Origin: Vicinamibacteria bacterium
GTDB taxonomy: Bacteria > Acidobacteriota > Vicinamibacteria > Marinacidobacterales > Marinacidobacteraceae
Assembly: GCA_963555995.3 (NCBI GenBank)
Contig: OY821641.1
Coordinates: 1,856,001-1,920,000 of the forward strand
DNA: 64,000 nucleotides
Direction: 5' to 3'
Below are positions 1 to 64,000 of the stretch, piece after piece (position 1 is the stretch's first letter; the number at the start of each line of letters is the position of its first letter). A program made the translations under genes and the position numbers. The notes beneath the pieces were generated by a model that was given only the letters and a program-made list of their open reading frames with translations, had not been told where the DNA came from and searched no databases.

Positions 1-871
1 CTTCCGCCCGGTCCAGTTCCTGCCGGCGCAGCGCCGTCAGCCCGAGGAAGTGATGGGCGCGGCGGAGTCCGGGGTCGAGCGCGATGGCCCGTTCGAGGCG
101 CGCCTCGGAAGCCTCGAAGTCCTCGCCGCGCCAGTCGAGGTAGCCGAGCTGCAGGAGCGTCTCGGCGTCGTCCGGCGCGAACTCCAGGTGCCGCTCGTAG
201 GCGGCCCGGGCCTCCTCCAGCCGTTCCTGACCGACGAGCGCCGCACCGAGGTCGGCGAAAATCGCCGGATCCTCCCGGTAGCCGAGCTCGAGCGCCCGTT
301 CGAGCCCCGCCTGGGCCTCCGGCCAGCGTTCGAGGCGCAGCAGCAGACGGCCCAGGAACCGGTGCATCCCGGGGTCGCGGGGCGCGAGTTCGACCGCTCG
401 CCCGGCCGCCTCCACCGCTTCGGGGAGGCGTCCCGCCTGGTCGAGCACGGCGGCGGCGAGATAGGGAGCCTCATACCGGGAGGGCTCCATCTCGGCGGCG
501 GCCTCGAGGTGTTCGAGCGCCTCTTCCACTTCCCCGAGCTGTCCGAGCGCCTGCCCGAGCGCCAGCCGGCTGTCCACGAACTGCGGCGCCCGCGCCACCG
601 CCCCCTCGAGCGGCGGAACCGCGAGTTCCGGCTCCCCGGCGAGGAGCCACATCGCCCCGACCTGGTGGAACGCCGGGACATCCCAGGGCCGGCCCACCAG
701 GAACTCGTTCAGAAGCCGGGCCGCCTCGTCCCGTTCTCCGGCGGCGATCAGGGCCGCCGCCTCCTCGAAGACCGGCTCCGGCGGCGGTTCCTCCTGGCCG
801 AGCGCCAGCAGGGCCGGAAGCGCCCACACGGCGGGCGCGAGCAAGAGGGTTCGGAAGGCGCCCGTCCGCAT
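1..871 (-). CDS. Secreted tetratricopeptide-repeat protein (runs off the window start)
   Basis: Not in the ORF track. Manual translation from ATG 871 gives MRTGAFRTLLLAPAVWALPALLALGQEE (signal peptide) then TPR-like helices (LALGQALGQLGEVEEALEHLEAA; ALVGQERLEEARAAYERHLE). Confidence 0.8.
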   Translation of the reverse strand, partial: MRTGAFRTLLLAPAVWALPALLALGQEEPPPEPVFEEAAALIAAGERDEAARLLNEFLVGRPWDVPAFHQVGAMWLLAGEPELAVPPLEGAVARAPQFVDSRLALGQALGQLGEVEEALEHLEAAAEMEPSRYEAPYLAAAVLDQAGRLPEAVEAAGRAVELAPRDPGMHRFLGRLLLRLERWPEAQAGLERALELGYREDPAIFADLGAALVGQERLEEARAAYERHLEFAPDDAETLLQLGYLDWRGEDFEASEARLERAIALDPGLRRAHHFLGLTALRRQELDRAE

Positions 872-894
872 GAGACACAATCGGCGCCGACCGG

Positions 895-1806
895 ATGCTG
901 GAGCGAACCCGGCCACGCCGCCTCCCGGATTATGCCGCCCGCGGCGTATTCGCGGCGCTGCTGCTGGCGGGCGGCTGCGGCGAGCGGCCGGAGGAGGAAC
1001 TCCGGTCAGCGGACCCGGAACCCACGGCTGATGCGCTTCCCCCCGAAGCGGAGGTCCTGCCGGTCGGCGGCGACATCCAGCGTCCCGAGCGGATCCGGTT
1101 CGAGCCCCCCGCCTACCCCGAGGCGGCGCGCCAGCGGGGCGAAGAGGCGCTCGTCATCCTGGAGCTGACCGTGGACCGGGACGGCAGGGTGGCCGAAGCC
1201 CGCCCGCTCCGGGGACCCGAGGATCTCGGGACCGCGGCGGCGGAGGCGGCGCGCCGCTGGGAGTACGAGCCGACGCTCGTGGACGGCGAACCCGCCGCGG
1301 TGCGGTTCGCCGACACCATCCGCTTCGTCCTCCGCCCGGCCGGCGGCCACGGCATGCGCCTGCCGCCCGGCGCCACCGCGCCCGGGCCGCGCGTCGGCGA
1401 CTTCCCCGACTGGGAGGTCTCGGGGCACGCCTTCACGGCCTGTCCCTGCGACACCCCCTGCCCGTGCCGGTCGAACGGCCCTCCCTCGCACCCTCCCTGT
1501 CACGCCACCACGGCCACCGAGATCACCGCGGGCCACTACGGCGGCCTCGACCTCGCCGGTTCGCGGTTCGTCACCCTCGGGCCGGAAACGTGGGTCGCGC
1601 TCTACTTCGACGAGGCGATGGGCGAACCGCGGCGGCGGGCCATCCTCGGGATCTTCCGCAGCCTCGCTCCGGGGGCGCCCCAGCGCTACCGCGCCATCCG
1701 CCGGGTCCCGCTCTCGATCAGCGAGTCCCGGGGGCCGGGAGAGATCCTCCGGCGCGCCCTCATTCCGGGAATCCTGGAGATGGAGACCACCCTGCCGCTC
1801 AGGTGA
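895..1806 (+). CDS. TonB C-terminal domain + DUF1326-like Cys-rich domain fusion, putative lipoprotein; C-terminus probably truncated
   Basis: Lipobox-like LLAGGC; TonB_C motif PAYPEAARQRGEEALVILELTVDRDGRV...AARRWEYEP; then W-x-V-x-G...ACPCDTPCPC. Confidence 0.7.
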   Translation: MLERTRPRRLPDYAARGVFAALLLAGGCGERPEEELRSADPEPTADALPPEAEVLPVGGDIQRPERIRFEPPAYPEAARQRGEEALVILELTVDRDGRVAEARPLRGPEDLGTAAAEAARRWEYEPTLVDGEPAAVRFADTIRFVLRPAGGHGMRLPPGATAPGPRVGDFPDWEVSGHAFTACPCDTPCPCRSNGPPSHPPCHATTATEITAGHYGGLDLAGSRFVTLGPETWVALYFDEAMGEPRRRAILGIFRSLAPGAPQRYRAIRRVPLSISESRGPGEILRRALIPGILEMETTLPLR

Positions 1807-2273
1807 AGTGGGTGGAGCGGATCGAGGTCTGGCCCTCGCGATTCGCCGGCTGGTTCCAGGCCAAGGACTACGTCACCGTGCGCGGAACCGAAACCCCCTC
1901 GGGAATCCTCCACACCGCGAGCGCCATCGGCCGGATGCGGCTCAAGTCCATCATCACCCGCATCGAGCGACCGGCGGGCGGGGACCTCCGCGTCCACGGC
2001 CTCGCCTGGAACGACGGCGCCTCCGAGATCAGCGGCGTCGAGGTGCGGCTCGACGGGGGCGCCTTCCAGCCGGCCGAACTCCTTCCCACCTCCCACCGCT
2101 TCGGCTTCCGCCACTTCCGGCTCGACTGGCCGGCGCCGGCGCCGGGAGAGCACCGGCTCGTTTCCCGGGCGCGGGACGCCGGCGGCGTGCAGCCGACCGA
2201 GGAGGAGGCGTCGCGCTACAAGGCGACTCCCTGGGAGAACAACGGCCAGGTGGTGCGGCGCATCCGCGTCTGA
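1797..2273 (+). pseudogene. C-terminal remnant of a sulfite-oxidase-family molybdoenzyme
   Basis: AQVKWVERIEV...MRLKSII...VEVRLDGG...LVSRARDAGGVQPT aligns by eye to the C-terminal part of the 48867-50030 protein. The N-terminal Moco-binding part is absent. Confidence 0.7.
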
Positions 2274-2287
2274 GCAGCGCTGTGGAT

Positions 2288-2812
2288 TTGCTGTGAAGGC
2301 GCGGTCTTGCGGGGTTGGCCAACAGCCGTGATCGCGCCGCCGGCCTGGAACCTCCACCGGGAGAAACCGTCATGATCGGTCCACCCGCACCCCGCGCCGG
2401 ACATGACAACGGCTTGGAACGCCGGCTTCAGCCGGCACCCGCCGCGCGGAGCGCAGCGGAACGACGTACCGCGGCTGCCCGCATGGCGCGTGGGCAGGCG
2501 AGGGGCCAGCGAAAGAACTGGTCTCCGGCGTTCCCGGCCTTCGCGCCATGCCGGCAGATGAGATCCTTCCCGCCGCCCGCCCTTGGCGGGCTGTGCCGGC
2601 TGAAGCCGGCGTTCCAAACCGGCGGCGCCCTCACGGCTGTCGGCGGACCCGCGGGGCTGTATCTTCACAGCAACCGTGCCGGCTGACGCCGGCGTTCCAA
2701 ACGGTCCCCGCCCCCTTGGGCCTCGGCGTCGCGGCCCGCAGCTTCATGCCCGGCGGGGTGCGTTTCGCTCCGCTATTGCGGAGCGATGCCGGTCTGAAGA
2801 CCGGCGCTCCCA
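2288..2812. repeat. REP/REPIN-like cluster with long imperfect terminal inverted repeats
   Basis: GGAACGCCGGCTTCAGCCGGCAC-type units at about 2411, 2593 (rev), 2676 (rev) and 2787 (rev). 2288-2351 and 2611-2673 are imperfect inverted repeats. Confidence 0.85.
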
Positions 2813-4128
2813 GCCCGGGGGGCGGCGATGCCGAAGTCCCGGAGGGTGCTCTCCATAGTCGGCTTCTTCAGGCGGATGCGTTCGTCGTTCAGCAGGTAGG
2901 AGAAGAGATAGCCACCGCCGAGCATCAGGATGCCGATCAGGAAGCAGTACATGACCGCCCGGTCGGGATAGGTGTCCTTCAGGTAGCCCACGTAGAGCGG
3001 GCCGGCGATCCCCGCCGCCGCCCAAGCGGTGAGCACCGCGCCATAGACCGCCGACATCCGGCGCGCGCCGAACATGTCCAGAATGAAGGGGGGCATGGTG
3101 GCGAAGCCGCCGCCGAAGCAGAGCAGGACGTAGCAGACGAGTACCGAGAACACCCAGGGGTTCGTCTCGGTCATGAGGACGCCGAAGACGATCATCTGGG
3201 TGGAGAGCAGGATCCGGAAGACGGCCACGCGGCCGATCCGGTCCGAGAGCAGTCCCCAGAACAGGCGGCCGACGCCGTTGAAGACCGAACTCACCGCGAT
3301 CAGGGTGGCCCCGTACTCGGCGAGCACCGCCGGCTCCAGCGAGGGGTCGGCGAGGCTCCAGACCTCCCGGAGCAGTTCCGACTGGAAGCTGATGATGGAG
3401 ATGCCGGCGGCGATGTTGAAGAAGAAGACGACCCACAGCAGCAGGAACTGCCCGGTCTTCAGGTAGGCGCCGACCGAATCGGACTCCTCGCTTCCCGGCG
3501 CTCCGGCCGCCGCGGCTCCGCCCGCCGCCGGAGCCGCGGCGGGCGGATTGCTCATCAGCAGGCTCGCCGGGAGCAGGATGAGCGCGAAGACGCCGCCCAG
3601 CCCGAAAAAGACCAGCGGCAGCTCGCCCGCCGTCTGGACGACCAGCACCGGGGCGAGGCCCTTGCTGAGCAGGAGGGCGCCCACCCCGAAACCCATGACC
3701 ACGATGCCGGTGGCGAGGCCTTTCTTCTCGGGAAACCACTTCGCCACGGTGGCCACCGGGGTCACGTAGCCCATGCCGATCCCGATCCCGCCGATCACCC
3801 CGTAGCCGAGACAGAACAGCGGCACGCTGTCCACCTGGAGCGCAAAGCCCGCGATGAAGTAGCCGCCGCAGAACAACGTGCTTCCGGCAAGCGCCAGCTT
3901 CCGCGGTCCCACCCGCGGCAGCACCTGGCCCGCCCACGCCGCCGAGACGCCCAGCGAAAAGATGGCCACGCTGAAGGCCCAGGCGGTCTCCGTGAAGGTC
4001 CAGCCCGACTGCCGGACCAGCAGGGTCTGGAAGAAGCTCCACGCGTACACCGTCCCGAAGCAGAGCTGCAGCACCGTGCACACGGTGACCGCCAGCAGAC
4101 GGGAGAGACCCGGCGGCAACGAGATCAA
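2773..4128 (-). CDS. MFS transporter, oxalate/formate antiporter (OFA) family
   Basis: LQLCFGTVYAWS, GIGIGMGYVTPV...KWFPEKKGLATG, GRLFWGLLSDRIGR; about 12 hydrophobic segments. Confidence 0.9.
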   Translation of the reverse strand: MISLPPGLSRLLAVTVCTVLQLCFGTVYAWSFFQTLLVRQSGWTFTETAWAFSVAIFSLGVSAAWAGQVLPRVGPRKLALAGSTLFCGGYFIAGFALQVDSVPLFCLGYGVIGGIGIGMGYVTPVATVAKWFPEKKGLATGIVVMGFGVGALLLSKGLAPVLVVQTAGELPLVFFGLGGVFALILLPASLLMSNPPAAAPAAGGAAAAGAPGSEESDSVGAYLKTGQFLLLWVVFFFNIAAGISIISFQSELLREVWSLADPSLEPAVLAEYGATLIAVSSVFNGVGRLFWGLLSDRIGRVAVFRILLSTQMIVFGVLMTETNPWVFSVLVCYVLLCFGGGFATMPPFILDMFGARRMSAVYGAVLTAWAAAGIAGPLYVGYLKDTYPDRAVMYCFLIGILMLGGGYLFSYLLNDERIRLKKPTMESTLRDFGIAAPRAGSAGLQTGIAPQ

Positions 4129-4161
4129 ACGGTTCCCCTCAGCGGGACGGCGCGGCGGCCG

Positions 4162-4926
4162 TCACGCCGCCGAGCGGGCCTCTCCCTCGTTGGGAAGCGC
4201 CCCGGGGCCCGAAGGGGGACGGGTCTCGGACAAGTAGAGGATCAGCCGGGCCAGTTGCCCGACCTCGTCGTCGCGCTCGAGCAACCCCTCGTTCCGAACC
4301 GCATGCGCCCGTTGCTCCGGGGGACGCCGGGCCGTCTCCACGGCATACGAGAGCAGCTCCGCCAGCGGCCGGGCAACCAGGTTGACCAGCCAGATGGACG
4401 CCAGGATCCCGAGCACCAGCAGGATGGAGATCAGATAGACCTGCTGCCCGATGGCCCGCTGGATCTTCAGGGCGACGAGGTCCAGGTCCATCCCGAGGTG
4501 GACCGTCCCCGCGACCCCGGCCAGGATGGGGCTGCTGACCTCGATGAAGTCGCCCATTCCGGGCAGGTTGCGTTCCACGGGCTCGGTCCGGAAGGGATCG
4601 CTCTCCCGGATCGCTTCCGGAATCCCCGGCACGAAGGTGTGGGCGAGGAACTCGCCCGTCTCGTCGGTGATGTAGATGTAGCGGATCCCCTGCACCTCCA
4701 CGAACTGGTCAATCAGCGACTGCAGGGTCGCGAGGTTCCGGTTCAGCAGGATGTCCACGCTCGCGTCGGCGATGGTCTTCGCGATGCTCTGGCTGTTGGC
4801 GGCGTATTCCGCCGAGAGCTCGGTGTCCACCGTCCGGATGCAGAGCAGCGAGGTGGACAGGACGATGAGCCCGAACAGCGCGAAGATGCCGAACCGCATC
4901 CGTTGGAAGAGCTTGTGAACTTTCAT
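4162..4926 (-). CDS. Two-TM sensor-like membrane protein with HAMP domain and no output domain
   Basis: TM - extracytoplasmic domain - TM, then ARPLAEL...RDDEVGQLAR; the protein ends shortly after. Confidence 0.75.
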   Translation of the reverse strand: MKVHKLFQRMRFGIFALFGLIVLSTSLLCIRTVDTELSAEYAANSQSIAKTIADASVDILLNRNLATLQSLIDQFVEVQGIRYIYITDETGEFLAHTFVPGIPEAIRESDPFRTEPVERNLPGMGDFIEVSSPILAGVAGTVHLGMDLDLVALKIQRAIGQQVYLISILLVLGILASIWLVNLVARPLAELLSYAVETARRPPEQRAHAVRNEGLLERDDEVGQLARLILYLSETRPPSGPGALPNEGEARSAA

Positions 4927-4927
4927 G

Positions 4928-6289
4928 TCAGGCGGGTAGGGCGTTCCAGTCGGTCAACGGAACGAAGCGGCCGTCCTCCACGACGGTGTAGTAGACGCGC
5001 TGGAGTCCCTGGCGCCGGTCCGGCCCGAAGGACACCTGCTCGCCGATGCCGAGGTCGAAGTTTCGGATCGAGAACACCGCGTCCTCCAGTCCGGCCCGGG
5101 TCGGTTCCCCGTCGAAGCGCCGGAAGATCTCGCACATCAGCTTCGCGTTCATGAACCCCTCCAGGCTGACGAAGCTCTGGGGCAGCGGGTCGTAGGGGTC
5201 GTCGAGGAACCGCTCCGGGATCTGCGGGTCGTGGCGCGCCATGAGCTCGCGGTATTCCCGGACCGCCGGCACGGTTTCGTCCTCGTAGCTGGGCACCACC
5301 TGCGAGTTGACGAGCCACCGGGTATAAGTCTCCGGGTCGTCGCGCCCCTCGCTGAGCAGGTTCACGAGGTTCTCGCTGCCGACGAAGGAGAGATTCGCGA
5401 TGGGCACCCGGAGCCCCAGGTCAATGGCGTCCCGGGCGAACGCGGCGCAGGCCGCGTACGCCCCCACGCAGATCACGGCGTCGGGCGCCGCCCGCTGGAG
5501 GATTTCGACCTGGGCGCGCATCGTGCCGGTGAAGCGGGCGCCCCGCTGATAGGTCGCCTCGCCGGCGATCGTCTCCCCGTGGTTCTCGAGCGCGGCCCGG
5601 ACTCCGGCCCAGCCGCTGCGGCCATAGGCATCCGCCTGGTAGAAGACGGCGATGCGGCGCCGACCGGTGGCGAGGAAGTTCTCGACCAGCCCGGCCGTTT
5701 CCTGGCGGTAGGAAGCGCGCAGGTTGAACGCGAAGTCGCCGTAGGGCGGCTCCCGCTGCGGCTGCGCCCCGGTGAACGGGAAGAACATGTAGATCTGTTC
5801 TTCCTGGAACTTCTTGAGCATCGGCAGCACCCGCGTCACGGTGGGCGTGCCCACGTAGCCGAACAACAGGAAGACCTGGTCCTCCAGCATCAGTTTGAGC
5901 GTGTTCTGGACACACGGGTCGGGCTGGTAGCCGTCGTCGTACAACTTCAGCGTGACCCGGCGTCCGCCGATGCCTCCGGAGTCGTTGACCTGGCGGAAGT
6001 AGGCCATCGCGCCCCGGTACAGCTCGTTGCCCAGTCCCCGCGATGGACCGGTGAACGCGGCCGACGTCCCGAGGACGATCGCGTCGCCGGAATCGCCCGG
6101 GGCCGGGGTCTGGCGAGCCGGCGCCGCCGGGGATCCCCGCCTCGCCCCCAAGCCCGGAGCGGCATTCGCGAACCGGGCCCAGGGAGCGAGCAGCGCCGCC
6201 GCGCAACCGTACCGGACGAGGGACCTGCGACTCCGGAGCGGCTCGGGCTCACCCGTTCCTCTCCGGCCGGACTGCGTCGAACTCGTCAT
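4928..6289 (-). CDS. Branched-chain-amino-acid-type substrate-binding protein, Tat-like signal
   Basis: GTSAAFTGP, DDGYQP, GYVGTPT, FNLRASY motifs; RRSLV N-terminus. Confidence 0.85.
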   Translation of the reverse strand: MTSSTQSGRRGTGEPEPLRSRRSLVRYGCAAALLAPWARFANAAPGLGARRGSPAAPARQTPAPGDSGDAIVLGTSAAFTGPSRGLGNELYRGAMAYFRQVNDSGGIGGRRVTLKLYDDGYQPDPCVQNTLKLMLEDQVFLLFGYVGTPTVTRVLPMLKKFQEEQIYMFFPFTGAQPQREPPYGDFAFNLRASYRQETAGLVENFLATGRRRIAVFYQADAYGRSGWAGVRAALENHGETIAGEATYQRGARFTGTMRAQVEILQRAAPDAVICVGAYAACAAFARDAIDLGLRVPIANLSFVGSENLVNLLSEGRDDPETYTRWLVNSQVVPSYEDETVPAVREYRELMARHDPQIPERFLDDPYDPLPQSFVSLEGFMNAKLMCEIFRRFDGEPTRAGLEDAVFSIRNFDLGIGEQVSFGPDRRQGLQRVYYTVVEDGRFVPLTDWNALPA

Positions 6290-6441
6290 CCTGCTCCTTG
6301 CCCTTCCGCGCACCTCTCAGGGCGCTGGTGGAGCGCCCGGGTTGCCACACCGCCGGGACGCCAATTTCTCGATGATACCGTGGCGATGAGACCTCCGGTT
6401 CCCGCCGGTGAGACAATCACGGACGCGATCGGAGCACACCC

Positions 6442-7728
6442 ATGCGTCACCCGAACGACCTGACCCCGAACCGCCGCCGGTTCCTGCGCTACCTGGCGGG
6501 AAGCCCGCTGCTGCTCGGCGCCGGGTGCTGGGAGCCGCGCGCCGCCGCCCAGGGCCCGGCTCCGGGTTCCGATCAGGAGAGCGCGGAACTCTTCGGGTAC
6601 AACGGCTTCCCCCGGACGCCGATCGGCTCGCCCGAAGAAGCGGCGGACATCTTCGACTTCCGGGTGCTGGCGGAGCGCAACCTGCCGCCGGCCCACTACG
6701 GGTACATGGCGACCGGAGTGGACGGCGAAGGCACCCTGGCCGCGAACCGCCGGGCGCTGGAGAACGTGGGGATCAGGGCGCGCCGGCTGGTGGACGTCTC
6801 GGACCCCGACATGTCGGTGGAGATCTTCGGCCGGCGCTGGACGTCTCCCATCGCCATCGCCCCCTGCGGAAGCCAGAAGGCGTTTCATCCCGAAGGCGAG
6901 GTCGCGGTGGCCCGCGCGGCGCGGACGATGGACCACCTCCAACTGCTGTCCACGGTGACGACTTCCAGCGTGGAAGAGGTCAACGAGGCGCGGGGCGAAC
7001 CGGTCTGGTACCAGCTCTACCCGACCACCAACTTCGAGGTGACGAAGCAGCTCGTAGCGCGGGCGGAGGCCGCCGGTTGCCCGGCGGTGGCGCTGACCGT
7101 GGACCTCCCGGTGGGAAGCAACCGGATCAGCACCCCGCTGACCGCTCGCCTCGACGAACGGGAATGCGAGATCTGCCACGTTCCCGGCCTCGCGGGGTAC
7201 GTGTCCCGCAAGCGCATGTTCGACGGCATTGACGTGGCGGACATCACCGGGCGCAGCCGCTATGCGGGGCTCAACCAGCCCCGCCTCACCTGGGAGGTCG
7301 TGAAGCGTCTCCGGGACATGACCTCCATGAAGGTGCTCCTGAAGGGCATCGTCACCGCCGAGGATGCCGAACTCTGCCTCGAGCACGGCGTGGACGGGAT
7401 CGTGGTCTCGAACCACGGCGGGCGCGCCGAGGAGAGCGGGATCGCCACCATTGACAGCCTTCCCGAGGTGGTGCAGGTCATTGGCGGACGGATTCCGGTC
7501 ATCATGGACAGCGGCATCCGCCGCGGGGTGGACGTATTCAAGGCGCTGGCGCTGGGCGCCGACGCCGTCCTGATCGGCCGCGCCTACCTCTGGGGGCTGG
7601 CCGCCTTCGGGGAAGCGGGGGTGGAGATGGTCCTGCGGATTCTGCGCGACGAGCTGCGCGTCGCGATGCAGCTCGCGGGGACGCCGAGTCTTGCGGACAT
7701 CGGCCCGCGATCGGTGCTCCGCCGCTGA
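6442..7728 (+). CDS. FMN-dependent alpha-hydroxy acid oxidase/dehydrogenase with Tat signal
   Basis: WYQLY, LTVD, LKGI, VSNHGGR, DSGIRRG motifs; NRRRFLRYL. Confidence 0.9.
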   Translation: MRHPNDLTPNRRRFLRYLAGSPLLLGAGCWEPRAAAQGPAPGSDQESAELFGYNGFPRTPIGSPEEAADIFDFRVLAERNLPPAHYGYMATGVDGEGTLAANRRALENVGIRARRLVDVSDPDMSVEIFGRRWTSPIAIAPCGSQKAFHPEGEVAVARAARTMDHLQLLSTVTTSSVEEVNEARGEPVWYQLYPTTNFEVTKQLVARAEAAGCPAVALTVDLPVGSNRISTPLTARLDERECEICHVPGLAGYVSRKRMFDGIDVADITGRSRYAGLNQPRLTWEVVKRLRDMTSMKVLLKGIVTAEDAELCLEHGVDGIVVSNHGGRAEESGIATIDSLPEVVQVIGGRIPVIMDSGIRRGVDVFKALALGADAVLIGRAYLWGLAAFGEAGVEMVLRILRDELRVAMQLAGTPSLADIGPRSVLRR

Positions 7729-9356
7729 TCCTTCGGCTCCTCGTCGCCGGCGCGCTGTCGGGCGCCACCGTCGCCGGGGCGCCGGCCGGCGCGCAGCCGC
7801 GCTTCTCCGACGTGACCTCCGCTTCCGGCGTCGAGTTCACCCACCGCACCGGCAGGGAGGACGCCGGCCGCCCTGCCTACTTCATGCCCGAGATCATGGG
7901 GTCGGGCGTGGCCCTCTTCGATCGGGATGGCGACGGTGACCTCGACCTCTATCTCGTCCAGGGGGAGGGCCCGGACCGGTTCTTCGAAAACCGGGGACCG
8001 GGGATCCGGTTCGCCGAGATCGCCGGGACTCCGGGCGGCGGCGCCTACGGCATGGGCGTGGCGGCCGGGGACGCCGACGGTGACGGCGACCTCGACCTCT
8101 TCCGGACCGGATACGGACCCGACGCGCTCTTGTTCAACGCCGGACCGGATGGGTTTCGCGTGTCCGGCGCGGAGGACTGGGACGACGGTTGGGGCGCGTC
8201 CGCGACCTTCTGCGACTACGACGCCGACGGGCGCCTCGACCTCTTCGTGACCCGCTACATGGACTACGACCCGGACTTCTCGTGCTTCGCGGCCACCGGG
8301 GAGCAGGACTACTGCGACCCGACGGACGTGCCCGGGTTGCCGGACCTTCTCTACCGGAACACCGGGGACGGGCAGTTCGTCGAGGTCGGGAACGAGGCCG
8401 GGATCGCCGCGCTCCCGGCAAGAGGACTCGGGGTCGTCTGCCACGATTTCACCGGCGATGGGCGGCTGGACTTCTACGTGGCGAACGACACCGAGGCGAA
8501 TCACCTCTGGGTGAACCAGGGCGATGGGACGTTCACCGAAGAGGCGTTGCTGCTCGGGGCCGCTCTCAGCGGCTTCGGCCGTCCCGAGGCCGGCATGGGG
8601 ATCGAGATCGGCGACCTGAGCGGCGACGGCGTCTTCGACATCCTGCTCACCCACTTCGCCGACGAGACGAACACCGTCTATCTCGCCGAACCGGGGATCG
8701 GCTTCGTGGACGGCTCCATCGCTCTCGGGCTCGGAACGCTCGGCCTCGCGACGACCGGGTTCGGAGTCGCCCTCGGCGACTTCGATCTGGACGGCTTTCT
8801 CGACGCGGTGATCGCCAACGGGCGGGTGGCGCGTCGGCCGGGCGAGTCCCCCCGCCCTCCCTTCTTCGCCCAGTACGAAGAAGCGGCCCTGGTCCTGCGC
8901 GGAGGACGCGAGCGGTTCGAGGATGCCGGCGCCGCGTCGCCCGAGCTGAGCGGGCGGAGGGTCGTCGGCCGGGGGCTGGCGGCCGGGGATCTCGACGGCG
9001 ACGGCGATCCCGATCTCGTGCTCACCGCCGCCGACGGTCCGGCCCGGATCTTCGAGAACGTTTCGGACCACGACGGGAACTGGCTGCTCGTGGCGGCCCG
9101 GCTGCCCGGCGGCGCGCCCGATCACGGGGCCGCCGTCAGGCTCCACACCTCCGCGGGAACGCGGGTCGCCCGCGCCAACCCCGGCGTCTCCTACCTGAGT
9201 TCCGGCGATCCGCGCGCCCACTTCGGGATTCCCGCGGGCGCCGCCATCGAGGGTCTGACGGTCCGCTGGTCCGACGGCTCGGAAGAGGCCTTCCCCGCAC
9301 CGCCGCCGAACGGGGTCGCGCTGGTGGTCCGCGGCGCCGGAACGATCCATGACTGA
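7725..9356 (+). CDS. CRTAC1 / ASPIC-UnbV family FG-GAP repeat protein
   Basis: Repeated DxDGDGDLDL motifs, SYLSSGDPRAHFG, VRW.DG. The signal peptide lies upstream of the tracked 7812 start, beginning at a CTG at 7725. Confidence 0.85.
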   Translation: MILRLLVAGALSGATVAGAPAGAQPRFSDVTSASGVEFTHRTGREDAGRPAYFMPEIMGSGVALFDRDGDGDLDLYLVQGEGPDRFFENRGPGIRFAEIAGTPGGGAYGMGVAAGDADGDGDLDLFRTGYGPDALLFNAGPDGFRVSGAEDWDDGWGASATFCDYDADGRLDLFVTRYMDYDPDFSCFAATGEQDYCDPTDVPGLPDLLYRNTGDGQFVEVGNEAGIAALPARGLGVVCHDFTGDGRLDFYVANDTEANHLWVNQGDGTFTEEALLLGAALSGFGRPEAGMGIEIGDLSGDGVFDILLTHFADETNTVYLAEPGIGFVDGSIALGLGTLGLATTGFGVALGDFDLDGFLDAVIANGRVARRPGESPRPPFFAQYEEAALVLRGGRERFEDAGAASPELSGRRVVGRGLAAGDLDGDGDPDLVLTAADGPARIFENVSDHDGNWLLVAARLPGGAPDHGAAVRLHTSAGTRVARANPGVSYLSSGDPRAHFGIPAGAAIEGLTVRWSDGSEEAFPAPPPNGVALVVRGAGTIHD

Positions 9357-10770
9357 GGCGCGGGCGCTTCGGCGCGGGGGCGCGGGATGCCTCCTGGCGC
9401 TCGTCGCGCTGTCGGCGGCCGCCTGTGGAGGGCCGGAGATTCCCGAAGTCGGGTCCGACGGCATGGAACCCGCCGTCCGCGAGGCCATTCGCGGCGCCCG
9501 GGACGCCCTCGCCGCCGACCGGGGAAACGCGACTGCCTGGGGGCGCTTCGGCATGGTGCTCCACGCCCATCGACTGGCGCCTCCCGCGGGCCTTGCCTAT
9601 GCCGAGGCCGCCCGTCTCGACGCGGACGACCACCGCTGGCCGCACCTCCACGCCCGCCTTCTCGAAACCGCCGAACCCGCGCGCGCGCTGGGTCTGGCGG
9701 ACGAGGCGCTCCGCCGGAGTCCCCGTTTCGCCCCCGCGCTCGCGCTCCGGGCGCGGGTGCTCGAGGGAATGGGTGACGACGACGCGGCCGAAGTTGCCTG
9801 GGAGGCGCTCCACGCGGCGGCGCCCGGATCCATCGAGGCGCCGCTGGCGCTCGGACGCCGCCGCCTCCTGCGGGGAGATCTGGAGGGCGCGCGTACGGCT
9901 TTCGAGCGCGTCGTCGAGCGCCTTCCGTCCTCCACCGCCGGTTGGTCCTTCCTGGCGCAGGTGTTGCTGCGCACCGATGACCCGGAGGGCGCCGCTCAGG
10001 CAGCCGCCCGAGCCCGAATCGCCGCCCGGTCGGCATCGCTCGGCGCCACCGCCGATCCGGATCCCCTGCTGATCGCCGTCGAGGACCTCCGCGCCGACAG
10101 TCACGGTCGGGAGGCCCGCGCCCGGCGCGCGGCTGCGTCCGGAGACCACGACGGGGCGGAAGCGATCTACCGGCGGCTGGTGAACGAACGGCCCGGGAGC
10201 GCTGACCTCCACTACAACCACGGCAACGCCCTGGCCCGGCTGGGCCGCACCGAAGAGGCGGAAGCGGCCTATCGCACCGCCCTCTCACGCGACCCCGATT
10301 CGAGCGCGGCGATGGCGAACCTCGCGAATCTGCTCGCCCGGAGCGGCCGGGACGGGGAAGCCGACGACCTCTACCGCCGCTCCATCGCCAGCGACCCCGG
10401 CCACCTCCCCACCCTGCTCGGGGCCTCGAGCCTGCACTTCCAGCGCGGCGACCTGCGGCAGGCGGAGCGGTATCTCCGGAACGCGCTGGAGCGTGATCCC
10501 GGCCATCCCGGCGCCCTCCAGGGTCTCGGTCAACTGCTCGCCACCGCGGGCCGGCTGGGGGAGGCGGCGGAGACGCTGTCCCGGGCGCTCGCCGCCGCCC
10601 GGGAAGCAGGGGCCGCCCCCGGCCAGCTCGCCGGGATCCACTTCCTCCTCGCCGACGTGGAGCGCCAGCGGGGCCGCACCGCACAGGCCCGAACCCACCT
10701 GACGGAGGCGGAATCCCTCGGGATGACCATCCCTCCCGCCTTCCGCGCCCTCCTCGAACCCGAACGCTGA
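9349..10770 (+). CDS. Tetratricopeptide-repeat lipoprotein
   Basis: Lipobox SAAAC; TPRs such as HYNHGNALARLGRTEEAEAAYRTAL; overlaps the upstream gene. Confidence 0.85.
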   Translation: MTEARALRRGGAGCLLALVALSAAACGGPEIPEVGSDGMEPAVREAIRGARDALAADRGNATAWGRFGMVLHAHRLAPPAGLAYAEAARLDADDHRWPHLHARLLETAEPARALGLADEALRRSPRFAPALALRARVLEGMGDDDAAEVAWEALHAAAPGSIEAPLALGRRRLLRGDLEGARTAFERVVERLPSSTAGWSFLAQVLLRTDDPEGAAQAAARARIAARSASLGATADPDPLLIAVEDLRADSHGREARARRAAASGDHDGAEAIYRRLVNERPGSADLHYNHGNALARLGRTEEAEAAYRTALSRDPDSSAAMANLANLLARSGRDGEADDLYRRSIASDPGHLPTLLGASSLHFQRGDLRQAERYLRNALERDPGHPGALQGLGQLLATAGRLGEAAETLSRALAAAREAGAAPGQLAGIHFLLADVERQRGRTAQARTHLTEAESLGMTIPPAFRALLEPER

Positions 10771-10788
10771 CCCGTGCCGTTGACCATC

Positions 10789-11122
10789 GGAGCGCCGGCC
10801 TCCGGCCGGCACCGCCGACCGCAGGGAGGCGAAACGCACGCCGCCACCGATTCCCATGGTGTGGTCCCAACCGGAACCGGCGCCACGTCGCCCGAAAAGA
10901 GCCGCACGTTCGCGGGGGAGGAGCGCCATCAGCGCGGGTTTCGCGCTCCCGCGCGATGCCAGCCGGAGGCTGGCGCTCCGACGCGGACCGGAAGAGGTCA
11001 CATTTTCACAGCAACTCGGCGGCGGGAGTTTCACCACAGGCTGCTGGCCGCAGCGCCGACGACCCCGCGCCGTCGGGCGAGGTGGCACCCCCGGCTTGGA
11101 ACGCCGGTCTCCAGACCGGCAC
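10789..11122. repeat. REP-like hairpin cluster (variant stems)
   Basis: GGAGCGCCGGCCTCCGGCCGGCAC (10789), TGCCAGCCGGAGGCTGGCGCTCC (about 10957), GGAACGCCGGTCTCCAGACCGGCAC (about 11098). Confidence 0.8.
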
Positions 11123-11252
11123 GCGCGGCGCTCCGCGCCGCGCACGGCGCAACTTCATGCCGCCCTCGCGGCACCCCGGAAGTTGCCCGTCCCGAGGGGC
11201 CCCGATACAGTGATTTCGGGGGCACCGGCCCCCCAGCGTAGTTGAGGACGCC

Positions 11253-12422
11253 ATGAACAACATCCCCAGGCGACGTTTCCTTGAGGCCGGGGCCGTCGGA
11301 CTCGGGGCCGGGCTTCTCGCGCCCGTGTCCGCCGCCGGCCGATCCCGCACCACCCCCTCATCCGCCACCGACTCCGCCCGGGTCCGGATGACCGGGGACG
11401 GGCTCGGGCTGACGCCCGCCGAGCAGGGACGCCTGCTCGCGCGGATGGCAGAAGAGGGCCGCATCGAGCGGGATTCCTATTCGAACGGGGGCGTCGTCCA
11501 GGTGCTCGAGGAGGCCTTCGCGCGGGTCCTCGGGAAAGAACGCGCGGCCTTCATGCCGACCGGGACCCTGGCCAACCACCTGGCGGTGCGCAGCCTGGCC
11601 GGTCCCGGCGGCGGCCGGGCGATCGTGCAGGCCGAGGCCCACCTGTACAACGACTCGGGAGACTGCGTGCAGACGCTGAGTGCGATCCCGCTGGTTCCGC
11701 TCGCACCGGGCCGCTCGACCTTCAGCCTCGAGCAGGTGCAGGAGATCGTGGAGCGCACCCGCGGCGGGCGCGTGGCGCGGCCGGTCGCGGTGATCTCGAT
11801 CGAGACCCCGGTGAGGCGGCGGTCGGGCGAGACGTTCGATCAGGGCGAACTCACCCGGATCGCCGCCTACGCGCGGAGCGAGGGCATCCGGCTGCACCTG
11901 GACGGGGCGCGGATGTTCCTGGAGAGCGCCTACACGGGGATGGACGTAGCCGAACTGGCCCGCCCCTGCGACACCGTGTACGTGTCGCTCTACAAGTACT
12001 TCAACGCGGCCTCGGGCGCCATCCTCGCCGGCCCGGCCGCGCTGCTCGACGGCATGTTCCACACGCGACGGATGTTCGGCAGCGGACTCCCCGGCGCCTG
12101 GCCCTTCGCGGCGGTCGCCCTCAACTTCCTCCCGGGATTCATGGACCGATTCACGAGCGCGGTGGGGGTCTCCGAGTCCTTCATCACCGAGGTGACACGG
12201 CACGGCGCGTTCTCCGTCGAGCGGCTGGCGGGCGGCACCAACCTGTTCCGGATGCGGGTGGACAGCGCCGACCCCGAGGCCTTCCGGCGGCGGCTCCGCG
12301 AGCGGGAGGTGGATCTGGGGGGCGTCCGCCCGGACGGGCGGTTCATGATCGGCGTGAACGAGACCTGGAACCGCGCCGCGCCGGACGAACTGGCCCGGCG
12401 TTTCCGCTCCGCGCTGGCCTGA
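11253..12422 (+). CDS. Threonine aldolase / beta-eliminating lyase family PLP enzyme with Tat signal
   Basis: FMPTGTLAN, LHLDGAR, SLYKY (PLP lysine); PRRRFLEAG. Confidence 0.85.
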   Translation: MNNIPRRRFLEAGAVGLGAGLLAPVSAAGRSRTTPSSATDSARVRMTGDGLGLTPAEQGRLLARMAEEGRIERDSYSNGGVVQVLEEAFARVLGKERAAFMPTGTLANHLAVRSLAGPGGGRAIVQAEAHLYNDSGDCVQTLSAIPLVPLAPGRSTFSLEQVQEIVERTRGGRVARPVAVISIETPVRRRSGETFDQGELTRIAAYARSEGIRLHLDGARMFLESAYTGMDVAELARPCDTVYVSLYKYFNAASGAILAGPAALLDGMFHTRRMFGSGLPGAWPFAAVALNFLPGFMDRFTSAVGVSESFITEVTRHGAFSVERLAGGTNLFRMRVDSADPEAFRRRLREREVDLGGVRPDGRFMIGVNETWNRAAPDELARRFRSALA

Positions 12423-12464
12423 CGGGTCCCCGGAGACGCCCTCGGCCGGGGCGCGGCGGATCTC

Positions 12465-14651
12465 CTACCGGGAGCGGTCCGCGAGGTGCTCCCCGAAGAA
12501 GCGCCCGACCCGGGTCCAGGCGTCGCGCAGGACGTGCTCCCGGTGGAAGTAGTGGAACTCCCCGGGATAGGTCACGAGTTCGAAGTCCTTGCCTTCCCGG
12601 AGGAGGCCGTCGGCCAGGTTGATGGACTCGAAGTAGGACACGTTCACGTCCGACGTCCCGTGCAGCATGAGCAGCGGGCGTTCCACGCGATCCACCCGCT
12701 CGGCGGGCGCCGCGAGTTCATAGACGGCGGGGTTCTCCGCGGGGTTCCCCATCCGGCCCACCACCCAGGGGCCGCCGGGGTCGCGGAACCAGAGCCCGAA
12801 GTCGCCGACGCCGGCGACGTTCACCCCCGCTGCGAACAGCGTGGGGTCCAGCGTGAGCGCCTGCATCGTCATGAAACCCCCGTAGCTGAGCCCCCAGACC
12901 CCGATCCGGTCCGGGTCCACGAACTCGAGCGTCCGCAGGTAGTCCCCGGCGGCCGCGACGTCCTGGTAGTCCCCGCCCCCGACGTCGCGGTAGGACTCCT
13001 GCCGGAAGTTCCGGCCGTAGCCGATGCTCCCGCGATAGTCGGGCATCAGCACCACGTAGCCCTCGGAGGCGAGAAGCTGGTGGAACGAGTGGTACACCCC
13101 GTAGTCGCGGCGGACGTGCCAGCCGTCGTAGTTCTGGGCGATCCCGTCCCCGTGCACCCACACGATCGCGGGATGCTGCATGGAACGATCGAGGTCCTCG
13201 GCGACGAAGAGGTAGCCGGGCACCTCACCTCCGTCACGCGCCGGATACCGGAGGAACTCCCCTTCGGTGAAGAACGCCGGGTCGAGGGACTCGGGCAGCG
13301 AATTGGTGAGCCGTTCCGGCTCCCCCGATCCACGGGTCTCCGTCACGAAGAGGTCGGGAACGGCACGCGGTCCGGTGTGCTGGAACACGATGCGCGAGCC
13401 GTCGGGAGAGAACCCGCCGTGTTCCGAACTCAGCCGGAATCCGGTGGCGACGGACGGCTGGGTGTTCGTGCCCCGCGCCGCGGTGATCCGCGTTGGAGCG
13501 GCGTCCGGGAGCTCCGCGGTATCCGCGACGAAGAGCTGGCGCTGTCCGGGATGGTCGGGATTCGCGTCCCAGCCGAGCATTCCGCCGTCGGGCGACCAGG
13601 CGAAGCGCCGCGCCTCTTCCCGAGGCCCCGTGAGGGCGTGCGCCGAACCGTCGGCCAGCGAGACCACCACCAGTTGGTCCCAGCCGGAGGAGTCGTCCAC
13701 GAGCGCCACCCACTCACCGTCGGGAGAGGGCCGCGGTTCGCCCCCCAGGTAGTTGAGGCTCCACCACTTCTCGTCTTCGGTGACGTGCAGGGGACGGAGC
13801 GAGCCGTCGCGGAGGTCGGCGAGGACCACCGAACGCGTCCGGACGTCGGGCGCGACTTCCTGGAAAACCAGCCGCGCCGTGTCCACCCAGCGGGGGCTCG
13901 ACACGGCGCCGGGTCCGGCCGCGATGCGCCGCGCCACCCCGTTCCGGACCACCGGCGCCACCCAGAGGTCGGGCGCCGTGCCGCGAAACCGGCGATAGAG
14001 CAGCGAGTCTCCCGAGATCTCGTGGGTCTCGTCCACCGTTTCCCGGTTCGAGACCGTGTAGGCGATGAACCGGCCGTCCGGGGACCACGCGGGTTCGCCG
14101 TCCGTCCGGTCGTCCGTCGAGGTCAACCGGATCTCGGCGCCGTCGGCGAGATCGCGGACGAACAGATCCCCGCCCCGCAGGAACGCGATCCGGCGGCCGT
14201 CGGGGGAAGGGACGAAGCCGGACTCACCGCCCGGCTCGTCATGGAAGACGGCGCGCAGCGTCCCCGCGAGGTCCGGATCCATCTGGTAGAGCCGCCCGTT
14301 GCGGGTGAAATGGAGCAGGTCGCCGTCCCCGCCCCAGAAGAGCCCGCCGATCACCTCGTAGGAGTCCCCCCAGCGCGTCAACTGGCGCGGGGGCTCGCCG
14401 GAGCCCGGCGCCACCGCGTAGAGGTCCATCTGCTGGTTCAGGTCCCAGACGAAGAACACCTCGTCGCCGTCGGGACTCCACACGGGCGCCGTCGGATGCC
14501 GGATGTCCAGGACATCCTCCAGGGTCATGCGGGGCGCTTCCTCGGGCTGGTCGCAGGCGGCGAGGAGCAGCGCCGCACCGAGCAGGACAAACACCTCGCC
14601 CGCAACGACGCTTCTCGAAACGGGTGGTCGCGCTTGCGTCTCGTTTCTCAT
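12465..14651 (-). CDS. S9 family peptidase with beta-propeller, putative lipoprotein
   Basis: WSPDG repeats, GVWGLSYGG nucleophile motif, HGTSDVNV, YPGEFH; LLAAC lipobox. Confidence 0.9.
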   Translation of the reverse strand: MRNETQARPPVSRSVVAGEVFVLLGAALLLAACDQPEEAPRMTLEDVLDIRHPTAPVWSPDGDEVFFVWDLNQQMDLYAVAPGSGEPPRQLTRWGDSYEVIGGLFWGGDGDLLHFTRNGRLYQMDPDLAGTLRAVFHDEPGGESGFVPSPDGRRIAFLRGGDLFVRDLADGAEIRLTSTDDRTDGEPAWSPDGRFIAYTVSNRETVDETHEISGDSLLYRRFRGTAPDLWVAPVVRNGVARRIAAGPGAVSSPRWVDTARLVFQEVAPDVRTRSVVLADLRDGSLRPLHVTEDEKWWSLNYLGGEPRPSPDGEWVALVDDSSGWDQLVVVSLADGSAHALTGPREEARRFAWSPDGGMLGWDANPDHPGQRQLFVADTAELPDAAPTRITAARGTNTQPSVATGFRLSSEHGGFSPDGSRIVFQHTGPRAVPDLFVTETRGSGEPERLTNSLPESLDPAFFTEGEFLRYPARDGGEVPGYLFVAEDLDRSMQHPAIVWVHGDGIAQNYDGWHVRRDYGVYHSFHQLLASEGYVVLMPDYRGSIGYGRNFRQESYRDVGGGDYQDVAAAGDYLRTLEFVDPDRIGVWGLSYGGFMTMQALTLDPTLFAAGVNVAGVGDFGLWFRDPGGPWVVGRMGNPAENPAVYELAAPAERVDRVERPLLMLHGTSDVNVSYFESINLADGLLREGKDFELVTYPGEFHYFHREHVLRDAWTRVGRFFGEHLADRSR

Positions 14652-14771
14652 GAATACCTTGCCTCTCGTCGCACGAAACTGCGGGGACGTGCGCCCGCCG
14701 ATGGTATCCGGCCGGCCAGGAGCGGATCGCGGTAGAGTTGGCGCCATCAGCGAGAGACCCGAGTCCTCCCA

Positions 14772-15092
14772 ATGACACAAGAGAAACTGCGCGCCGTCGA
14801 ACAGTTCATCAAGAGGCTCTACGAGGAGACCTATGAGGGCAAGGTGCGATTCGGACCGGTTTTTGCCAACTCGGACTCCGATGACGATGGGGACTACATC
14901 AGGGTTCGTGTGATCTACGACTCTCCCTCCGGCAAACTGGATCCGAAGAAAACCATCGCCCTGCTCCTGCGCATCGAAAAGCACCTGGAAGAGAACATGG
15001 AGATCACCGCTCCGGCTGTGATCTCGCACGTGGATCGGACTGAAGAACGAGAGTGGACACCCGATGTCTTCCAGCTTGCTGAAGACTTCTGA
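14772..15092 (+). CDS. Small acidic hypothetical protein, possible nucleotidyltransferase-like antitoxin partner
   Basis: 106-aa ORF with lower GC, DSDDDGDY acidic stretch, overlapping a HEPN-like gene. Confidence 0.55.
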   Translation: MTQEKLRAVEQFIKRLYEETYEGKVRFGPVFANSDSDDDGDYIRVRVIYDSPSGKLDPKKTIALLLRIEKHLEENMEITAPAVISHVDRTEEREWTPDVFQLAEDF

Positions 15093-15519
15093 GCACCTGC
15101 TCCCGACGGGTCCGGGGCGGCCCCGGCAATCCGATCTGCGCCGTGCGGTGAGCACCGCGTACTACGCGCTGTTCCACGAGCTGGCGAGGACTTGCGCGGA
15201 TCGCCTCGCGGGCACGAGGGCCAGAAAGAGCGAAGTGTGGAGACAGGTCTATCGCGCACTCGACCACGCCGGCGTCCCGAACGCACCCGGAGAGCGGGTG
15301 AGAAGACTTGACCCTGCGGTCCAGGGATTCGTGGCCGTCTGGAAACTCATGCGGCACGCGAGGAACGAAGCCGACTACGATCCCTGGAAACGCCTCTACA
15401 AGTCAGAGGTCGAAGACAACATCGCGACCATCCGCCAAGCGATGCACCAGTTCGCCAAAGCGCCGGCGGCAGAGCAGCGAGCACTGGCGATCCTCGTGCT
15501 GATGAAGACGCGCATCTGA
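15076..15519 (+). CDS. HEPN-like domain protein
   Basis: LRRAVSTAYYALFH and ARNEADYD motifs typical of HEPN-like proteins; start uncertain (15064 or 15076). Confidence 0.7.
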   Translation: MLKTSEHLLPTGPGRPRQSDLRRAVSTAYYALFHELARTCADRLAGTRARKSEVWRQVYRALDHAGVPNAPGERVRRLDPAVQGFVAVWKLMRHARNEADYDPWKRLYKSEVEDNIATIRQAMHQFAKAPAAEQRALAILVLMKTRI

Positions 15520-15938
15520 CCCATCAGGCCGCGTCGCGCCGTTTGCCGTAGCTCTCCGACATGCGATTTCCCCCGCCTGGGGCAGGACGGCACCGGCCCC
15601 GCCGGGGGAATTCGGCTGGAGGTCGGCATTCCCGTACAGTGACCCGCGACGACGCGGCTCCGGGGACTGCCCGAAAAGGTGTCCCGTTCTGGCTCCGTGA
15701 GGAAGGAAGGAGACGGATGGAGGTGGGCCCGGAAACCCGGACCCTGGAGCCGCGCACGGGACGAGCGCACCCGAAACGCCGATTGCGGGAAACCGGCAGG
15801 GCACCGGCAGATTAGCGCGCCCCGTTCGGCTGTCAAGGACCGATTCCGCCGCAGAATCCCGGACGGCGTCCGGCCTCCGAATTCCGTTCCGGAGACGCGA
15901 AAATAGGGGCGCCGGACCGCGACCCCGACGCGCCGCCC

Positions 15939-18053
15939 ATGCCTGACCAGCGATCCAAGACGATCACCGCCTACGAGGAGAAGCGGGATTTCGGACGGAC
16001 ACCCGAACCCCCCGCGGGCGGCGCCGCGGACGCCGGGACGCCCGGCGGCCGGCGCTTCGTGGTCCACCGCCACGAGGCGCGCCGCCTCCACTATGACCTG
16101 AGGCTGGAAATGCACGGCGTCCTCCGCTCCTGGGCGGTCCCGCGGGGCTTTTCCTACGACCCCGACGTGAAGAAGCTCGCCGTCCGGACCGAGGACCACC
16201 CGCTGGCCTACACGCACTTCGAGGGTGTGATCCCCGAGGGCGAGTACGGCGGCGGCACGATGGGCATCTGGGACCGGGGCGCCTACCGGATCACGGAAGG
16301 GGGCGAGGACCAGGGAGCCGCCGGCGTGGCCGCCGGGAAGCTCGTGGTCCTCCTGTCCGGCCGCAAGCTCCGCGGCGCCTGGCACCTGGTGAAGACGAAG
16401 CGGGGCCCGGACGAATGGCTGCTGTTCAAGGGGCGCGACCGCTACGCGCGCGCCGACGCGGAGCGGCAGCCCTTCTTCGACCTGAACGGCGCCACGCCCT
16501 GGACCGGCGAGCCCCCACCGGTTCCCGTGCTCCCCGAGGGCGAGCGGGAGCCGTTCACCGACCAGGACTGGATCTTCGAACCTCAACTCGAGGGCGTCCC
16601 CGTCTTCCTCGAACGCTCCGGGGCGCGGCTCCGGCTGACCCGCGGGGATGACGGCGCCGGGCTCGACCTGCCCGAGGTGCTGGCCGAGGCCGAAGCGGTG
16701 CGCGCGGAGCAGTTCCTCCTGGGCGGAACCCTGGTGAGCACGGACGAAGCCGAAAGGCCCTCGCCCGGGCGCCTGGCGGCGCGGCTCGACGGGGACCCGT
16801 CGGCGCCGGTCTCGCTCTACCTGAACGACCTGCTCCGCTACGAGGAATGGGACATCCGGGGCGTCCCCCTTCTCGAACGGAAGGAACTGCTCGCCACCCT
16901 GCTGCCGCCCGGCGGAACCCTGCTCTTCGGGGACCACGTCGCGGTCCGGGGAGAGGAGTTCCACACGGCCTGCGAAGCCGCCGGGCTGCCGGGAACCATC
17001 GCGCGCCGCGGCGGCGCGGCCTATCCGTCTCCCGGGACTCCCCCCGGCGACCGGGCCGCGGGTCCGGACTGCGTGCGCATCCCCTCACGCGGTACCGGGA
17101 CCCCGGACCCCGCCGAGCATCTGCTCGCGGGCCTCTCGCGCCAACGGGCGGTGCGCGAATCCGCGCAGCCGCTCCACTTCACGAACCTCGACAAGGTGTT
17201 CTGGCCCGATCACGGATACACCAAGGGCGACCTGATCCGCTACTACGACCGCGTCGCCGAACACCTCCTCCCCTACCTGCACGAACGCCCGTCGCACCTG
17301 CTCCGCTACCCCGACGGCGTGGGGGGCAAGGCGTTTTACCAGAAGGACCTGCCGGACCACACGCCGGACTGGATCGTCAGCGAAGAGATCCCGTCGGGAC
17401 ACCGGGGCGAAACGATCCGTTACCTCATCGTCAACGACGCGGCGGCGCTCCTCTACGCCGCCAACCTCGGGAGCATTGACATCCACCCCTGGCTTTCGCG
17501 CCGCACCCGGCAGGACACCCCCGACTGGGCGGTCTTCGACCTCGATCCCGGCGGCGGGCCGTTCGGCGACGTGGTGCGCCTCGCGCGGGCGTTCGGCAAG
17601 GTGCTCCGCGGGATCGGGCTCCGTCCCTGCCTGAAGACCTCGGGCGCCACCGGGCTCCACATCTACGTTCCCCTCGAACCGGTGTACCCCTACGAGGTGG
17701 TCCGGCAGTTCGCGGAGGCCGTCTCCACGCACGTCGCCGGGGAACACCGGGACATCGCGACCGTGGAACGAACCACCTCCCGGCGCCGGGGACGGGTCTA
17801 TCTCGACTTCCTGCAGAACCGGCGGGGGCAGACCGTGGTCCCTCCCTACGCCGCCCGTCCGGTTCCCGCGGCGTCGGTCTCGACCCCGCTGGACTGGGAC
17901 GAACTCGACGGGGACCTCCATCCCGGACGGTTCACCATCGCCAGCCTTCCCGAGCGGCTCGACCGGCTCGGGGACCTGTTCGCCGGCGCCCTCCACGACC
18001 GCCAGCCCCTCCTCCCGGCGATCGAGAAGTTCCGGGACCGGTACCTGTCCTAG
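15939..18053 (+). CDS. ligD: NHEJ LigD-like protein (phosphoesterase + degenerate ligase + primase/polymerase)
   Basis: PE domain: HEARRLHYDLRLE, SWAVP, EDHPL. Polymerase: TNLDKVFWP, RYPDG, FDLDP, KTSG..GLH. Confidence 0.85.
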   Translation: MPDQRSKTITAYEEKRDFGRTPEPPAGGAADAGTPGGRRFVVHRHEARRLHYDLRLEMHGVLRSWAVPRGFSYDPDVKKLAVRTEDHPLAYTHFEGVIPEGEYGGGTMGIWDRGAYRITEGGEDQGAAGVAAGKLVVLLSGRKLRGAWHLVKTKRGPDEWLLFKGRDRYARADAERQPFFDLNGATPWTGEPPPVPVLPEGEREPFTDQDWIFEPQLEGVPVFLERSGARLRLTRGDDGAGLDLPEVLAEAEAVRAEQFLLGGTLVSTDEAERPSPGRLAARLDGDPSAPVSLYLNDLLRYEEWDIRGVPLLERKELLATLLPPGGTLLFGDHVAVRGEEFHTACEAAGLPGTIARRGGAAYPSPGTPPGDRAAGPDCVRIPSRGTGTPDPAEHLLAGLSRQRAVRESAQPLHFTNLDKVFWPDHGYTKGDLIRYYDRVAEHLLPYLHERPSHLLRYPDGVGGKAFYQKDLPDHTPDWIVSEEIPSGHRGETIRYLIVNDAAALLYAANLGSIDIHPWLSRRTRQDTPDWAVFDLDPGGGPFGDVVRLARAFGKVLRGIGLRPCLKTSGATGLHIYVPLEPVYPYEVVRQFAEAVSTHVAGEHRDIATVERTTSRRRGRVYLDFLQNRRGQTVVPPYAARPVPAASVSTPLDWDELDGDLHPGRFTIASLPERLDRLGDLFAGALHDRQPLLPAIEKFRDRYLS

Positions 18054-18103
18054 CAACCCGCCGGAGCGGCGAGAGGGACTGCGTCCGCCGGGAGGGCGCC
18101 GGC

Positions 18104-18410
18104 GGCTTGGAGCGCCGGCTTCAGCCGGCACCCGCTGCGCGAGGCGCAGCGGAACGACGTACGCCTCCTGCCCACACGGCGCGTGGGGAGGCAAGGCGCC
18201 ATGAAAGAACCGGTGGTCAGCGTTCCCGGCCTTCGCGCCATCCCGGCAGATGAGATCCTTCCCGCCGCCCGCCTGCGGCGGGCTGTGCCGGCTGAAGCCG
18301 GCGCTCCCGGCCGGCAGCGCCATTCGCGCTCATTGGCGGCGGGCGGTGCCGGCTGAAGCCGGCGTTCCAAGCCGGCGGCGCCATCGCGGGCGCTTGGCCG
18401 ATCCTGGGGT
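18104..18410. repeat. REPIN-like cluster
   Basis: REP units at about 18104, 18285 (rev) and 18346 (rev); internal sequence similar to 2440-2590. Confidence 0.85.
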
Positions 18411-18425
18411 TTACCGGGCGACCCC

Positions 18426-20573
18426 TTACCGGGGATCGCCGAGCCCGGCGAGGCGGTCCCGGACGCCCTGCTGTCCCGGATTGAGCTCCAGCGAGCGCTC
18501 GAACATCTCCCGCGCCCGTTCGCCGTCGCCGACCTGCTCGTGGCAGTCCCCCAGCGCGTTCAGGAGCGACGGGTCCGCCGCGCGCAGGGTGAGGGCATGC
18601 GTGAGTCGCGGCAGCGCCTCGTCGCACTCCCCCCGAATGTAGTAGGCGAAGCCCACTCCCTCGGTCACCTCGATCTCGTTCGGGTAGTCCGCCTCGATCG
18701 GGAGCAGCAGATCGAGCGCCTCGTTCGCTTCCCCGGTGAAGAGCAGGGCGCTCGCGAGCTTCCACTTCGCCATCGGCAGGTCCGGATTCGCCGTGGCCTC
18801 CCGGAAGGCGACGGTGGCTTCCGGAATCCGCCCGTGGGCCATGAACTGGTCGCCGAGCGCCAGCGCGAGCAACCCCGGGAAATGGGTCGCGAAGGACCGG
18901 CGGACGATGAATCCGGGCCGATCCACGGCCGCCCGCGGCGAGACCAGCAGCGGAGCGTCGCGGGAGGCGATCACCTCGCCGGCGCCGTCCAGCAGGTCCG
19001 CCGTCACCCGATACCTTCCGGCGCCGAGTTCCGCCAGCGGGAACTCCTCGATGGCGGGCGCATCCGCGCTCCCCGCGGCCACGGTCCGCTCCACGAGCGG
19101 ACTGGCCGAAACGAGCTCCTCCTCGCCGAGGCCGGCATCCGGAACGATGCGAAACCGGGTCCGATGCTCGCCACCCGCATTCACCGGCTGGGCGGCGACG
19201 CTCAGCAGGTCGCGGGAGGCGAAGATTCCCGCGACGGCCGGCTCCATCACGGTCGAGCCGAACTGAAAGGTCCCGAAGCGCAGGCCCGACAACTCGGACT
19301 CCCGCTCCGTCCGGTACGCGAGGACGAGATCGGCCAGACCCACCGAGCCGGCCCCGGTCGCCGGAACCCGCACCTCGGAACTCGCCACCGTGTACTGCTG
19401 CGTGGCCCGGTTCCGCACGATGACGCTCACCTCGTATTCCCCGGGAATCACCGGCAGGTTGTCCCGGTAGGCAAAGGGACTGCCGCCGGCGCTCCGCTGC
19501 TGGCTTTCGGTGAGGCGGATCTGGGGCTGGTTCCGGTGCATGGCCACGAGCTGGCCGTCCATCGTCCGCAGTTCCAGGTCCACGTCCAGGGTCGTCTGGT
19601 ACACGTTCTCGCGATCATCGAATTCCAGCGCGAAATCCTCGGGAGCGAGCTTGACGCTGTAGTGGATGAACGGGGTGTTCCGGGGCCCCAGGAGCACCCG
19701 GAAGTCCGCCTCGCTCTTCACGAACCGGAACGAGTACTCGGCGGTCACCCGGTCGCCGTACCGGAGATAGCCCTCGATCTCCTCGAGATCCACGATCTTG
19801 TGGGGAGACTCGGTGATGTCGATGAGATTCTTGTCCACGCTCATCGAAGGCCGCACGGTGTCGAGCCGGGGGGAGATCGTGTTGGTGGCCGAGAGGAAGT
19901 CGGCGTGCGGGTCCGTGAGGTCCACTACCAGGGTGGCGCGCGCCAGGTCCATGGAGACCATTTCGAGGATGTCCACGGCGGCGTGCTGGCGGTTGCGGAG
20001 CAGCTCTCCCCGCCGGACCAGCGCGTCGGGTCCGTCGGACCACGGGTGATAGAGCTCGTACTCGCCGATGTCCTCCCTCTTGAAGAACAGGAGGTTGAAA
20101 CGGGGAGGCAATCCGACCGAGGTGTCCCCCTGGTAGATCCAGAGGTCGGCGCTTACGATCTCGTTCCGTCCGTCGAACTGCTCCCGGGTGCGGGGTTCGC
20201 CGAGGATGATCCAGAAGCGACCCCGGTCCGTCTGCCACCCCGGCCGGGGAGCGTCCCGCCCGAGATACCGGTTGGCGTAGTCGAGCCGCTCGTAGTGCTC
20301 GGTCCGGAACTCGTTCTCCTTCGTGGCCGGCACGGGGTCCCGCCGCAGCCAGAACGCCTCGATGAAGTGCTCGCGCTCCTCGAAGCCCTCCACCCCCAGG
20401 AACACCTCCCGCTCGGCCTCGGTGATGATGTACACGACCTCTTCCTCGAGCCACACCCGGTGCTCCTCCGGCAGGCGGTCCACCCGCTCATCCGCTCCGG
20501 CCAGAGCCGCAACCGACACCGCGACCGCGGCGAGCGGCAACTTGAACAACAACAGGCGAGCGAAGGAAGTCAT
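18426..20573 (-). CDS. GWxTD domain protein with C-terminal TPRs
   Basis: WLEEEVVYII, FW..RDP, PGWQTDRGR..I..G.P. Confidence 0.9.
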   Translation of the reverse strand: MTSFARLLLFKLPLAAVAVSVAALAGADERVDRLPEEHRVWLEEEVVYIITEAEREVFLGVEGFEEREHFIEAFWLRRDPVPATKENEFRTEHYERLDYANRYLGRDAPRPGWQTDRGRFWIILGEPRTREQFDGRNEIVSADLWIYQGDTSVGLPPRFNLLFFKREDIGEYELYHPWSDGPDALVRRGELLRNRQHAAVDILEMVSMDLARATLVVDLTDPHADFLSATNTISPRLDTVRPSMSVDKNLIDITESPHKIVDLEEIEGYLRYGDRVTAEYSFRFVKSEADFRVLLGPRNTPFIHYSVKLAPEDFALEFDDRENVYQTTLDVDLELRTMDGQLVAMHRNQPQIRLTESQQRSAGGSPFAYRDNLPVIPGEYEVSVIVRNRATQQYTVASSEVRVPATGAGSVGLADLVLAYRTERESELSGLRFGTFQFGSTVMEPAVAGIFASRDLLSVAAQPVNAGGEHRTRFRIVPDAGLGEEELVSASPLVERTVAAGSADAPAIEEFPLAELGAGRYRVTADLLDGAGEVIASRDAPLLVSPRAAVDRPGFIVRRSFATHFPGLLALALGDQFMAHGRIPEATVAFREATANPDLPMAKWKLASALLFTGEANEALDLLLPIEADYPNEIEVTEGVGFAYYIRGECDEALPRLTHALTLRAADPSLLNALGDCHEQVGDGERAREMFERSLELNPGQQGVRDRLAGLGDPR

Positions 20574-20719
20574 TGGCAGCGGCGAGGGTTTCGGTCGCGC
20601 CCGGCCACCCCGGCGCCCCTCACGAGTGAGCCTACCGCGCCGTCCGCCAGCGCCGCAACGGAACCGCTGGCCACCCCGTCCGTGAGCCGCACTAGAATCG
20701 CCGCCGGAGGACGCACCCG

Positions 20720-21235
20720 ATGACCCATTTCCCCAGGCACCGACTGGTTCCGGTACTCGCCGCCGCCCTGGCGGTCGCCACGATCGCGCTCGCGCACAAC
20801 CCGCGCGGCAAGGCCGAGGCGAGCTTCAACGGCAAGGCGGTGAGCGTGGAGTACGGCCGGCCGAGCCTGAACGGCCGGGACATGCTCGCGCAGGCGACGC
20901 CCGGCATGGTGTGGCGGCTCGGTTCCGAGAACGCCACCACCATCACCACCGAGGGCGACCTGATGATCGGCAGCAACATGGCGGCTGCCGGCGCCTACAG
21001 CCTGTTCGCGCAGAAGACCGACGACGGCTGGGACCTGCTGGTGAACAGCGAGACCGGACAGTCCGGCCTCGCGCACGATCCCGAAAAGGACCTCTTCAGC
21101 GCTCCGCTGAAGGTCGAGAAGGCGGACGACTCCGCCGAGATGTTCACGATCACCCTCATGGCGGACGGGATGAACGGCACCCTGAAGATGCAGTGGGGGA
21201 GCACCGCGCTCGTCACCGACCTGATGGTCCACTGA
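20720..21235 (+). CDS. DUF2911 family secreted protein
   Basis: VEYGRPS..GR, WRLGSENAT, GAYSLF motifs; signal peptide; RBS GGAGG. Confidence 0.8.
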   Translation: MTHFPRHRLVPVLAAALAVATIALAHNPRGKAEASFNGKAVSVEYGRPSLNGRDMLAQATPGMVWRLGSENATTITTEGDLMIGSNMAAAGAYSLFAQKTDDGWDLLVNSETGQSGLAHDPEKDLFSAPLKVEKADDSAEMFTITLMADGMNGTLKMQWGSTALVTDLMVH

Positions 21236-21410
21236 CGAGGGCCGTACCCCGACGGCCGGAACCCCCGCAGGGGTTGCGGCGTATCTCACCCACCGGATAC
21301 GCTCCCCCGTTGAGCCAATTGATGACAGGAAAGGTACTGGCGAACGCGCCGGCCGTCACTCCGCAGTCGCTCGCGAGACCCGAGCACCCACACGATCAGG
21401 GAGAACCCCG

Positions 21411-22598
21411 ATGAAGACCACGCGTCGCAGTTTCCTCAGTCTGGCGCCCGCCGCCGGCAGCGCCGCATCCCTCCATGCGATCAGCGCCCGGGGCCGGGAG
21501 GCCTGGGAGGCCGAGAACGGCTTCCGGGGCGGGCCGGTCTTCGTCCCTCCCCCCGAGGACGACGAGATCCGGATCAGCAGCAACGAGAACCCACTGGGAC
21601 CGGGGCCGGCCGCGGTGGCGGCGCTCCGGGACGCCTACGGATCCATCATGCGCTATCCGATGAACGCACGGGTCAGCGGGACCGACCTCCGCAGCAAGCT
21701 CGGGGAGATGCACGGGGGCAAGGCCGGGAACGTGGTGCTCTCGGCCGGGTCCGGGGAGATCCTGCGGACCGCGGTCCGCGTCTATACCGGCCCCGACCGG
21801 CCGCTGGTCACCGCGGAATGCTCCTACGAGAGCCCGGTACGGGCCGCCCGCTACTTCGGCGCCTCCGTCAAGGCCCTCCCCCTGACCGGCGGCCTCGGAC
21901 TCGACCTCGACAAGATGGCGGGAGCGGCGATCGGCGCCGGGCTCGTCTTCCTCTGCAACCCCAACAACCCGACCGGCACCGTCCATTCCCTCGCCGACGT
22001 GACGGACTTCGTGAACTTCGTCAAGAAGGAGTCGCCCTACACCGCCATCCTGCTCGACGAGGCCTACTACGACTACGCCTCGCATCCGGGCTTCGACACC
22101 GGCGCCGGACTCGCGATGGAGCACCGCGACGTGTTCGTGGCGCGGACCTTCTCGAAGGCCTTCGGGATGGCCGGCCTCCGGATCGGCTACGGCTTCGGGC
22201 AGGCGGACACCATCGCAAAGCTCGCGCCGCTGCAGCTCACCTTCGGCACCTCCGTCCTCTCCATCGCCGCGGCGATGGGATCGCTCGAGGATCCGGACTA
22301 CATCAAGAAGGAAATTCAGCGGAACGAAGCCGCCCGCAAGCTCACCCACGACTTCTTCTCGGGCCATGGCCTCGATCCGGTCCCCAGCAACACGAACTTC
22401 ATCTTCGTGAACATCGGCCGGCCGGCGAAGGAGTTCCGCGAGGCCTGCGCCGAGCGGGGCATCATGGTGGGGCGGGACTTCCCTCCCTACGAGAACACCC
22501 ACGCCCGCATCTCGATCGGCACCCTCGAGGAAATGCAGCGCGCCACCGCGGTCTTCGCGGAAGTGCTCGGCCTCGCCACCGCGGATCAACAACAGTAG
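21411..22598 (+). CDS. HisC-like class I/II PLP aminotransferase with Tat signal
   Basis: SSNENPLGP, CNPNNPTG, DEAY, RTFSKAFGMAGLRIGY; TTRRSFL. Confidence 0.9.
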   Translation: MKTTRRSFLSLAPAAGSAASLHAISARGREAWEAENGFRGGPVFVPPPEDDEIRISSNENPLGPGPAAVAALRDAYGSIMRYPMNARVSGTDLRSKLGEMHGGKAGNVVLSAGSGEILRTAVRVYTGPDRPLVTAECSYESPVRAARYFGASVKALPLTGGLGLDLDKMAGAAIGAGLVFLCNPNNPTGTVHSLADVTDFVNFVKKESPYTAILLDEAYYDYASHPGFDTGAGLAMEHRDVFVARTFSKAFGMAGLRIGYGFGQADTIAKLAPLQLTFGTSVLSIAAAMGSLEDPDYIKKEIQRNEAARKLTHDFFSGHGLDPVPSNTNFIFVNIGRPAKEFREACAERGIMVGRDFPPYENTHARISIGTLEEMQRATAVFAEVLGLATADQQQ

Positions 22599-22655
22599 TT
22601 TCAGCCCATCAGCGAAGAATCCGAGATCCCCCCGCTACGAGGAGGTAGCCACCCC

Positions 22656-23831
22656 ATGCTCTCCCGCCGCAGTTTCCTGAGTCATGCCTCCGCCGGCGCC
22701 GCCGGCCTCTACGCCGCCACCTTCGTGCGCTCGCGTCTGCGCGAGCAGTACGCCTTCGCCGCCGAAATGGGGATTGCCCCCGAAGAGGCGATCAACCTGG
22801 CCAACAACGAGAACTCGCTCGGCCCCGGCGATTTCGTGATGGACGCTCTCGACTCGGTGATCGGTCCCGAAGGCGTGATCGCCGGCCGGTATCCGTTCCG
22901 TTTCACCGGCCCGCTGCGGGAGGCGATCGCCGAGAAGTCGGGCGTCAAGCCGGAGAACGTCCTCGTCGGCGCCGGCTCCACGCAGATCCTGGTGGACTGC
23001 ACGCACCAGTACGCGAGCCGGGAGAAGGCGCTCGTCGGGTCCCTCCCGACCTACGAGGAGTGCTTCGGCTATGCGGCGCTCATGGGCTACCGGACCAAGG
23101 CGGTGCCGCTGACCGCCGACTTCAAGATGGATCTCGACCAGACGCTCCACGCCTGCAAGGGAAGCGGGATGCTCTTCTACTGCAACCCGAACAACCCGGT
23201 GGCGACGCTCGTGGACCCGGCGCAGGGCAAGGACTTCCTGATGCGGGCGCTCGACGTGGAGAAGAACCTCCGCATCCTGGTGGACGAGGCCTACATTGAC
23301 TACGTGACCACGCCGGGCCACGAGACCATGATCCCGACCGCCATCGAGAACCCGCGGCTCATCGTGGCGCGCACCTTCTCGAAGGCCTACGGAATGGCCG
23401 GGCTCCGGGTCGGTTACGCGATCGCCCACGAGGACACCATCGCGGAACTCGACGAGTTCCACCTGGGCAACTCGGTGAGCACCCCGGCGCTGGTCGCCGC
23501 CAACGCCGCCCTCGAGCGCGACAAGGCGGACCCCGACTACCTCCCGAACGAGAAGAAGCGGAACGCCGAGGCGCGGGACTTCATCATCAAGTTCTTCGCC
23601 GACCGCGGCCTGAGCGCCACCGACGCCCAGACGAACTTCATCTTCGTGGACGTGGGGATGCCAATCGAGCAGTTCCAGGCGGCCTGCGCCGCCGAAGGCG
23701 TCCGCGTCGGCCGGCCGTTCCCCCCGCTGTGGACCCGCTGCCGCATCTCCATCGGCACGATGGACGAGATGCAGCGCGGCGCCGCCAAGATGGCCACGGT
23801 CCTCGACGCCGCCCAGAAGCTGGCCGCGTAA
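22656..23831 (+). CDS. Second HisC-like PLP aminotransferase with Tat signal
   Basis: NNENSLGP, CNPNNP, DEAY, RTFSKAYGMAGLRVGY; LSRRSFL. Confidence 0.9.
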   Translation: MLSRRSFLSHASAGAAGLYAATFVRSRLREQYAFAAEMGIAPEEAINLANNENSLGPGDFVMDALDSVIGPEGVIAGRYPFRFTGPLREAIAEKSGVKPENVLVGAGSTQILVDCTHQYASREKALVGSLPTYEECFGYAALMGYRTKAVPLTADFKMDLDQTLHACKGSGMLFYCNPNNPVATLVDPAQGKDFLMRALDVEKNLRILVDEAYIDYVTTPGHETMIPTAIENPRLIVARTFSKAYGMAGLRVGYAIAHEDTIAELDEFHLGNSVSTPALVAANAALERDKADPDYLPNEKKRNAEARDFIIKFFADRGLSATDAQTNFIFVDVGMPIEQFQAACAAEGVRVGRPFPPLWTRCRISIGTMDEMQRGAAKMATVLDAAQKLAA

Positions 23832-23832
23832 C

Positions 23833-24082
23833 GGCTTGGAACGCCGGTCTCCAGACCGGCACCAGCGGCGCTCCGCGCCGCGCACGGCCTGACGCCACCG
23901 GCGCCGGGCGGCTTCCCCGGCTTGGAACGCCGGCTTCAGCCGGCACCGCGGGCCGAAGGCCCGCGGATGTCCTCTCCCCGTCGCGGTGATGTGACGCGAG
24001 CCAGGCATCACCGGGCAGGTCACCTTGGTGCCGCCCGCTGCGCTCCGCGCAGCGGTGCCGGCTGAAGCCGGCGCTCCAAGCC
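23833..24082. repeat. REP + REPIN-like element
   Basis: Units at about 23833, 23919 and 24055 (rev). Confidence 0.85.
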
Positions 24083-24214
24083 GGCGGCGTCCTCACAGCT
24101 ACTGACGGCGCGCCGGAGGCGCACACGACTTACTCTGACGACGCGCCACAACGAAACGCCAACTCTTGCCTGGCATGGTAGATTCCTCCGTCAAATCCTC
24201 CAAGGAGGAATCAC

Positions 24215-24469
24215 ATGCCGCTGAACATCAAGGACTCCGAAACTCACACCCTGGCGAAGCAGCTAGCCGGGGTTACCGGAGAAACCCTGACCCAGGCTGT
24301 CCGCCAGGCGATTCACGAGCGCCTCGCTCGCGCCCGGACGGTTCACGATGCGACTTCGCTCGCGGGCGAACTGGACCGCATCGCACTCCACTGCGCGCGC
24401 CTGCCGCGACGTGACACCCGCAGCGCCGACGACATCATCGGATACGACGAGCGAGGCATCCCTCTGTGA
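24215..24469 (+). CDS. vapB: VapB antitoxin (Rv0623-like)
   Basis: MPLNIKD.ET..LA..LA..TGETLT.AV...IIGYDERG; overlaps vapC. Confidence 0.9.
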   Translation: MPLNIKDSETHTLAKQLAGVTGETLTQAVRQAIHERLARARTVHDATSLAGELDRIALHCARLPRRDTRSADDIIGYDERGIPL

Positions 24470-24867
24470 TCGTGCTCGACTCATCGGCGCTGGTCGCCAT
24501 CCTGAGTGACGAGCCCGAGCGGCGCGCTCTCAACGAACGGATCGCGGAGGCCGCCGAGGTCCGTATCAGTGCGGCGAATCTCCTCGAGGCGCGGATCGTC
24601 CTGTTCGCCCGCTACGGCGAGGACGCCGTCCGGGATCTGGACGCTTTTCTGCTCCGCAGCGGGACGACCGTCGTGGAGGTATCCCCCCGAAACGCCGACG
24701 TGGCATTTGATGCCTACCGGCGGTACGGTCGAGGTACCGGCCACCCGGCGAGACTCAACTACGGCGACTGCTTCGCGTACGCATTGGCGAAGCAGTCCGG
24801 CGCCCCGCTTCTGTTCAAGGGCGACGATTTTTCGCAAACCGACATTCCGGCCGCAGCTTCCTCCTGA
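24466..24867 (+). CDS. vapC: VapC PIN-domain toxin
   Basis: MIVLDSSALVAIL..EP, HPARLNYGDCFAYALA, LLFKGDDF. Confidence 0.95.
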   Translation: MIVLDSSALVAILSDEPERRALNERIAEAAEVRISAANLLEARIVLFARYGEDAVRDLDAFLLRSGTTVVEVSPRNADVAFDAYRRYGRGTGHPARLNYGDCFAYALAKQSGAPLLFKGDDFSQTDIPAAASS

Positions 24868-25014
24868 AAGACACCCGACAGTGGAGCCCTCCGTCGGTCG
24901 GCGCCTCGTGTTGAGGGTCACGGCGCCCAAGGCAGCCGGTGGCCGCTTGCCATCCCGGACTCGAAACCCGCATCGTTAGCCCGGTCGCGCGCTTCGCGGC
25001 CCAGGAGGCAGACC

Positions 25015-26484
25015 ATGATCCGTCGAACCATCGCAATCGTCATCCCGCTGCTGCTCGCGGCCACCTTCGCGACCGCCCAGCCCGGCGTCCACTCCTCGAG
25101 CAGCGGAGGCGAGGTCATGCGTCTCCTCCGGCGGGACAAGCTCGACCTGATCCTGCCCGGCGCCATGCGCGACAACGGCGTGGACATGTGGGTCCACGTC
25201 ACCCGTCACGGCGACCCCGACCCGATGGCCTACTGGTTCGGGAACACCTACGGCTACCTCGTCTTCACCGACCTCGGCGACCGGATCGAACGGGCGGCCT
25301 TCGGGAGCGCCGGAGCGGTGGAGGACATTGATGTCCGGGGTTCCGACGACTTCGCCCGCACCATCTCCAGCTACGGCCGCGGCTACCAGATGGCGTTCCA
25401 CTACGGCGACGAGGTGTACGACGAGTTCACCGAATTCGTCGCCGAGCGGGACCCGCAGACGATCGCCGTGAATACCTCCGAATGGCTGGCCGAGGCCGAC
25501 GGGCTGTCCCACACCTCGTACCTGAAGCTGGTGAAGATCCTGGGCCCCACCTACGCCGACCGCATCGTCTCCGCCGAAAACGTCATCAACGACTTCCTGG
25601 TGCGGCGGACGGTCCGCGAAGTGGCCGAGCAGATCAACAACCTCGAGGCCGCCCGCCAGCTCACCCAGGAGGCCCTCGCCCGGATCGAGCCGGGCCGCAC
25701 CACGATCCGGGAGATCACCACCTGGGCCCGGGAGTGGGCCTACGACCGCCACCTGGCCGGATTCAGCACCGGAGGACGGGGCGGCATCCGCCTCTACTAC
25801 ACCGCGGTGTCCGAGGATCCGCCCTACCCGCCGGACGCCCGCTACTGGATCTGGCACGAGGACTACGTCTTCCAGCGCGGCGACTTCTTCGCCTTCAACG
25901 TCGGGGTCAACTACATGGGCTTCGGCACCGACACGAAGACCCACGCCTACATCCTGCGCGAGGGCGAGACCGCGCCTCCGGAGAGCATCCAGAAGCTCTT
26001 CGATCTCGCGATCGCCGGCCAGTGGATCATGCGGCCCCACATGCGGGTGGGCATGACGGCCAAGGAGTCGCTCGACGCCATGGTCGCGGCCATGGAGGAG
26101 GCGGGCTACATCTATACCCCGTTCGTCAACTCCGGCATCCAGGGGGTCGGCCGGACCCCCGACGGCGAAAGGAACCTCGACTACGTGATCATCCAGGAAG
26201 GGCTCGGCGACGGCGACCAGCCCGGTTTCGCCATTGACCACCACGCCTACGGCACGGTGGGCACCGGAACCGTCGGCCCCTCGGTGACGAATTTCCGCGC
26301 CGACCGGCACCACCTGGTGATCCAGGAGAACCACCTCTTCGCGTATGAGTACATGGTGCACATGAACATCCCCGAACGGCCCGGGTTTCCCCTGGCGATC
26401 AACATCTCGAACCCGCACGTCGTGACCAGCAAGGGCATCGAGTGGCTCCAGCCGCCGAACGAGAAGATCTTCCTCATCAACTGA
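25015..26484 (+). CDS. Secreted M24 (Xaa-Pro aminopeptidase-like) family protein
   Basis: Signal peptide; LPGAMR...DMW; DPQTIAVN; DGLSH; GFGTDTK..AYILREGE. Confidence 0.7.
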   Translation: MIRRTIAIVIPLLLAATFATAQPGVHSSSSGGEVMRLLRRDKLDLILPGAMRDNGVDMWVHVTRHGDPDPMAYWFGNTYGYLVFTDLGDRIERAAFGSAGAVEDIDVRGSDDFARTISSYGRGYQMAFHYGDEVYDEFTEFVAERDPQTIAVNTSEWLAEADGLSHTSYLKLVKILGPTYADRIVSAENVINDFLVRRTVREVAEQINNLEAARQLTQEALARIEPGRTTIREITTWAREWAYDRHLAGFSTGGRGGIRLYYTAVSEDPPYPPDARYWIWHEDYVFQRGDFFAFNVGVNYMGFGTDTKTHAYILREGETAPPESIQKLFDLAIAGQWIMRPHMRVGMTAKESLDAMVAAMEEAGYIYTPFVNSGIQGVGRTPDGERNLDYVIIQEGLGDGDQPGFAIDHHAYGTVGTGTVGPSVTNFRADRHHLVIQENHLFAYEYMVHMNIPERPGFPLAINISNPHVVTSKGIEWLQPPNEKIFLIN

Positions 26485-26560
26485 CCGGTCTAGCGTCGGC
26501 TGGCGCCGCCAGATGCGCGCGTCCTCCCGCGCACCCGGCCGGTCATCAAAACGGCAAAAG

Positions 26561-26725
26561 GGCTTGGAACGCCGGCTTCAGCCGGCACCCGCTGCGCGGA
26601 GCGCAGCGGACGGCACGACGCTGGTGCGCCCGACGGCGTTCGGCTCTCCGTCCATCACCGCGCACCGCGGTACGACGTCCGCGAGCCTTCGGCTCGCTGT
26701 GCCGGCTGAAGCCGGCGTTCCAAGC
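26561..26725. repeat. REPIN-like element (about 165 bp)
   Basis: Inverted REP pair; internal part nearly identical to the reverse complement of 33803-33968. Confidence 0.9.
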
Positions 26726-26754
26726 CGTCTCCGCCATTTTCGTGACGCGCGGGG

Positions 26755-27708
26755 TCATCCGAACGCTTCGAGTAGCCGCCGCCAGTTCTCGCGTTCGCGC
26801 TCGGGGCTGAACAGCGGGGCGCGCGCCGCGCCGTGCCGCGTGAGGTGCTCGAGGAAACCCGGCTCACGCTCCGCGCGCCGCAGGAGGCCCCGGAGTTCCC
26901 CGGTGTCTTCGGGCCGGAAATAGCCCGGGTGGTCCGGACCGAGTAGCCCGACGTTTCCGGGGATCCGGGACGCGGTGACCGGGAGCCCGGCGGCCACCGC
27001 CTCCGACACCACGTTGGCTCCCCCCTCCGTCAGCGACGAGATCACCATGAGGTGCGCCCGTTCGTAGAGCCGCCGCACGCGCCAGGCCGGGACTTCGCCC
27101 AGCCACCGGTAGCGCGGGTTGCGCGCCATTTCACGGCGCGCGGCTTCCGCCCATTCGGGGTCCCGCGCTCCCCCGGCGTGGAGGACCCGCAGGCGCGAGT
27201 CCGCCGGCATCCCCCGCGCCGCCCAGGCCGTTCGCAGCGGGTCCTTCTCCCGGCGGAGGTGCCCCACGACGCACACGTCGAAGGTCCGTTTCGAGGGACG
27301 GCGCTCCACGCTCCCGCCTGAGACCGACTGGTGCACCACGCGCACCCGGGCGCGGAATTCCGGCGGCAGCGCCTCCCCGACCAGGTCGTGCAGCCCGACG
27401 AGCACGTCGGCGCATTCGAGCGACGGACGGGTGGTCTCCGGCTCCGTCTGCAGGAACCCGTAGATGTCCGTCCCGGTCAGCGCCACGATCAGCGGGCGGG
27501 TGGGAAAACGCGCCCGGAAGCGGCCGATCGAAGCGGCGCTCCGCCAGGCGTGGAGGGCGATCATCGCGTCCGCGGATACCCCGTCCCAGGCCGTCCGGAC
27601 AGCCACCCGGTGGCCGAGCGACCGCAGCAGCGCCGCCCAGCGCCTCGCGGTGATCCGGTTCCCGAAGCGGGACCGCGCGCCCGCGGGGGTTACTAGAATG
27701 ATTCGCAC
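26755..27708 (-). CDS. senB: Selenosugar synthase SenB-like glycosyltransferase
   Basis: VTP...GNRITARRWA, MIALHA.RSA, LTGTDIY, VGHLR.EKDP, S..EGGANV.SEA, adjacent to an egtB-like gene. Confidence 0.85.
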   Translation of the reverse strand: MRIILVTPAGARSRFGNRITARRWAALLRSLGHRVAVRTAWDGVSADAMIALHAWRSAASIGRFRARFPTRPLIVALTGTDIYGFLQTEPETTRPSLECADVLVGLHDLVGEALPPEFRARVRVVHQSVSGGSVERRPSKRTFDVCVVGHLRREKDPLRTAWAARGMPADSRLRVLHAGGARDPEWAEAARREMARNPRYRWLGEVPAWRVRRLYERAHLMVISSLTEGGANVVSEAVAAGLPVTASRIPGNVGLLGPDHPGYFRPEDTGELRGLLRRAEREPGFLEHLTRHGAARAPLFSPERERENWRRLLEAFG

Positions 27709-27728
27709 GGGCGGACCCTGCCTCCAGC

Positions 27729-29024
27729 ATGACCCAGCGCGTTCCCACAGATCGTCTCGCCGCCATCATGGAAGACGCCCACCGTCGCAGCATCGCGCTG
27801 ACCGCGGACCTCGACGACGACCAGTTGATGGGGCCGCGGTCGCCCATCGTGAATCCGCTCAGGTGGGAGATCGGGCACGTCGCGTGGTTCTACGAGAACT
27901 TCATCCTGCGCGGCCTCTACGGGCACGCAGCGATCCTCCCGCAAGGAGACGAACTGTACGACTCGGCAACCGTCCTCCAGGACACGCGCCGGGCGCTGCC
28001 GCTCCTCGGCATCGAGGAAACGATCCACTACGCCGAGACCGTCAGGGACCGCTGTCTCGAACGGCTCGCTCCGGGTACGGCCAGCGAGCGGGACAGCTTC
28101 ATGTACCAGTTCGCCACCTTCCACGAGGACATGCACACCGAGGCGTACATCTACTCCCGGCAGACCCTCGGCTACCCGGCGCCGCGGCTGGGCCGAAGCC
28201 CCGCCCGGGAACCGTCCGGCAGTTGCCCCGGCGACGCCTCCGTTCCCGGCGGGACCTTCCGGCTGGGAGCGGAGCGGGACGCGCCCTTCCGCTACGACAA
28301 CGAGAAGTGGGCGCATCCCGTGCGCGTAGAGCCGTTTTCGATCGCGAGGGCGCCGGTCACGAACGCGGAGTTCGCCGAGTTTGTCGAAGCCGGGGGTTAC
28401 CGGAAGCGGGAGTTCTGGAGCGAGGCGGGCTGGACCTGGCGGGAACGGGCCGGCGCCTCCCGCCCCGTCTATTGGCTCTCCGGCGGGGAGCACGGGTTCC
28501 GGGTGCGGCGCTTCGACGGGATCACGCCCCTGCCGCCCGCCGAGCCGGTCATCCACGTCAACTGGTTCGAGGCGAACGCCTGGTGCGCCTGGGCCGGCCG
28601 GCGGCTGCCCACCGAGATCGAGTGGGAGGCCGCCGCGCTCGGGGAACCCGACGGCGACCGGCTGGCTCCGACCAAAAGGACGTACCCGTGGGGCGAGGCG
28701 CCTCCCGAAGCCCACCGCGCGAACCTGGACGCCTGGGCGCTCGGATGCCTCGACGTGGGAGCGCTTCCCGAGGGGGACAGCGCCTTCGGCTGCCGGCAGA
28801 TGCTCGGCAACGTCTGGGAGTGGACGGCGGACACCTTCAGGCCCTTCCCCGGTTTCCGCCCCGACTCCTACCGGGACTATTCCGAAAGTCGGTTCCACCG
28901 GACGAAGGTTCTGCGCGGCGGCGCCTGGGCCACCCGCGGCCGGCTGCTGACCGGCCGCTACCGCAACTTCTTCGGCCCGGAACGCCGCGACATCATCGCG
29001 GGGTTCCGGACCGTGCGGACGTAG
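27729..29024 (+). CDS. senA: Selenoneine synthase SenA-like (EgtB-related DinB + FGE-sulfatase domains)
   Basis: NPLRWEIGHVAWFYE, FHEDMHTEA (iron-binding His motif), RLPTE.EWE, GNVWEW, YRNFF.P.R.DI.AGFRT. Confidence 0.85.
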   Translation: MTQRVPTDRLAAIMEDAHRRSIALTADLDDDQLMGPRSPIVNPLRWEIGHVAWFYENFILRGLYGHAAILPQGDELYDSATVLQDTRRALPLLGIEETIHYAETVRDRCLERLAPGTASERDSFMYQFATFHEDMHTEAYIYSRQTLGYPAPRLGRSPAREPSGSCPGDASVPGGTFRLGAERDAPFRYDNEKWAHPVRVEPFSIARAPVTNAEFAEFVEAGGYRKREFWSEAGWTWRERAGASRPVYWLSGGEHGFRVRRFDGITPLPPAEPVIHVNWFEANAWCAWAGRRLPTEIEWEAAALGEPDGDRLAPTKRTYPWGEAPPEAHRANLDAWALGCLDVGALPEGDSAFGCRQMLGNVWEWTADTFRPFPGFRPDSYRDYSESRFHRTKVLRGGAWATRGRLLTGRYRNFFGPERRDIIAGFRTVRT

Positions 29025-29034
29025 CGGTTCGGGT

Positions 29035-29472
29035 CTATTCGTCCGGGGCGCCCGGGTACACCCGCTCGCCCTCGTAGTCCCTCAGACCGCAGAAACCGAC
29101 GACTTCGTATCCGTTTGCCTGTAGCAGCTCCGCGGCACGCGCGGCTCTTCCGCCACCCTGTCAAGCGGTGAGGATGGGAACTCCGGCCGGGAGTTCGCCG
29201 ATCCTCGCCTCCAGTTCATCGATCGGAATGTGGACGAAGCCGTCAATCGTGCCGTGCTCGGCGAGTTCCTCGTCGGTGCGGACGTCGAGCAGCAGCGCGC
29301 CGTTCGTGAGGGCGGCGTCAATGTCCGCCGCCTCGACCCGGGGAGCCGGCTCCGGGGCCGGCGCTTCCGCGGCGGGAGCGGGGGCCTCGGCGGGAGGCTC
29401 TCCACCTCCGCAACCCGAGGCGACGGCCGCGACCGCGAGTCCGACGCCGGTCAGCAGGAAGAGTTTTCGCAT
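29035..29472 (-). CDS. Selenocysteine-containing rhodanese-domain lipoprotein (145 aa; TGA at 29161-29163 read as Sec)
   Basis: MRKLFLLTGVGLAVAAVASGC...LLLDVRTDEE...HIPIDEL...PILTA-TGA-QGGGRAARAAELLQANGYEVVGFCGLRDY...TAG. Confidence 0.85.
29130..29145 (-). promoter_or_regulatory. Putative SECIS hairpin (lipoprotein rhodanese)
   Basis: GCCGCGCGTGCCGCGG begins 15 nt after the in-frame TGA. Confidence 0.6.
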
Positions 29473-29491
29473 CGTGGACCTCCGTTGAGAA

Positions 29492-29833
29492 TCAATCGAG
29501 CGGCCGGTACTCCCGGTCACCCGCGTACTGCTTGAGGCCGCAGAAACCCACGACCTCGAATCCCGCGTTCTCCAGAATGGCCGCGGCACGCGCGGCTCGT
29601 GGTCCCACCATTCAGGTGGTGAGGACCGGACGGTCACGCGGCAGCTCGTCCACTCGGTCCGCCAGCTCTCCGAGATGGATGTGGACCGCGCCGGGAATCG
29701 TCCCCGATTCGGCCAATTCGAGCGCGGTGCGCACGTCCAGCAGGAGCACCTTTTCGTCGCGCAGCACCTCGTCAATCTGACCGGCGGCGACGAACGGCGC
29801 CCGCGTCCCGAGCGCGCGCCCCATCAGGCTCAT
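29492..29833 (-). CDS. Selenocysteine-containing single-domain rhodanese (113 aa; TGA at 29612-29614 read as Sec)
   Basis: LLLDVRT..E...GTIPGAVHIHLGEL...PVLTT-TGA-MVGPRAARAAAILENAGFEVVGFCGLKQY...TGA. Confidence 0.85.
29580..29596 (-). promoter_or_regulatory. Putative SECIS hairpin (single-domain rhodanese)
   Basis: GCCGCG-CGTGC-CGCGGC begins 15 nt after the in-frame TGA. Confidence 0.6.
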
Positions 29834-29839
29834 GTTGCG

Positions 29840-29848
29840 AGCGTATCA
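29840..29848 (-). promoter_or_regulatory. Extended -10 box (TGnTACGCT), leaderless start of the rhodanese pair
   Basis: TGATACGCT lies 6 nt upstream of ATG 29833, with no Shine-Dalgarno sequence. Confidence 0.5.
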
Positions 29849-29979
29849 GGGGGGAGTCCGAGCCACCGGGAACTCGTGAGTTCGCTGTCTCGCCTCCCTG
29901 CGGACCCTCACCGGGAGAAACCGCCATGAGGCGGGTCCTCCGGCACACGCCGCCGGTCATGAAAATGTCTGAAGCAGCC

Positions 29980-30233
29980 GGGAACGCCGGTCTTCAGACC
30001 GGCACGCGCTGCGCGACAGCGCAGCGCACGGCACAACGCTTCCGCGTGCGATGGCCCTCGGCTCTCGGATCATCACCGTGAACACCTGCACGACATCCGC
30101 GGGCCTCCGGCCCGCGGTGCCGGTCTGAAGACCGGCGTTCCCAGCCGGCGTCGCCACTTCCGCTGGTTGACGTCGCGCCGGAACCGCATTTTCACAGCAA
30201 CCGGGGCGATGCCGGCCGGAGGCCGGCACTCCG
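29980..30233. repeat. REP/REPIN-like cluster (GGTC-stem variants)
   Basis: GCCGGTCTTCAGACCGGC at about 29985, its inverse at about 30117, and GCCGGCCGGAGGCCGGC at about 30211. Confidence 0.8.
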
Positions 30234-30242
30234 AGGCGCCGA

Positions 30243-32837
30243 TCACTCCCGCCCCAACGCGCGGGCTTCGGCGAGGAAGCCTTCGTAGATGGCGCGGGCC
30301 TCGTCGAACTGGGCGTACACATGGGCCTGCTCGGCCTCGGAACGCCAGTACTCCCATCCCTCGGCCATCGCGCGCAGCCGATCAATCCAGCGGATCGAGT
30401 ACTCGGCGGCGGCGGCGCTCCGCACCGGCTGGTCCCCCGCCCGGACCCAGACGGGATTCGTGAACGCCTGCGCGTAGCCGCAGTCCAGCGGGCGCGCCTC
30501 GTCGGGCGACCCCTCCGCGCGGAGGATCAGCCAACCGCTCCGGTCCATCGGAACCCATCCGGTGGCCCGCGCCGAGCGCCGGTCCTCCGAGAGCGGCACC
30601 TCCGCGACGTCCTCTCCCCCGGAGACCACCCAGGCGCGTTCGAGCGGCGTCGGGGAGCGCACCCAGGCGCTCCACTCCACCTCGCCCCCCGCGTCGGGAA
30701 GCTGGACGTCGTCTCCCGGAATGCGTCCGTTCACCCGGAAGTCGAGGACCGGCCCGCAGCTCACGAAGGCGCGTCCCTCCCGGATCCCTTCGAGGAAGGC
30801 GCCGAGGTCCAGGCCCCGTTCTCCGGTGTGCACGTAGGTGCGGACCGACCCCACCAGCTTGGACCGTTGCATGTTGCTGATGGAGTCCTCCCCGCCCACC
30901 GCGGTGACCCGGAGACCGTTGTTCATCGTGGCGTACCAGGGGAAGAAACCGGAGCGCGACGCCGAGGACCACTCGACGGCGTCCGTCATGCCGAGCGCCG
31001 CGTCCACCATGTACCCCTTCGCGCCCCCGAGGCTCCCCGGGCTCCCGTCGGGAGCGACCAGGGGATCGTTCTCGCCGAAGAAGGCGTGCACGTAGCCGAC
31101 GGTCGCGCCCTGGGCCTTCGCCTTCCGGAACATGTCGGTGTTGGACGGGTAGAGGCTCTCGATCCCGGTGCCCTCGTAGCCCGTCGTATAGGGCGAGATC
31201 AGGTGCTCCTCCAGCCCGAAGTAGAAGACATGGCCGTAGAACGGGGGCCGGTACTCCTGGCCCACGACCAGCACCATCTCGTCGGTCGAGAGCGGGTGGG
31301 CGCCGCCGCCGGGCACGAAGTGCTGGTAGTCGAGGATCCGGTTGTCCTTGTTGGCGATCTGTTCGAGGACCACGTCCTGGTCCTCGGCGGCGGACATGAA
31401 CATCAGGTTCTCCAGCGTGTTGTGGAGGTTGCCGGCGTAGTTCATGTGGACGTGGGTCGAGCCGCTCCACCACCCCTTGGCCGCCATGTCGGTGATCCGG
31501 GGCAGCCGCAGCGTCAGTTCGCTGACGTCGCCCGCGGCGATCTCGACGCTGGCGGTCACCGGCTCGTACTCGAAACCGCGCACCGCTTCGATTTCGAGCG
31601 GCCCGACCGGAAGCTCCATCCGGAAGCTCCCCGCCTGGTGGAAGGAGTGCTCCCCGGCCCCGCCGATCCGGGCGAAGGCGTCCGGCGGGGCATAGAAGCG
31701 GCCGTCGGCGGCGGTGAGGTGGATCCGCGAGGCGACCTCCTCGCCGGTCGCGCCGTCCACGGTGCGCACCGAGAGCACCCCCATGGGCCGGCTCCAGTTC
31801 CGCCGGGTAATCTCGACGACGCGCCGCTTCCCGCCGTAGGTCTCGAGGAGCGCGAGCTGCGGCAGCCCCCCCGCGTTGTCAATGTAGGCGATCCACTCGC
31901 CGTCCGGCGACCAGCGCGGATGGAAGGCGTCGTGCTGGAAGAAGGTCAGCTTGTAGGGCGAGCCGCCGTCGGTCGGCTGCACGTAGAGGTTCGAGAACTG
32001 GTCGGCGGCCCCGGCGGTCGAGGAATAGATGAACCGCTTCCCGTCAATCGAGACGTCCGGTCGGGTCCGGTAGAGCGACTGCTCGGCGAGCACGGTGACT
32101 CCCTCCTCGAACCCGTCCACGGCCATGGGAGTGCGGATCACGTTTCCGGAGCCGAGCGGCACCTCGTGGTTCGAGACCATCAGAAGTTCCCGGGAATCCG
32201 GCATCCAGGCCGGCGTGATGTGCATGTCCCAGGACCCGAAATAGAGCCGCTCCTTGCCGTAGTTCTCGTCCCGGGTGAGCGCGATCTCCTCCGCCCCGAG
32301 GTCGCCGTCCGCGAACTCCCGGACATAGACGTTGAAGTAGCCGGAGGGCTTCGTGGACACGTAGGCGAGGCGGGTACCGTCCGGAGAAAAGACCGGGTCG
32401 GTGTAGAGGTGCTCGTCGCTGAGCAGCGTGCGGGTCTCCCCGGTGGCCACCTCCGTAATCGCGAGACCGATGTTCTGGCCGTTCCGGTCCACGGTGAAAA
32501 CGATGAAGCGTCCGTCCGGAGACCAGGCCGGCAGCGAGTGGTAGCCGGGACCGGAGGTGAGTTCGTCGGCGATCCCGGTCTCGGGGTCCACGCGCCAGAT
32601 GGAGCCGGACATCGCCACCGCGATGCTCTTCCCGTCCGGCGACCACGCCGGCGCCCAGGGCGTGCTGCTCGGCGCGGGCGGGAAGTAGTAGTTGTGCATG
32701 TAGTTCCCGCCGTGGCGCGCGGGCGGATACGCCTCGGCGACCCCCTGGATGATGGGCGGCGGCGGCCAGCGCTGGGGCTGGGCGAACAGCGGGGTGGCGA
32801 TGAACAGGAGGAGAGCGAGGCTGGGACGCGGGTGCAT
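30243..32837 (-). CDS. CehA/McbA-family PHP-like metallohydrolase with TolB-like propeller
   Basis: WSPDG/PD40 repeats, W.SGSTHVH, GQEYR...GH, YVH, GGEDS. Confidence 0.8.
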   Translation of the reverse strand: MHPRPSLALLLFIATPLFAQPQRWPPPPIIQGVAEAYPPARHGGNYMHNYYFPPAPSSTPWAPAWSPDGKSIAVAMSGSIWRVDPETGIADELTSGPGYHSLPAWSPDGRFIVFTVDRNGQNIGLAITEVATGETRTLLSDEHLYTDPVFSPDGTRLAYVSTKPSGYFNVYVREFADGDLGAEEIALTRDENYGKERLYFGSWDMHITPAWMPDSRELLMVSNHEVPLGSGNVIRTPMAVDGFEEGVTVLAEQSLYRTRPDVSIDGKRFIYSSTAGAADQFSNLYVQPTDGGSPYKLTFFQHDAFHPRWSPDGEWIAYIDNAGGLPQLALLETYGGKRRVVEITRRNWSRPMGVLSVRTVDGATGEEVASRIHLTAADGRFYAPPDAFARIGGAGEHSFHQAGSFRMELPVGPLEIEAVRGFEYEPVTASVEIAAGDVSELTLRLPRITDMAAKGWWSGSTHVHMNYAGNLHNTLENLMFMSAAEDQDVVLEQIANKDNRILDYQHFVPGGGAHPLSTDEMVLVVGQEYRPPFYGHVFYFGLEEHLISPYTTGYEGTGIESLYPSNTDMFRKAKAQGATVGYVHAFFGENDPLVAPDGSPGSLGGAKGYMVDAALGMTDAVEWSSASRSGFFPWYATMNNGLRVTAVGGEDSISNMQRSKLVGSVRTYVHTGERGLDLGAFLEGIREGRAFVSCGPVLDFRVNGRIPGDDVQLPDAGGEVEWSAWVRSPTPLERAWVVSGGEDVAEVPLSEDRRSARATGWVPMDRSGWLILRAEGSPDEARPLDCGYAQAFTNPVWVRAGDQPVRSAAAAEYSIRWIDRLRAMAEGWEYWRSEAEQAHVYAQFDEARAIYEGFLAEARALGRE

Positions 32838-32937
32838 GGATGTTCCTCTCGGGCCGCCGATTCTACGGGCGCGCCCGCCCGCCGCAGGCAGCGAACCCGG
32901 CACCGCCGCATCCGGACATGGGCCTCTCTGCTCGATC

Positions 32938-32959
32938 AGGACCATAATGGTCCTATAAT
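32938..32959 (+). promoter_or_regulatory. Palindromic operator overlapping a TATAAT -10 box of the TA operon
   Basis: AGGACCA-TAA-TGGTCCT (32938-32954), TATAAT at 32954-32959, ATG at 32966. Confidence 0.7.
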
Positions 32960-32965
32960 GTGGTC

Positions 32966-33283
32966 ATGCAGTCCATCAAGGTGACCGAACTCAAGACTCA
33001 TCTGAGCCGGTACCTGCGGCAGGCGTCCCGCGGAGAGAGGATCACGGTCAGAGATCGCGACGATCCGATCGCGGAACTCGGTCCGGCGCGCGGCGAGCCG
33101 CTCTCGTGTCGCGACCGCCTGGTGCGTGAGGGCCGACTCCGGCCCGGGACGCAGGACTGGGGCGCCCTGAACATCTCGCCCATCGCGCGACGCGTGGACA
33201 TCCAGGCATCGCTCCGCGCCGTCCGCGAGGATCCGGATGAAGTACGTCGACGCCAGCGCGCTCCTTCGCCTCCTGTTCGCTGA
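32966..33283 (+). CDS. Phd/YefM family antitoxin
   Basis: IKVTELKTHLSRYL....GE.I.V..R..PIA.L.P. Confidence 0.85.
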   Translation: MQSIKVTELKTHLSRYLRQASRGERITVRDRDDPIAELGPARGEPLSCRDRLVREGRLRPGTQDWGALNISPIARRVDIQASLRAVREDPDEVRRRQRAPSPPVR

Positions 33284-33671
33284 ACCCGGTCCGTCGGTCC
33301 CGCTGCGGGCCGGCCAATGGGTGGTCTCCTCCCGGCTCGTCGAGATCGAAGCGTTCCGGGCCGTTGATCGGGAACGGCTGCTCGGCGGCTTGACCGACAC
33401 CGAGACGGCTGTGAAGCGCAAGGAGTTGATCGAACTGCTGGCGACAATGGATCTCGCGCCGGTGGACGACTCGGTGATCGCCGGCGCGAAGGCTTCGTTC
33501 GCGGTGAATCTCCGCGCGCTCGATGCCATCCACGTAGCGACGGCGGAACTCCTGGCGGCGTCGGCCGACGGCGAACCGCTGGAGTTCTGGACGCATGACG
33601 AGCGTCAGGCTACGGCAGCCCTTTCGCGCGGCCTGGCCGTCTATGGCGTGGGCACCGCTGACGGCCGCTGA
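33237..33671 (+). CDS. vapC: VapC-like PIN toxin
   Basis: YVDASALL.L...EP, LRALDAIHVATA, FWTHD.RQ..AA. Confidence 0.9.
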   Translation: MKYVDASALLRLLFAEPGPSVPLRAGQWVVSSRLVEIEAFRAVDRERLLGGLTDTETAVKRKELIELLATMDLAPVDDSVIAGAKASFAVNLRALDAIHVATAELLAASADGEPLEFWTHDERQATAALSRGLAVYGVGTADGR

Positions 33672-33717
33672 CGACTATCGTTCGTGAACCCGGGTAGCGT
33701 TGCGACGCGCGCGGCCC

Positions 33718-33968
33718 GGAGCGCCGGCCTCCGGCCGGCATCGCCCCGGTTGCGGTGAAAATGCGGGGTCGGCGAAACGCTGTCCGTCGAGATGGTGCCA
33801 TCGGCTTGGAGCGCCGGCTTCAGCCGGCACAGCGAGCCGAAGGCTCGCGGACGTCGTGCCGCGGTGCGCGGTGATGGACGGGCAGCCCGAACGCCGTCGG
33901 GCGCGCCAGCGTCGTGCCATCCGCTGCGCTCTGCGCAGCGGGTGCCGGCTGAAGCCGGCGCTCCAAGC
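33718..33968. repeat. REP + REPIN-like element preceding the tandem array
   Basis: Units at about 33718, 33803 and 33942 (rev). Confidence 0.85.
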
Positions 33969-34786
33969 CGTGGGCGCCGTGAGGGCGAGTCGCGTTGCGA
34001 CGCGCGCGGTGCGAGCACCGCGGGTGCCGGCTGAAGCCGGCGCTCCAAGCCGTGGGCGCCGTAAGGGCGAGTCGCGTTGCGACGCGCGCGGTGCGAGCAC
34101 CGCGGGTGCCGGCTGAAGCCGGCGCTCCAAGCCGTGGGCGCCGTAAGGGCGAGTCGCGTTGCGACGCGCGCGGTGCGAGCACCGCGGGTGCCGGCTGAAG
34201 CCGGCGCTCCAAGCCGTGGGCGCCGTGAGGGCGAGTCGCGTTGCGACGCGCGCGGTGCGAGCACCGCGGGTGCCGGCTGAAGCCGGCGCTCCAAGCCGTG
34301 GGCGCCGTAAGGGCGAGTCGCGTTGCGACGCGCGCGGTGCGAGCACCGCGGGTGCCGGCTGAAGCCGGCGCTCCAAGCCGTGGGCGCCGTGAGGGCGAGT
34401 CGCGTTGCGACGCGCGCGGTGCGAGCACCGCGGGTGCCGGCTGAAGCCGGCGCTCCAAGCCGTGGGCGCCGTAAGGGCGAGTCGCGTTGCGACGCGCGCG
34501 GTGCGAGCACCGCGGGTGCCGGCTGAAGCCGGCGCTCCAAGCCGTGGGCGCCGTGAGGGCGAGTCGCGTTGCGACGCGCGCGGTGCGAGCACCGCGGGTG
34601 CCGGCTGAAGCCGGCGCTCCAAGCCGTGGGCGCCGTAAGGGCGAGTCGCGTTGCGACGCGCGCGGTGCGAGCACCGCGGGTGCCAGCTGAAGCCGGCGCT
34701 CCAAGCCGTGGGCGCCGTGAGGGCGAGTCGCGTTGCGACGCGCGCGGTGCGAGCACCGCGGGTGCCGGCTGAAGCCGGCGCTCCAG
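33942..34786. repeat. Tandem array of 10 x 82-bp units plus a terminal 11th REP
   Basis: Unit GTGCCGGCTGAAGCCGGCGCTCCAAGCCGTGGGCGCCGT[G/A]AGGGCGAGTCGCGTTGCGACGCGCGCGGTGCGAGCACCGCGG, period 82. Confidence 0.97.
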
Positions 34787-34789
34787 GCT

Positions 34790-35056
34790 TTACAGGTTGC
34801 GGGCGTGGGCGCGGGCGGGGAGCACGTCGCGGAGGCGCAGCCCCTCGTCCTTGAGGTAGCTCAGCAGGCCCTTCTTGTCGATGGTGCGGAGGGCGCGGGC
34901 GCTGAGCCGTAGCCTCACCGAGCGCTCCAGCTCGGGCACCCACACGGACTTCCACTGCAGGTTGGGAAGCTGACGCCGCTTCGTCTTGTTGTGGGCGTGG
35001 CTGATGGCGTTCCCGGTGAGGGGACGCTTGCCGGTCAGCTTGCAGGTCCTGGCCAT
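34790..35056 (-). CDS. rpmB: 50S ribosomal protein bL28
   Basis: MARTCKLTGKRPLTGNAISHAHNKTKRRQLPNLQ. Confidence 0.97.
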   Translation of the reverse strand: MARTCKLTGKRPLTGNAISHAHNKTKRRQLPNLQWKSVWVPELERSVRLRLSARALRTIDKKGLLSYLKDEGLRLRDVLPARAHARNL

Positions 35057-35094
35057 GGGCGGCGCGGATTCTAGCGGTTCCGGACCGGGCTCGC

Positions 35095-37719
35095 CTACCG
35101 CGCCCCCAGGTCTTCCACGGCGGCGCCGTTCAGGGCGTTCAGGAAGAGCTTGTAGGTGCCGCGCGGCTGGCCCCGGAACTGGGGACGGAAGCCGAAGAGC
35201 ACCACTTCGCCGGCGCCCATCGGGACCCGCGCCATGGCGATCTTGCCGCCGATGGCGTTCGCTTCGCCGAGCGCCCAGCCGCTCATGAGGATGTCGTCCT
35301 CGGCGTAGCGGGCGATGACCTCCACGTTGGCGGGCGGCGGCGCCATCGTGGTCTCCCGTCCCCCTTCGCGGGTCCGGGGCAGGCTCACGGTATCGAAAGC
35401 CCGGCTCCTCACGAACTGGGTCGCCACCTCGTCCCGCATCCCGAAGGCCAGCGGATGCGCGGTGTCCACGGTGGCCCGGATCAGCGAGCCCGGGATGAAG
35501 AAGGTCCGGTCGGCCAATCCGGCGGTGACGTTCCGCAGGGGGAGGCCGAACTGGGCGATGGCGAAGTCGCTCGCCCCGTCCAGCGTCACCAGCATGCCGC
35601 CCTCCTCGACGAAACGGCTCAGCGACAGCGACCCCTCGAGGCCGATGCCGCCGGTGAACTCGTCGGGCATCGTGCCGGGGGCGTGTCCCTGGAGAATCTC
35701 CCGGGTGGACTGGTGGGGCAGGACGATCACGTCCAGCCGCGACAGGTCACCGGTCCGCACATCGTCGTCGGAGAGGCTGGTGAGGTCGTACTCGTAGTTC
35801 TCGAGCAGCCAGCGGGTCCATCCCTCGTCCATGCTGGCGACGTAGGACTTGTAGAGGCCGACCCGGACCGGCTCCAGCGGCAGCAGTTCCACGTCCGGCG
35901 CCCGGGAGAGCCCCGCGACATCGAGCCCCAGTTCGGAGGCGATCCCTTCCATGGCCGCGTCGGCCGGGTCCGACCGGCGCACGACCAGGGTCCCCGCGGG
36001 ATGCTCCGTCCCGCCGTCCGTGAAGCTCTCCGCCGCCCAGGCCACCTCGGCGCCCGCGGCGAGCAGCCGGTTCTGGGCGATCACCGCGGCGTTCGGGCGG
36101 TGCGAGATCGCGTAGCCGAAGGAGCCCCCGCCGGAGACCTCACCGGCCGGCGCCCGGATCGGACCGTCCACCCGTGCGGATGCGACCCCGGGAACCTCCG
36201 CGACCCGGTCCACCCGCACTCCCATCTGCATGGGCAGCGTCCAGCCCGCGAGGTCGTAGGGGGGATCCGGCGGCCCGTCCGGCGTCCGCCGGCGGTCGGG
36301 ATAGTCCTGCGCCTCCAGCAGGTCTTCGGCGTAGGCGCGGAACGCCTGGGCGCCCGGAATGATGTAGGAGCCCTCCCCGTAGGTCTCCCCGTCGATCTCG
36401 AACGCCGCTTCCGCCCGCTCGATCACGATGCCCCCCTCGTGGAGCACGTTCACGAGCGCAGCGGCCTCGCCCGGGTCCCACTGGCCGGCCGGGACGATCC
36501 AGCTCGCCTCGCTCCCCTCGATCGCGTCGCGGCCCATCCTCCAGATGTCGAAGAGCCACTTCTCCCGGAGGTCGGCCGCCACGTCGAGGACCGCCATGGA
36601 CGCGGTCAGCGTGTAGCGGATCGGATCCGAGAAGGGCGACTCCCCGCCCGGCCACGGATAGGGATAGAAGACGTCGGTTCCGTTGGTCGGCGCCGCCTGT
36701 CCGCGGCGGGGGTTGCCGACGAACTCCGGACGGTCCTCCGGGTCGTAGATCCGCGGACTGGCCGAGGCGTGCGACGTCTCGGTCAGCAGCCCGATCATGT
36801 TGTGGAAGTAGGGCACGGTCCGCATGCCCCCGTTCCACCACATCGAATAGATCATGTCGGAGACCGCGCCCGGCATCTTCTTCATGGCGAAGCGGTTCGC
36901 CATCGCCGAACCGATCAGGTTCACCGAGGTGGTGACCCCGGGATGGATCCGGGGGTTCACCGGGTCAGCGAAGGGCGGCAGGAAGATCCGCGCCCAGGCC
37001 GGGCCGGTCTGGTGGTGGTTGTAGACGATCTGCGGGAACCACTCGTGGTAGAGCATCCGGCTCACCGCCGCCGTCTCGGGCATGTTGTTCATGAACCAGT
37101 CGCGGTTGTTGTCGTGCCCGACGTAGTGGTGGTAGAGCTCGGGCGGGCGCGTCGTCTCGAAGGGCGTCTCGAGGTTCCGGCGGTACCAGGACGCCACGAT
37201 GTCCAGGCCGTCGGGATTCATGCAGGGCATGAGGATCAGGATCACCTCGTCCCGGATCTTCCGCATCTCTTCGGAGTCCTCGGTGGCGACCCGGTGGGCG
37301 AGGAGCGGCGCCATCTGCGCGGGCGCCACCTCGGTGGCGTGGAGCCCCGCGTCAATCCAGACCACCGCCTTCCCCTCGCGGGAGATCCGGACCGCCTCCT
37401 CCTCCGAAATCTCTGCGTGGGCGAGCGCCCGCGCATTCTCCCGGTGCGTATCCAGCGCCGCGAGGTTCTCCGGCGAGGAGATGAAGAGGACGAGGAGCGG
37501 CTTGCCGAGGACGGTCTCGCCGATCTCGCGGAGCTCCACCCGGTCGCTCGCCGCCGCGAGCTGCTCGTAGTACGGGGTCAGCTCGCCCCAGAGCGCGAGT
37601 TGGTAGTCGTCGCCGGGCTCGAAGCCGAGGACTTCCGACGGCGCCGGAACCTGCGCCTCCGCCACGCTGCCGAGCGTCAGGCCGGCGGCCAGCAGGAAAG
37701 AAACCGTGACTCGAAGCAT
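35095..37719 (-). CDS. M14 family zinc carboxypeptidase, secreted
   Basis: GLHATE, NPDG, GHDNNRD, HHQ, DEGWTRW. Confidence 0.9.
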   Translation of the reverse strand: MLRVTVSFLLAAGLTLGSVAEAQVPAPSEVLGFEPGDDYQLALWGELTPYYEQLAAASDRVELREIGETVLGKPLLVLFISSPENLAALDTHRENARALAHAEISEEEAVRISREGKAVVWIDAGLHATEVAPAQMAPLLAHRVATEDSEEMRKIRDEVILILMPCMNPDGLDIVASWYRRNLETPFETTRPPELYHHYVGHDNNRDWFMNNMPETAAVSRMLYHEWFPQIVYNHHQTGPAWARIFLPPFADPVNPRIHPGVTTSVNLIGSAMANRFAMKKMPGAVSDMIYSMWWNGGMRTVPYFHNMIGLLTETSHASASPRIYDPEDRPEFVGNPRRGQAAPTNGTDVFYPYPWPGGESPFSDPIRYTLTASMAVLDVAADLREKWLFDIWRMGRDAIEGSEASWIVPAGQWDPGEAAALVNVLHEGGIVIERAEAAFEIDGETYGEGSYIIPGAQAFRAYAEDLLEAQDYPDRRRTPDGPPDPPYDLAGWTLPMQMGVRVDRVAEVPGVASARVDGPIRAPAGEVSGGGSFGYAISHRPNAAVIAQNRLLAAGAEVAWAAESFTDGGTEHPAGTLVVRRSDPADAAMEGIASELGLDVAGLSRAPDVELLPLEPVRVGLYKSYVASMDEGWTRWLLENYEYDLTSLSDDDVRTGDLSRLDVIVLPHQSTREILQGHAPGTMPDEFTGGIGLEGSLSLSRFVEEGGMLVTLDGASDFAIAQFGLPLRNVTAGLADRTFFIPGSLIRATVDTAHPLAFGMRDEVATQFVRSRAFDTVSLPRTREGGRETTMAPPPANVEVIARYAEDDILMSGWALGEANAIGGKIAMARVPMGAGEVVLFGFRPQFRGQPRGTYKLFLNALNGAAVEDLGAR

Positions 37720-37768
37720 GGAGCGCCCCCCGGGAGAAGCCGGAAATGTTACGGGGGACGCCCCGGAA

Positions 37769-38782
37769 TCAGACGGACTCTTTCAGGGTCACCGCATCAA
37801 GGAAGGGCATCATCTTCCGAAGCTCGGCCCCGACCGTCTCGATCTGGTGGTTCTGCTCGGCGCGGCGGCGCGCCATGAAGTTGGGCCGGCCCGCCCGGTC
37901 CTCTTCGATCCAGCCCCGGGCGTAGGCCCCGCTCCGGACGTCCGCGAGGATCTTCTGCATCGCCGCCCGGGTCTCCTCGGTGACGATCTGCCGGCCGCCG
38001 TGGTAGTCGCCGTGCTCGGCGGTGTCGCTCACCGAGTAGCGCATGTAGTTGAGGCCGCCCCGGTACATCAGGTCCACGATCAGCTTCAGCTCGTGGAGGC
38101 ATTCGAAATAGGCGATCTCCGGCTGGTAACCCGCTTCGACCAGCGTCTCGAAGCCCGCCTTGATCAACTCGCTGACGCCGCCGCAGAGGACGCTCTGCTC
38201 CCCGAAGAGATCGGTCTCGGTCTCTTCCGCGAACGTCGTCTCGATCACCCCCGCCCGGGTGAGCCCGACTCCCCGGGCGTAGGAGAGCGCGAGCGCCAGC
38301 GCCCGCCCCGAGGCGTCCTGTTCGACAGCGACCAGGGCCGGGGTCCCGCCTCCCTCGATGAAGAGCTCCCGAACCCGGTGCCCCGGCGCCTTGGGGGCGA
38401 TCAGCGACACGTCCACCTCCGCCGGCGGCCGGATGGTGCCGAAGCGGATGTTGAACCCGTGGGCGAACATGAGCGTCTTGCCGGATCCGAGGTGCGGGGC
38501 GATCTGTTCCTCGTAGATCGCCGCCTGCGTGGTGTCCGGCGTCAGGATGGTGACCACATCGGCCCAGGCGGCGGCTTCCGGACCGGAGACCACTTGGAGC
38601 CCCTCGGCTTCGGCGCGGCCGCGGGAGCGGCTGCCGGCATGGAGCGCGATCCGCACCTCGACGCCGCTGTCGCGGAGGTTCAGCGCGTGGGCGTGGCCCT
38701 GCGACCCGTAGCCGAAGACGGCCACCTTCATGCCCTGGATCAGCGCGAGATCGGCGGAGTCGTCGTAGTAGATGTTGGCCAT
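37769..38782 (-). CDS. ilvC: Ketol-acid reductoisomerase
   Basis: [40 protein letters not shown]. Confidence 0.98.
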
Positions 38783-38814
38783 TGGGGGTCCTTTCGTTGG
38801 GGTTTGCGGCGAAA

Positions 38815-39402
38815 TCAGACGGACTGGGACCCGTCGTCGGACGGGGCCGATCTCCGGCGCTTCGGCGGTTTGCGGGCGTCCGGATCGGTCATCACGCTCG
38901 CGGCCCCGCGCGCCATCCCGACCAGCCCGGTCCGGACCTGTTCCACGATCCCGTAGGGACGCAGCACCTCGGCGAGCCCGTCAATCTTCGCCGGCGACGC
39001 GGTCGCCTCGAGCACCACCGACTCCGGCGCGATGTCCACGAGGCGGGCCCCGGTGGCGCCGGCGAGCTGGATGACCTGGGTGCGCTCCTCCCCCGTCGCC
39101 TGGATCTTGAACATCGCGAGTTCGTGATGGATCGCGGGCTCGTTCGTGATGTCGTCGGCGCGCAGCACGTTCACGAGGCGCGAGAGCTGGACCAGCATCC
39201 GGCGCGCGGTGGTCGCGTCGGTCCGCACCACGATCGTCATCCGGGATACGCCCGGCGCCCGCGCGGGTCCGACGCTCAGCGACTCGATGTTGAAGCCGCG
39301 GCGCCGGAAGAGCGAGGTGACCCGGTTCAGGACCCCGGGGAGGTCCTCCACCCACACCACGAAGATGTGGGGCCGGACCCGGCCGTCCGGACCCGGTGTC
39401 AC
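38815..39402 (-). CDS. ilvN: Acetolactate synthase small subunit
   Basis: [34 protein letters not shown]; start estimated at GTG 39402. Confidence 0.93.
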
Positions 39403-39406
39403 GGCC

Positions 39407-41167
39407 TCACCACTCCACGGCGTCGCCGGCGGCCACCGGCTCCTCCTCGGACGCCGGGTCGCCATCGGCCTCCTGCTCGGGCCGCCGGATCATGTCCTGG
39501 AGGCGGGCGCCGGTCGGGACCATGGGATACACGGTGTCCTCCTTCTCGACCTGGAAGTCCAGCACCACCGTCCGCTCGTCGGCGCGGGCGCGCTCGACCG
39601 CGCCCTCGACTTCCTGCCGGCTCCGCACCACCTCCCCGCCGAGGCCGAACGACCGGGCGAGGGCCGCGAAGTCCGGGCTCAGGATGGGGGTCCCGGCGTA
39701 GCGGCGGTCGTAGAAGAACTCCTGCCACTGCCGCACCATGCCCAGATAGCCGTTGTTGATGATCGCGACGTTCAGCTTGAGCCGTTCCTGGGCGATGGTC
39801 GCGAGTTCGCACATGGTCATCTGGAACCCGCCGTCTCCCGCGATCACCCACACCTCGTCGTCCGGGCGCGCCACCTTGGCCCCCACGGCCGCCGGGAGCG
39901 CGAAACCCATCGTCCCCAGCCCTCCGGAGGTGATCAGGGAGCGGGGTTCGTTGTGGCGGTAGTACTGCGCCTCCCACATCTGGTGCTGGCCGACGTCGGT
40001 GGTCACGATCGCCTTGCCCCGGGTCATGCGCCAGATGTCGTGGATGACGTGCGCCGCGTAGAGCTTCCCCATGTCGGGAAGGTTCTGGATGTCGCGGACC
40101 GCGGTGTCCCCCTTGAAACCCCGGATGCTTCCGAGCCACTCCGAGCGGTCCCGGGCCTCGATGACCGGCAGCAGGTGGGCCAGCACCGCGGAGAGGTCCC
40201 CGGCGAGGGCCACGTCCACCCGAACGTTCTTGTTGAACTCGGCCGGATCAATGTCAATGTGGATCTTGGCCGCGTTCGGGGCGTAGGTCTTGAGGCTTCC
40301 GGTCACCCGGTCGTCGAACCGCATGCCGAGCGCCAGCAGCAGGTCGGCCTCCTGGATCGCCTGGTTGACCCACGACTCCCCGTGCATGCCCATCATCCCC
40401 ATGTTGAGCGCGTGGTTCGCCGGGATCGCGCCGATGCCCAGCAGGGTCATGGCGATGGGGATGCGGGCGCGCTCGGCGAGTTCCCGCACCTGCCCCATCG
40501 CGCCCGAGATCAGGATCCCGTGGCCGGCGAGGATGACCGGGCGTTCCGCCCGGTTGATGAGTTCCGCCGCCCGCTGCAGCTCGGATTCCGGCGGCCGGGG
40601 CTCCGGCCGGTAGCCCGGCAGGTCCACCTTCCCGAGGCGCGGGCGCGCCTCGGTGAACGCCTGCTGCGCGTCCTTGGTGATGTCCACCAGCACCGGCCCC
40701 GGACGCCCCGAACGGGCGACGTAGAAGGCCTCGTGGAGCGCCGGCGCGATCTCGTCCACCTCCGTGACCAGGTAGTTGTGCTTGGTGATCGGCAGGGTGA
40801 CCCCGGTGACGTCGGTCTCCTGGAAGGCGTCGGTCCCGATGAGGGCGCTGCCGACCTGGCCGGTGACGCAGACGATGGGCGACGAGTCGAGCATCGCGGT
40901 GGCGATCCCGGTCACCATGTTCGTCGCGCCGGGCCCCGAGGTCGCGACGGCCACCCCCACCTCGCCGCTCGCCCGCGAGAACCCGTCCGCCATGTGCGTC
41001 GCGCCCTGCTCGTGACGCACCAGGATGTGCCGGATGGGGTAGTCGAGCATCGCGTCGTACGCCGGCAGGATGGCCCCGCCCGGATACCCGAACACCGTGT
41101 GCACCCCTTCCCCGAGCAGGGTCTCCCAGATGAGTTGCGCTCCGGTTCGCCTCCAGCGCTTCTTCAT
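39407..41167 (-). CDS. ilvB: Acetolactate synthase large subunit
   Basis: FGYPGGAILP, RHEQGA, TSGPGATN, DVGQHQMW, GDGGFQM, GMVRQWQ. Confidence 0.98.
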   Translation of the reverse strand: MKKRWRRTGAQLIWETLLGEGVHTVFGYPGGAILPAYDAMLDYPIRHILVRHEQGATHMADGFSRASGEVGVAVATSGPGATNMVTGIATAMLDSSPIVCVTGQVGSALIGTDAFQETDVTGVTLPITKHNYLVTEVDEIAPALHEAFYVARSGRPGPVLVDITKDAQQAFTEARPRLGKVDLPGYRPEPRPPESELQRAAELINRAERPVILAGHGILISGAMGQVRELAERARIPIAMTLLGIGAIPANHALNMGMMGMHGESWVNQAIQEADLLLALGMRFDDRVTGSLKTYAPNAAKIHIDIDPAEFNKNVRVDVALAGDLSAVLAHLLPVIEARDRSEWLGSIRGFKGDTAVRDIQNLPDMGKLYAAHVIHDIWRMTRGKAIVTTDVGQHQMWEAQYYRHNEPRSLITSGGLGTMGFALPAAVGAKVARPDDEVWVIAGDGGFQMTMCELATIAQERLKLNVAIINNGYLGMVRQWQEFFYDRRYAGTPILSPDFAALARSFGLGGEVVRSRQEVEGAVERARADERTVVLDFQVEKEDTVYPMVPTGARLQDMIRRPEQEADGDPASEEEPVAAGDAVEW

Positions 41168-41225
41168 CTTTTTCCCTCCGGGCCGTCACCCGGCGCCTGA
41201 GCCGGGGAACTGCCGCAGGCCGGAA

Positions 41226-41663
41226 TCAATCGTCGGCGAGAGCCTCGCGGATCCCCGCCGAGATCCGTTCTCCTTCCGCGGCGCCGAGGGATCCCGGACG
41301 CCAGACGGTCTGGAGCCCCTGCCCCGGCTCGCTCCGGCGGCCGTAGGCGGGGATGACGTGGAAGTGTACGTGCGGGACCGCCTGGCCGGCGGGCTTCCCG
41401 TTGTTCAGGATGATGTTGCAGTGCGGCGTACCGGTCGCCTTCGCCACCGCCCGGCATATCCGGGGCAACACCCGCCCGATGGCGGCGGAGGAATCGTCCG
41501 ACAGTTCGCCGAGCGATTCGCGGCTCTCCCGGGGGACCACCAGCAGGTGCCCGGGGCTCTGCGGTCCGATGTCGAGGAACGCGTACACCCGGTCGTCCTC
41601 ATAGACGCAGTGGCTCGGCAGTTCGCCCCGGATGATCCGGTCGAAGAGCGTCCCCTCGGACAT
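41226..41663 (-). CDS. HIT family protein
   Basis: LFDRIIRGELP, AFLDI.P..PGH.LVVP, GQAVPHVHFH. Confidence 0.93.
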   Translation of the reverse strand: MSEGTLFDRIIRGELPSHCVYEDDRVYAFLDIGPQSPGHLLVVPRESRESLGELSDDSSAAIGRVLPRICRAVAKATGTPHCNIILNNGKPAGQAVPHVHFHVIPAYGRRSEPGQGLQTVWRPGSLGAAEGERISAGIREALADD

Positions 41664-41734
41664 GCGCGCGAACCCTAACAGCCTGGGGCAAGACGCACGC
41701 GGCATTCCCGAGCTACGAGGAATGGAAGGGCTCC

Positions 41735-41929
41735 GGGTTGGCCAACAGTCGTGGTGGCGCTGTCGGCTTGGAGCGCCGGCTTCAGCCGGCACAGCGGCCC
41801 GCCGGGCCGCGGGCGGTTCGTCGCTACCCCGGGTACATGGGCGCACGCAGCCGCGCCATCCCCGCGAATCATCTCCGTCCCGCCGCCCGCCTCCGGCGGG
41901 CTGTGCCGGCTGAAGCCGGCGTTCCAAAC
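41735..41929. repeat. REPIN-like element
   Basis: Inverted REP pair at 41765 and 41903; internal part similar to the reverse complement of 56459-56570. Confidence 0.85.
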
Positions 41930-42033
41930 GGTCCCTGCCACCCTGGGCCTCAGCGTCCCGCTCCGCACCTTCATGAGCGGCATCACCCCGGCTGACACGC
42001 GGGTCGGCTGGGTCGCTCGGTACACTGCCGCCC

Positions 42034-43044
42034 GTGAAGCGCTGGGTATTCCATCGGTTTGGCGCCGAAAACCTCCGCTTCGAGGACTGCCCCCCATCCC
42101 GGCCCGGGCCCGGCGAGGTCCTCGTGGGACTCGGCGCGGCGTCGCTCAACTACCGGGACCTGCTGATCCTGAAGGGCCTCTACAACCCGCGCCTCCCCCT
42201 GCCCCAGGTCCCGGTCAGCGACGGCGCGGGCGTCATCCTGGAGATCGGCGAAGGAGTCACGGAGTTCTCTCCGGGAGACCGGGTGATCACGCACCCGGTG
42301 GTCGGCTGGGAGGACGGCCGCTTCCGCCGCGAGTACTCGCGGGCCACGCTGGGCGGCCCCGGCCCGGGCATGGGGCAGGAAGCGGTCGTCGTTCCCGAGG
42401 CCGCGCTCGCCCGCGCCCCCTCCGGCTGGAGCCACGAAGAGGCGGCCGCGCTCCCGATCGCCGCCGTGACCGCCTGGAGCGCGCTCGTCACCGAGGGCCC
42501 GGTGCGGCCCGGCCAGACGGTGCTCACCCTCGGGACCGGCGGCGTCTCCATCTTCGCGCTCCAGATCGCCAAGGCGCTGGGCGCGCGGGTCATCATCACT
42601 TCGTCTTCCCACGAGAAGCTGGAGCGGGCGCGGGCGCTGGGCGCCGACGTCGGGATCCACCGGATCGAGACCCCCGCGTGGGACAAGGCCGTCCGGGAGG
42701 CCACCGGGGGCGAGGGCGCGGACCTCGTGGTCGAAAACGGCGGCGCCGGCACCCTCAACCAGTCCATCCGGGCCACCGCCGCCGGCGGGACCGTCGCGAT
42801 GCTCGGCGCCCTCACCGGACTCGAGGCCCCGGTCCAGTTCGCTCCGGTGGTGATGCGCCGGATCCGGATCGCGGGGATCATGACCGACTGCCGGCGGGCG
42901 CTCCGGGACGTGGTGGACTTCCTCGAGAAGAAGGATCTTCGGCCCGTCCTCGACAGCCACCATCCCCTCGCCGAACTCCCCGCGGCCCTCGACCGCATGG
43001 AACGGGGCGCCCATTTCGGCAAAATCATCGTCCGGATCGCCTGA
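42034..43044 (+). CDS. MDR-family NAD(P)-dependent oxidoreductase
   Basis: SLNYRDL, P.SDGAG, GTGGVS.FALQ.AK, HFGKI. Confidence 0.9.
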   Translation: MKRWVFHRFGAENLRFEDCPPSRPGPGEVLVGLGAASLNYRDLLILKGLYNPRLPLPQVPVSDGAGVILEIGEGVTEFSPGDRVITHPVVGWEDGRFRREYSRATLGGPGPGMGQEAVVVPEAALARAPSGWSHEEAAALPIAAVTAWSALVTEGPVRPGQTVLTLGTGGVSIFALQIAKALGARVIITSSSHEKLERARALGADVGIHRIETPAWDKAVREATGGEGADLVVENGGAGTLNQSIRATAAGGTVAMLGALTGLEAPVQFAPVVMRRIRIAGIMTDCRRALRDVVDFLEKKDLRPVLDSHHPLAELPAALDRMERGAHFGKIIVRIA

Positions 43045-43074
43045 TCACCGCCACAATTGCCGGTCCCCTCCCCC

Positions 43075-44064
43075 ATGCTCCCCAACCCGACCTTCCTGGT
43101 ACCCGGCGGCGCGGGTTTCATCGGGAGCCACTTCGTGGACCTCCTGCTCGCGCGCTACCCGGACTGCCGGATCATCACCGTGGACAAGCTGACCTACGCG
43201 GGGTCCCTCGACAACCTGGGCGCCGCGCTCGCCGATCCCCGGCACGAGTTCATCCACGGCGACATCTGCGACCCGGCCACCGTCAGGCCGCTCGCGGGCC
43301 GCGCCGACTACGTCGTCAACTTCGCCGCGGAGACCCACGTGGACCGCGCCATCACCGGCGGTGAGGTCTTCGCCCGCACCGACACCCTGGGGACGGCGGT
43401 CCTGCTGGAAGCGTTCCGCCAGTCCACACGCGGGCGGCTCTTCCTCCAGGTGTCCACCGACGAGGTGTACGGGGAGATCCTGGAGGGCCACGCCGGCGAA
43501 GAGGCGCCGCTGGCGCCCCGGAATCCCTACGCCGCCAGCAAGGCCGGCGCGGACCTCCTCGCCCTCGCCTACCGCACCACCCACGGCCTGCCGGTCGTCA
43601 TCAGCCGCGGGGCCAACACCTACGGCCCGCGCCAGCACCACGAGAAGATGGTCCCCACCTTCTTCGCCAGGGCGCTGGCCGGCGGGGAACTGCCGGTGTA
43701 CGGCGACGGCGCCCAGGTCCGGGACTGGTTCTTCGTCGCCGACCACTGCGCCGCCCTCGACCTCCTCCTGCGCTCGGGGACACCCGGGACGGTCTACAAC
43801 GTCGGCGGCGGGGACCGGCGGACCAATCTGGAGATGGCGGGAGCCATCCTGGACCTCGCCGAGCGCGCCGGCGGGCGGCGCGGCCGCATCGCCCACGTGG
43901 CGGACCGCCCCGGCCACGACCGGCGCTACAGCATGGACACCCGCCGCATTCGCCGGCTCGGCTGGACCCCCGAGACCCCCCTCGAGGACGGCCTCGCCCT
44001 GACCTGCGACTGGATCGCCGAGCACCAGGCCCAGATCGCCGCCGCCACCCCCATCCCCGCCTGA
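43075..44064 (+). CDS. rfbB: dTDP-glucose 4,6-dehydratase
   Basis: GGAGFIGS, DKLTYAG, FAAETHVDR, STDEVYG, YAASK, DRPGHDRRY. Confidence 0.9.
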   Translation: MLPNPTFLVPGGAGFIGSHFVDLLLARYPDCRIITVDKLTYAGSLDNLGAALADPRHEFIHGDICDPATVRPLAGRADYVVNFAAETHVDRAITGGEVFARTDTLGTAVLLEAFRQSTRGRLFLQVSTDEVYGEILEGHAGEEAPLAPRNPYAASKAGADLLALAYRTTHGLPVVISRGANTYGPRQHHEKMVPTFFARALAGGELPVYGDGAQVRDWFFVADHCAALDLLLRSGTPGTVYNVGGGDRRTNLEMAGAILDLAERAGGRRGRIAHVADRPGHDRRYSMDTRRIRRLGWTPETPLEDGLALTCDWIAEHQAQIAAATPIPA

Positions 44065-44097
44065 CGGCCGCGACCGCCGGTCTCCTATGATCGGCCC

Positions 44098-45330
44098 GTG
44101 CACCGGAACGCGCACGGAACCGACCCACCGCTTCCCGGCCGCCGCCGGTTCCTCGAGCGGCTGCTCGCAGGCGGACCGGCAGCGGCCCTGTCAGCCTGCG
44201 GCGACCCGAAAACCCCCACCACGCCCGCGCCTCCCCCGAAGCCCAATCCGGCGCCCCCCGCGCCGGAGTCCCCGGAGGTCGCTCCCTTCTTCAAGGACAC
44301 CGCGCCCTTCATCGAGCACGGCGGGAGCCTGGAGGCGCGCCTCGAAGACATGCCCGGCCTCATCACCCCGAACGACCTCTTCTTCGTCCGCAACAACGGC
44401 GGCAGCCTGGGGATTCGGGAAGGCGACTGGAGGCTGGTCATCGAGGGCGACGCGGCGGAGAACCCCTTGGAGCTGTCCTACGACGACGTCCGCAACCTGC
44501 CGGCGCACACGCTCACCGCGTATCTCGAATGCGCCGGGAACCACCGGGCGATGTTCGACCGGGTGCAGGGCCGGCCCGCCGAAGGCACCCAGTGGGGGAC
44601 GGGCGGCATCGGCAACGGGGTCTGGCGCGGCGCCCGCCTCGCCGACGCGCTGGAACTGGCCGGAGTCAAGCCCGCCGCGGCCTCGGTCCTCCTGATCGGC
44701 CTCGATTCCGAGGCCCCCGAAGGGGGCTTCCGGCGGGCGCTGCCCATCAACAAGGCGCTCGCCGACGTGCTCCTCGCCTACGAACTGAACGGCGAGCCGC
44801 TGCCGCGGGACCACGGCTTTCCCGTGCGCGCCCTCGTCCCCGGCTGGGTGGGGAGTTCCAGCATCAAGTGGCTCGGCAGGATCGAGGTCTCGAGCGAACC
44901 GCACTGGACGCGGAACCACACGAGCTCCTACGTCCTGATCGGAGACAGCTATCCCCCGGAAGGCCGGGCAACGGGCCAGGTCGCCACGATCCAGACAATC
45001 AAGAGCGCCCTCGCCCTCCCCTGGCCGGCGGAGCTCGGCCCCGGGACTCACACCCTGCACGGCTTCGCGCAGTCCCCCGAGGGAGCGATCGCTCGCGTCG
45101 AATGGAGCGACGACGGCGGCGCAACCTGGAACGAGGCCCGCGTCCCCGGCGTCCCGACCGAGCTGAGCTGGCGCCGCTTCGAGTTCGACTGGGCGCCCGC
45201 GCCGGGCAGCTACACCGTCATGACCAGGGCCACCGACCACACCGGCGCCACCCAGCCGGAGTCGGTTCCCTTCAACCGCAAGGGTTACCTCTTCAACCAG
45301 CCGCTCCCCCATCCGATCCGGGTCGGATAG
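44098..45330 (+). CDS. Sulfite oxidase family molybdoenzyme, Tat lipoprotein
   Basis: RRRFL...LSAC, FFVRNN, LECAGN, LAYELNGEPL..DHGFPVR..VPGW.G..SIKWL. Confidence 0.9.
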   Translation: MHRNAHGTDPPLPGRRRFLERLLAGGPAAALSACGDPKTPTTPAPPPKPNPAPPAPESPEVAPFFKDTAPFIEHGGSLEARLEDMPGLITPNDLFFVRNNGGSLGIREGDWRLVIEGDAAENPLELSYDDVRNLPAHTLTAYLECAGNHRAMFDRVQGRPAEGTQWGTGGIGNGVWRGARLADALELAGVKPAAASVLLIGLDSEAPEGGFRRALPINKALADVLLAYELNGEPLPRDHGFPVRALVPGWVGSSSIKWLGRIEVSSEPHWTRNHTSSYVLIGDSYPPEGRATGQVATIQTIKSALALPWPAELGPGTHTLHGFAQSPEGAIARVEWSDDGGATWNEARVPGVPTELSWRRFEFDWAPAPGSYTVMTRATDHTGATQPESVPFNRKGYLFNQPLPHPIRVG

Positions 45331-45401
45331 CCGCCGGGAACCCGCGTCGAACCGGATCGAAGCGGGACGGCCAACCGCCTCGCACACACGGAGGACGCAG
45401 G

Positions 45402-45680
45402 ATGACCCAGCCTGTCCAGACGAAGCTTCTGGAGATCTACAAGCTTCCCGCCGGGTTCGCGGACCGGTTGACGGAGCGCCGGGAGGGCGCGCACCGCCTC
45501 TTCGTGAGCCTGCTCACCGGCCTGTTCGTCGTACTGGCGGCTTCCCTCCGCTTCGGGACCGCCGGCGTGAACCCGAACGCAGTCATCGTCTGCGGCGTTG
45601 CGGGCCTGCGCCTCTCCGTCGCGTAGTTCGCGATCCTCCGTTCCTGCCAGATCCTGGCCCGCGGGAAGCTCAGGGCGCCA
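45402..45680 (+). pseudogene. Degraded small membrane protein (RipA-like / small integral membrane protein family)
   Basis: LEIYKL....ADR..ERRE.A.RLF.SL.T; TAG at 45624 where Trp is expected, then ILRS...L..GK; truncated before a REPIN. Confidence 0.5.
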
Positions 45681-45738
45681 CCCACAGGGAGAGCCCCCCT
45701 GATCGGGTTCTCCCGCACCCCCCACCGAGCACGACAAC

Positions 45739-45902
45739 GGCCTGGAACGCCGGCTTCAGCCGGCACCCGCTGCGCGGAGCCCAGCGCACGGCACGACGCT
45801 GACCCGCGCGCTGGCGCTCGACTCGCGACCAATAGCCGCAAACGGCAGTACGGCATCCACGGGCCTTCGGCCCGCGGTGCCGGCTGAAGCCGGCATTCCC
45901 GG
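45739..45902. repeat. REPIN-like element
   Basis: Inverted REP pair, about 164 bp. Confidence 0.85.
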
Positions 45903-45959
45903 CCGGCGGCGCCATTTGCGCCGGTTGACGTCGCGCCGGAACTGCCCCGCGTTCCCGAC

Positions 45960-48521
45960 CTACTCGCCCACCAGCGCGTTGAAGAGGAGCTTGAAGGTGC
46001 CGTGGGTCTGGGCGCGGTGCTGGGTCCGGAAGCCGATCATCACGATTGTGCCCTCGCCGTGGTCCACCGACACCATGGCGGCCTTGTCGGCGATCGCCTC
46101 CTCGCCGAGGAGCCAGCCGCTCTGCAGGATGTCCCGGCCCGGGTAGGTCAGGACCCGCCGCACGTCGTCGCTGCGCGCCCCGGCAACGGTCTCGTACACC
46201 TGCCCGCCGGCGAGGTAGGCGATGAGCGCATCCTCGGGCATCCCGTAGGCGAACGGGCTGGACGTGTCCACCTTCACCTTGAGCGTGGAGCCCGGCGCCC
46301 AGAACTCGTTGCCCCACCTGCCGGCCACCGCGTCGCGGACCGGAACGTCAAACTCGTCGAGCACGAGCTGTCCCGCCTGGGCGAAGGTCACCAGGGTGCC
46401 CCCGTTCTCGACGAAGGCGTTGAGGGCCTCGACGCCCTCCTCTCCGAATCCGCTCTGGTAGTCGGGCGGGGTCTGGCCGGGGTCCTCCCGGCCGAGCATC
46501 CCCTCCTTCGAGTCCGCGGGGAGGACGATCACGTCCCAGCGCTCGTGCAGGTCGCCGGCGAGGATCTCCGGGTCGAAGAGGCTCGTGTACTCGAAGCCGA
46601 AATCGTCGAGGAGCCAGCGGGTCCAGCCCTCGTCCATGTTGCCGCCGTAGTAGCGCTGGTACATCCCGATGCGCTGCTGCGCCAGGGGCTCCGAGGTGGC
46701 CCCCGCGTCCAGAGCCGCGAAGTCCACCCCGGTCGCCTCGGCGATCTCGCCCAGCGTCGCGACGGACGTTCCCGACGCGACGATGAAGTCCCCGGGCCGC
46801 GCCCCGCGGCCGTCTCCGGTGACGCGGCTGACCGACGCGCCCGCCGCGAAGAGCATGTTGACCGCCCGGAAGGCGTCGTTCAGCGCGCCGTCCACCCGGT
46901 AGCCGTTCGGCGCCGACGCTGCGACCGCTCCCGCGGGCAGCGTCCGCTCGGTGACCACCTCGAGGTCCGCTGCCACCGGCGTCCGCGCTTCGTCCACCCG
47001 CACGCCCATGAACTCGGCGATCACGTCACCGGACATGTCGTAGGGGCGGATCGGGTCGCCGTCGCGGTTCCGGGTGTAGGAGTTGTCCGGGTAGAAGGTC
47101 CGGCCCAGGAGCCAGCGGATCACGCCCTGTTTCGGCTGGGCCATGGAGACCACCCAGCTTCCCGGTCCGTACACCCGGCCCTCGTGCGTGAAACCGGTGG
47201 GCGAATGTTCCACGGTGATCCCCTGGAGGAGGAGCTTGTCCACCATCTTGCCCATGGTCAGCGGGTCGTGCTGGCTCGCCGGCACGATGTACGCCTTCAC
47301 CTCGCCCTCGGCGCCGCGCCGGATCTGGCGGCTGGCCTTGTGCCAGGCGTTCCGGAGCACGATCTCCCGGTTGCGGGCCGCGATCTCGAGTGGGGAGAAG
47401 GTGGCGACGATCTGCCGGTCCACGATGTCGCGCACGTGCCACCAGCCGCCCGGCCAGGGGTTCGGGAAGGTGGTCTGCGCTTCGTACTCCGGGAGCTGCC
47501 GGGAGCCCCGCAACTGGTCCGGATGGACGTAGAGCGGGGTGGCGAAGCGGGCGCTGGCGGACTCGGTGAGCATCCCGGCGATGTTGTGGAAGGGGGTGAT
47601 CCAGTGGAACCCGAAGTGCCCCCAGCCGGAATAGATGGCGGAGTTCACCGTCCCCTCGAAGCCCTCTTCCTCCATGCGGTAGGCCATGTGGGCGCCGTAC
47701 CAGGACATCTCCCGCCAGACGAGCGGGTCCGCGCCCGGGCGGATGGGCTCGGCGTAGGGCGGCAGGTAGATGCGGGCGGTGTAGGCCCCCATCTGGTGGT
47801 GGTCAATGAACCCCTGGGGGATCCAGTCGCGGAACAGCAGCGTGGCCACGTATTGCGACTCGACCGTGTTCTGCATGAAGGCGTCGCGGTTGTTGTCGTG
47901 CCCGATGTAGTGGTGGTAGAGCCCCGGTTGCTGCGCCGCTTCGTATTCCGTACCCACCCAGCGGTCGTACCACTCGTTCACCAGGTCCACGCCGTCCGGA
48001 TTCATCGAGGGGACCAGGATCGAGATGGTGTTGTCGAGGATCTCGTGGATCCGGGGATCGTCGCGGGTGGCGAAACCCCAGACGATCTCCGCCGCCGCCT
48101 GGCTCGCCGCCACCTCGTTCGAGTGGAGCGCATAACCCTGGAGGAAGACCACCTTGCCGTCGGCGATGGCCTGATCCACCTCCGCCTGCGAGTGTCCGCG
48201 CGGGTCCTGGAGGACCGCGTTCATCCGCTGGTAGTCGTCGAGCCGCGCGAGGTTTTCCGGGGAGGAGACGTACAGCACGAGAAACGGACGGCCGAGCGTC
48301 GAAACGCCCACGTTCTCGACCCGGACCCGGTCGCTCTCCGCGCCGATGAGCTCGTAGTACTCGACGAGTTGGTCCCATTTGGCGAGCTTGCGGTCGGCGC
48401 CCATCCGGTGCCCAAAGAACTCCTCGGGGGTCGGGATCTGGGCGGCGGCCTGGGTGGCGAAGGCGCCGAGGACGAGGGCGCCCATGAAGGCGAGGAGGCG
48501 GGGGACGGAACTGGTAGTCAT
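45960..48521 (-). CDS. M14 family zinc carboxypeptidase (paralog of 35095-37719)
   Basis: LHSNE, NPDG, GHDNNRD, DHHQMG, DEGWTRW. Confidence 0.9.
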   Translation of the reverse strand: MTTSSVPRLLAFMGALVLGAFATQAAAQIPTPEEFFGHRMGADRKLAKWDQLVEYYELIGAESDRVRVENVGVSTLGRPFLVLYVSSPENLARLDDYQRMNAVLQDPRGHSQAEVDQAIADGKVVFLQGYALHSNEVAASQAAAEIVWGFATRDDPRIHEILDNTISILVPSMNPDGVDLVNEWYDRWVGTEYEAAQQPGLYHHYIGHDNNRDAFMQNTVESQYVATLLFRDWIPQGFIDHHQMGAYTARIYLPPYAEPIRPGADPLVWREMSWYGAHMAYRMEEEGFEGTVNSAIYSGWGHFGFHWITPFHNIAGMLTESASARFATPLYVHPDQLRGSRQLPEYEAQTTFPNPWPGGWWHVRDIVDRQIVATFSPLEIAARNREIVLRNAWHKASRQIRRGAEGEVKAYIVPASQHDPLTMGKMVDKLLLQGITVEHSPTGFTHEGRVYGPGSWVVSMAQPKQGVIRWLLGRTFYPDNSYTRNRDGDPIRPYDMSGDVIAEFMGVRVDEARTPVAADLEVVTERTLPAGAVAASAPNGYRVDGALNDAFRAVNMLFAAGASVSRVTGDGRGARPGDFIVASGTSVATLGEIAEATGVDFAALDAGATSEPLAQQRIGMYQRYYGGNMDEGWTRWLLDDFGFEYTSLFDPEILAGDLHERWDVIVLPADSKEGMLGREDPGQTPPDYQSGFGEEGVEALNAFVENGGTLVTFAQAGQLVLDEFDVPVRDAVAGRWGNEFWAPGSTLKVKVDTSSPFAYGMPEDALIAYLAGGQVYETVAGARSDDVRRVLTYPGRDILQSGWLLGEEAIADKAAMVSVDHGEGTIVMIGFRTQHRAQTHGTFKLLFNALVGE

Positions 48522-48622
48522 GGCGGGAACGATTGGAAGGGGGTCAGGAGGAAAGAGACGGAACCGGCGGGCCGCCGGGGGGCGAAGAATACCGGCGGGG
48601 TTCCGGAGGCGGCGGAAACGGC

Positions 48623-48799
48623 TGGGAACGCCGCTCTTCAGAGCGGCATCGCCCGTCCGAAGGACGGGCGAAACTCCCGTGATCACGCTGCGGCAGGACG
48701 TAGCGCCGTCTCGTGTGACGTTGCGCCAGACCGCAAGCAGAGCTTGGGAGTTTCGTCCCCCTGCGGGGGACGGTGCCGGTCTGAAGACCGGCGCTCCCG
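48623..48799. repeat. Diverged REPIN-like element
   Basis: GGAACGCCGCTCTTCAGAGCGGCA and the inverted GTGCCGGTCTGAAGACCGGCGCTCC. Confidence 0.75.
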
Positions 48800-48866
48800 G
48801 CCGGCGCTCCCGGCTGGCGCTCCAGGCCGTACGCGTGACCAACAGCGTGGGCCCGGGCGCCCGCGG

Positions 48867-50030
48867 TCAGGCGATGACCAGGGTGCGCGGGTGCTGGTTG
48901 TTCTGCTCGAGGAAGGTCTGCTTGACCTCGAGTTCCTCGGCGGTGGGCTGCCGGTAGCCGTTCGCGTCGGTGGCGCGCGAGGTGACGGTGTGCTCGCCCG
49001 GCGTGGCGCCGTGCCAGTCCCAGGTGAAGAACTTCCATGAGTACTTCTCGGTCATGGCGGGGTCGAGGGTCGCGGGCTGCCACGGACCGTCGTCCACCCG
49101 CACCTCGACCGACTCGATGGGGGTGCCGTCGTGCAGTATCACCCCGAATACCCGGTGGTGGCCGTTCACCTTCGTCACCCGGGCGACGAACGACTTGAGC
49201 CGCATCTTCGTGATCGCGGTCTCGACCCACTTCATCTCGCCGTTGATCATCTCCCCCCGCAGGGTGCGGTACCAGCGCGCCTGGTACTTGCCGAGATAGG
49301 GGTCCTCCTGCACGTGGATCTCGGAGACCCACTTGACGTTCGGCGCGCCGTACCAGCCGGGGACCAGCAGCCGCAGCGGACGGCCCTGGTGGGCGGTCAG
49401 CGGCTCGCCGTTCAGGTCGTAGGCCAGCAGGGGCTCGTCCGAGAGCGCCTGGTCCCGCTCCAGGCTGCGGCCGTACTGCTGCTCCACGGTACTGGTCCGG
49501 CCCCGGAACACCACCTCTTCCTCGCCGCGGTCGGCCCCGAAGAAGACGATTTCGCGGGCGCGGTCCTGGAGGCCCGCCCGCTCGAGGACCGCCCGCAGCG
49601 GGACGCCCGTCCAGCGCCCGTTGCTCGACAGTCCGTTCAGGGGGCCCCGGTTCCCCGAGCACTCGAACCCGAACACCAGCTCCCGGCTGGGCATCGCCCG
49701 CAGATCGCTCAGCGACAGGCTCAGCGTGGAGTTCACCATCCCGGACACCTGCAGCCGGTAGGCGTCCGGATCAATCTCCGGGTGGCCGTAGTGCTGGGTC
49801 GTGAACCACTGGTCGGCGGGCGTGAGCGGCCCTTCGATATGCCGGACATCAATGATGCGGCGGTCCGGCGTCCGCGCCAGCACGATGTTCTCCGGAAGGT
49901 CGGTGAACTCGACGAGTTCCTCACCCTGCGCGAGGGCGGGAAACGCCCATCCCGGCACCCCGAAGGCCCCGAGCCCGGCCAGTGCGACACCGCCCTGGAG
50001 TACTTCGCGACGAGTCGTCTGTTTCGACAT
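48867..50030 (-). CDS. Sulfite oxidase family molybdoenzyme with Tat signal
   Basis: TRREVL, FECSGN, W.GV.L, LNGEPL..HQG.PLRL.VPGWYG..NVKW. Confidence 0.9.
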   Translation of the reverse strand: MSKQTTRREVLQGGVALAGLGAFGVPGWAFPALAQGEELVEFTDLPENIVLARTPDRRIIDVRHIEGPLTPADQWFTTQHYGHPEIDPDAYRLQVSGMVNSTLSLSLSDLRAMPSRELVFGFECSGNRGPLNGLSSNGRWTGVPLRAVLERAGLQDRAREIVFFGADRGEEEVVFRGRTSTVEQQYGRSLERDQALSDEPLLAYDLNGEPLTAHQGRPLRLLVPGWYGAPNVKWVSEIHVQEDPYLGKYQARWYRTLRGEMINGEMKWVETAITKMRLKSFVARVTKVNGHHRVFGVILHDGTPIESVEVRVDDGPWQPATLDPAMTEKYSWKFFTWDWHGATPGEHTVTSRATDANGYRQPTAEELEVKQTFLEQNNQHPRTLVIA

Positions 50031-50131
50031 GACTTTCTTCCCCTTCAGGACGCGGCCCCGTTGTGTTGCGACGAAACCGCCAGGTTGCCTGCTGCTTGTG
50101 GCATTCATGCTACCAGCCGCGAGCGGTCCCC

Positions 50132-51841
50132 TCACTCCCGGACGAACAGGAATCCCCGGGCCCGGCCCGCCGAGAGTTCGAATCCCCGGGCGCGGGCTTC
50201 GCCCGGGTCCGGCAGGAAGCGCACCGTTCCCCGGTCCCAGGCGTAGACCGGCGAGGGTCCCTGCGGATCCTCGAACACCGGCTCCAGCGCCCGCTCCCCA
50301 CCTGACCCCACCAGGGTGAGCCCGGGACGGGCGTCCAGCCGCACTTCGTAGCGCACGTCCAGTTCCCGGCAGCGATAGACGCCGGCGAGCTCGACCATCT
50401 CGGCGAGCGCGGGCTGCGCCGCTTCGCGCGGGTACCCGTCGATGCGGACGTAGCGGAAATCCCGCTGTCCCGGCTGGCGCAGGACGAAACCGTCCGGCCG
50501 TGGCTCCAGCCGCAGCCGGGTGTCTCCGGCGAACCCGGAGAGCTCGCCCCCGACGATGGACAGCGCGGTTTCACCGCCGCCCCGGACCAGCACGGGACCC
50601 TCGTCCTTCCGCTCGATGGCGGCGAGCGACGCCGAGGCGGCCTCCCAGAACCGTCCGGGACGGATCGGGAGTTCCGGGTCGGTCCCCGCCGGGGCGGGGT
50701 CCCGGGCCGGCGCCAGCTCGCCGGCGAGGAACAGGTCGGCCACCCGCCGCGAGAGCGCCCCCGGGTCGGCGCTGGCGGAGTTGCAGAGCACGAAGACCGC
50801 GAACGCCTGCTCCGGGAAGCGGAGCGCGTAGGTGCGGAAGCCGACGAAGCTGCCCCCGTGGGACACCGTGGGGAGTCCCCGGTACTCGCCGAGCCCCAGA
50901 CCGCCCGCGTAGTCCTGCGCCGACCCGTCGTTGAAGCGCCCCGGGGCGGTCAGCCGCCGCAGCAGGTCCGGGCCGAGGGCCGCCGGATCGAGGAACATGC
51001 GTTCCCAGTGCCGGAGTTCGTTCACCGACGTGTAGAGCCCGCCGTCCCCCACCATCTCGAGGGTGGTCATGTCCTCCTCGAACCCGCCTCCCTCCGCCTC
51101 GGGCCGGGGCCGGTACCCGGTCGCCCTTTCCGGCACGATCTCCCGGCGCCGGTCGTGGAAGTGGCTGCCCGTCATGCCCACCGGCGCGAACAGATGCTCC
51201 CCGGCGAACTGCCGCAGCGTCTGCCCGGAGACGCGGGGAATCAGCTCCGCGAGGAGCCAGTAGCCCGAGTTGGAGTAGAGGTACTCGGTCCCCGGATCGA
51301 AGTTCAGCCGCTCGAGCCGGCGGAGCGCCGCGAGCACGTCGGCGTCGGTGTAGTGGGCGTCGTCCCCGAAACCCCGGAGGGACATGACCACGAGGTAGTC
51401 GCGGATCCCGCTCGTGTGGTGCACGAGATGCCGGACCCGGACTGGGTCCGCCCAGTCCGGGAGGTCCGGGAAGTGCTTCCGGAGCGGGTCCTCGAGCGAC
51501 AGCAGCCCCTGGTCCTCGGCCACCAGCACCGCCGCCACCGTGAACTGCTTGGACACCGACGCCATCCGGAAGATGGAATCGGGGGTGAGCGGAATCCCGT
51601 AGTCGAGGTTCGCCATCCCGTAGGCGCCGCGGAACACGAACTCCCCGTTGCGGAGCGCGCCGGCCGCGCAGCCGGGGGAGTCGTCGCGGTCCCACTCGGA
51701 GAAGACGGCGTCGAGCGCCGCCGCAGAAGGCTGGGCGGTGGACGTGAAGGGGAGCGCCAGGACGAACACAAGCCAGACCAGAAAGAAGGAGCCGCGGTTC
51801 AGGAACGTCACGCGGTACACGGTGTTCTGGCTCACGTCCAT
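50132..51841 (-). CDS. Serine hydrolase, beta-lactamase class C-like family
   Basis: ASVSKQF (SxxK), HTSG, YSNSGY, HGG. Confidence 0.9.
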   Translation of the reverse strand: MDVSQNTVYRVTFLNRGSFFLVWLVFVLALPFTSTAQPSAAALDAVFSEWDRDDSPGCAAGALRNGEFVFRGAYGMANLDYGIPLTPDSIFRMASVSKQFTVAAVLVAEDQGLLSLEDPLRKHFPDLPDWADPVRVRHLVHHTSGIRDYLVVMSLRGFGDDAHYTDADVLAALRRLERLNFDPGTEYLYSNSGYWLLAELIPRVSGQTLRQFAGEHLFAPVGMTGSHFHDRRREIVPERATGYRPRPEAEGGGFEEDMTTLEMVGDGGLYTSVNELRHWERMFLDPAALGPDLLRRLTAPGRFNDGSAQDYAGGLGLGEYRGLPTVSHGGSFVGFRTYALRFPEQAFAVFVLCNSASADPGALSRRVADLFLAGELAPARDPAPAGTDPELPIRPGRFWEAASASLAAIERKDEGPVLVRGGGETALSIVGGELSGFAGDTRLRLEPRPDGFVLRQPGQRDFRYVRIDGYPREAAQPALAEMVELAGVYRCRELDVRYEVRLDARPGLTLVGSGGERALEPVFEDPQGPSPVYAWDRGTVRFLPDPGEARARGFELSAGRARGFLFVRE

Positions 51842-51898
51842 GGAAGCGACCGAAGCGGCCCGGATTATCGCACCGGGCCGCCGGTAGAATCCGCGCCC

Positions 51899-53077
51899 TT
51901 GCCGACCCCGGAACCTCCGCCCCGGAACGACCCGCGGCGCTTCGCCACCCGCGCCATCCACGCGGGCCAGCACCCCGATCCGGGCACCGGAGCGGTCGTC
52001 GTCCCGCTCGTCACCTCGGCGACGTTCCTGCAGGAGTCCCCCGGGCAACCTGGGGACTACGAGTACTCGCGGACGGGCAACCCCACGCGGAACGCGCTGG
52101 AGACGAACCTGGCCTCGCTGGAGGGGGGCGCGGGGGCGGTGGCGTGCGCCTCGGGCATGGCCGCCATCGTGATGGCGTTCGAGCTGGTCCCGAGCGGCGG
52201 CCGGGTGGTCGCCACCAGCGACAGCTACGGCGGCACCTACCGGGTCGGCGAGCACGTGCTGCGCCGCCGGGGGCTCGACTTCACCTGGATGGACACGAGC
52301 GACACCGACGCCACCGTCCGGGAGATCGAGGCGGGGGCCGCGATGCTCTTCCTCGAGACGCCGACGAACCCGATGCTCCGCATCGCCGACCTGCGGGCGC
52401 TTTCGGAGGCAGCCCGCGCGCACGGCGCCGCGGTGGTGGTGGACAACACCTTCATGTCCCCGTACTTCCAGCGCCCGCTGGAACTCGGCGCCGACATCGT
52501 GGTCCACTCGTCCACCAAGTACCTGAACGGCCACAGCGACGGCGTGGGCGGGATCCTGGTGGCGCGGGGCGCGGACCACCTGGAGCGCTTCCGCTACCTC
52601 CAGAACGCGGCGGGGGCGATCCTCTCCCCCTTCGACTCCTGGCTCCTCCTGCGCAGTTCCAAGACGCTCGCGCTCCGCATGGAGCGCCATGACGAAAACG
52701 CCCGCCGGATCGCCGCGATGCTGGACGGTCACCGGGAGGTCGCGGCGGTCCACTACCCGGGGCTTCCGGACCATCCCGGACACGACCTCGCCCGCCGCCA
52801 GATGAGCGGCTTCGGGGGGATGCTCTCCTTCGACGTGGGGACCATGGACCGCGCCCGCCGGGTCATGGAGGCGCTGCGGATCTTCCACATCGCGGAGAGC
52901 CTCGGCGGGGTGGAGAGCCTGGCGAACCATCCGGCCACCATGACCCACGCCTCGATCCCCGAGCCGATGCGCCGCGCGATGGGGGTCGGTGACGGGCTGG
53001 TGCGGCTCTCGGTGGGGATCGAGGACGTGGCCGACCTGCTGGGCGACCTCGAGGCCGCGCTGGGGGCGCTCGACTGA
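51899..53077 (+). CDS. Cystathionine gamma-synthase/lyase family PLP enzyme
   Basis: YEYSRTGNPTR, ETPTNP, DNTF, HSSTKYLNGHSD, AESLGGVESL; TTG start inferred. Confidence 0.92.
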   Translation: MPTPEPPPRNDPRRFATRAIHAGQHPDPGTGAVVVPLVTSATFLQESPGQPGDYEYSRTGNPTRNALETNLASLEGGAGAVACASGMAAIVMAFELVPSGGRVVATSDSYGGTYRVGEHVLRRRGLDFTWMDTSDTDATVREIEAGAAMLFLETPTNPMLRIADLRALSEAARAHGAAVVVDNTFMSPYFQRPLELGADIVVHSSTKYLNGHSDGVGGILVARGADHLERFRYLQNAAGAILSPFDSWLLLRSSKTLALRMERHDENARRIAAMLDGHREVAAVHYPGLPDHPGHDLARRQMSGFGGMLSFDVGTMDRARRVMEALRIFHIAESLGGVESLANHPATMTHASIPEPMRRAMGVGDGLVRLSVGIEDVADLLGDLEAALGALD

Positions 53078-53082
53078 GCCCG

Positions 53083-53370
53083 GTGGGAGACGCGACGTCC
53101 CGACGCTTCGTGGTGGCCGGGCTGGTGCAGGGAGTGGGGTTCCGCTGGACCGCCCAGAACGTCGCGCGGGCGCTCGGCATCACGGGCGCCGTGCGCAACC
53201 GGCCCGACGGGAGCGTGGAAATCGAGGCCCACGGCGCCCCGGAGGCCCTCGACGGCCTGGCGCGGGCGCTCCGCACCCGGATGCCCGGCCGGGTGGACTC
53301 CGTCCACGAAGATCGCCTCGAAAGCGCCGGGGAAGGGAGAACGCCCGATGACTTCCGGATCGTCTTCTGA
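53083..53370 (+). CDS. acyP: Acylphosphatase
   Basis: G.VQGVGFR, G.VRN..DGSVE. Confidence 0.92.
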   Translation: MGDATSRRFVVAGLVQGVGFRWTAQNVARALGITGAVRNRPDGSVEIEAHGAPEALDGLARALRTRMPGRVDSVHEDRLESAGEGRTPDDFRIVF

Positions 53371-53905
53371 CGCGGCGCGGGTCGCCCGCCTCAAGGCCCG
53401 CATCCGGGCCGTCCCCGACTTTCCGGAACCCGGGGTCCTGTTCCGGGACATCACCCCGCTGCTCGGCGATCCGGCGGCGTTCGCGGGAGCCGTCGCCGCC
53501 ATGACCGCCCCCTTCGAGGGGTCGCGGATCGCCGCGGTCGCCGCCATCGAGAGCCGCGGCTTCCTCTTCGGCGGCCGGATGGCCCGGCGGCTGGACGCGG
53601 GTCTCGTACCGCTGCGGAAGCCGGGGAAGCTGCCGGCCGCCACGCTTGCCGAGGACTACGCGCTGGAATACGGAACGGCCACCCTGGAGGCGCACCGGGA
53701 CGCGCTCACCGCCGGCCAGCGCGTTCTCGTCGTGGACGACGTGCTCGCCACCGGCGGCACCGCCGAGGCGGCGTTCCGTCTCTGCGGGCGGCTCGGGGCG
53801 GAGGTGGTGGGGTTCTCGTTCCTGCTCGCGCTGCCGCCGCTGGGCGGGCTGGCGCGGCTCGCGGGACTCGGGCCGCCGGTGCGCACCGTCCTGGAGTATC
53901 CGTAG
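53348..53905 (+). CDS. apt: Adenine phosphoribosyltransferase
   Basis: PDFP.PG..FRDITP, ESRGF, RKPGKLP, VDDVLATGGT. Confidence 0.95.
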   Translation: MTSGSSSDAARVARLKARIRAVPDFPEPGVLFRDITPLLGDPAAFAGAVAAMTAPFEGSRIAAVAAIESRGFLFGGRMARRLDAGLVPLRKPGKLPAATLAEDYALEYGTATLEAHRDALTAGQRVLVVDDVLATGGTAEAAFRLCGRLGAEVVGFSFLLALPPLGGLARLAGLGPPVRTVLEYP

Positions 53906-53982
53906 GACTCTCCGGGTCCTCGTCCGGGGAACCGCGGCTCGCGCGGGGTACGATTCCCCCGGGCGTCGTCCGGCGGTCCGAT

Positions 53983-54056
53983 GCGCCTGTAGCTCAGGTG
54001 GAGAGAGCGACGGATTCCTAATCCGTAGGTCGCAGGTTCGAGTCCTGCCAGGCGTA
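53983..54056 (+). tRNA. tRNA-Arg (anticodon CCT), CCA not encoded
   Basis: Acceptor GCGCCTG/CAGGCGT; anticodon arm ACGGA-TTCCTAA-TCCGT; T arm GCAGG-TTCGAGT-CCTGC. Confidence 0.95.
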
Positions 54057-54080
54057 CGCGGCCCCGCGTCCCTCCCCACC

Positions 54081-55676
54081 ATGCGTCATCCACTCCGAGC
54101 GACACCACTCCGGTTCGCCGCCGCCCTCGCCCTCTGCGCCGGGGTCGCCGGCGCCGGCGCCCAGCCCCCGCCGGCCGCTTCGGTCCCCGAGGACCTCCGC
54201 AGCCCGCGCGCCGCCCTCGACACCTTCCTCGGCGGCCAGTTGCGCGCCGAGATTCCCTGGGAGGAGGTCACCGCCACCCTCGACTTCGAGCCGGGCGTCC
54301 CCGCCGAGGCGCGGCAGGAGATCGCCGGACAGCTCAAGTCCGTCCTCGACGGACGGGGCCTCTTCGTGCGGATGGGCTCGGTCCCCGCCGATCCGGAGTA
54401 CGTCGACCCGGACTCGCGCGCCGCCGTCTTCACCCCCTTCCCGATCCGGCTCCCCGCCTTCACGCTCCGCCGCGGCGAGGACGGCGCGTGGCGCATCGCC
54501 GCCGGCGCCGTCCGGGCGGCGGACGAGCTCTACGCGGAGACCTACTCCTGGTACGCCCGCCGCCTGCTGGAGGTGCTGCCCCCGGCCGTCGAGCGGTCCT
54601 TCCTCGGGTTCACGCTCTGGCAGCTCATCGGCCTCGCCATCCTCGCGGCGCTCGCCTGGATCGCGCAGCGGTTGCTCGGGCTCTTCTTCCGCCGTTTCCT
54701 GACCCGCTTCGCCACTCGGCACGCGGGCTGGGCCACCCGCGAACTCGAAGCCGCCGCGCTGCCCGCCTCCTGGCTGGCGTCGGTGTGGATCTTCCGGCGG
54801 TTCCTGGCCGACCTGCGCTTCCCGGTGCTGGTGAACCAGGGGCTCAACATCCTGCTCGACCTCGCCCTGGCGGGGATTGCGGTGTGGTTCGCCTACCGGG
54901 CGATTGACGCGGTCTGCACAAAGCTCGCCGCGGCGGCGGCCAAGACCGAAACCAACGTGGACGACCACCTGGTGCCGCTCGCCCGCACCGCGCTGCGGGT
55001 GGGGTCAGTGGTGCTGGCGTTCCTGCTGATCGCCCAGAGCCAGGGCTACTCCGTGACCACCCTGGTCGCGGGGCTCGGGCTCGGCGGCCTCGCCATCGCC
55101 CTCGCCGCCCAGGACACCCTCGCGAACGTCCTGGGCTCGCTCGCCATCGTCGGCGACCGCCCCTTCCAGGTCGGGGACTGGGTCCTCGTCGAGGGCTACG
55201 AGGGGACCGTGGAGCGCGTCGGGCTGCGCTCCACCCGCGTCCGCACCTTCTACGACTCGGTGGTCAGCGTCCCCAACAGCAAGGTCGTCAACTCCATCGT
55301 GGACAACATGGGGCAGCGGAAGTACCGGCGCATGAAGCACATGCTGGCGCTCCGCTACGACACCGACCCCGACCGCATCCAGGCGTTCGTCGAGGGCGTG
55401 CGGGGGCTCATCCTGAAGAACCCCGCGATGCGCCACGACTACTTCGAGATCCACCTGAACCGCTTCGCGGACTCGTCGGTGGACGTGCTGGTGTACTGCT
55501 TCTTCCGGGTGCCCGACTGGCACGCCGAGCTGACCGAGCGGCACAACTTCCTGCTCTCCATCCTTCGGCTCGCCAGGGAGGTCGGCGTGGAGTTCGCCTT
55601 CCCGACCCGGACGCTGGCGCTCGAACAGACCGCGGACGGCGCGGATTCCCTCCCCGCGGACCCGGCCGCCGACTGA
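54081..55676 (+). CDS. MscS family mechanosensitive channel with periplasmic N-terminal domain
   Basis: AGLGLGGLAIALAAQDTLAN, DRPFQVGD, GLRSTR.RT, EFAFPT. Confidence 0.93.
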   Translation: MRHPLRATPLRFAAALALCAGVAGAGAQPPPAASVPEDLRSPRAALDTFLGGQLRAEIPWEEVTATLDFEPGVPAEARQEIAGQLKSVLDGRGLFVRMGSVPADPEYVDPDSRAAVFTPFPIRLPAFTLRRGEDGAWRIAAGAVRAADELYAETYSWYARRLLEVLPPAVERSFLGFTLWQLIGLAILAALAWIAQRLLGLFFRRFLTRFATRHAGWATRELEAAALPASWLASVWIFRRFLADLRFPVLVNQGLNILLDLALAGIAVWFAYRAIDAVCTKLAAAAAKTETNVDDHLVPLARTALRVGSVVLAFLLIAQSQGYSVTTLVAGLGLGGLAIALAAQDTLANVLGSLAIVGDRPFQVGDWVLVEGYEGTVERVGLRSTRVRTFYDSVVSVPNSKVVNSIVDNMGQRKYRRMKHMLALRYDTDPDRIQAFVEGVRGLILKNPAMRHDYFEIHLNRFADSSVDVLVYCFFRVPDWHAELTERHNFLLSILRLAREVGVEFAFPTRTLALEQTADGADSLPADPAAD

Positions 55677-55697
55677 CGATTGGACCGCCCGGTTCCG

Positions 55698-56390
55698 ATG
55701 ACCGGCGAGAAGCGCTTCGGCCGCTGGGGCCGCGTCGTGGTCGCGGCGGTTCTCGGGTGGATCGCCCTGACGGTCCTGCTCGTGTTGCCCTGGCGCTGGA
55801 TTCCGCCGCCCACCACGGCCTTCATGCTTCGGGAACGGATCGTGGGCGGCGGCGCGCCGCACCACCAGTGGGTTTCCTGGGACCGCATCTCCCCTCACCT
55901 GCCCATCGCGGCGGTGGCCGCCGAGGACCAGAAGTTTCCCGACCACTTCGGCTTCGACTTCGATTCCATCTCCGACGCCCTAGCGGAGAGGCAACGGGGC
56001 GGACGCCTCCGGGGCGCCAGCACGATCTCCCAGCAGGTCGCCAAGAACCTCTACCTGTGGCCCGGCCAGAACCTCGTCCGGAAGGGGCTGGAGGCGTACT
56101 TCACGGTCGCCATCGAGCTCCTGTGGTCCAAGCGCCGTATCCTGGAGGTGTATCTGAACGTCGCCGAGTTCGGCCCCGGCACCTTCGGCGTCCTCGCGGC
56201 GAGCCGGCACGCCTTCCTCCGGGAACCCGGGGACCTGACCCCGCGCCAGGCCGCGACCCTGATCGCGGTGCTGCCGAGCCCCCGACGCATGTCGGCCTCC
56301 AGCCCGTCGGAATACGTGCTGCGCCGGGCCCGCGAGATCCAGCAGGCCGTGGCGCAACTCGGCGGCGCCGCCTACCTCAGCGGTCTCTGA
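55698..56390 (+). CDS. mtgA: Monofunctional peptidoglycan transglycosylase
   Basis: AEDQKF..H.GFD, RGASTISQQVAKNL, RKGLE, K.RILEVYLN. Confidence 0.95.
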   Translation: MTGEKRFGRWGRVVVAAVLGWIALTVLLVLPWRWIPPPTTAFMLRERIVGGGAPHHQWVSWDRISPHLPIAAVAAEDQKFPDHFGFDFDSISDALAERQRGGRLRGASTISQQVAKNLYLWPGQNLVRKGLEAYFTVAIELLWSKRRILEVYLNVAEFGPGTFGVLAASRHAFLREPGDLTPRQAATLIAVLPSPRRMSASSPSEYVLRRAREIQQAVAQLGGAAYLSGL

Positions 56391-56430
56391 ACCGGCGAGC
56401 GGGTTCCGTTGACCCGCCGGACGGCGTGCC

Positions 56431-56652
56431 GGTTTGGAACGCCGGCTTCAGCCGGCACAGCCCGCCGAAGGCGGGCGGCGAGACGGACCTCACGCGCCGG
56501 GATGGCTCGGCTGCGACGCGCCAATGCACCCGGGGTGGCGACGAACCCGCCCGCGGCCCTACGGGCCGCTGTGCCGGCTGAAGCCGGCGTTCCAAGCCGG
56601 CGGCGTCCTCACGAATGTTGGCGGACCCGCCGGAGCCGCGGCTTCATAGCAA
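56431..56652. repeat. REPIN-like element with terminal extension
   Basis: Inverted REP pair at 56431 and 56571; extension similar to 2611-2673. Confidence 0.85.
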
Positions 56653-56693
56653 CTGGCTCGTCTCGGCGCTCACGAGGGTTTCGCCAAAGGCCC

Positions 56694-58433
56694 CTAGCGG
56701 AACTCGGGCACGAAGGGCAGCAGCGCCAGCCGCGTGCCCCGGAGCGCCGCGTCGAGAACCGGGAGCCGCTCCCGCAGGCCGCCGGCGCGGAACTCGGCCT
56801 CGATCGCCTCGGCCAGCGTCGGCGGCTCCGGCAACGAGACCCATTCGATGGCCGCGTCGTTCGGAAACCCGGCCTCCGTCGCCGCCAGGCGGACCGCGGC
56901 TTCGATCCCTCCCACCTGATCCACGAGGCCGACCGCCAGCGCCTGCCCGCCGGTGAAGACCCGGCCCTGGCCGATGGCGTCCACGTCGGCCGTGGTCATG
57001 TTCCGGGCCGCGGACACGCGCTCCAGGAAGACGCCGTAAACCTCGGCGGCGCCCTCGCGCAGCCGCTCCAGATCCCGCTCGTCCAGCGGTCGGGAGGGGC
57101 TGAGCCAGTTCGGCCGGCCGCCGGCCGACACCAGGTCCGCCGCGATCCCGATCTTTTCGAGCATCTCCCCGATGCTGAACTTCCCGACGTAAACGCCGAT
57201 GGAGCCGGTGATGGAGAGCGGCTGGGCGACCACCCGCCGGGCGGCCGTCGAGACCCAGTAGCCGCCCGACGCCGCCGTGTCGCCGAACGAGGCGACCAGC
57301 GGTTTCACCCCGCGCACCCGGTCGGCGGCCCTCCAGATCGTGTCCGAGGCGGAATCGCTTCCGCCGGGACTGGAGACGCGGAGCACCACCGCGTCCACGG
57401 ACTCTTCCTCTTCCGCCCAGGCGAGCGCCTCCGCGACCGTCGTGGCGCCGGCGACGCGTCCCGCCGACAGGTCTTCGCGGCTCTTGCCGGGGAGGATCGC
57501 GCCGTCCACGTGGACGACCGCGACCCGCGCATCCGCACGGAGGGAGCCCCGCCGGGACGACGCAACGTAGTCGGCGATGCCCACGAGCTTCTCCTCCTCG
57601 ACGTCCTCCTTGATCTCGTCCAGGTAGCTGAGCGCGTCCACCAGGCCGTGCTCCAGCGCGCGGCTCGCGGTGTAGGGGCCGTCGGAGAGCAGTCGGTCCG
57701 CGTCGCCCGGCGTCATTCCCCGCGCCTCGGCCACCGCCGCCACGGTCCCGGCCCGGAACTCTTCCCCGAGCGATTCGAGCTGCTCCCGATGCTCGGGACT
57801 CATACCCGATTCGGTGAACACGTCCGGCGAGGTCTTGTAGGGGCCGATCGCCTCGAACTGCGCCTCGATGCCCAGCTTCTCGAAGAGCCCGGCGAAGAAC
57901 ATGACCTCCATCGAGATCCCGTAGAGGCCCAACTGCCCCCGCGGGTGCATGTGGATCCGGTCGGCGGCGCTCGCCAGGTAGTAGTCCATGAGCCCGGCGT
58001 ACTCGAGCGAGGCGGTGACCCGCTTGCCGGCTTCCCGGAAGCGCAGGGCGGCGTCGCGCAGTTCGCGCGCCCGCGCCCAGCCGATCCGGGTGTTTCCCAC
58101 GCGCAGGTGGAGGGCGCCGATGCGGGGATCCTCGGCGGCCCGCGACATGCCCTGGATCAGCTCGCTGAAGCTGGGTCCGGCGTCGGCGAACAGGAACGGG
58201 GCGTAGGGGAGGGTCTCCGGGTAGTCCCCCTCCGTGCCGACGAGCAGGATGCCGTCCTCGGGGACCGACGGGTCGCCGCCGAGGAAGAAGGTGAACGCCA
58301 GTCCCAGGAAGCCCAGCCCTACGACCACGGCGAATACCAGCATGGCGGTGAGCAGACAGCCGGAGCCGGCGCGGCGGCGCGCTTGCGGCGGCGGGGGCGG
58401 CGGCGCGGCGCGGCCGGCGAACGGCTCGGTCAT
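56694..58433 (-). CDS. sppA: Signal peptide peptidase SppA (long, two-domain type)
   Basis: YYLASAAD, G.YK, LRV.SPGG, AASGGYW, ITGSIGV, QGRVFTG. Confidence 0.93.
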   Translation of the reverse strand: MTEPFAGRAAPPPPPPQARRRAGSGCLLTAMLVFAVVVGLGFLGLAFTFFLGGDPSVPEDGILLVGTEGDYPETLPYAPFLFADAGPSFSELIQGMSRAAEDPRIGALHLRVGNTRIGWARARELRDAALRFREAGKRVTASLEYAGLMDYYLASAADRIHMHPRGQLGLYGISMEVMFFAGLFEKLGIEAQFEAIGPYKTSPDVFTESGMSPEHREQLESLGEEFRAGTVAAVAEARGMTPGDADRLLSDGPYTASRALEHGLVDALSYLDEIKEDVEEEKLVGIADYVASSRRGSLRADARVAVVHVDGAILPGKSREDLSAGRVAGATTVAEALAWAEEEESVDAVVLRVSSPGGSDSASDTIWRAADRVRGVKPLVASFGDTAASGGYWVSTAARRVVAQPLSITGSIGVYVGKFSIGEMLEKIGIAADLVSAGGRPNWLSPSRPLDERDLERLREGAAEVYGVFLERVSAARNMTTADVDAIGQGRVFTGGQALAVGLVDQVGGIEAAVRLAATEAGFPNDAAIEWVSLPEPPTLAEAIEAEFRAGGLRERLPVLDAALRGTRLALLPFVPEFR

Positions 58434-58477
58434 CGGGTCAGGCTCCCGGGTGTTTCCCGGAAATCCCCCGGCCCGGT

Positions 58478-58815
58478 CGTTGTGAGAATGTAGTCCTGCG
58501 GGGTTGGCCAACGGCCGTGATGGCGCCACCGGCCTGGAACGCCGGCTTCAGCCGGCACAGCCCGCCGCAGGCGGGCGGCGAGCCGTACCTCCTTCGCCGG
58601 GATGGCTCGGCTGCGCACGCCATGTGCATCCCGGGTAGCGATGACCGCCCGCGCGGCCCTTCGGGCCGCTGTGCCGGCTGAAGCCGGCGTTCCAAGCCCG
58701 CGCGCGAACTCGGCTCCCGAGCCCCACGCCGGGGCGGGAACCACCGTTTCCCGGGGGCGTTGGAACGTGCGCGGCGCGGAGCGCCGTGCGTGCCGGTCCG
58801 GAGACCGGCGTCCCG
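58478..58815. repeat. REPIN-like element with terminal extension plus single REP
   Basis: Inverted pair at 58531 and 58671; extension similar to 2288-2351; further REP at about 58790. Confidence 0.85.
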
Positions 58816-58817
58816 GG

Positions 58818-59504
58818 TCAGCGCGGCGGGTCAGGAAGCCGCTCCTTCCGGGTCTCCGCGAGGTCCCGAAAGGCGGAGGCGGGGTACTCCTCGACGATCC
58901 GCTCGTAGAGCGCGACCGCGGCTTCCGGCCTCCCCTGTTCCTCTTCGAGGATTCCAAGCTCGAACAGAACGGTATCGAGCGGCAGGTCACCGCTCCCACC
59001 AAGCAGACTTCGGTACGCGAGCGCCGCCTCTTCACCCTTGCCCGAGGTTCGCTGGACGCCGGCAAGACCGAGCGTGGCGAGTTCGGCGAGCAGGTCGTTC
59101 CGTCCCCGCACCGCCTCGAAGCTCACCGCGGCCCCTTCGTAATCCCCCAGCGCGCGCTGGCAGACCCCGGCGTAGTAGCGCGCGGTCCTGCCTTCGAGCG
59201 AGTTGCCTTCGCTCTCGGCCAGCCGTTCCAGTTCGGAAAGCGAAGCCTCGCACGGACCCTGCTGGGCTTCCGCTCCCCCCGTCACCTGCTGGATTTCGGT
59301 GGTGAGGACACCGAGCCGGGTCCGCGCCGCCTCCTTGCGGTTCCCGCGGTTCACCAGGAAAGCGCCGGCCAGGAGGGCGATCCCGACGGTCGCCGCGATG
59401 ATGGTGACCAGGGAGCGGCGGTTCTCCTGGGCCCAGTCCACCGCCCGCTCGACCCGCAGAATGAGGGCGTCGGTCTCGAGCTTGTGCCGTTCTTCGCCGC
59501 GCAT
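58818..59504 (-). CDS. YfgM-like single-TM TPR protein
   Basis: ERHKLETD N-terminus, one TM segment, TPR helices ending YE.I..EYP.S. Confidence 0.75.
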   Translation of the reverse strand: MRGEERHKLETDALILRVERAVDWAQENRRSLVTIIAATVGIALLAGAFLVNRGNRKEAARTRLGVLTTEIQQVTGGAEAQQGPCEASLSELERLAESEGNSLEGRTARYYAGVCQRALGDYEGAAVSFEAVRGRNDLLAELATLGLAGVQRTSGKGEEAALAYRSLLGGSGDLPLDTVLFELGILEEEQGRPEAAVALYERIVEEYPASAFRDLAETRKERLPDPPR

Positions 59505-59572
59505 GGGTCCGGGAAACGCGGAATTCTAGCCGGGGGCCGACGCGAGCGGCGGCGCCAATTCCGCGAGCGAAT

Positions 59573-60919
59573 CTAAACCCGCACCACGCCACGGAGGCGG
59601 GCGCCGTCCGGGATCCGCGCGGGCCGGTCGCGGCGGCCCAGCACCGTCACCTCGCCCTCGCAGGCGACCCGCCGCCCGAACCGGACATCGCCGCTGACCT
59701 GGAGGCGGTCGCAGGCGAGCAGCGAAGGGGGCCCGTGCGGGAACCGGGCCTCGAGGTCGCTGATGAACCGGTAGCGCTCCCGGTCGAGTGCGACCGGCGG
59801 CGGCTCGCGGGCGGGTTCGACCAGCCCGTTCTCATCGATCGCGTAGATGTCCGAGCGCAGGACCAGCAGGTTCTCGGTGGTCTTCACGGGCGCGAACCGC
59901 CGCCGCGGGACCTCGACGGCCTGCGCCCCGTCGAAGACCTCGAGCGCGGTTCCGGCGGCCTGTTCCAGGTGGAACACCGGCTCGGATTCCGGATCGCGCG
60001 GATCCGCCGTCTTCGGGTTCGCGATCGTCGGAAGCGGGAGGAAGCCTCCTCCCCGGTCCAGGGCGTCCCGGAGCGCATCGAGCCGCAGCCAGAGGTTGTT
60101 GGCGTTGAAGTAACGGTACCGCTCGTGGTCCCGGAAGGCATCCCGGTCCTCGGGGGCGCACTGCGCCGTCTCGCGGAGCACCAGCCGCCCGTCACGGCGG
60201 CGGCGCGCGAGGTGGCCGCCCTTCCAGTCCTCCGGCGTGCGCCGGACGACTTCCATGAGGAACGGGGCGCCCGACCGGATGAAGAAAGCCAGCAGCGACG
60301 GGTCGGGACACCCTCCCACGTTGTCCACGTTGGAGACGAACGCGTAGCGAAAGCCCTTGGCTAGCAGGTCGGCGAGCACGCCGCTGGTGCCGAGGGCGGT
60401 GTAGAGGTCGCCGTGTCCCGGCGGACACCATTCGAGATCCGGCCGGTCGGGCACCCGCACGGGAGCGAAGTCGGCGCGGCGCAGCTTGGGCGCCTCGTGC
60501 TGCAGGAAGCTCGGAACGTCCTGGTCCCCGAGCGTCTCCCGGACCGCCGCGTCCGTGGCGAAGCTGTTCATGAGGACCGGGCGCACCCCCACGGTCCCCG
60601 CCTGCTTCAGGGCGATGTCCAGGAAGGTCATGCCCTCCGTGGCGTAGAGCAGGGCCTTGGGGGCCCGCATCCCCATGGTGGTCCCGAGTCCGCCGTTCAG
60701 GGTGATCGCGACGGTGCGGGCCCGCGCGTCCGGCGAAGCGGGTTCGCCGGACTCCGGAACCACGGGGAGTTCCGTCACCGGGCCGAGGCTCGCTTCCGGA
60801 AGGTGGCAGGGCCCCCGCGCGGCCGACCGGACGCTCTCCAGGAACCCGCGCCGAAACGCCGCCGGCATCCCGCGGCGACGGAGCACCGCCTCGACGGCGG
60901 ACGCCGGGTCCGGGGACAT
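59573..60919 (-). CDS. UTP--glucose-1-phosphate uridylyltransferase, eukaryote-like UDPGP family
   Basis: LNGGLGTTMG...PK, LMNSF.T, WCPPGHGD, SNVDN, KGGHL, FN.NNLW, RF.PVKTT..LL..RSD.Y. Confidence 0.9.
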   Translation of the reverse strand: MSPDPASAVEAVLRRRGMPAAFRRGFLESVRSAARGPCHLPEASLGPVTELPVVPESGEPASPDARARTVAITLNGGLGTTMGMRAPKALLYATEGMTFLDIALKQAGTVGVRPVLMNSFATDAAVRETLGDQDVPSFLQHEAPKLRRADFAPVRVPDRPDLEWCPPGHGDLYTALGTSGVLADLLAKGFRYAFVSNVDNVGGCPDPSLLAFFIRSGAPFLMEVVRRTPEDWKGGHLARRRRDGRLVLRETAQCAPEDRDAFRDHERYRYFNANNLWLRLDALRDALDRGGGFLPLPTIANPKTADPRDPESEPVFHLEQAAGTALEVFDGAQAVEVPRRRFAPVKTTENLLVLRSDIYAIDENGLVEPAREPPPVALDRERYRFISDLEARFPHGPPSLLACDRLQVSGDVRFGRRVACEGEVTVLGRRDRPARIPDGARLRGVVRV

Positions 60920-60924
60920 GGCGA

Positions 60925-62085
60925 TCAGGCCTCCGCCGCTTGCCGGCGCCGCCAGACGATCGCCGCCACCGGCAGCAGCGCGGCCAGCACGGTCCAGCCG
61001 AGCGGCTGGCGGAGAAGCCCCGCGAGGATCGCCAGCAGGAAAGCCGCTCCCCAGACGAGCCGGGCCGGGCCGTACCAGCGGGCGTGCCGGGTGGCGAGGA
61101 GAAAGTCGCTGGGCGGCACCGCGAGGGCGATGAGACTGGTCCGGAACTCGGGGAGCGGGCTCAGGATCAGCACCGCGGTCCCCAGCGTTCCCACGAACCC
61201 CATCAGCACCGCCGCGCCAGCGGCCCCGGCGCGCCGCGGCCCGGGCGTCCGCGGCAGCGCGATGAGCAGCGTGAGGAACCCGGCGATCCCGAAGAGCCAG
61301 GGCAGATACGGGCGGCTTCCCGGATCGGGCGGCAGCAGGTCCCCGTAGCTGCCGGTGTGCAGCCGCCGGGGCGGCGCGTCGAACGCCGCTTCCACGCCGT
61401 AGCGGAGCGCGCCCGGCAGGAACATGGCGTCGAACGAGGAAATGGGCTCGTCGGCGACCGACCCCACGCCGACGTCCGAGAGCCAGAGCAGGAAGGGATC
61501 CCCGTACAACCCGCGGCGGATGTGCCCGCGAAACGTCGGTTCGCGCTCCGGCCCCGCGAAGGGCAACGGCAGCGGGATCGGCTGGCGGAGCCTCCCGGAC
61601 GCCGCTTCATCGAGGTAGTCCCGAATGCGGCTCGTGCAGTTGTCGTCGAAGTGGTTGTAGATGTACTCGCTGTCGCCGGGCACCAGGTCCCGGGCGATCC
61701 GGCCGAGGAGCGCCTCGCGCGCTTCCGGAGCGAGGTCGAGATCCTGGCGGAACACGCTCCGGTCGTCCCGCGCGTAAACCCGCACCGTGTCTTCGTACCC
61801 CGAGACCGCCATCCAGAAGACGGCTTCGCCCCGGAGGACCTCCTGGACGAGTCCCACCGGCCGCGAGAAGTCCGTGACCCCGTAGTTCAGGCACCGCTCC
61901 CCGACGCAGAGCGCGGCGTGCCCCCACTTGCGGAAGACCACCGAGTGGTCGGGGCCCATCGTCAGCAGGAAGATGGGCGGGGCGTCCGGGGTCTCGGACC
62001 GAGCCTCCGCATCCTGGCCCCGGGCCATGGCGCCCGGCAGCGAGACCGCGAGCCCGGCCAGCAACAGCAGAGAGAAACGGGCCAA
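60925..62085 (-). CDS. DUF4105 / Lnb-like membrane protein
   Basis: LLTMGP...WGHAAL, NYG..DF, Y.Y....DNCT.RIRD, MFLP; C-terminal TM segments. Confidence 0.75.
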   Translation of the reverse strand: MARFSLLLLAGLAVSLPGAMARGQDAEARSETPDAPPIFLLTMGPDHSVVFRKWGHAALCVGERCLNYGVTDFSRPVGLVQEVLRGEAVFWMAVSGYEDTVRVYARDDRSVFRQDLDLAPEAREALLGRIARDLVPGDSEYIYNHFDDNCTSRIRDYLDEAASGRLRQPIPLPLPFAGPEREPTFRGHIRRGLYGDPFLLWLSDVGVGSVADEPISSFDAMFLPGALRYGVEAAFDAPPRRLHTGSYGDLLPPDPGSRPYLPWLFGIAGFLTLLIALPRTPGPRRAGAAGAAVLMGFVGTLGTAVLILSPLPEFRTSLIALAVPPSDFLLATRHARWYGPARLVWGAAFLLAILAGLLRQPLGWTVLAALLPVAAIVWRRRQAAEA

Positions 62086-62135
62086 GACGAAGCGGAATTC
62101 TAGTGAGGGAGGGGACCGTCTCTATACTCAAAACG

Positions 62136-64000
62136 ATGCGCATCCAGCCCGCGCGGAGGAAGCCCGGCGTTCCCCTGCCCTCCGCGCCGGCGGATGGCGG
62201 GGGCGCGCGTCCTGCGGCCCCGGTGACCGGGCGGGCGCTCATCTTCTGGGACCCGAAGCGTCCCGGCCGGAAGCGGGACGCGATGGATACCGACCAGATC
62301 ACCCCTTCCGCCGACTGCGTTTCCGAGAGCCTCGACGCGCTCGACGCGCGCTGGAAAGCGGGAGCGTTCCGCCACCTGATGCCGGACTTCGCGGCCCGCG
62401 TGCAAGCCGGGCAGAACTTCCTGATCGCCGGCGAGCGGTTCGGCATCGGCTCCTCGCGGGAGATGAGCCCGGCGGGGCTGCTCGGCATCGCCCGGGACGC
62501 GGGGACCACCCTGGTGCTCGTGCTCGGGTCCGGCGTCGGCGACATCTTCCGCCGGAACGCGCTCAACCTCGGGCTCGAGGTGCTCGAATGCCCCGCCGCC
62601 GCCGGGGACGCCCGGGACGGCCACCGGTTCACCTTCGATCCGGCGACGCGGCGGCTCGCGAACGACTCGCTCGGCCGCTCCTACGACCCGAAGCCGCTCA
62701 CCGCGCGGGAGGCGGAACTCCGGCGGTCCGGCGGCATCGTGGCGGCGGGACGCCGCGAGTTCCTCGCTTCCGTCGAGGCCGAACCGCGGACCGAGTGGCC
62801 CGGGCCAAAGGAGCGGGACCACCTCACCGTGACCGAGCAGATCCTCTGGGCGCACCGGGTGGACCGCCGCGCCCCGGTCTCGGTGGGAGAGAGCATCCTG
62901 GTGACGGCGGACCTGCTGCCCGCTTCCGACGGCACCGCGCCGTTCGCGATCCACACCTTCCGGGAGATCACCGGGGGCGCCATCCATCCCCGGCAGGCCG
63001 CGATCGCCAACGACCACTTCGTCTTCACCGGACGCGCCGCGGACGACCGGCAGACGGAGATCAGCCGGAGGTTCGCCGAAGCCGAGGGGCTGCGGGCTCC
63101 CTGGTTCGCGACCCCGGGGGACGGCATCTTCCACTTCTACTTCCCCGAACAGGGACTCGTGTTTCCCGGCGCGGTGATCCCGGGGGCCGACAGCCACAGC
63201 CGCGCCTACGGCGCCTACGGGGCGCTCGGCATCGGCGTCGGATCGAGCGCGCTCGGCTTCGGCTGGGCCACCGGGAGCGTCCTCCTGACCCCGCCGCCGG
63301 CCCGCCGGGTGGTGCTCACCGGCCAGATCCCTCCCTGGTCCTCGGGCAAGGACATCGTCCTGGCGCTCATCGCGCGGTGGAACGGCGCCGCCGCCGGCGC
63401 CTCGGTGGAGTTCGTGGATGAGCGCCACGCCCTGCCGATCACCTGGCGCAACACGATCTGCAACATGATGGCGGAGGCGGAAGCCTGGAACGGGATATTC
63501 CCCTGCGACGAGGTCACGGCGGGGTTCTACGCGGACCGCGGGTCCGGAGACCTCCCCTATCCGCCGCTCACGAGCGGCGCCGCCGCGGACTTCGCCGCCG
63601 AAGAGGTCTTCGACCTCGCGGGGGTGGAGCCGCTGGTGGCGCTTCCCTCGGCGCCCGGGAACGCGCACCCCGCGACCGAGGTCGCGGAAGGCCGCCTCGG
63701 GTTCGACCGCGCCTACATCGGGTCCTGCACGAACGGCAGCTACGACGACCTGCTCGCCGCCGCCCAGGTCGTGCGCGCGGCGCGCGAACGGGGACACGAC
63801 CGGACGCGCGAGAAGTTCGTCATCTTTCCGGGCTCGGGAGGCGTCCGCAAGGCGATCGAGGAGGCCGAACCGCGCCTCGGGGGGGAACCAGTCGCTTCCG
63901 TACTGCGCTCGGTGGGAGGCGAGATCCGGGCGTCGTGGTGCGGTCCGTGTTTCGGTCAGGGCGAGGACGCCCTCCGGCCGGGAATGCGGGCGATCACGTC
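62136..64000 (+). CDS. Aconitase-family dehydratase, fused small(swivel)-large subunits (partial)
   Basis: Not in the ORF track. MDTDQITP, FGIGSSRE, then ANDH, GIFH, GADSHS, IGSCTNG, CGPCFG in one open frame to the window end. Confidence 0.85.
   Translation, partial: MRIQPARRKPGVPLPSAPADGGGARPAAPVTGRALIFWDPKRPGRKRDAMDTDQITPSADCVSESLDALDARWKAGAFRHLMPDFAARVQAGQNFLIAGERFGIGSSREMSPAGLLGIARDAGTTLVLVLGSGVGDIFRRNALNLGLEVLECPAAAGDARDGHRFTFDPATRRLANDSLGRSYDPKPLTAREAELRRSGGIVAAGRREFLASVEAEPRTEWPGPKERDHLTVTEQILWAHRVDRRAPVSVGESILVTADLLPASDGTAPFAIHTFREITGGAIHPRQAAIANDHFVFTGRAADDRQTEISRRFAEAEGLRAPWFATPGDGIFHFYFPEQGLVFPGAVIPGADSHSRAYGAYGALGIGVGSSALGFGWATGSVLLTPPPARRVVLTGQIPPWSSGKDIVLALIARWNGAAAGASVEFVDERHALPITWRNTICNMMAEAEAWNGIFPCDEVTAGFYADRGSGDLPYPPLTSGAAADFAAEEVFDLAGVEPLVALPSAPGNAHPATEVAEGRLGFDRAYIGSCTNGSYDDLLAAAQVVRAARERGHDRTREKFVIFPGSGGVRKAIEEAEPRLGGEPVASVLRSVGGEIRASWCGPCFGQGEDALRPGMRAIT

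What the first reader, a model, noticed from the sequence alone, without database searches (positions are those of the whole stretch)
29035..29833. Two tandem hidden selenocysteine rhodaneses, one cytoplasmic and one lipoprotein
Seen: both minus-strand genes have a rhodanese N-half (LLLDVRT..E...G.I.G.VHI...EL), stop at TGA, then continue in frame for about 40 codons with mutually homologous sequence (RAARAA..L...G[FY]EVVGFCGL..Y.G.R.Y). The TGA falls at the catalytic Cys of the six-residue rhodanese loop CxxGxR, giving U-MVGPR and U-QGGGR. Two independent nonsense mutations at the same codon are unlikely. The second gene carries a lipobox (VASG-C) and a Pro/Ala linker, so it is a predicted exported selenoprotein. 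Both keep a downstream FCG cysteine that might resolve a selenenyl-sulfide (inference). Known: Sec-containing rhodanese-related proteins exist, but I do not recall a description of this tandem cytoplasmic + lipoprotein pair.
Basis: partly seen in the sequence, partly recalled or inferred. Interest (0 to 1): 0.92.

Follow-up and report, generated by a model that had tools for sequence, protein, structure and literature searches.

The report
Paired selenocysteine rhodaneses, inside and outside
Two neighbouring small sulfur-transfer (rhodanese) genes each have a "stop" codon where the catalytic cysteine belongs, which is almost certainly read as selenocysteine, giving one predicted cytoplasmic and one predicted membrane-anchored exported enzyme of a known selenoprotein kind that databases cut short across Acidobacteriota.

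Summary
Observation confirmed. Gene A (29833-29492, minus) reads U74-MVGPR; gene B (29472-29035) reads U104-QGGGR behind a lipoprotein signal. The genome has selA, selB, selD and tRNA-Sec. Both genes, each with its TGA, occur in 27 of 28 genomes of the family. A 5-bp hairpin 21 nt after each UGA fits the bacterial SECIS model and shows compensatory changes. A pattern scan found the wider subfamily in 117 loci, nearly all Acidobacteriota: 131 of 135 matches TGA, 4 TGC, and the four TGC genomes gave no selB. The likely function is PspE/GlpE-like sulfane-sulfur transfer on both sides of the membrane (inferred, untested). It is not a new kind: UxxG rhodanese selenoproteins are catalogued, and a signal-peptide member of this subfamily is in the 2008 GOS dataset. 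This scan also reported the pair before in another genome (e1-1155536). Not found in my searches: the two-compartment pair and the second Cys that is lost in the cytoplasmic clade.

The parts
29492..29833 (-). Gene A: single-domain rhodanese, 113 aa, no signal peptide (predicted cytoplasmic), loop U74-MVGPR
29612..29614 (-). In-frame TGA of gene A at the catalytic column (predicted Sec74)
   Evidence: (27 of 27 orthologues TGA)
29581..29595 (-). SECIS-like hairpin of A: 5-6 bp stem, 5-nt loop CGUGC starting 21 nt after UGA
29540..29542 (-). Cys98 of A (FCG, 24 codons after the TGA); Ser in most orthologues
   Evidence: Ser in 21 of 27
29840..29848 (-). Extended -10-like motif TGATACGCT, 6 nt before the ATG of A; suggests a leaderless transcript
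   Evidence: TAnnnT 5-7 nt before the start in 20 of 26 orthologues examined; the sigma-70 scan found no full promoter
29479..29483 (-). Shine-Dalgarno-like GGAGG before gene B, in the 19-nt gap after A
   Evidence: GGAGG in the same place in the 11 genomes printed
29035..29472 (-). Gene B: rhodanese lipoprotein, 145 aa, loop U104-QGGGR
29410..29472 (-). Lipoprotein signal peptide of B ending in ASG-Cys21 (codon 29412-29410)
   Evidence: basic start, hydrophobic stretch and [GA]-Cys in 27 of 27 orthologues
29161..29163 (-). In-frame TGA of gene B at the catalytic column (predicted Sec104)
   Evidence: 27 of 27 TGA
29130..29144 (-). SECIS-like hairpin of B, the same 15 bases as in A
   Evidence: pS 0.051 in codons +1..+11 against 0.41 and 0.50 on either side
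29089..29091 (-). Cys128 of B (FCG), candidate partner of Sec104
   Evidence: 27 of 27; Cys in 117 of 117 non-A matches
27729..29024 (+). Neighbour, not part of the unit: selenoneine synthase senA, convergent with B
   Evidence: NF041186, 481 bits, cut-off 420; adjacent only within the genus
26755..27708 (-). Neighbour, not part of the unit: selenosugar synthase senB
   Evidence: TIGR04348, 413 bits, cut-off 300

Best explanation
A and B are intact genes whose in-frame UGA is almost certainly decoded as selenocysteine at the rhodanese catalytic position, and they likely work as a cytoplasmic and a periplasm-facing sulfane-sulfur transferase, in the manner of E. coli GlpE and PspE. Shown: the TGA column, purifying selection through it, the Sec machinery, a covarying hairpin, the rhodanese fold of the model of B and a conserved lipobox. 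Inferred: SelB binds the hairpin and inserts Sec (about 0.97); one leaderless bicistronic mRNA (about 0.6); B is lipid-anchored outside the cytoplasm and A is not (about 0.9). Inferred chemistry (about 0.6): the selenolate takes sulfane sulfur from thiosulfate or polysulfide, forms a Se-S adduct and passes the sulfur to a small or protein thiol. Most speculative (about 0.35): in B the Cys 24 residues downstream closes a selenenylsulfide that resets or protects Sec in the oxidising periplasm, while A relies on cytoplasmic thiols and can lose that Cys.
For: Machinery over curated cut-offs: selA 489.7 bits, selB 297.1, selD 247.4, tRNA-Sec 69.7 with a TCA anticodon; the only tRNA-Trp is CCA. selB in 27 of 27 family relatives. 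Pair with both TGAs in 27 of 28 family genomes. Wider subfamily: 131 TGA and 4 TGC of 135 matches. The TGC genomes gave selB in 0 of 4 and selA in 0 of the 3 tested. Five TGA genomes outside the order gave selB in 3 of 5, and the other 2 have selA. Hairpin: RNAalifold finds it unprompted; 285 of 285 cells pair, with U-A and A-U compensations; 103 of 104 TGA/RAARA matches keep all 5 pairs, 9 through a double change; loop codon CGT in 47 of 54 and CGG in 7, never CGC, although CGT is 6% and CGC 39% of Arg codons genome-wide. It meets the loop, G[G/U] and 16-37 nt rules of the model in PMC13188914. Model of B: pLDDT 85.9; best match B. anthracis CoADR-RHD, TM 0.81, rmsd 1.1. A and B are the only single-domain rhodaneses found in the genome. 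PspE and GlpE are a periplasmic and a cytoplasmic thiosulfate sulfurtransferase (abstracts of PMC2593051 and PMC10215317).
Against: No protein or RNA evidence. The hairpin is not the dominant fold of the single sequences (z-scores -1.0 to +0.9; pair probability 0.17 and 0.23), and B's is borderline on the -7.5 kcal/mol rule (-6.5 bare, -7.8 with flanks). The four TGC genes encode RASRA, and TGA genes with RASRA also score only 2-4 pairs in this register, so that control is weak. selB was not found in 2 of 5 TGA genomes outside the order. No conserved partner gene points to a substrate; no YeeE and no CoA-disulfide reductase over cut-off were found in the genome (93% complete). The second Cys is also kept in the four TGC genes and in an apparently signal-less gene in G052, and its loss in A is one clade's history, not independent events. 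The Sec-Cys distance could not be read from the model.
Confidence: 0.6

Rival explanations
1. The proteins are selenoproteins but act as Sec/Cys thiol-oxidoreductases (peroxide, sulfenic acid or disulfide reduction) built on the rhodanese fold, not as sulfur carriers.
For: The second Cys is present in 117 of 117 non-A matches and sits at the end of the strand that follows the active-site helix. Other UGA candidates in this genome look like peroxiredoxin, AhpD and OsmC proteins by motif (labels recalled). The 2026 review expects redox roles for most uncharacterised selenoproteins.
Against: The six-residue loop and all top fold matches are sulfurtransferase or persulfide-handling domains. A works without the second Cys in 21 of 27 genomes.
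Confidence: 0.2
2. The pair traffics selenium: B captures selenite-derived Se outside and A hands it to SelD or the selenoneine pathway inside.
For: senA and senB are adjacent. A rhodanese-like lipoprotein, ExtH, is linked to selenite uptake in Geobacter, and Se-substituted rhodanese was proposed as a Se donor (titles in reference lists only).
Against: senA passes the search in the genus but in only 1 of the 12 genomes of the family's other genera, all of which keep the pair, so the adjacency is genus-specific. A Se-uptake carrier that itself needs Sec is a poor design under Se limitation (inference).
Confidence: 0.12
3. The UGA is a true stop or another residue (Trp, Gly), and the genes are truncated or pseudogenes.
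For: Databases annotate 70-77 aa and about 100 aa products ending at the TGA. The hairpin is weak in single-sequence folding.
Against: A truncated protein would lack the catalytic residue and last strand. The tail is under purifying selection. Homologues have TGC at the column. tRNA-Sec is present and tRNA-Trp is CCA only. Gene A ends at a second TGA used as a stop.
Confidence: 0.03
4. They are Cdc25-like phosphatases or arsenate reductases of the rhodanese superfamily.
For: Shared fold; the loop ends in Arg (sequence).
Against: The Arg is 5 residues after Sec (UX4R), not the CX5R of Cdc25 (motif recalled). No such protein is among the listed PDB matches.
Confidence: 0.05

Closest known systems
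Predicted bacterial selenoprotein 'Sulfurtransferase COG0607' (GOS survey, PMC2398784 Dataset S1) and rhodanese-like forms 2 and 4 with a UxxG motif (PMC13188914 Table 1)
   Same: Single PF00581 domain, Sec at the catalytic column, UxxG. One GOS read has a signal peptide, U-NGGRR and FCGL. It differs from locus L168 at 6 of 120 residues (compared by eye), and L168 is 47% identical to B over 91 aa (E 3e-26).
   Different: That entry has a cleavable-type signal and no lipobox, and was a lone read. In the passages I read no localisation, second Cys or signal-less partner is described. A's loop (U-MVGPR) is UxxP, which does not fit UxxG. The catalogue's representative sequences could not be fetched, so form 2 versus form 4 is undecided.
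E. coli PspE (periplasmic) and GlpE (cytoplasmic) single-domain rhodaneses
   Same: One exported and one cytoplasmic single-domain rhodanese in one cell (abstract of PMC2593051); weak NCBIfam matches to both.
   Different: Cys enzymes; far below the family cut-offs (17-25 bits against 102). Here both have Sec, they are adjacent and B has a lipobox. That pspE and glpE are unlinked and PspE is not lipidated is recalled.
Rhodanese domain of CoADR-RHD (B. anthracis, 3ICT) and Npsr (Shewanella loihica, 3NTA)
   Same: Best sequence and fold matches: 39-40% identity, TM about 0.8, loops C-QLGMR and C-QVGLR aligned to the Sec loop.
   Different: Those domains are fused to a flavoprotein reductase; no such reductase over cut-off was found in this genome.
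NCBIfam NF041203 rhodanese_LYCAU (form 3, CxU) and Geobacter ExtH
   Same: Rhodanese selenoprotein (NF041203); rhodanese-like lipoprotein (ExtH).
   Different: A scores 24.6 bits against a cut-off of 115 and B does not match; no CxU motif. ExtH is 49 kDa in a cytochrome-porin cluster.

Membership tests
Bacterial selenoprotein (UGA = Sec) | In-frame TGA aligned with Cys in homologues | tested here: met
   4 TGC genes at DNA level; PDB alignments
Bacterial selenoprotein (UGA = Sec) | selA, selB, selD and tRNA-Sec in the genome | tested here: met
Bacterial selenoprotein (UGA = Sec) | Coding conservation downstream of the TGA | tested here: met
Bacterial selenoprotein (UGA = Sec) | bSECIS geometry: 3-9 nt loop, G[G/U] in the first two positions, 16-37 nt from UGA, stem of 4 bp or more | tested here: met
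   loop CGUGC at 21 nt, 5-6 bp, compensatory changes
Bacterial selenoprotein (UGA = Sec) | bSECIS energy at or below -7.5 kcal/mol | tested here: inconclusive
   A -9.9; B -6.5 bare and -7.8 with flanks; not the dominant single-sequence fold
Bacterial selenoprotein (UGA = Sec) | Selenium detected in the protein | not testable with these tools
   needs 75Se labelling or mass spectrometry
Single-domain rhodanese (PF00581) | Domain score over cut-off and rhodanese fold | tested here: met
   (model made for B only)
Single-domain rhodanese (PF00581) | Sulfurtransferase activity | not testable with these tools
   assay needed
Rhodanese-like selenoprotein forms 2/4 (UxxG) | UxxG motif, gene B | tested here: met
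   U-QGG-G; subfamily link to the GOS entry through L168
Rhodanese-like selenoprotein forms 2/4 (UxxG) | UxxG motif, gene A | tested here: inconclusive
   U-MV-G-P: Gly is third after U, so it reads UxxG if the motif means U,x,x,G; B fits either count. A nests inside the same subfamily in the tree
Rhodanese-like selenoprotein forms 2/4 (UxxG) | Sequence kinship with the catalogue's representatives MBM9537886.1 and MCY3690685.1 | not testable with these tools
   no tool fetches these accessions
NF041203 rhodanese_LYCAU (form 3) | CxU motif and score of 115 bits or more | tested here: not met
PspE / GlpE equivalogs | NCBIfam cut-off of 102 bits | tested here: not met
   works-like claim only
Bacterial lipoprotein (gene B) | Basic N-region, hydrophobic region, lipobox Cys | tested here: met
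   27 of 27 orthologues, read by eye; no signal-peptide predictor was available; many have non-canonical Trp at -2

The most novel reading that the evidence does not exclude
The exported member is an Acidobacteriota-wide hidden selenoenzyme that uses a Sec and a Cys 24 residues downstream as a redox pair on a rhodanese fold, a two-centre chemistry not described for single-domain rhodaneses, and some lineages have added a signal-less copy to form a trans-membrane sulfane-sulfur relay (in this family, and separately in G052).
Probability: 0.22. Interest if true: 0.7.

Novelty: new variant of a known kind. Interest (0 to 1): 0.4.

Why it matters
All rhodanese selenoproteins in the 2026 catalogue rows I saw carry bioinformatic references, and the review says the functions of this group remain largely uncharacterised. 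This family offers a compact test set: natural Sec and Cys versions, exported and cytoplasmic versions, with and without a second Cys, all about 100 residues. It would allow a direct test of what selenium adds to sulfur transfer and how a Sec enzyme survives outside the cytoplasm. It also corrects annotation: about 100 of the top 120 database hits to B and about 70 of the top 120 to A are products cut at the TGA (read from lengths), and none of 18,950 NCBIfam models reaches its cut-off on A or B.

Tried and rejected
Single-sequence folding gave no significant structure; only the comparative analysis did. The search for related loci with alignment A1 confirmed nothing, because its pattern required Cys. 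A functional link to senAB was rejected: adjacency is genus-specific. No conserved neighbour was found around single-copy members: the largest shared-flank cluster held 6 of the 80 loci that went into. Origin of A by tandem duplication of B is not supported: the careful tree (51 rows after removing near-copies, short rows and two long branches, L125 and L148; 94 columns) nests A among other lipoprotein-type members and never groups A with B (0% of 200 bootstrap trees), whereas the quick 148-row tree placed A, B and the outgroup in one open fork, so the origin is unresolved. The tRNA-Sec model did not separate TGA from TGC genomes, ringing over cut-off in 5 of 5 (62-64 bits in the two TGA genomes, about 50 in the three TGC genomes). 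The sigma-70 scan found no promoter or terminator. The genome-wide UGA scan is crude: it recovered A but missed B. Expression stayed unchecked. Haft and Tolstoy 2025 (PMC12013261) is not held and may bear on novelty. A paper search for the taxon name gave 0 papers. No complex prediction was run, since no binding is claimed.

Full report
Observation. Both genes are as described. Read with TGA=U, A (29833-29492, minus) gives 113 residues with U74 and B (29472-29035) gives 145 with U104. Both pass the Pfam rhodanese cut-off and share 57% identity over 95 residues, including the tail after the TGA. A profile of the family aligns that column to the catalytic Cys of CoADR-rhodanese and Npsr. An AlphaFold model of B's domain (pLDDT 85.9) matches 3ICT at TM 0.81.

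Organism and machinery. The genome is 3.8 Mb, 70% G+C and 93% complete. It has selA, selB and selD over curated cut-offs and a tRNA-Sec with a TCA anticodon; its tRNA-Trp is CCA. Named loci that carry the same pair are titled Acidobacteria, Vicinamibacteria or Candidatus Marinacidobacterium sp. (L106, L135), so this is an Acidobacteriota lineage, probably Ca. Marinacidobacteraceae. Habitat was not determined.

Conservation. All 28 genomes held for the family were searched: 27 have both genes, each with one TGA; the miss (G007) is an 89%-complete, 210-contig assembly. selB passes its cut-off in 27 of 27 relatives. Across the 27 pairs, pN/pS in codons +12 to +35 is 0.31 (A) and 0.17 (B), against 0.20 and 0.17 in the 40 codons before the TGA. 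These genomes are kin, not independent samples.

Wider family. By title, 113 are Acidobacteriota, 3 are unnamed bacteria and 1 is Burkholderiales. Of 135 matches, 131 are TGA and 4 TGC; several come from one genome. The four TGC genomes gave no selB and the three of them tested gave no selA. Of five TGA genomes outside the order, three gave selB and the other two gave selA; the missing selB in those two is unexplained, and their completeness is not shown. Full-length database proteins with Cys also exist, but only the four TGC loci are confirmed in DNA.

Insertion signal. Both genes carry the same 15 bases over the Ala-Ala-Arg-Ala-Ala codons after the UGA. RNAalifold on 64 sequences predicts one 5-bp hairpin there. 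All 285 cells pair, two pairs change on both sides, and slid registers do worse (shuffles overstate significance among kin). In the wider set 103 of 104 TGA/RAARA matches keep all five pairs, nine through a double change. The loop Arg codon is CGT in 47 of 54 and CGG in 7, never CGC, though CGT is 6% and CGC 39% of Arg codons in the genome. Synonymous divergence falls to 0.05 in B's first eleven codons (0.41 and 0.50 around) and to 0.36 in A's (0.55 and 0.56). Loop size, G[G/U] and the 21-nt spacing fit the model in PMC13188914 (passages). Against this, single-sequence folding does not favour the hairpin, B's energy is borderline, and the TGC control is weak because those genes encode RASRA.

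Compartments. B has a basic start, a hydrophobic stretch and [GA]-Cys in 27 of 27 orthologues. A has no such stretch, and an in-frame stop five codons upstream of its ATG rules out a longer N-terminus here. A TAnnnT motif lies 5-7 nt before A's start in 20 of 26 orthologues examined, which suggests a leaderless mRNA; B follows after 19 nt with GGAGG. Most single-copy members elsewhere show a signal by eye, and 58 of 113 match a crude lipobox pattern. A therefore looks like a derived, signal-less form: it nests inside the lipoprotein-rich clade but is not sister to B in the careful tree, while the quick tree was ambiguous. G052, in another family, has a second tandem pair in reverse order: a lipoprotein followed by an apparently signal-less copy, both with TGA (one fragmentary genome).

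The second cysteine. The residue 24 codons after the TGA is Cys in 117 of 117 non-A matches although the pattern also allowed Ser, Thr, Arg and Trp, but it is Ser in 15 of 18 A-type matches there and in 21 of 27 family orthologues. It is also kept in the TGC genes and in G052's signal-less copy, its loss in A is a single clade's history, and I could not read distances from the model.

Context. senA and senB lie next to B in genus g1 only. In other genera the pair sits between a peptidase gene and aminotransferase genes, and senA was found in 1 of those 12 genomes. No conserved partner emerged. The genome has one two-domain rhodanese besides A and B, and no YeeE or CoA-disulfide reductase was found.

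Mechanism. I commit to sulfane-sulfur transfer through a Sec nucleophile on both sides of the inner membrane, by analogy with PspE and GlpE (abstracts only: PMC2593051 and PMC10215317). Sec decoding is near certain (0.97), the localisation likely (0.9), the chemistry inferred (0.6) and the Sec-Cys bond in B speculative (0.35). Rivals are a thiol-oxidoreductase role (0.2), selenium trafficking (0.12), phosphatase or arsenate reductase (0.05) and truncation (0.03).

Known kinds. PMC13188914 (passages and Table 1 rows) lists five forms of rhodanese-like selenoprotein, two with UxxG; PMC9312934, PMC1088965 and PMC1976440 (passages) list them too. Dataset S1 of PMC2398784 (supplement search) holds a signal-peptide 'Sulfurtransferase COG0607' with U-NGGRR and FCGL that differs from locus L168 at 6 of 120 residues by eye; L168 is 47% identical to B. 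So an exported member of this subfamily has been listed since 2008. Exported bacterial selenoproteins are also reported for the SAO system (bioRxiv 10.1101/2022.07.06.499078, passages; its supplements are closed). PMC13510729, PMC5877670 and PMC12013277 were seen as passages. No NCBIfam model reaches cut-off on A or B. Seven searches showed no description of the pair; PMC12013261 was unavailable and subscription papers are not covered. This scan noted the same pair in another genome (e1-1155536), which is not independent evidence.

Verdict. A real, well-supported pair of hidden selenoprotein genes and a new variant of a known kind. Interest 0.4. The boldest reading left open, a Sec/Cys redox pair on a rhodanese fold feeding a two-compartment relay, has probability about 0.22 and would merit 0.7.

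Noticed in passing
L039:7710-8424 and matches in G045, G030, G039, G043, G042: A B-type Sec-rhodanese lipoprotein gene lies in a 0.6-0.7 kb unit that is 94-100% identical across 5 of 55 genomes of the order (2 families, 4 genera), with 8 matches in G045, among dispersed repeats, a transposase remnant, McrBC, type I restriction and HigB genes. It looks like a selenoprotein gene spreading as mobile cargo; the mobilising element was not identified.
   Followed up: partly
window 26755-29024: Divergent senB and senA (selenoneine synthesis), both over NCBIfam cut-offs, adjacent to the pair only in genus g1.
   Followed up: yes
L054:2962-3688 (G052): A separate tandem pair: a Sec-rhodanese lipoprotein followed by an apparently signal-less Sec copy, in a 45% G+C region.
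   Followed up: partly
G000 C1: 1335270(-), 1621024(+), 1183397(-), 1190114(+), 1619913(+), 3698142(+), 1026209(-): Other in-frame UGA candidates with coding-like flanks and hairpins, picked by eye from the 21 rows of a crude scan; by recalled motifs they resemble peroxiredoxin, AhpD, OsmC and MerB-like proteins. Unvalidated.
   Followed up: no
window 29840-29848: Conserved extended -10-like motif 6 nt before the ATG of gene A, suggesting leaderless translation of a selenoprotein mRNA.
   Followed up: partly
window 33675-34770: Array of about 82-bp repeats between genes, seen as repeated ORF translations, with related copies near 23850, 26500 and 29970-30150.
   Followed up: no
window 24215-24867 and about 32960-33671: Two probable toxin-antitoxin pairs of the VapBC/PIN type, judged by eye from ORF translations; labels recalled, not scanned.
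   Followed up: no
window 21411-23831: Two tandem aminotransferase-like ORFs about 41% identical, each starting with a twin-arginine-like motif, conserved beside the pair across the family; label recalled, not scanned.
   Followed up: no
protein P0183: A lipoprotein homologue with neither Cys nor a stop at the catalytic column but keeping the downstream YCG cysteine; single sequence, possibly an error.
   Followed up: no
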